Shown here piece by piece: positions 1 to 20,000 of a stretch of DNA of 20,000 bases. The DNA lies in contig MU271238.1 in NCBI GenBank assembly GCA_021432655.1, positions 108,021-128,020 on the forward strand, read 5' to 3'. The DNA is from Atractiella rhizophila (taxonomy: Eukaryota). Numbering within the stretch: the stretch's first letter is position 1; every line of letters begins with the position of its first letter. A model generated the notes under the pieces. The model saw only the letters and a program-made list of their open reading frames with translations, was not told the origin of the DNA and ran no database searches. The translations under genes and the position numbers were made by a program.

Positions 1-2997
1 TTATAATACCTTTTATCCAAATCGGCCGTCCACACTTCTTCCAACCTCAACATAGTCGTCGATGCTTTCCGTCTCAGCTCGCGATGGTTCAGTTCGTCCG
101 TCACGCTCAAGAAGGCGATAATGAACCAACTCGTGTCCATCACATCCAATTCACCCGCCAAAAGTCGTTCGCGCAGCGTGGCAATGTTCAGTATCGACTG
201 GTCAACATAGTCTGGTTTAGCTTCTGCTGGGCGACCTCGCCAGAAGATCAGCTTTGGATTCTGGTTCATCAGATCGAGGATAGAGAGTAAAATCTCGGTA
301 CGGATCTCTTCAGGCATGGCAGAGGAGATGGAACGATTATGATTGATCGCGTCTTGCTGTACCGCCGTTTCCTGTTCCCCATCCGGTATCAGAACCCGAA
401 ATCCAAGCCCTCTCCTGAAACAGTATAATAGGGGAATGGCAGAGGAAGACGTACGAGGAAGAGCATTCTGAGTGGGAGGGCGATGAGAGGATACATGGAT
501 TCCAGAGTAGGGCTCCATCGACTTGCGTTTTCCTGCGCCTTGATCCAACTGCATCCACGGATCGCCGCCAACTTGTAATCTATCGGACACCGAGGGGTGA
601 AGCATGCTTCCACCACGTCTTTCAAGTCGGTCTCCAGCATCCTGAGCGAGAGGATGGAGGCAAAGGCGTCAGTGAGGACGGAGACGGGGACGACGATGTC
701 TGCGTCTGCAGTGCTTCGGAACAGCTTCGTCTGTCCCTCTCACTGTCAGCGGAGGGCCAACGATGGGGAGGGAAGGAAGGGGACGTACGACGATCTCGCT
801 CACGAAATCTCCCACCAGCATCCTGAGGGACGAAGACACATCGGTGTAAGTAGCGGCGCGACAAAAGTCCACCAAACAGGTCGTAGCGAGGTCTGCCGTC
901 TTTGTGCTCTTCAAATACTTTCGCAGAGCGTCCATAAAACTAGCGGCCGTCTAAAAACGCGTCCATCCCATCCACCAAATCAGCATCCCACTCTCCAAGG
1001 AAGAAGAGAGGCACTGACCTTCTTCACAGTTCCCTGTCCCCTGACAGGACCCATCGCGTCTTGCTCCACCACCTTGCCTACGAGATCTGGACAACAAACC
1101 AAGAGCATACTCATGACAGGCCAAACGCCCACTCTCCTCTTCTGACTCTCCGCAATGCCAGCACAAATGTCGAAAATGATTTCGGCACTCTTCAAATTTC
1201 CCTCCTTCTCCCCCCTCCGTCCTCCATCGCGGGAATAAAGGCTCGAAAAATCGCTCGGAAAGTTCTCGACGTACGACCATATCGATTTCCTCAAGATGAG
1301 GATCAAGGCTCCCTGAGTCCTCGACCGAAAGTGCACGAAATGGTTCGTCAACTCCCTCAGGATTTCCGAAAGCCTCGACCTATTCAACGTCGCACATTCG
1401 AGCAACCTCAACTCTCCCAAATCCGAAACAGAGAGCAAATCCTTGCTCCCACTCCCCTTCCCGCTTCCCGTACTGGTCGTCGGACTCGCCATTTCCCTGT
1501 TCGCTCTCTCCATCCCGTCCTCCGCGAATCCAACGAACCGGTTTCGGAGCGTCATGAACACAATCTTCCAATTCGCGGCCGACACATAATTGATCACCCG
1601 TCCCATATCCCTCTGAATCTCCAACAGGAGCGCGTTCAGACTGACCTCGTCGATGGAGGCGTTCGAGATGTTGATCTTCTGATTCGCAGTGGATGAGGAG
1701 GAGCCGAGCAGGGAACGCCAGTTTTCGTATTCGGCGTATTGGCGTAAGAGGATGCAAGCTATGTGCACGATCCGTTTCGCCAGATCGGTGTCGAGCGGCG
1801 GGGGATCGACCCAGTCTCGTCGTAATGGATGGGGAGAGGAGGAGGAGGGATGAGAGTTTGAGGTGGAGGTGCTGTTTTTTGAGGGTTGGTGAGCGGCCCA
1901 GGAGGAGAAGAGGACGGAGGAGAGGACAGAGAAGAGGATCTGTTGGGAGTAGAGGAGGGGGAGGTCGGGGAGGATGGGTGCGTTCGGCGAGTGTCGCTGT
2001 TCCAGCACGCGAATCAGCATCTCTAATTTCCTTCAAATCTCCTTCTCAAGCATCATGTCATGCATCGTGAGTAAGAAAAAGCCTTCAGAATGAAGAACCA
2101 TCTCCGCAAAAAGGGTACCTTCGAAGCACACTCGCCATAAAAAGCCCAAGAAAGAAAAAAAAATGGTTTACACACCTTCCCAACCCCCGCCGCACCCTCC
2201 AAAGAATCCACGAGCCCTCTCACGACTCTCTCCAACGCCGCGCCGACGGCACCCATCGCGGCCTCCCTCTCCCTATTCCTCTCCGCATAATGTACCAAGC
2301 TCTCCCTAGTCTGTTTCAAGATCGGGTCCTCACCCGCCGGACTGACGCGACCTCCCGAAAAGTGGTGCCATCTCCTGGAAGACGGGGGGTACGAATTGGA
2401 GTTGTGGTTGAGGGGCAGACGGGAGTGGAGACGTTGGAGGAGGGAGGACAGGAGGCGATCTTCGCGCTCCGTTCGATCCGTCCCTCCTCCTCCTCCTCCT
2501 GCTGTCGTGGGATGGTTCGTCGGCGGAGAGGGAAGGTCGAGGGAATCCAGATCGACGTCCCGCTCCGCTTCCCTCTCCCTACCCCCCGCCCGCGGTCTGC
2601 CTCCGGTGGAAGCGAGGTGTGCGGACGCGGAAGAAGCGAAGGCGACAGCCGCGCTCTCTTCTCTCTTATGTTTGCCCGTCACCCCTCCCCCGGAAGAAGA
2701 AGAAACATTCGCACCACCCTGTCCGCGCGACTGCGATTGAGAATGAGAATGCGATTGCGATTGAGTTTGAGATTGGGACTGGGACTGGGATTGGGCGGCA
2801 GAGTTGAGGGAGCGACGAGAGGTCCAGTTGGTGCGGAGGTTGGGGAATAGCGAGCGCTTCGATCCCTGGTTCGCCTCCTTCTCCTTCTCCTTTTCCCTCT
2901 CCCTGTCCCTGTCTCTGTCACGATCGCCCTGAGAGTGGGAGGAGTGGGAGGCTGACTGTTTGAGCAGACGGGAAGAGTCGCGGTGGAGGTCTGGCAT
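1..2997 (-). CDS. Neurofibromin (NF1)/IRA1-IRA2-like Ras GTPase-activating protein, N-terminal part; spliced and continuing beyond the left window edge
   Basis: ATG at 2997. Approximate exons: 2997-2176, 1996-1018, 950-788, ~730-454, ~370-1. The translation includes SAANWKIVF, LRKSIWSYVENFPSDF, SAEIIFDICAGIAESQKRRVGVWPVMSMLLVCCPD and FMDALRK. These match my recollection of the NF1 N-terminal segment (WNWVENYPDEF...AEKLFDLVDGFAESTKRKAAVWPLQIILLILCPE...FLDSLRK). The GAP domain itself is not in the window. Confidence 0.9.
2720..2925 (-). repeat. Low-complexity coding hexamer repeats in RasGAP exon 1
   Basis: Imperfect hexamer runs (gggact, gattgc, ccctgt, ctcctt) encode SQSQSQ/SHSH and DRDRDRERE/KEKE tracts. 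Confidence 0.8.
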
Positions 2998-3305
2998 GTC
3001 CACTTGCTACTTCTCCTACTTCACAGGCTGATGTGAGAGTATTGCTGAGTGGAGGCAGAGTAGGGACTGGTTGATGTGGGGATAAGACAGTGAAAGGGGG
3101 ATGTCGTGTGTGAGGGAGAGGCTGAGCTGAGAAGGCAGGGTTGGTCGAAACACGAAGAAAAACTGGAATGATCGGGGAACTTCTCTTCCAAATACTGGCA
3201 ACCCATCAGGTCTTCTCTTCTCTGACGGTGGACCAATGTCTTTTCACTGAAAATATAAATGGAGAGGTATTATAAAAACGGCAGTAATAAAGCTACAAAA
3301 ATCCA

Positions 3306-4357
3306 TCACGAAGGCGGCGTTGTTGTTGTCGACGACGCCTCCTTCGCTGCAGAGAGCCCACTAACATCCACCTCCGCCTCGATCCTCTCCCTCGCCCTCC
3401 ACACCTTCGACTGCAAATAAAAGCTGCCCTGTCCGCCCTTCGCGCCCTTCGTCCCCTTCCCAGCCACCGCAGCGGCCGCCTTCTCCAGCGGCGGCGCATT
3501 CGTCGCGAAATACATCTCGTAGTTCTTCGCCATCCGCTCCAGCTCCACATTCCACTCCTCGATCGCGTTCGCCGGCGCCGTCGACCGGAATTGCTTGTCG
3601 AGGCCGCGCGAGATGATCTGCGAACGCACGTTCAGGATTTGGCAGGCTTCGTCTAGTGTCATGAGGTGGTGTCGAGTGAGAGGGGAGGCGGAGGAGAAGG
3701 AGGTCGAGGAAGTTGAAGCGCCGCCTGCTGAGGCGTCTGTGAATCATTTTGCGATGTCAGCATTATACTTTGAGGTCTGATATCATCTGGTATTGTAGGG
3801 AAAGCAACCACTCCAAAAGCAATCCACCCTCCATAGATCAATTCAAGAAGTGATCCTGTCACTCCACATTAATGTGCGATCTGAGAGATGGACATCCTTG
3901 CCCTCTTGAAGTAGATATGATTATGAACCACTCCTACTTAGGGAGATTCTACTCCAGGAATGATACTCCATGAGCAAAGAGCGAGGGTATTGAGTTATCA
4001 TCCACTCTCTGCCATATGCCCACAGCGTATTCTCCCTCTTCCTCTAATTCACAACACGGTCACATCCTTCCCTCACACACCCCACCCACAGAAACCCACC
4101 AGCAACCCACGATAAGAAACGAGAAACGAGAAAGAAATAAGAAACGAGAATGAAATAAGACACAAGAAAGGAGAAAGACGCACTCCTAACGGCCTGCTTC
4201 CCAGCCTCAGCAAACGCCTTCCCGACGATGGTCAGTCCGACCCAGACGAGCTGGGTGATGATCCGTGGTGCCGACTATGCACGACACACGGCAGCAGCGA
4301 GAGCGAAGCACGACGTAAATGTCACCCATTGCCTGCATGGGAGAGAGTGCGTACCAT
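3306..4357 (-). CDS. PAM16: Mitochondrial import motor J-like subunit Pam16/Tim16
   Basis: Exons are 4357-4355 (ATG only), 4274-4184 and 3736-3306. The translation is MSAPRIITQLVWVGLTIVGKAFAEAGKQAVR...MTLDEACQILNV...GSFYLQSKVWRARERIEAE, carrying the diagnostic Pam16 motifs. Confidence 0.95.
4105..4178. repeat. Degenerate GAAACGA/GAAATAA heptamer microsatellite in PAM16 intron 2
   Basis: gataagaaacgagaaacgagaaagaaataagaaacgagaatgaaataaga is visible directly. Confidence 0.7.
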
Positions 4358-4567
4358 GGTTATTGGAAAGGGTGGAATGAATAAAGGAGAAGGACAGGAG
4401 GAAAGGGAATATCTCGATAGCGGAGTGAGAAATTCGTCGTTTTGCCACTCACTACGTTTGTCAATGCCAGACTAAAGGAGTATTAACCACTTAGTCATCT
4501 CCATCTCATTATCACCCAATCTATCGATCTATCGTGGCAGCATCTTTGGATAATACAGTATATCACC
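4358..4567. promoter_or_regulatory. Compact bidirectional promoter region between PAM16 and the UPRT gene
   Basis: Head-to-head start codons lie 210 bp apart (4357 minus, 4568 plus). No specific motif was assigned. Confidence 0.6.
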
Positions 4568-6398
4568 ATGGCGTCCATTCCCTCAACCGCAGATCCAAGC
4601 ACAATAACCCTCTCCTCCCTCGACAAGCTGCACATCCTCACCCACCCCATCCTCCAAGTCAGTCCCCTGCTCCTTACGCCCCACGTAACATAACATGATA
4701 TTCACGCTGCGCTTCGTGCGCGTCGTGCGCTTTGGTGTGCCAGGAAAAGATGACGCTCATCCGATCGGCGGGCACGCGCGCGCCTGAGTTTAGACAGCTC
4801 GTCAAGGACGTCGCGCAGATCATTGGGTATGAAGCGGCGAGGGAGATGGAGGTCGAACAGCTGCCTGATGTGTGTCTTTTGTTTCTTCTTCTTTTACCGG
4901 TTTAGGGTGTGATACGGTTTTCGTTATGCGTATCTGTTCGATCGTGAGGCGTATTGCATCGTGGAGATGGCTGTTGCTTTGCTAGCATATCGATTAAAGA
5001 GGTCACGTATTGCTCCTCGAACAGTTGTCTCATAGAGCAGACAATTGCATCCAGGTCAAAAGTAGGAGATATCATTCGCGCATGCAAACAAAACAAACCA
5101 ACCAGAGCCAGCCTCGGGCTCCAGATAGGCTCCAAACATGGCGGTAAATATACCTTGTTCGGCGCGAAACATGCTCATGTGGTGTAATACTTCTACCACC
5201 CCATGGTTGACATCGTTCGCCTATTGCATCTGTTGGAATCTTAAAACCATCAATTGCTCGCTAACAGCAGCGTATGAATTTGTGAAGGGAAGAATAAGGA
5301 TCATTAATTTATCATCTGCACATACACAGTGAAGTGTTGCGTCTCTATATCCGTCCATGGTTTGCTTTCGCGACAGTCAACGCTTTTGGTCTGATAATCG
5401 ATCTTTCAATAGGCAAGCACACGAGCGACTTTTCCATATCGTGCTTGCAGCCCTTATCTTGAGACGTGTCATCGCATCTGCACTCTGTTTCCTGAGAGGG
5501 CGGAATCTACATTGTTGTGAGATGCTATGCTGTCTATTACCTCCCGCCTATGTTTCGCGCTCTTGTTCTCCTTCCACATCAGCATCCAAAAATAGGACCA
5601 ACGCACTGAAACTGATGATATTTCTTCAAATTTACAGTGTCAATCCCCAGTTGCAAAATTCACAGGTGCACGCGTAGCAAGCCGGATCGGACTGCATCCC
5701 ATCCTGCGCGCAGGAATCGGCATGACCGACGGTTCGTCCTCCTCATCGCCCTTTCTCTCTCCTCCTCTCCTTGATGCGCAACGAGACAGGCATCCTCTCC
5801 CTCTTCCCTAATGCTACTGTTCTCCATCTCGGTCTGTTCAGGAACGAGAACACGCTTGATCCGGTAGAATATTATAATAAACTCCCAAAGACGGTGATCG
5901 TAGATGAAGTCTTTGTACCTCCCTCCTCCCTTTTTCGCTTCTGTACCCGTTATCTTGTATTGACATGACGTGAGATGTAGATCCTAGATCCCATTGTCGC
6001 TACTGGTGGCACAGCAATCGCAGCCGTCCACATGCTTGTGCGTTATCTTCCTATCGCAGACTATATACCTTATCATGACGCGCTGACTTGGCATGCGATA
6101 CGAAACAGCAAGATTGGGGTATACCCGTAGAGAACATCAAGCTCCTCTGCCTCGTCGCCTCCTTCCCCGGCCTCCAAAAGGTCATGCGCGCCTTTCCCGA
6201 ACTGGAGATCTGGACCGCAGCCGTCGACCAAGAAGTGCGTCCTCACCCTTCCATCTCTCCCTCCATGCTCCATCCCTAGAATACCTTTTATTGATGTTGG
6301 ATTGGGTGGTGCAGCTTACGAAGGAAGGTATGATCTCCCCCGGACTAGGCGACAGCGGAGATCGCCTCTTTGGGACGGGCAGCTATGCGCAGTCGTGA
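4568..6398 (+). CDS. Uracil phosphoribosyltransferase (upp-like type), 7 exons
   Basis: Approximate exons: 4568-4657, 4744-4869, 5638-5731, 5790-5914, 5981-6037, 6108-6234, 6315-6398. Motifs are HPILQEKMTLIR, PEFRQLV, PILRAG, HLGLFRNENTLDPVEYYNKLP, ILDPIVATGGT (PRPP loop) and PGLGDSGDRLFGT. Confidence 0.93.
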
Positions 6399-6975
6399 TT
6401 CTTCTACCTCCCTCTCAGCTTTCACTCAGCTTTGTTTGAGGATGGGGAATGAGGAATGGGTGAAGCCTCCAGCAGAAGCATTGGCGAGACAGATGGTGAA
6501 GTGGTTGTGTTCTTAGATTCGCTCTGTTGTAATTTATTTTCTCTTCGCACATGGTTTTTCATGACTGGAGACTTGCAATAATCGACACGAGTGTGTCAGT
6601 GGCATGTGCCCTGTTGTCACCACACTCACTTGAGATTCACGTTCACGTTGTTTCAAAGCTATACTCAAAATTCCATAGTAAGTTTTTGATGGGGATTGTC
6701 GTTCATCCAGCCACACTTGAGCCTCCTTCTGAGGTGAAGGCTAGTAAAAAGTGGACCGCAGAGGTGATGGAAACAGCAGAGGTCTAGGAGAAAGCGCTAA
6801 ACATGATGGTGAGGAGGAGGACATTTGTCAGCAAAAAAAATCATCATTGTGAGAATACTCCTACTTCTGAGACTGTTACATGATATCAGTACACCCAGTT
6901 AGAGAAATCATGCAGTCATGGCCGTTCGTTACATTAGTCGAGGAATGGGCTGAAAGGAAACACAAATCACAACAA

Positions 6976-9224
6976 TCATGGTCCTTGCTGGTTCGCTGTC
7001 GGCGGGGCTGAATAAATCTCGGGATATCTGGACGGGTACGGATTTCCCCCATAGCCCTCGCGAGACTGCTGGTATCCGAAAGCTGGCGTCACACTCAGCT
7101 GGTGCCTATTCGTCATATCGGTGACCTGCAAAGCGTTCATTTGTCCCATCGTGAAAGGTTGGAAGAATTGCTCCTGATCCCCTTTTTCGTACGAATGCGA
7201 AACATCCGACGTTTGATAAAGTGTCGATGACCTGTCGCTAATGGGTACGCCCATGGGAGAAGAGATGGACTCTCTGTTTGGCGGTTCGCTCGGTGGCGGT
7301 CCAGCACGTTTGTAGCGACGGCGTAGGCAGAACGCGAGAAGGAGGATGAGGATGAGTGCCACAGCCCCACCAACCGCGCATCCCACGATTAAGCCGATGT
7401 GTGAGCTACCATGGTGGTGGCAAGTGCCTTGACAAGGATCATCGGTGGGGGTGTAGCTTCCCCCACTGATGGCGGCCGTTCCGTCCGTGCCAGGAAGGCC
7501 AGAACCAGCCAGAGAGCCAGAGTTGGGTTGGATAGCTTGAGCGAAACCAATAGAATGCGCTTTGTTGGCGTCAAAAGAGTAGGCGGTGTACCAGTTCTTC
7601 AGGAAGCCAGCACCAAGAACGGCCATGGGAGTACCATCGGTGTCTTGAGCCTGTCACCCACCCAGCACCACAAAGGATTAGTGAATAAACTGGACAGCGA
7701 AGGCGGGAGACATACGTCCGTGCTGTAAACGAAAAAGCTGCACGAGTCGCTATTGTTTTTGTAAAAGAGATCGAGAGGAGCTATGTCTACTTAACCGTGT
7801 AAACATCGTTCCCCAAGAAGCAATAGGCAGGGAAAAAACCCACCGTACACCTGCCCGAAAATATCGAATCCCAGCCGCATCGTCGCCATGTTTGCACAGG
7901 TCGTAGTAACCTGGTATGCAGGTCCCCCACTTCCGATAGTCTGAATCTGGGCCCCAATCCCTTGTGCGTAGGCTTGGAGGACGGACGGTGGGAGAGCCAG
8001 GTCATATCCTGCGGCAAGGAGAGCCCTACACTTCGTTCCGTCAATCGTTCGACCCTTGTAGGTCAAACCAGAGGTATCCACAGCCCAGTACGAATCGCTC
8101 GTCACCGGTACCCACTTCAAATTTCCTCGGTAATGCTGTAAGTTACTGCAACCGATACAGATTTCTCCACCATCTGAATTGCTATCATCGAAGGTACCGC
8201 TCGAGTCGGTGTTGGCGATTGTGTTCTGGATCGTATAATCTCGTGCGAAGAAGATCGAAAAGTAGTTGTGATCGAGCGTCCCTCCGTTTCCAGCGACGAG
8301 ATTCTCCATGAACGAAGTTTGATTGCTCTGTGCTTGCGCGAACCCAAACCCAATGATCCCATCCCCCACCTGCTGCTCAAAGTTTATCGTCGTGTGGTTG
8401 GCAAGGCCGAAGCCGGTATTAGGGATGGTGAATCCAGCGATGGTCAGTGTATCTTGGGCTACGAATCCGTCCGTTGTGTACCCTTTCAGGTTTCAGGAAA
8501 TGCATCAGAAAGGGGAAAGGTGGAAATCCAACGGACACACCGTCACCATAGCTTATGTTCCTAAATGCAGAAGAATTAGAGTGACTGAATGAAGGTGAAG
8601 GATGAGCAGACGAACCAAGGGATTTGGGAACCGACAAAAGTGGAAGAAGCTGACGGTTGGAATTTATGATGGGCAGTGGTCTACACAGTATGCCAAACTT
8701 GTTTGTCCTCCGCCGTAGGAGCAAAAGCAAACGCACGTTAGCAGTCGGGTCATCTAGGAATTCATCAGCTCCTTAGAGAACCATGGGCCAAACTGAACTC
8801 ACAAACCCACAGATCAGATGATACAGCTTCCCGCACTTGAGTACGTTTTTACCGCGGAAGAGGGGACGTACTGTCAAACTGGAGGCGAGGCATCGCATCA
8901 GTGCCGCTTGAAGGTGATGCAGGAGGAACTCAAACCTGGACAAGAAAGCTTTGAGGTGGTGTACCAAGCTGCACCGTTCCAGCGTAGATTCTGTCAAGTG
9001 GAGGGCCTGTTTGCAATCATTAGAAGCTGTGCTTGCATGAAAACGTCTTCAATCTTTGACATACCATTGGTCGCAGGCACCGTTCCGGAAGCTCTCTTCC
9101 ATGCTCTCTTCCCCTGCTGCTCAGACCAGATCCTCTCTGAACTCTTACGCCTGCTGGTCAATGAGATAGTATTGAGCGCAGCAGCCACCTCCAATCCTGC
9201 TAGGAGGTAGAACAAGTTTTTCAT
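6976..9224 (-). CDS. Pepsin-family (A1) aspartic-protease-like type I membrane protein, probably catalytically inactive
   Basis: There is a signal peptide (MKNLFYLLAGLEVAAA). A1 motifs include YAGTVQLGTPPQSF, FDTVSSDLWV (via a 7-nt microexon at 8878-8872), DGIIGFGF, GGEICIG, YWAV and VLGAGFLKNWYTAY...IGFA. A transmembrane segment IGLIVGCAVGGAVALILILLLAFCL is followed by RRRYKR and a ~110-aa tail. Confidence 0.85.
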
Positions 9225-10739
9225 GACGAATAATTAATATCCACAAGAGTTGATGGAGTGCCGTTGCTGGCAGGTTCAGGGGGGGAATATTGGCACAAAC
9301 AGGCTTTTGAAGGTCTCTGTGATTCCACGAACGGAGAGATAGCTGTGCCAAGTTAAAAGTTGGAGTGCATACATTCTGTGCGGGAAATGAATGGGAGGTG
9401 TCGATGTTTTCCTTCACCCACTCACTGCCCCAGCTTCCATTGTCCAAAGAGGAGGAGACTCTCCGCGTAAAATGCGGCGACGCTGTTCCATCTGGATCTA
9501 TTTGATCTCAGCCTGAGCTCTGGAGCCGATTCATCACAAACAGGAACCGTGTCTGCAGACGCGGCCGATGAATTAATAATGTTGAATGTTTGAATGTTTG
9601 ACGACCAACCGATCTCATATCAAGAGCAAGTTGTGTTGCCAATTCATTGCTCGCAAGCAATGCCATGCGTGCTGCCTCAGCTCAAATCGAGGAAACTTTT
9701 TGAGAGCGTCAAAACGCAAAACGCAGGACATCCAAACCATGTACGTACGTCAAGGGAAGTCCAGGCAGCAACGAAAACAAGGAGATATTCGCCTTCGGCA
9801 ACGAGGTCTGAGCTGGTGTGACTGAGTTCAGCCAGTGGGTCGGCGGCAATTAGTTGGAGTTGTGTGGTTGAACCCACTGGATATCGTGACTTAACATTGA
9901 CATTCGAACCCAGTCGTGCTGATTCTCCGAAGAAAGTAGACCACCTTCACCTTCATGTGGCCGTCTCTAGTGGGGTGGACTTCAGTGAATTCAATGCCTC
10001 AGCTTCTAGTGGCTCGATTTCTAGCACGTATCGTCCAACGTTACAGAATCTTTTATGGAATGACACTCTTCTGACTCCATTATTGAAATGCAGTCTACGA
10101 CCTGTCGACAAGCCATGGAAGGGTTTTGAGCATAGTTCAGCTCCAAAGCCCCATGTGAGCCATGAAAGCATGCAAAAGTTCAATCTGAACTGAACCAAAC
10201 TCCTAAACCCTTGAATCCATCGGGATCAAGAAGAAGCAATTGGACTGTCTCACCGCCGTCATAGCGGCCGCAATTGTCCAGGCAGGTCCTGGATCTGGAT
10301 CTGGGGAATATGGATCTGGGCACTGGGGAGCCGCGTGGACAGTTGTGAGGACGGACCAAGCGAGGAGAAGAGCACGTAGAGGGAGAGGTCGTCTGATGGT
10401 GGCGAGCAGGGAGGGCTGCGTCCTCCCAGAGGCTCAGACGCCGCTACCAGCATCACATCCTCCATCTTCCGAGTTACGGTGAAAGACTCGGCATGGGCTG
10501 GTGGCTGTGCGAGGAGGGGAGGGGGAAGGTAGTGAAAGCGAGGGGACGGGGATGGAAATCCAGTCTCTTCTTTCAGTTCCAAGTGGCTAGGTAAAAGCAG
10601 AAATGCAAATGTCTTTTCTTTTCTACGCTGAGCGAGGCAACTCTTCCCATACAGCAGTTTCAGAGTTGCAAATGAGCTTGCTGCGGTGTCGCGAACAAAG
10701 CACCATGAGTAGCCGGACGACGGCGTATCAGCGACCCGG

Positions 10740-12440
10740 CTAGTTACCACTCTACGATACTCTATTAGACAGCCAAACTAGGCATACCGTTACGAACGAA
10801 CAGACGCGCTGCCTTGTGCAGGAATAAGGTAACCCTGAGCATTCAAACAAGTATCTGAGTCTGTTTTATGGGACTTAAAAGTCGTTACGCCTTCTGTTTC
10901 CCATTATGAACTGAAAAAGACCTCACAATATTGAACGAGAAAGACGGACCGCTTATTCTGCCGCAGCATAGGCAGAGAACCTGATCTTCTGGTCCCGGAG
11001 CAGGTACATAGAACCACGGCGTGCCCTTGCAATCGTCTGACTTCCTCATGTGCGTCCAGTAAGACATGAGAGAGGCTTTTATGCAAAGAATGAGGGGATT
11101 TATGAGAGATGGTAGAGCGCGTACAGTACACCGTCTCACAACCTGTGCATATCATACGTTCTCGTTGGTGGATCCAGCGGTAATGCCTACGGTCACATGA
11201 TCAGGTCCCTTCCAGTTATGCCTTGCAGGCTCACCGAAGTAATGTTCCTTTCTCTTTAAAATTAGCCGAGCATTTTGGGCAGGTGTGGTAGTCCTTCATT
11301 CGCTCGCGAAACTTCGCGTACAGCGCCATCCTTTCCTCGAATGATGGAATGTGAAAGCATCGTCCAGATTGACAAGCTGGAGAACTGCTCTCGACCCGAT
11401 GATGCTTATATTCATCTTCCAAGTCTATAAAACGGTCATTCATGGCATAATATCAGCTCAGGTCCACACACCAAATGATGTGTCGCAGCCAGAACATATC
11501 CAATTTGCTTTTGTTTGGTCTCTCGGAGCAACGACAAGACGACCACTCCTACACTCCAATGGCGCGGTGTGCCAGGTTTGGTGTTTTCGCACAGTCGACC
11601 CCATTGCTAGACAGATCCTCAGTAATAATAGGCGAATGATCTGCAGTAAAAGAAACTTACAAAAACCTTGGCCACAGCCCGAGCAAAGATGTGAAATAGC
11701 ATCGTCATGGACGATTCGTATGTGTCTTTATCACAGAGATCAGCTCTTTATCAGAGAAGCTTGATAAGAATCCTACGTTGACAAATGACTACGTCTTTTT
11801 GCACGGACAGAGCAATGAGGGCACTGGTGCGGGTATTCCGCCGCTTTTCCAGCACGTTCCTCGATTAATTGCTCTGCTCGACGTTTACGGCCTGCTTTGA
11901 CATCAATGGTTTGTGCAGAATGCAAAAATTATCCTCACCCTCTCGAACTTGAAATCTTGCCATTAAATAATCTAATGATTTCCTCTTCATTTCAGACTCC
12001 TCAGCAACCTGGATTTTCCGCATTGCGCGGCGAGGTCGAGATAGTAGTTCATTGCGACGATGAATTGTTCCTAGAAGTGATGGAGGATCAGAAATCTTCC
12101 CAAATATCGCTGCGGGACAGACGTGGTTCTCTGCCTTTCTTCTTCTGCGGATTCTCGATGCTACGATTTACCGTCCTGTAGAGGTTTAGAGCCCAGATAG
12201 AACATGAGCTTAAACTTCGACATACGATTTCTCAGTTTCCGACTCCTTTACATTTTGTTCACTCTCAGTTCCAGAACTTGCAGCGTTGTGTGTAAGCCGT
12301 CGGACGATGGTGACGTGTGACGGGGAGTGTAGCACGCCAAGGAAAGGGAATCTGGGAACCTTCCCTGCTCCATAGATCAGTTTAGAACTGGTGAGGTGTC
12401 GAGAGCATGCAGGATTCAATACATGGCGAATGGGTTGCAT
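10740..12440 (-). CDS. Six-finger C2H2/CCHC zinc-finger protein, paralog A (about 11 exons; start and last exon uncertain)
   Basis: The spliced frame is open throughout: ...RTIHRRNELLS...LDYLMARFQVREG...YPHQCPHC...HIRIVH...CSGC...H...C...WICSGC...H...C...CPKC...HYRWIH...CTGC...H...C...CLCC...H...C. It is colinear with paralogs B and C. The stop is at 10790 if unspliced or 10740 if a last intron is used. Confidence 0.8.
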
Positions 12441-12908
12441 GAACTGCGTAGAGAGTGAGCTTCTCCCCTACCAAAAGCGCTATAAAACACATTAGGAGAC
12501 TGCCTATATCTATTATTATCATAAACATTTTGAGACTCTTCTTGGTAACAACGTTTCTTCTATTATATCATTCAAGTGAACTCCAACACAGCCAGGTTGC
12601 GACATGAATAACCAATGTCGCACTTGCAACTGACAGCAAAGGAACAAAACAAATGAACTGAGAGCAGATACTCACTTAACATCAACATGTCGTCACTGTA
12701 AACTATTTAGTGTGTGTAGCATATAGCAAGTGGACGGAAACGTCCATCCGAGGTTGTTGGGTGGAGCACGTGAGGAACCAGTAATGTTATCGTTTTGAGC
12801 CCTTACACCTCCCACACCATGCACAATGGAATGAAATGAATTATACCATCATAACCCATATGCTTGCCCCTTTCTGAAGCTGCGAGGAAATTTTATTCTG
12901 AGGGGGGT

Positions 12909-13008
12909 AAAAAAATGCGTCCCATACTGGACTCGAACCCTTACATGAGTTACAGTAGGGTTCAAGGGGCCATGCCCCTTGCGAGTGGGTTGGGGGGCCT
13001 GAGGGACG
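12909..13008. other. GC-rich multi-hairpin structured element (candidate small ncRNA or transposon-end remnant)
   Basis: CGTCCC/GGGACG encloses ACTCG/CGAGT, which closes two hairpins (AACCCT/AGGGTT and CAAGGGGC/GCCCCTTG). The minus strand has a B-box-like GGTTCGAGTCC followed by T7. Confidence 0.4.
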
Positions 13009-14510
13009 AAGGCCGCTGATGCACTTGTCGAGCGAAAGTGGAACTGTATAAAACATAACATGGGTGAAGTTCAGTTGAATCTCTGGCGCATATGCATCGA
13101 CCGATGATCGCTCAGACAGTAATTTTCCGTATTATGGTGTGCAACGTTGTATGAGCATCCTCCATAATAAAATTGGTGAATGCCTACTATACATCAAGTA
13201 ACATCAGACATCTTTGAAGGTTTTCTACTATTTGATTGTAGAGTCCTTTGACGGTAAAGCCAAGGCAAGTCGACGGGGAGCTGGAAAATGAAAAGTTGGA
13301 GTACTTGTGGGACAGTACAGATTTGCTTATCCGTCTCTTCATCAGTCCCACGAACCGATCCAGCTTGGACTGCCATCAGGTTAAGAACCACCGAACACAA
13401 CGCTGCATCCGCCAACTTCCGTGAGAGCTCAGGGATCGTGGTTTCATCGTCGGAGTTCCATTGATAACGGTGGTTAGGGAAGAGGTTAGGAGGAGAGCGA
13501 GGCGGAGGAGCAGGGAGAAATCTTCGATAGAGAGCAGGGAGGTGCTGCGTGCGCTTAAGTTTCGAGAGCCGCTTTCAGCCTCAGTCTCCTCTGAGATGCT
13601 CCGCTTGTTCTGCGTTCAAATTTAGGCTCTTTGAACAGTCTTCTCCCTCACGCTGAGCCCGGGAAGTGGGTTTTTGTGGTGCCTGTTTGTGACATGAAGG
13701 CGTCTTTGCAAGAGAATTTGCGGAGGGTGGTGGAGGGTAGAGACGACTCATAGGAGGAGCTTATGCATAGTCAAATGTCGCGGTCCAGTTCCTTGGGAGT
13801 GGGCCGAGGGAGGAGAAGAGAAGGAGGGCGACGTAGAAATAGAGTGCGTATGGACGAATCGCTGATTCTACCACATGCAGATAGTATCCACTTTGTCATG
13901 AGCCCTCAGAATCCTCAAACACTGCTGCCTCCCTTGCTACTGCGTTTAAAGTTTGCTTTGAATTTCCGTCCGCTTCCCAGTTCAGTTCTCTCCTTTGTCA
14001 GTGGACCGTTTAGAGCGCCTTGCCAAGCGCATTTTGGGGAATTGGGATACGCAGAACCCGCTATTGGATTGAACGGCATGTCGGTGATAGGTACGTGTCG
14101 TCTTTGTTTCAGCCAACTTCAGTTCTTTGGGATCACTCTCGCTTACAAGTGTGACCTCAGTCAAATTTCCTGAGACCAACCTCTTCTTGATCTGTTGCGA
14201 CTGTGTACTGCTGTTTAAACCTGGGACCCAATACGTCTAATTGGGACGTGGAAGGACCTTATATGCTAGACTCATGAGGGTGAGCTTGGGCCCAATATGC
14301 TTTCCCTTTCATCTATCAAAGCAATCATTGGAAGGGGACAGAAACATGAAAGCGGATATCCATTTTCTGTTTATTTCGCTTTGTGACGCCGTGACCATCC
14401 TATCCATGGCAATTTTGGGACGTTGCGATGATCCAAAACGTCAAACTGGAAGCTTTGTGTTGTTGCGTGTTCTCTAACCCTGCCTTTGACTGAATGAGCC
14501 CGATATAGGG

Positions 14511-16199
14511 ATGCTTCGTAGCCTGCCTTTTCGCGGCCTGCACCACTCTCGAGCGCGTTTCACCATCATCAGACGGTTTGCACACAACGATAGCGGCTCT
14601 GGAATTGGGGGGGAAGAGAATGTGAAGGAAGCCGAGGTCGAGTTTGAGAAACCTTTTTCGGAAGTGTAAGCTTTACCTGTAACGCTGGCCTGGCTGACAT
14701 TAAACTCTTGTAGGAAAATAAACGCAGGCAAAAGGAAGGGTGGGCGTGCCCTAGGACCACGTCCGTCCTGTGCTAGTTCGAGAATCTCTCTGATTTGTCA
14801 TCACTTTCAGGAACAATTGAACTTCGGAATAAGCTACTGTCCAATGCTCAGAACCATCAAAGACGTGAAAAGCTCGCGAAATCGGCATTCAAAGGAAAGT
14901 ACATTTTGACTGCATTGCAAACGTCTTTGCTGAACAATTCGTTCAGATGTGGAATTGGCTCGGTTTCAGTGGCGGCAGGGTAAGAACAACTTGCATCCTG
15001 CAACGTCTATTTAACCGGAACAGGTCATACGCGCCGAATAATGCGATTAGTTGAAGGACGAGCAGGGAAAGTCGAGGAATATCCTCATGAATGCCCCCAT
15101 TGCCCTTTCCGTTCGAAAGTTTCCGGGAATTTAAAAAGGTAATTTTTATGACCAAGGTTCATGCAGTAAAACCGATCCCTCTGATGCAGCCATATCCGAA
15201 TCAATCACGATGATGCAGTGTCGCATCTCTGCTCCGCTTGTGGTCGCGGTTTTTGTGCGTTCTGTGTTAATTTTGCTCACATCATTAAGCTGTAACTCTC
15301 CGTACGAACCTTCCAGCAACAAAGACGAATGCTCGAAAACATCAAATCCAGCGCTTTACGCCGCTGGAGTGTCGCAATAGTCGTTTCATAGTTGCTCCGA
15401 GAGACCAAACGGGGGCGAATTGGATCTGTTCCGCTTGCGAAGTATCTTTTGGTGCGTCACCTGTGAGTCGATAGTGAGCTACGTTTGACTTGCTTGTAGA
15501 ATCGAAAGATGAGTATGAGCGACATCGAAGCGAGAGCACCTTGCCAGCTTGTAACACCGGACGATCCCTTCACATTCCTTCCTTAGAGGAAAGGTCCGCT
15601 ACATCCTCAAAATTCGTGGAGCAACTGAAGAAGTATCCGACTTGCCCAACATGCTCGACTGCTTTTCTTAACAAAGCAACGTTGTACAAGTGAGCCGCAA
15701 GGTAAAACTCCAACGAGGTAGCTCATGGATATAGGCACCAGCGCATGGACCACCAAGGAGAGCGTGTAATATGCACTGGTTGCAAACAGCTGTATGGTAC
15801 GCGTTCCACCATAACCTCATGGATTCTCATCATTATGAGCGCGAAGCTACGGACCGTGCTCTTCGGCAGCATCAGACGAATGCAGATACATGTAGCCGTG
15901 CGGGGTGGTTTTATGTCCCTGCTCCCAGACCAGGCTGCCAGATTCTCTGTCTATGTTGCGGTAAAATATGGGGTATGTCCCTTTTTGATATCGTCATGTC
16001 GTTTCCAGCTCATGGAGAGATGGTAAATAGATACCAGGAAGGCATTTAATTCCCATAAAAGAGTCTCAAACGCGTGTTTCAATGCCGAAGGTTATGGTAT
16101 TGCTAGTCGTACCACGGAGGGTACGTTTTTTGGATGATATGCATCTAGGTGGACGTTGTGTCTAATGGAGGCTCACAGAACGGTGACTCGTTTCCGTAA
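14511..16199 (+). CDS. Six-finger C2H2/CCHC zinc-finger protein, paralog B, with mitochondrial-presequence-like N-terminus
   Basis: ATG 14511 gives MLRSLPFRGLHHSRARFTIIRRFAHND. The fingers are CPHC..HIRINH, CSAC..H..C, CSAC..H..C, CPTC..HQRMDH, CTGC..H..C and CLCC..H..C. Intron positions match A and C. The 3' end is approximate. Confidence 0.8.
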
Positions 16200-16418
16200 C
16201 TGACAGGCTCAACCGCATTCTGAGCTTGCGCAGGAGCTTATTTGCATTTTTGAATGCACCATCGATGAGGCTTGTTTCGACTGTCTTAGCTTCGTCCGCG
16301 CTTGCATTCTGAAATCCTACACGTGCCAATGCGTTGGTCTTGCACAATGCAACGTTTGACTCTTCCTCCTCCCAGATACGAAGATAGCATTTCCACAAAA
16401 TTCATCCCCATTGACCAG

Positions 16419-16770
16419 CTACACCTTGCGTTTTTGGCGGTCCAAAAGAACGTCAACTTCGCTTTTGAGACCGTCCACTTCCTTCTCGAGAAGAGCACGC
16501 TCCTCCTCCCAACTCCACCGCTGTTGGTACACACGTAAACCGTAGAAGGTGAGGAGACAAACTCCAAGAGGTAACGCCATCGAAGGAATGATGTCCCTGT
16601 ACAGGGAGAGATGACGCGATGGCGGTTTAGGAGAGGATGTTGTCGACGATAGACGCCGACAGAGGAGTAGCGAGGCACTACATCTGTATCCAGTTCAGAG
16701 CATTGAACAAGGCTGAAAGAAGTACCCACTGAGACGCCGTTCTTCGGGAGAGAATGGAGGGGGCCACCAT
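16419..16770 (-). CDS. Small (101 aa) single-pass mitochondrial membrane protein with C-terminal coiled coil, Ina17-like
   Basis: Exons 16770-16730 and 16683-16419 flank a 46-nt GT-AG intron. The translation is MVAPSILSRRTASQCSASLLLCRRLSSTTSSPKPPSRHLSLYRDIIPSMALPLGVCLLTFYGLRVYQQRWSWEEERALLEKEVDGLKSEVDVLLDRQKRKV*. It has a presequence-like start, one hydrophobic helix and heptad repeats. The family name comes from remembered resemblance only. Confidence 0.7.
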
Positions 16771-17108
16771 GATTGAGGGAGAATTTCCGTCTTGAAAAAA
16801 TAAGACTTCAAGCTTCCTCCTCCAGACAGACAAAACACGTGCCAAAACTGAATATTAATTTGATGTTAATTGGGATTAAATCGATATTAATCCATGGTGT
16901 TTAAAATTCAGATCACCTCCTCGGTTCCCCTCTCACCCCTCGGCTCCCCGCATGCTTCCGTCCATCTTCCCACCTCTTGAATATCCTCCCAAATAATACG
17001 CATCTTCCCTCTTAACCGCATTAGTAGACATAACACGCTGCGCACGGTCATTTCCGCCACTTTTCGTAATATACAAAAACTTAGGGTGGTATCTGGATGA
17101 CAGGACCT

Positions 17109-18368
17109 GGGAACATGTTGACTTCAAGTATGTGCCTGCTCCATTGTTTTTCCAGCGGTTCCCTTTCTTTTAGCATAGCCAGACCTTTTCTCCCTCCAAA
17201 CTACTGTATAACTTTCGCACTAGCAAACAGCTTGACAACTGCCACTTTTCTAAAGGATCTACAACTGGACTTATGTTGATTTTATGTTGAATGAACACGC
17301 GAAGTGGCAGAAGGATTAGAGTTTTAAATGTAGTCCGGTTTTGAGCCCTCCGCACTCCTGAAATTTACCAGTGCTAACTGAAAACTTATTGTCGAAGGAA
17401 TGTTTCGCAGCATGACTTTTCGGGTCCCAATCCTCTCCACGTCACACTGCACGAGCATCAGACGGCTGACTCAAAACCGTACCACTTCTGAGACCGGCGT
17501 TGAACAGCCTGTAAAGGAAATTGAGGTCGAGAAGCTGTCTGAGGAAATGTAGGCGTTCAATAGCGTAAATACCAGCCAGTCGCTAACTCCTTATAGGAAG
17601 CATGCAAATGCGGACGACAAGGAATCACCGCGCAAGTCTTCCCGGGGATGTAGGCCATTTCGCGATATCCTTCCTGACAATCGTTCTGAGGCGTTGTCGT
17701 CTAGTAACGATTCAACGTCGCAATGAGCTGATGTCTCAGGGAACATGTTGACTTCAAGTATGTGCCTGCTCCATTGTTTTTCCAGCGGTTCCCTTTCTTT
17801 TAGCATAGCCAGACCTTTTCTCCCTCCAAACTACTGTATAACTTTCGCACTAGCAAACAGCTTGACAACTGCCACTTTTCTAAAGGATCTACAACTGGAC
17901 TTATGTTGATTTTATGTTGAATGAACACGCGAAGTGGCAGAAGGATTAGAGTTTTAAATGTAGTCCGGTTTTGAGCCCTCCGCACTCCTGAAATTTACCA
18001 GTGCTAACTGAAAACTTATTGTCGAAGGAATGTTTCGCAGCATGACTTTTCGGGTCCCAATCCTCTCCACGTCACACTGCACGAGCATCAGACGGCTGAC
18101 TCAAAACCGTACCACTTCTGAGACCGGCGTTGAACAGCCTGTAAAGGAAATTGAGGTCGAGAAGCTGTCTGAGGAAATGTAGGCGTTCAATAGCGTAAAT
18201 ACCAGCCAGTCGCTAACTCCTTATAGGAAGCATGCGAGTGCGGACGACAAGGAATCACCGCGCAAGTCTTCCCGGGGATGTAGGCCATTTCGCGATATCC
18301 TTCCTGACAATCGTTCTGAGGCGTTGTCGTCTAGTAACGATTCAACGTCGCAATGAGCTGATGTCTCA
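17109..18368 (+). repeat. Direct tandem duplication, 2 x 630 bp (17109-17738 and 17739-18368)
   Basis: The units are identical by eye except catgcAaAtg versus catgcGaGtg (17606/18236 and 17608/18238). The ORF track shows the same 61-aa ORF 630 bp apart. Confidence 0.97.
17400..17751 (+). pseudogene. Truncated 5' duplicate of zinc-finger paralog C (exons 1-2 and the start of exon 3, no fingers)
   Basis: ATG 17400 gives MFRSMTFRVPILS. At the repeat junction the frame reads ...NELMSQGTC then TGA. Confidence 0.7.
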
Positions 18369-19724
18369 AGCATTCCAGACAGAGCGGAGATATCAACCGA
18401 AGAGCAAATTCACAGCAAAAGGAAAGTGGTCTTTGGCTGCATTATAAGGTTCTGCTGAAAGGTGAATTCAGACTACGACTTGACCAGGTTTCAGCGGCGG
18501 GAGGGTAGGAACAATCTTCCGGTCTGCACAGGCTAACATGGAAACAGTATTCAGGCGTCTAAGAAAAGGATTGAGCGAACAGCGTGCTGGAAAGGCAGCG
18601 GAATATCCTTACGAATGTACACATTGTTCCTTCCGCGTGAAGTCAAAAGCTCAGCTGAATGAGTAAATTTTCATTGGGATCCCCTGCAACAATACTAAAG
18701 AAAGTTTTCATGCAGGCACATACGAATAATTCACGATGATGCTGTTTTATATCTTTGCACAGGCTGCGGTCTTGGTTTCTGTGAGTTTCCTCAGCGCCGA
18801 TCGTTCATTAATCACTCTTTTCAATTGATGTAGCCAAAACAAAAAATGCGAAACAACATCGGGATAAACGGTTCACGCTGCCGGAGTGCAAGACTGGTCG
18901 TCTGGTCTTCGCTCCCAAGGATCAAATAAAAGCCAATTGGATTTGTTCCGCCTGCGAAGTATCTTTCGGTGGGTTGACCTCTACGTTGATCTTGAGCTAT
19001 AAATCACGCGTTTGCAGATCTAGAAGATGAATATGACCGGCACCGTAGAGAGAGCATGTCTCCAGGTTGTAAGGATGGACGATGCCTTCACATTCCTTCA
19101 TTCAAGGAAAGATCTGCGCTCTACGCAAAGTTTCGGGAGCGAATGAAGGAATACACGACCTGCCCAGAATGCTCCGCTGTTTTTCTGCAGAGGACATCAT
19201 TGCTCGTGTGAATCTAAAGCTGACTCTAATATAAGGGCTAACGATTTAGCCAGGCATGAGCGTCAGCACCATATAGGAGAGCGTAGAATATGCACAGGTT
19301 GCAAACAGGTGTTTTGTACGTGGTCGACCATTTCTGATAGGCTCTCCTTAACCTGAGCGCATAGCTGGAACCTTGAAATGCTCTCCTGCAGTGCATTGGA
19401 AAAAAATGCCTGGATGTGCGGGCAAACCGACCTTTCATCTTCCTCCTCCAGGGCGGCATGATCAGATTCTTTGTCTGTGCTGCGCCAAATTATTCGGTCA
19501 GTTCTTTCCGTGTGGTCTCTCGCTGCTTCATAGAAAGGTAAACAGAAAGTACGACGGCTTTCGAAGCCCATAAAGGGCCTTCAGAAAGGTGTCAAGACGC
19601 AGACCATTACCTTGTCGCCGCCAATCCAGGCGCAGAGGAACATGTACGTCACGTCGAGTATGCTTACCAAGAGGGACATCGCAATTGAGAGAAACGGCAG
19701 AGCGACGCCGCGTCGAGCCCCTGA
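18030..19724 (+). CDS. Six-finger C2H2/CCHC zinc-finger protein, paralog C, with mitochondrial-presequence-like N-terminus
   Basis: ATG 18030 gives MFRSMTFRVPILSTSHCTSIRRLTQN. The fingers are CTHC..HIRIIH, CTGC..H..C, CSAC..H..C, CPEC..HERQHH, CTGC..H..C and CLCC..H..C. The stop is at 19688 if unspliced or 19724 if a last intron is used. Confidence 0.8.
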
Positions 19725-20000
19725 AGCACTGAGCAAAAGAAGAGTCACATTTTATCCTTCCGAAGAGACGATCAAGCTACCCACACGATACCAGCCCGAA
19801 CATCAGCTGAGCGGTTGAGAATTGGTTGGTGGAATCTTGCCGTGTAATACCATGAAGCCGCCTTGATATCAAGCGCTCGTTTAATAAATTGATAGCTGTA
19901 CTGTGAGACAAAGCGCAATCGTTCAAGAAAGTCATCGTAGTAGGGTACTTCGTTATAATAAGATAGTATACAACGTCAAAGGCTTCACGCGAATCTTCTC

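What the first reader, a model, noticed from the sequence alone, without database searches (positions are those of the whole stretch)
10740..19724. Locally expanded family of zinc-finger array proteins that look mitochondrion-targeted
Seen: three paralogs with six Cys/His fingers each. Their first ~25 residues are Arg/Ser/Leu-rich, contain no acidic residue and end in a shared (I/V)RR(F/L)x motif before an acidic stretch (B MLRSLPFRGLHHSRARFTIIRRF|AH; C MFRSMTFRVPILSTSHCTSIRRL|TQ; A ...SHVTIVRRL|TH). Established: this composition with an R-2/R-3 site is typical of MPP-cleaved matrix presequences, whereas multi-C2H2 proteins are normally nuclear. Inference: this is a lineage-specific, duplicating family of mitochondrial RNA/DNA-binding zinc-finger proteins, loosely analogous to PPR or restorer-type expansions. 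It is the best candidate for an undescribed system in this window.
Basis: partly seen in the sequence, partly recalled or inferred. Interest (0 to 1): 0.8.

Follow-up and report, generated by a model that had tools for sequence, protein, structure and literature searches.

The report
Fungal six-finger proteins with mitochondrial-type leaders
A root-associated fungus has a family of seven zinc-finger genes, found so far in no other organism, whose proteins begin with what looks like a mitochondrial import signal, so they may act on mitochondrial RNA or DNA instead of in the nucleus, but their location has not been tested.

Summary
Genes A, B and C of Atractiella rhizophila (named by database hits) are intact and spliced, each with six fingers in a duplicated C2H2-C2HC-C2HC module. 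The genome holds four more paralogs (D, F, G, I; down to 27% identity). No relative was found elsewhere.

Leaders of six paralogs have 0 acidic residues of 158, Arg:Lys 29:3, and an R-2/R-3 site. Neutral drift kept all these features in at most 3 of 3000 simulations. Lack of acidic residues alone is weak, and amphipathicity does not beat shuffles. Basic NLS-like clusters lie in the mature part.

Finger helices differ between paralogs, but alleles are under purifying selection (pN/pS 0.17) and the duplications are old, so the restorer-type arms-race analogy fails.

Best reading (0.45): matrix-imported nucleic-acid binders with paralog-specific targets. Rivals: nuclear factors (0.25), ATFS-1-like dual targeting (0.18). 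No targeting predictor or mtDNA was available. The scan found this family before on the other haplotype (e1-7588932); paralogs G and I, the first exon and the selection tests were not in that note as shown.

The parts
10740..12688 (-). Gene A, 377 aa, 12 exons: 12688-12676, 12364-12226, 12175-12123, 12070-11939, 11891-11777, 11725-11661, 11606-11472, 11424-11235, 11186-11125, 11075-10950, 10893-10802, 10751-10740
   Evidence: Spliced model. RNA joints near 12172-12228 and 10748-10802 and piece 11234-11424. The database model of the other allele, P0002, lacks the N-terminus.
12676..12688 (-). Exon 0 of A (13 nt, ATG, phase-1 donor), followed by a 311-nt intron; supplies the start codon that exon 1 of A lacks
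   Evidence: Inferred from homology to the RNA-shown exon 0 of C; kept in the second haplotype.
12294..12364 (-). Exon-1 part of the presequence-like leader of A (28 aa with exon 0, net +5, no D/E, ends RRL)
10847..11823 (-). Six-finger array of A, 2 x (C2H2, C2HC, C2HC)
14078..14090 (+). Candidate exon 0 of B (13 nt; 418-nt intron follows)
   Evidence: Inferred; kept in all three copies of B. An X4 contig begins at 14394, inside this intron, so B can also start at the ATG at 14511.
14511..16186 (+). Gene B from its exon-1 ATG, 369 aa; exons 14509-14665, 14714-14760, 14811-14894, 14947-14979, 15024-15138, 15190-15254, 15317-15451, 15500-15689, 15735-15796, 15847-15972, 16031-16120, 16179-16186
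   Evidence: Spliced model; RNA joints and pieces; P0004 matches from finger 1 on
14511..14579 (+). Presequence-like leader of B (net +6, no D/E, ends RRF)
   Evidence: covered by contigs of X4 and, in part, X2
14895..14946 (+). Non-canonical GA-AG intron of B (52 nt)
   Evidence: Spliced out in contigs of X1, X3 and X4; ends read
15092..16077 (+). Six-finger array of B
16419..16770 (-). INA17-like small mitochondrial inner-membrane gene (101 aa, one intron 16684-16729), head-to-head with C; its ATG is 344 nt from exon 0 of C
   Evidence: RNA joint; model; Atlas hits to INA17_C clusters, score 0.93 with 208 shared features; no significant Pfam-A hit
17109..18368 (+). 630-bp tandem duplication (17109-17738 / 17739-18368) covering exons 0-2 and the start of exon 3 of C; haplotype-specific or an assembly artefact
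   Evidence: absent from contig C74
17115..17127 (+). Exon 0 of C (13 nt with ATG; second copy 17745-17757); 270-nt intron follows
   Evidence: GT-AG joint 17127 to 18028 in X4
17745..19727 (+). Gene C, 385 aa, 13 exons: 17745-17757, 18028-18178, 18227-18279, 18335-18421, 18472-18504, 18548-18662, 18716-18780, 18834-18968, 19018-19207, 19254-19315, 19365-19496, 19546-19643, 19701-19727
   Evidence: All 12 introns seen as joints; translation open; agrees with P0001, the other allele
18028..18098 (+). Exon-1 part of the presequence-like leader of C (28 aa with exon 0, net +5, no D/E, ends RRL)
18422..18471 (+). Non-canonical GA-AG intron of C (50 nt)
   Evidence: Spliced out in X4
18616..19592 (+). 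Six-finger array of C

Best explanation
The genes encode precursors imported into the mitochondrial matrix through TOM/TIM23. The 23-28-residue Arg-rich leader is cut by MPP two residues after an Arg and trimmed by Icp55 (inferred). The mature protein is an acidic spacer, a basic helical segment and two three-finger modules that load zinc after import (inferred). The finger pairs 1-2 and 4-5 bind mitochondrial nucleic acid, RNA somewhat more likely than DNA because of the long-spaced C2HC fingers and long linkers (inferred). The paralogs, which differ on the finger helices, serve different mitochondrial targets as stable lineage-specific gene-expression factors. Shown: gene structure, transcription, finger architecture, conservation of the leader's character, purifying selection, helix divergence. 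Not shown: import, cleavage, binding, targets.
For: Leaders of A, B, C, D, F and G: 0 D/E in 158 residues against 27 in the next 131; Arg 29, Lys 3; net +4 to +6, 23-28 aa, terminal R-2/R-3 site. This matches the definition in PMC7723863 (passages) and PMC6769257 (passages). G, unlinked and 29-34% identical, keeps it. At matched divergence (identity 0.33-0.39; observed 0.36) neutral simulations kept the whole pattern in 3, 2, 0 and 0 of 3000 runs. Seven allelic replacements in the leader (F and G) add no acidic residue. Paralogs without the exon-1 ATG have an in-frame start upstream: exon 0 in A and F, a new ATG in D. C is head-to-head with an INA17-like gene (weak). Helix positions -1, 2, 3, 6 are 23% identical against 54% for other non-ligand columns (0 of 3000 permutations as low). 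Precedents: the eight-C2H2 protein KH2F1 in trypanosome mitochondria (PMC13692030, passages), AP2 domains reused in the apicomplexan mitoribosome (PMC11652630, passages), engineered C2H2 arrays that work on mtDNA (PMC5027515, passages).
Against: No trained predictor was run. Best 11-residue hydrophobic moments (0.41-0.71) are not above shuffles of the same leader (p 0.20-0.92); the INA17-like control is not either (p 0.81), so the test has little power. Lack of acidic residues alone is weak: only 3.6% of single-base replacements give D/E, P(0 of 61) = 0.11, and 40-662 of 3000 neutral runs stayed acid-free. The simulation used a star tree and criteria chosen after seeing the data. Basic clusters occur in the mature part of A, D, F and G, and D has an AT-hook-like RGRP. 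Engineered mitochondrial zinc fingers are given a nuclear export signal for exclusive mitochondrial location (PMC5027515). All solved-structure hits near the top are nuclear DNA binders. The leader of paralog I is longer (39 aa), has one Glu, and its 5' exons are unresolved. No mtDNA was found in the assembly to look for targets.
Confidence: 0.45

Rival explanations
1. Ordinary nuclear zinc-finger regulators of a species-restricted family; the basic leader is an inherited disordered tail, a nuclear or nucleolar signal, or a regulatory peptide.
For: Pfam zf-C2H2 hits. Sequence and fold hits are CTCF, PRDM9, ZFP568 and ZBTB arrays. Finger pairs 1-2 and 4-5 have Kruppel-like spacing. NLS-like basic clusters in 4 of the 7 paralogs scanned and an AT-hook-like motif in D. 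No amphipathic excess. 1.5% of unrelated frames pass the same rule, and paralogs are not independent draws.
Against: The leader is Arg-only and acid-free, ends in a kept R-x-F/L site and is followed by a sharp acidic boundary in six paralogs at 36% mean identity. B and C had no match to the basic-cluster patterns. In-frame starts in front of the leader are kept or regained.
Confidence: 0.25
2. ATFS-1-like import sensors or Rox1-like dual-location factors: a modest presequence sends them into mitochondria, and when import fails the basic clusters take them to the nucleus, where the fingers regulate genes.
For: Presequence-like leader, NLS-like clusters and a DNA-binding-type array in one chain. 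Weak amphipathicity fits a weak signal. The logic is known for ATFS-1 and Rox1 (PMC9649602, passages). A tiny first exon and a GA-AG intron could be control points (speculative).
Against: Seven paralogs with different helices are more than a sensor needs. Basic clusters are not conserved in position or present in all paralogs. No stress data.
Confidence: 0.18
3. Protein-binding adaptors, mitochondrial or not: the C2HC fingers with an added strand bind proteins or ubiquitin-like partners and not nucleic acid.
For: Four of six fingers are C2HC with long spacing and an extra strand. The helix of finger 3 is acidic in A-D. Helix positions +1 and +5 vary as much as the base-reading positions (15% and 23%), so the divergence is not specific to a DNA code.
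Against: Basic surface and tandem pairs that match DNA-bound arrays. No hit to a protein-binding finger family above its cut-off.
Confidence: 0.12

Closest known systems
Polydactyl C2H2 zinc-finger DNA-binding proteins (CTCF, PRDM9, ZFP568, ZBTB24; Pfam PF00096, PF13894)
   Same: Beta-beta-alpha fingers with C-x2-C-x12-H; tandem pairs match these proteins by sequence (best E 1.8e-14) and by fold (best E 7.4e-8); helices vary between paralogs.
   Different: Only 2 of 6 fingers are C2H2; no TGEKP linkers; long linkers between fingers 2-3, 3-4 and 5-6; whole-chain TM-scores about 0.15; presequence-like leader.
KH2F1 of trypanosome mitochondrial RNA editing (PMC13692030, passages)
   Same: Multi-C2H2 protein in mitochondria, fingers in clusters of two and three, predicted RNA binder and adaptor.
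   Different: Eight fingers, 58 kDa, bound to the helicase KREH2 in kinetoplastids; not returned by any search here, so an analogue at most.
mtAP2 proteins of the apicomplexan mitoribosome (PMC11652630, passages)
   Same: A nuclear transcription-factor domain reused in mitochondria as a lineage-specific RNA binder.
   Different: Different fold; location shown by experiment and conserved across Myzozoa; here one species and no experiment.
ATFS-1 (C. elegans) and Rox1 (yeast) (PMC9649602, passages)
   Same: DNA-binding factors shared between mitochondria and nucleus; ATFS-1 has a weak targeting sequence plus an NLS.
   Different: Other DNA-binding domains (bZIP and HMG, recalled), single genes; here a seven-member zinc-finger family.
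Restorer-of-fertility-like PPR clusters (PMC7380019, abstract and outline)
   Same: Clustered paralogs of a modular nucleic-acid-binding array aimed at mitochondria (aim only predicted here).
   Different: No PPR motifs; low allelic variation and purifying selection in place of high within-species diversity and diversifying selection.

Membership tests
Cleavable mitochondrial matrix presequence (MPP/Icp55, R-3 type) | N-terminal, 20-60 residues, translated | tested here: met
   23-28 aa; exon 1 transcribed in A, B, C and start exon spliced in C; starts of A, D, F inferred
Cleavable mitochondrial matrix presequence (MPP/Icp55, R-3 type) | Rich in Arg, poor in acidic residues | tested here: met
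   0 D/E of 158, Arg 29, Lys 3 in six paralogs; paralog I has one Glu in 39
Cleavable mitochondrial matrix presequence (MPP/Icp55, R-3 type) | Arg at -2/-3 from the cleavage site | tested here: met
   R-(R/P)-(F/L) or R-L then T/A/R-H/Q in six paralogs, K-R-F in I; the site is predicted, not mapped
Cleavable mitochondrial matrix presequence (MPP/Icp55, R-3 type) | Positively charged amphiphilic helix | tested here: inconclusive
   Moments 0.41-0.71, not above shuffles (p 0.20-0.92); INA17-like control also not
Cleavable mitochondrial matrix presequence (MPP/Icp55, R-3 type) | Directs import and is cleaved; high TargetP or MitoFates score | not testable with these tools
   No predictor and no experiment available
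Classical polydactyl C2H2 (Kruppel-type) transcription factors | C-x2-C-x12-H-x3-5-H fingers with beta-beta-alpha fold | tested here: met
   Met by fingers 1 and 4 only; Pfam zf-C2H2 or zf-C2H2_4 above cut-off in 5 of 6 database models; AF2 model gives strands plus helix for six fingers
Classical polydactyl C2H2 (Kruppel-type) transcription factors | Three or more fingers in tandem joined by TGEKP-type linkers (definition recalled) | tested here: not met
   Only pairs 1-2 and 4-5 have short linkers, and they are degenerate; others are about 17-30 residues
Classical polydactyl C2H2 (Kruppel-type) transcription factors | Nuclear location and sequence-specific DNA binding | not testable with these tools
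   Basic clusters in 4 of 7 paralogs scanned; no binding data
Restorer-of-fertility-like PPR genes | PPR repeat array | tested here: not met
   No PPR hit in Pfam for any of six models
Restorer-of-fertility-like PPR genes | High within-species variation and diversifying selection | tested here: not met
   Five allele pairs: finger array pN/pS 0.17; 2 replacements at 268 helix-position sites, both in G. Only two haplotypes were available.
Restorer-of-fertility-like PPR genes | Clustered paralogs | tested here: met
   A, B, C, D within about 25 kb and F on the same contig C74
KH2F1-type mitochondrial multi-C2H2 editing cofactors | Homology to KH2F1, eight fingers, helicase partner | tested here: inconclusive
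   Six fingers, not eight; KH2F1 not returned; no direct pairwise comparison was made
ATFS-1-type import-sensing transcription factors | Targeting sequence plus NLS, with nuclear relocation when import fails | not testable with these tools
   Both signal types are only predicted

The most novel reading that the evidence does not exclude
Atractiella has built a private set of seven nuclear-encoded six-finger proteins that enter mitochondria and each read a different mitochondrial RNA or mtDNA site through their finger helices: a zinc-finger equivalent of PPR proteins in a fungus, possibly working with other lineage-specific nucleoid proteins of this genome.
Probability: 0.3. Interest if true: 0.85.

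Novelty: new variant of a known kind. Interest (0 to 1): 0.56.

Why it matters
I found no described family of multi-finger C2H2/C2HC proteins in fungal mitochondria in the searched library (open-access papers only). If import is confirmed, this would be a further case of a nuclear DNA-binding fold recruited to organelle gene expression, after KH2F1 and the mtAP2s. It would also give natural zinc-finger arrays adapted to import and to the matrix, where engineered mitochondrial zinc fingers are given an added export signal. If the proteins shuttle, they would be candidates for a fungal ATFS-1-like sensor. One leader-GFP or import assay separates these readings. The case also shows how annotation hides such families: four of six database models lack the leader.

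Tried and rejected
Relatives outside the genome: none in 5.8 billion proteins; only generic zinc-finger or repeat proteins among the 9 hits in the 50% representatives (3 of the 7 non-family hits were read); none in metagenome contigs or viral contigs. These scans read eukaryotic, intron-rich genes poorly, so absence is weak. Atlas hits for P0001 were generic C2H2 clusters with only 111-147 shared features. Cluster membership could not be looked up.

Locus C1002 is an unrelated two-finger C2H2 gene and was dropped. C884 first looked like a separate paralog but is the 3' part of the second copy of D, with the 5' part on C863; it was left out of allele counts. The pairs with the third copy of B were left out of the pooled allele counts (5 of 7 pairs used).

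An LHPD motif in a 5' exon of paralog I suggested a J-like or DUF4460 (TCAIM) domain (recalled). Pfam gave no such hit, and a DUF4460 scan rang nowhere, controls included: unsupported.

A COX1 search gave one weak match below cut-off, so no mtDNA was available for target searches. The wide structural search gave no Z of 5 or more and was dominated by low-confidence helices: uninformative. The second structure job used a reading frame with an intron left in: useless. The hydrophobic-moment test was negative. A whole-module comparison of fingers 1-3 with 4-6 was not obtained; the exon-level comparison stands in for it. PMC12699882 held no zinc-finger passage. RNA contig depth was not used to rank genes. 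No supplements were read.


Full report
SOURCE AND GENES. The window is part of a 51.5-Mb fungal assembly in 1998 contigs; database proteins from these genes are labelled Atractiella rhizophila. Contig C74 carries a second haplotype, 91-98% identical by block. I modelled the genes with a spliced aligner of my own and checked them against contigs of four public runs (three are listed or guessed as RNA, and X4 has no record but is spliced). C is 385 aa with 12 introns, all seen as joints. B is 369 aa from its exon-1 ATG and A is 377 aa; their introns are partly seen, with 28 joints not displayed. All frames are open.

CORRECTED STARTS. A needs it, because its exon-1 codon is AAG. D has no clear exon 0 but has an in-frame ATG just before exon 1. 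A contig covering 14394-14665 shows that B is also transcribed with part of that first intron, which leaves the ATG at 14511. Four of the six database models (A, B, D, F) start downstream of the leader.

FAMILY. Genome searches found seven paralogs: A, B, C and D within about 25 kb, F on the same contig, and G and I elsewhere. Six have a copy on both haplotypes; B has a third copy; I was found once. Identities are 45-67% among A-F, 29-34% to G and 27-31% to I, with the same intron positions in the finger region. These counts are lower bounds. No relative was found outside this species.

FINGERS. The array is C2H2, C2HC, C2HC, twice. The two halves have introns at matching places, and the matching exons align by profile (probability 85.7, E 5.5e-6), so the array arose by duplication of a three-finger module. 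AlphaFold on five sequences gives mean pLDDT 63.7, about 70-87 over the fingers, with an extra strand after each C2HC finger; the first 120 residues are low-confidence. Pairs 1-2 and 4-5 match CTCF, PRDM9 and ZBTB arrays; no solved chain matches the whole.

THE LEADER. In A, B, C, D, F and G the leader is 23-28 residues, net +4 to +6, and ends in an Arg two or three residues before the predicted mature start. Pooled: 0 D/E in 158 residues, 27 in the next 131, Arg 29 and Lys 3. This fits the published definition (PMC7723863 and PMC6769257, passages). The leader exon matched only family members in the genome, so it was not visibly taken from another gene. Results against: amphipathicity is not above shuffles; acid-free starts are common (131 of 588 frames); and neutral drift often leaves all six leaders acid-free (40-662 of 3000). 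The combination with charge and the Arg site is rare (9 of 582 unrelated frames; 0-3 of 3000 neutral runs at matched divergence). That shows constraint on the leader but not its kind. I put the odds that it is a working presequence at about 0.65-0.7 (judgement). The leader of I is less typical (39 aa, one Glu) and its 5' exons are unresolved.

NUCLEAR SIGNALS. Basic clusters matched in A, D, F and G, not in B, C or the scanned parts of I; D has an AT-hook-like RGRP (motif name recalled). Engineered mitochondrial zinc fingers carry an export signal to secure exclusive mitochondrial location (PMC5027515 and PMC8202187, passages), so dual location is a live option.

SELECTION. Among A-F, mean dN is 0.40 and dS 1.05; against G, dS is saturated. 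Between alleles (five pairs) the finger array has pN/pS 0.17 and the leader 0.62, with all seven leader replacements in F and G. Helix positions -1, 2, 3 and 6 are 23% identical between paralogs against 54% elsewhere (dN/dS about 0.9), but +1 and +5 are as variable. The paralogs therefore differ on the helix surface and are now conserved. This is unlike restorer-like PPR clusters, with high within-species variation and diversifying selection (PMC7380019, abstract). Two haplotypes give limited power.

MECHANISM. Most likely (0.45): import, MPP and Icp55 trimming, zinc loading, and binding of mitochondrial RNA or DNA with paralog-specific targets, working like KH2F1 or the mtAP2s (PMC13692030 and PMC11652630, passages) without being a member of either. 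Rivals: nuclear factors (0.25), ATFS-1-like dual targeting (0.18; PMC9649602, passages), protein adaptors (0.12). Every step after translation is inferred. No mtDNA was found in the assembly.

NOVELTY. Searches of the open library found no paper joining C2H2 fingers, presequences and fungi (0 papers). None of the 13 listed of 15 papers naming the species concerns its genes by title or abstract start, and none of the 15 listed of 34 contained the C2H2 phrase. Subscription journals and supplements were not seen. The scan noted four members on the other haplotype before (e1-7588932); that is the same genome and not independent support. Verdict: real, species-restricted variant of the polydactyl zinc-finger kind with a probable but untested mitochondrial address. 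Interest 0.56.

Noticed in passing
window 14895-14946 and 18422-18471; L014 4614-4667; L015 4954-5006; L031 4397-4439: One intron has a GA donor in B, C and D (spliced in RNA contigs for B and C), GC in F and GT in G, and is absent in A. The context (AG before, A after) matches GA-AG introns described in two animals (PMC7072748, passages). It may explain the truncated database models.
   Followed up: partly
window 17109-18368: 630-bp tandem duplication of the 5' end of C with two mismatches, absent from the other haplotype. If real, the first copy encodes only leader plus spacer and stops at 17749-17751.
   Followed up: partly
window 16419-16770 (-): INA17-like mitochondrial gene head-to-head with C; its own leader ends in a similar RRL site.
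   Followed up: yes
L035 3675-4377 (G000:C318): The most divergent paralog (I) has unresolved 5' exons, one with an LHPD motif like that of J-domains; no Pfam support.
   Followed up: partly
window 14394-14510: The B transcript form that keeps part of the first intron has short upstream frames; the last one stops just before the main ATG, and the same ATG is in frame in paralog D.
   Followed up: partly
window 13451-13708: A segment between A and B is about 77% similar to stretches near both copies of D (L014 1561-1784, L017 5046-5280); it looks like a decayed co-duplicated gene piece. No Pfam hit.
   Followed up: partly
window 12793-13028: Stretch matched by contigs with many differences and loose ends in three runs; probably a small dispersed repeat.
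   Followed up: no
G000:C863 and G000:C884 (L034, L017): The second copy of D is split over two contig ends, with unrelated sequence in front of its 3' part; an insertion or an assembly break.
   Followed up: no
G000:C1419 (L018): A third copy of B and its flank, 95.5% identical to the window over 3 kb, on a 2973-base contig.
   Followed up: partly
window 1-9230: Neighbours: PAM16 (3306-4315, -), a uracil phosphoribosyltransferase (about 4570-6400, +) and an aspartyl protease (about 6976-9225, -) by Pfam; a long gene at 1-3006 (-) that resembles the N-terminus of neurofibromin/Ira (recalled, no Pfam hit).
   Followed up: partly
window 19770-20000 (-): 3' part of a transcribed gene converging on C; no Pfam hit for the two frames tried.
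   Followed up: no
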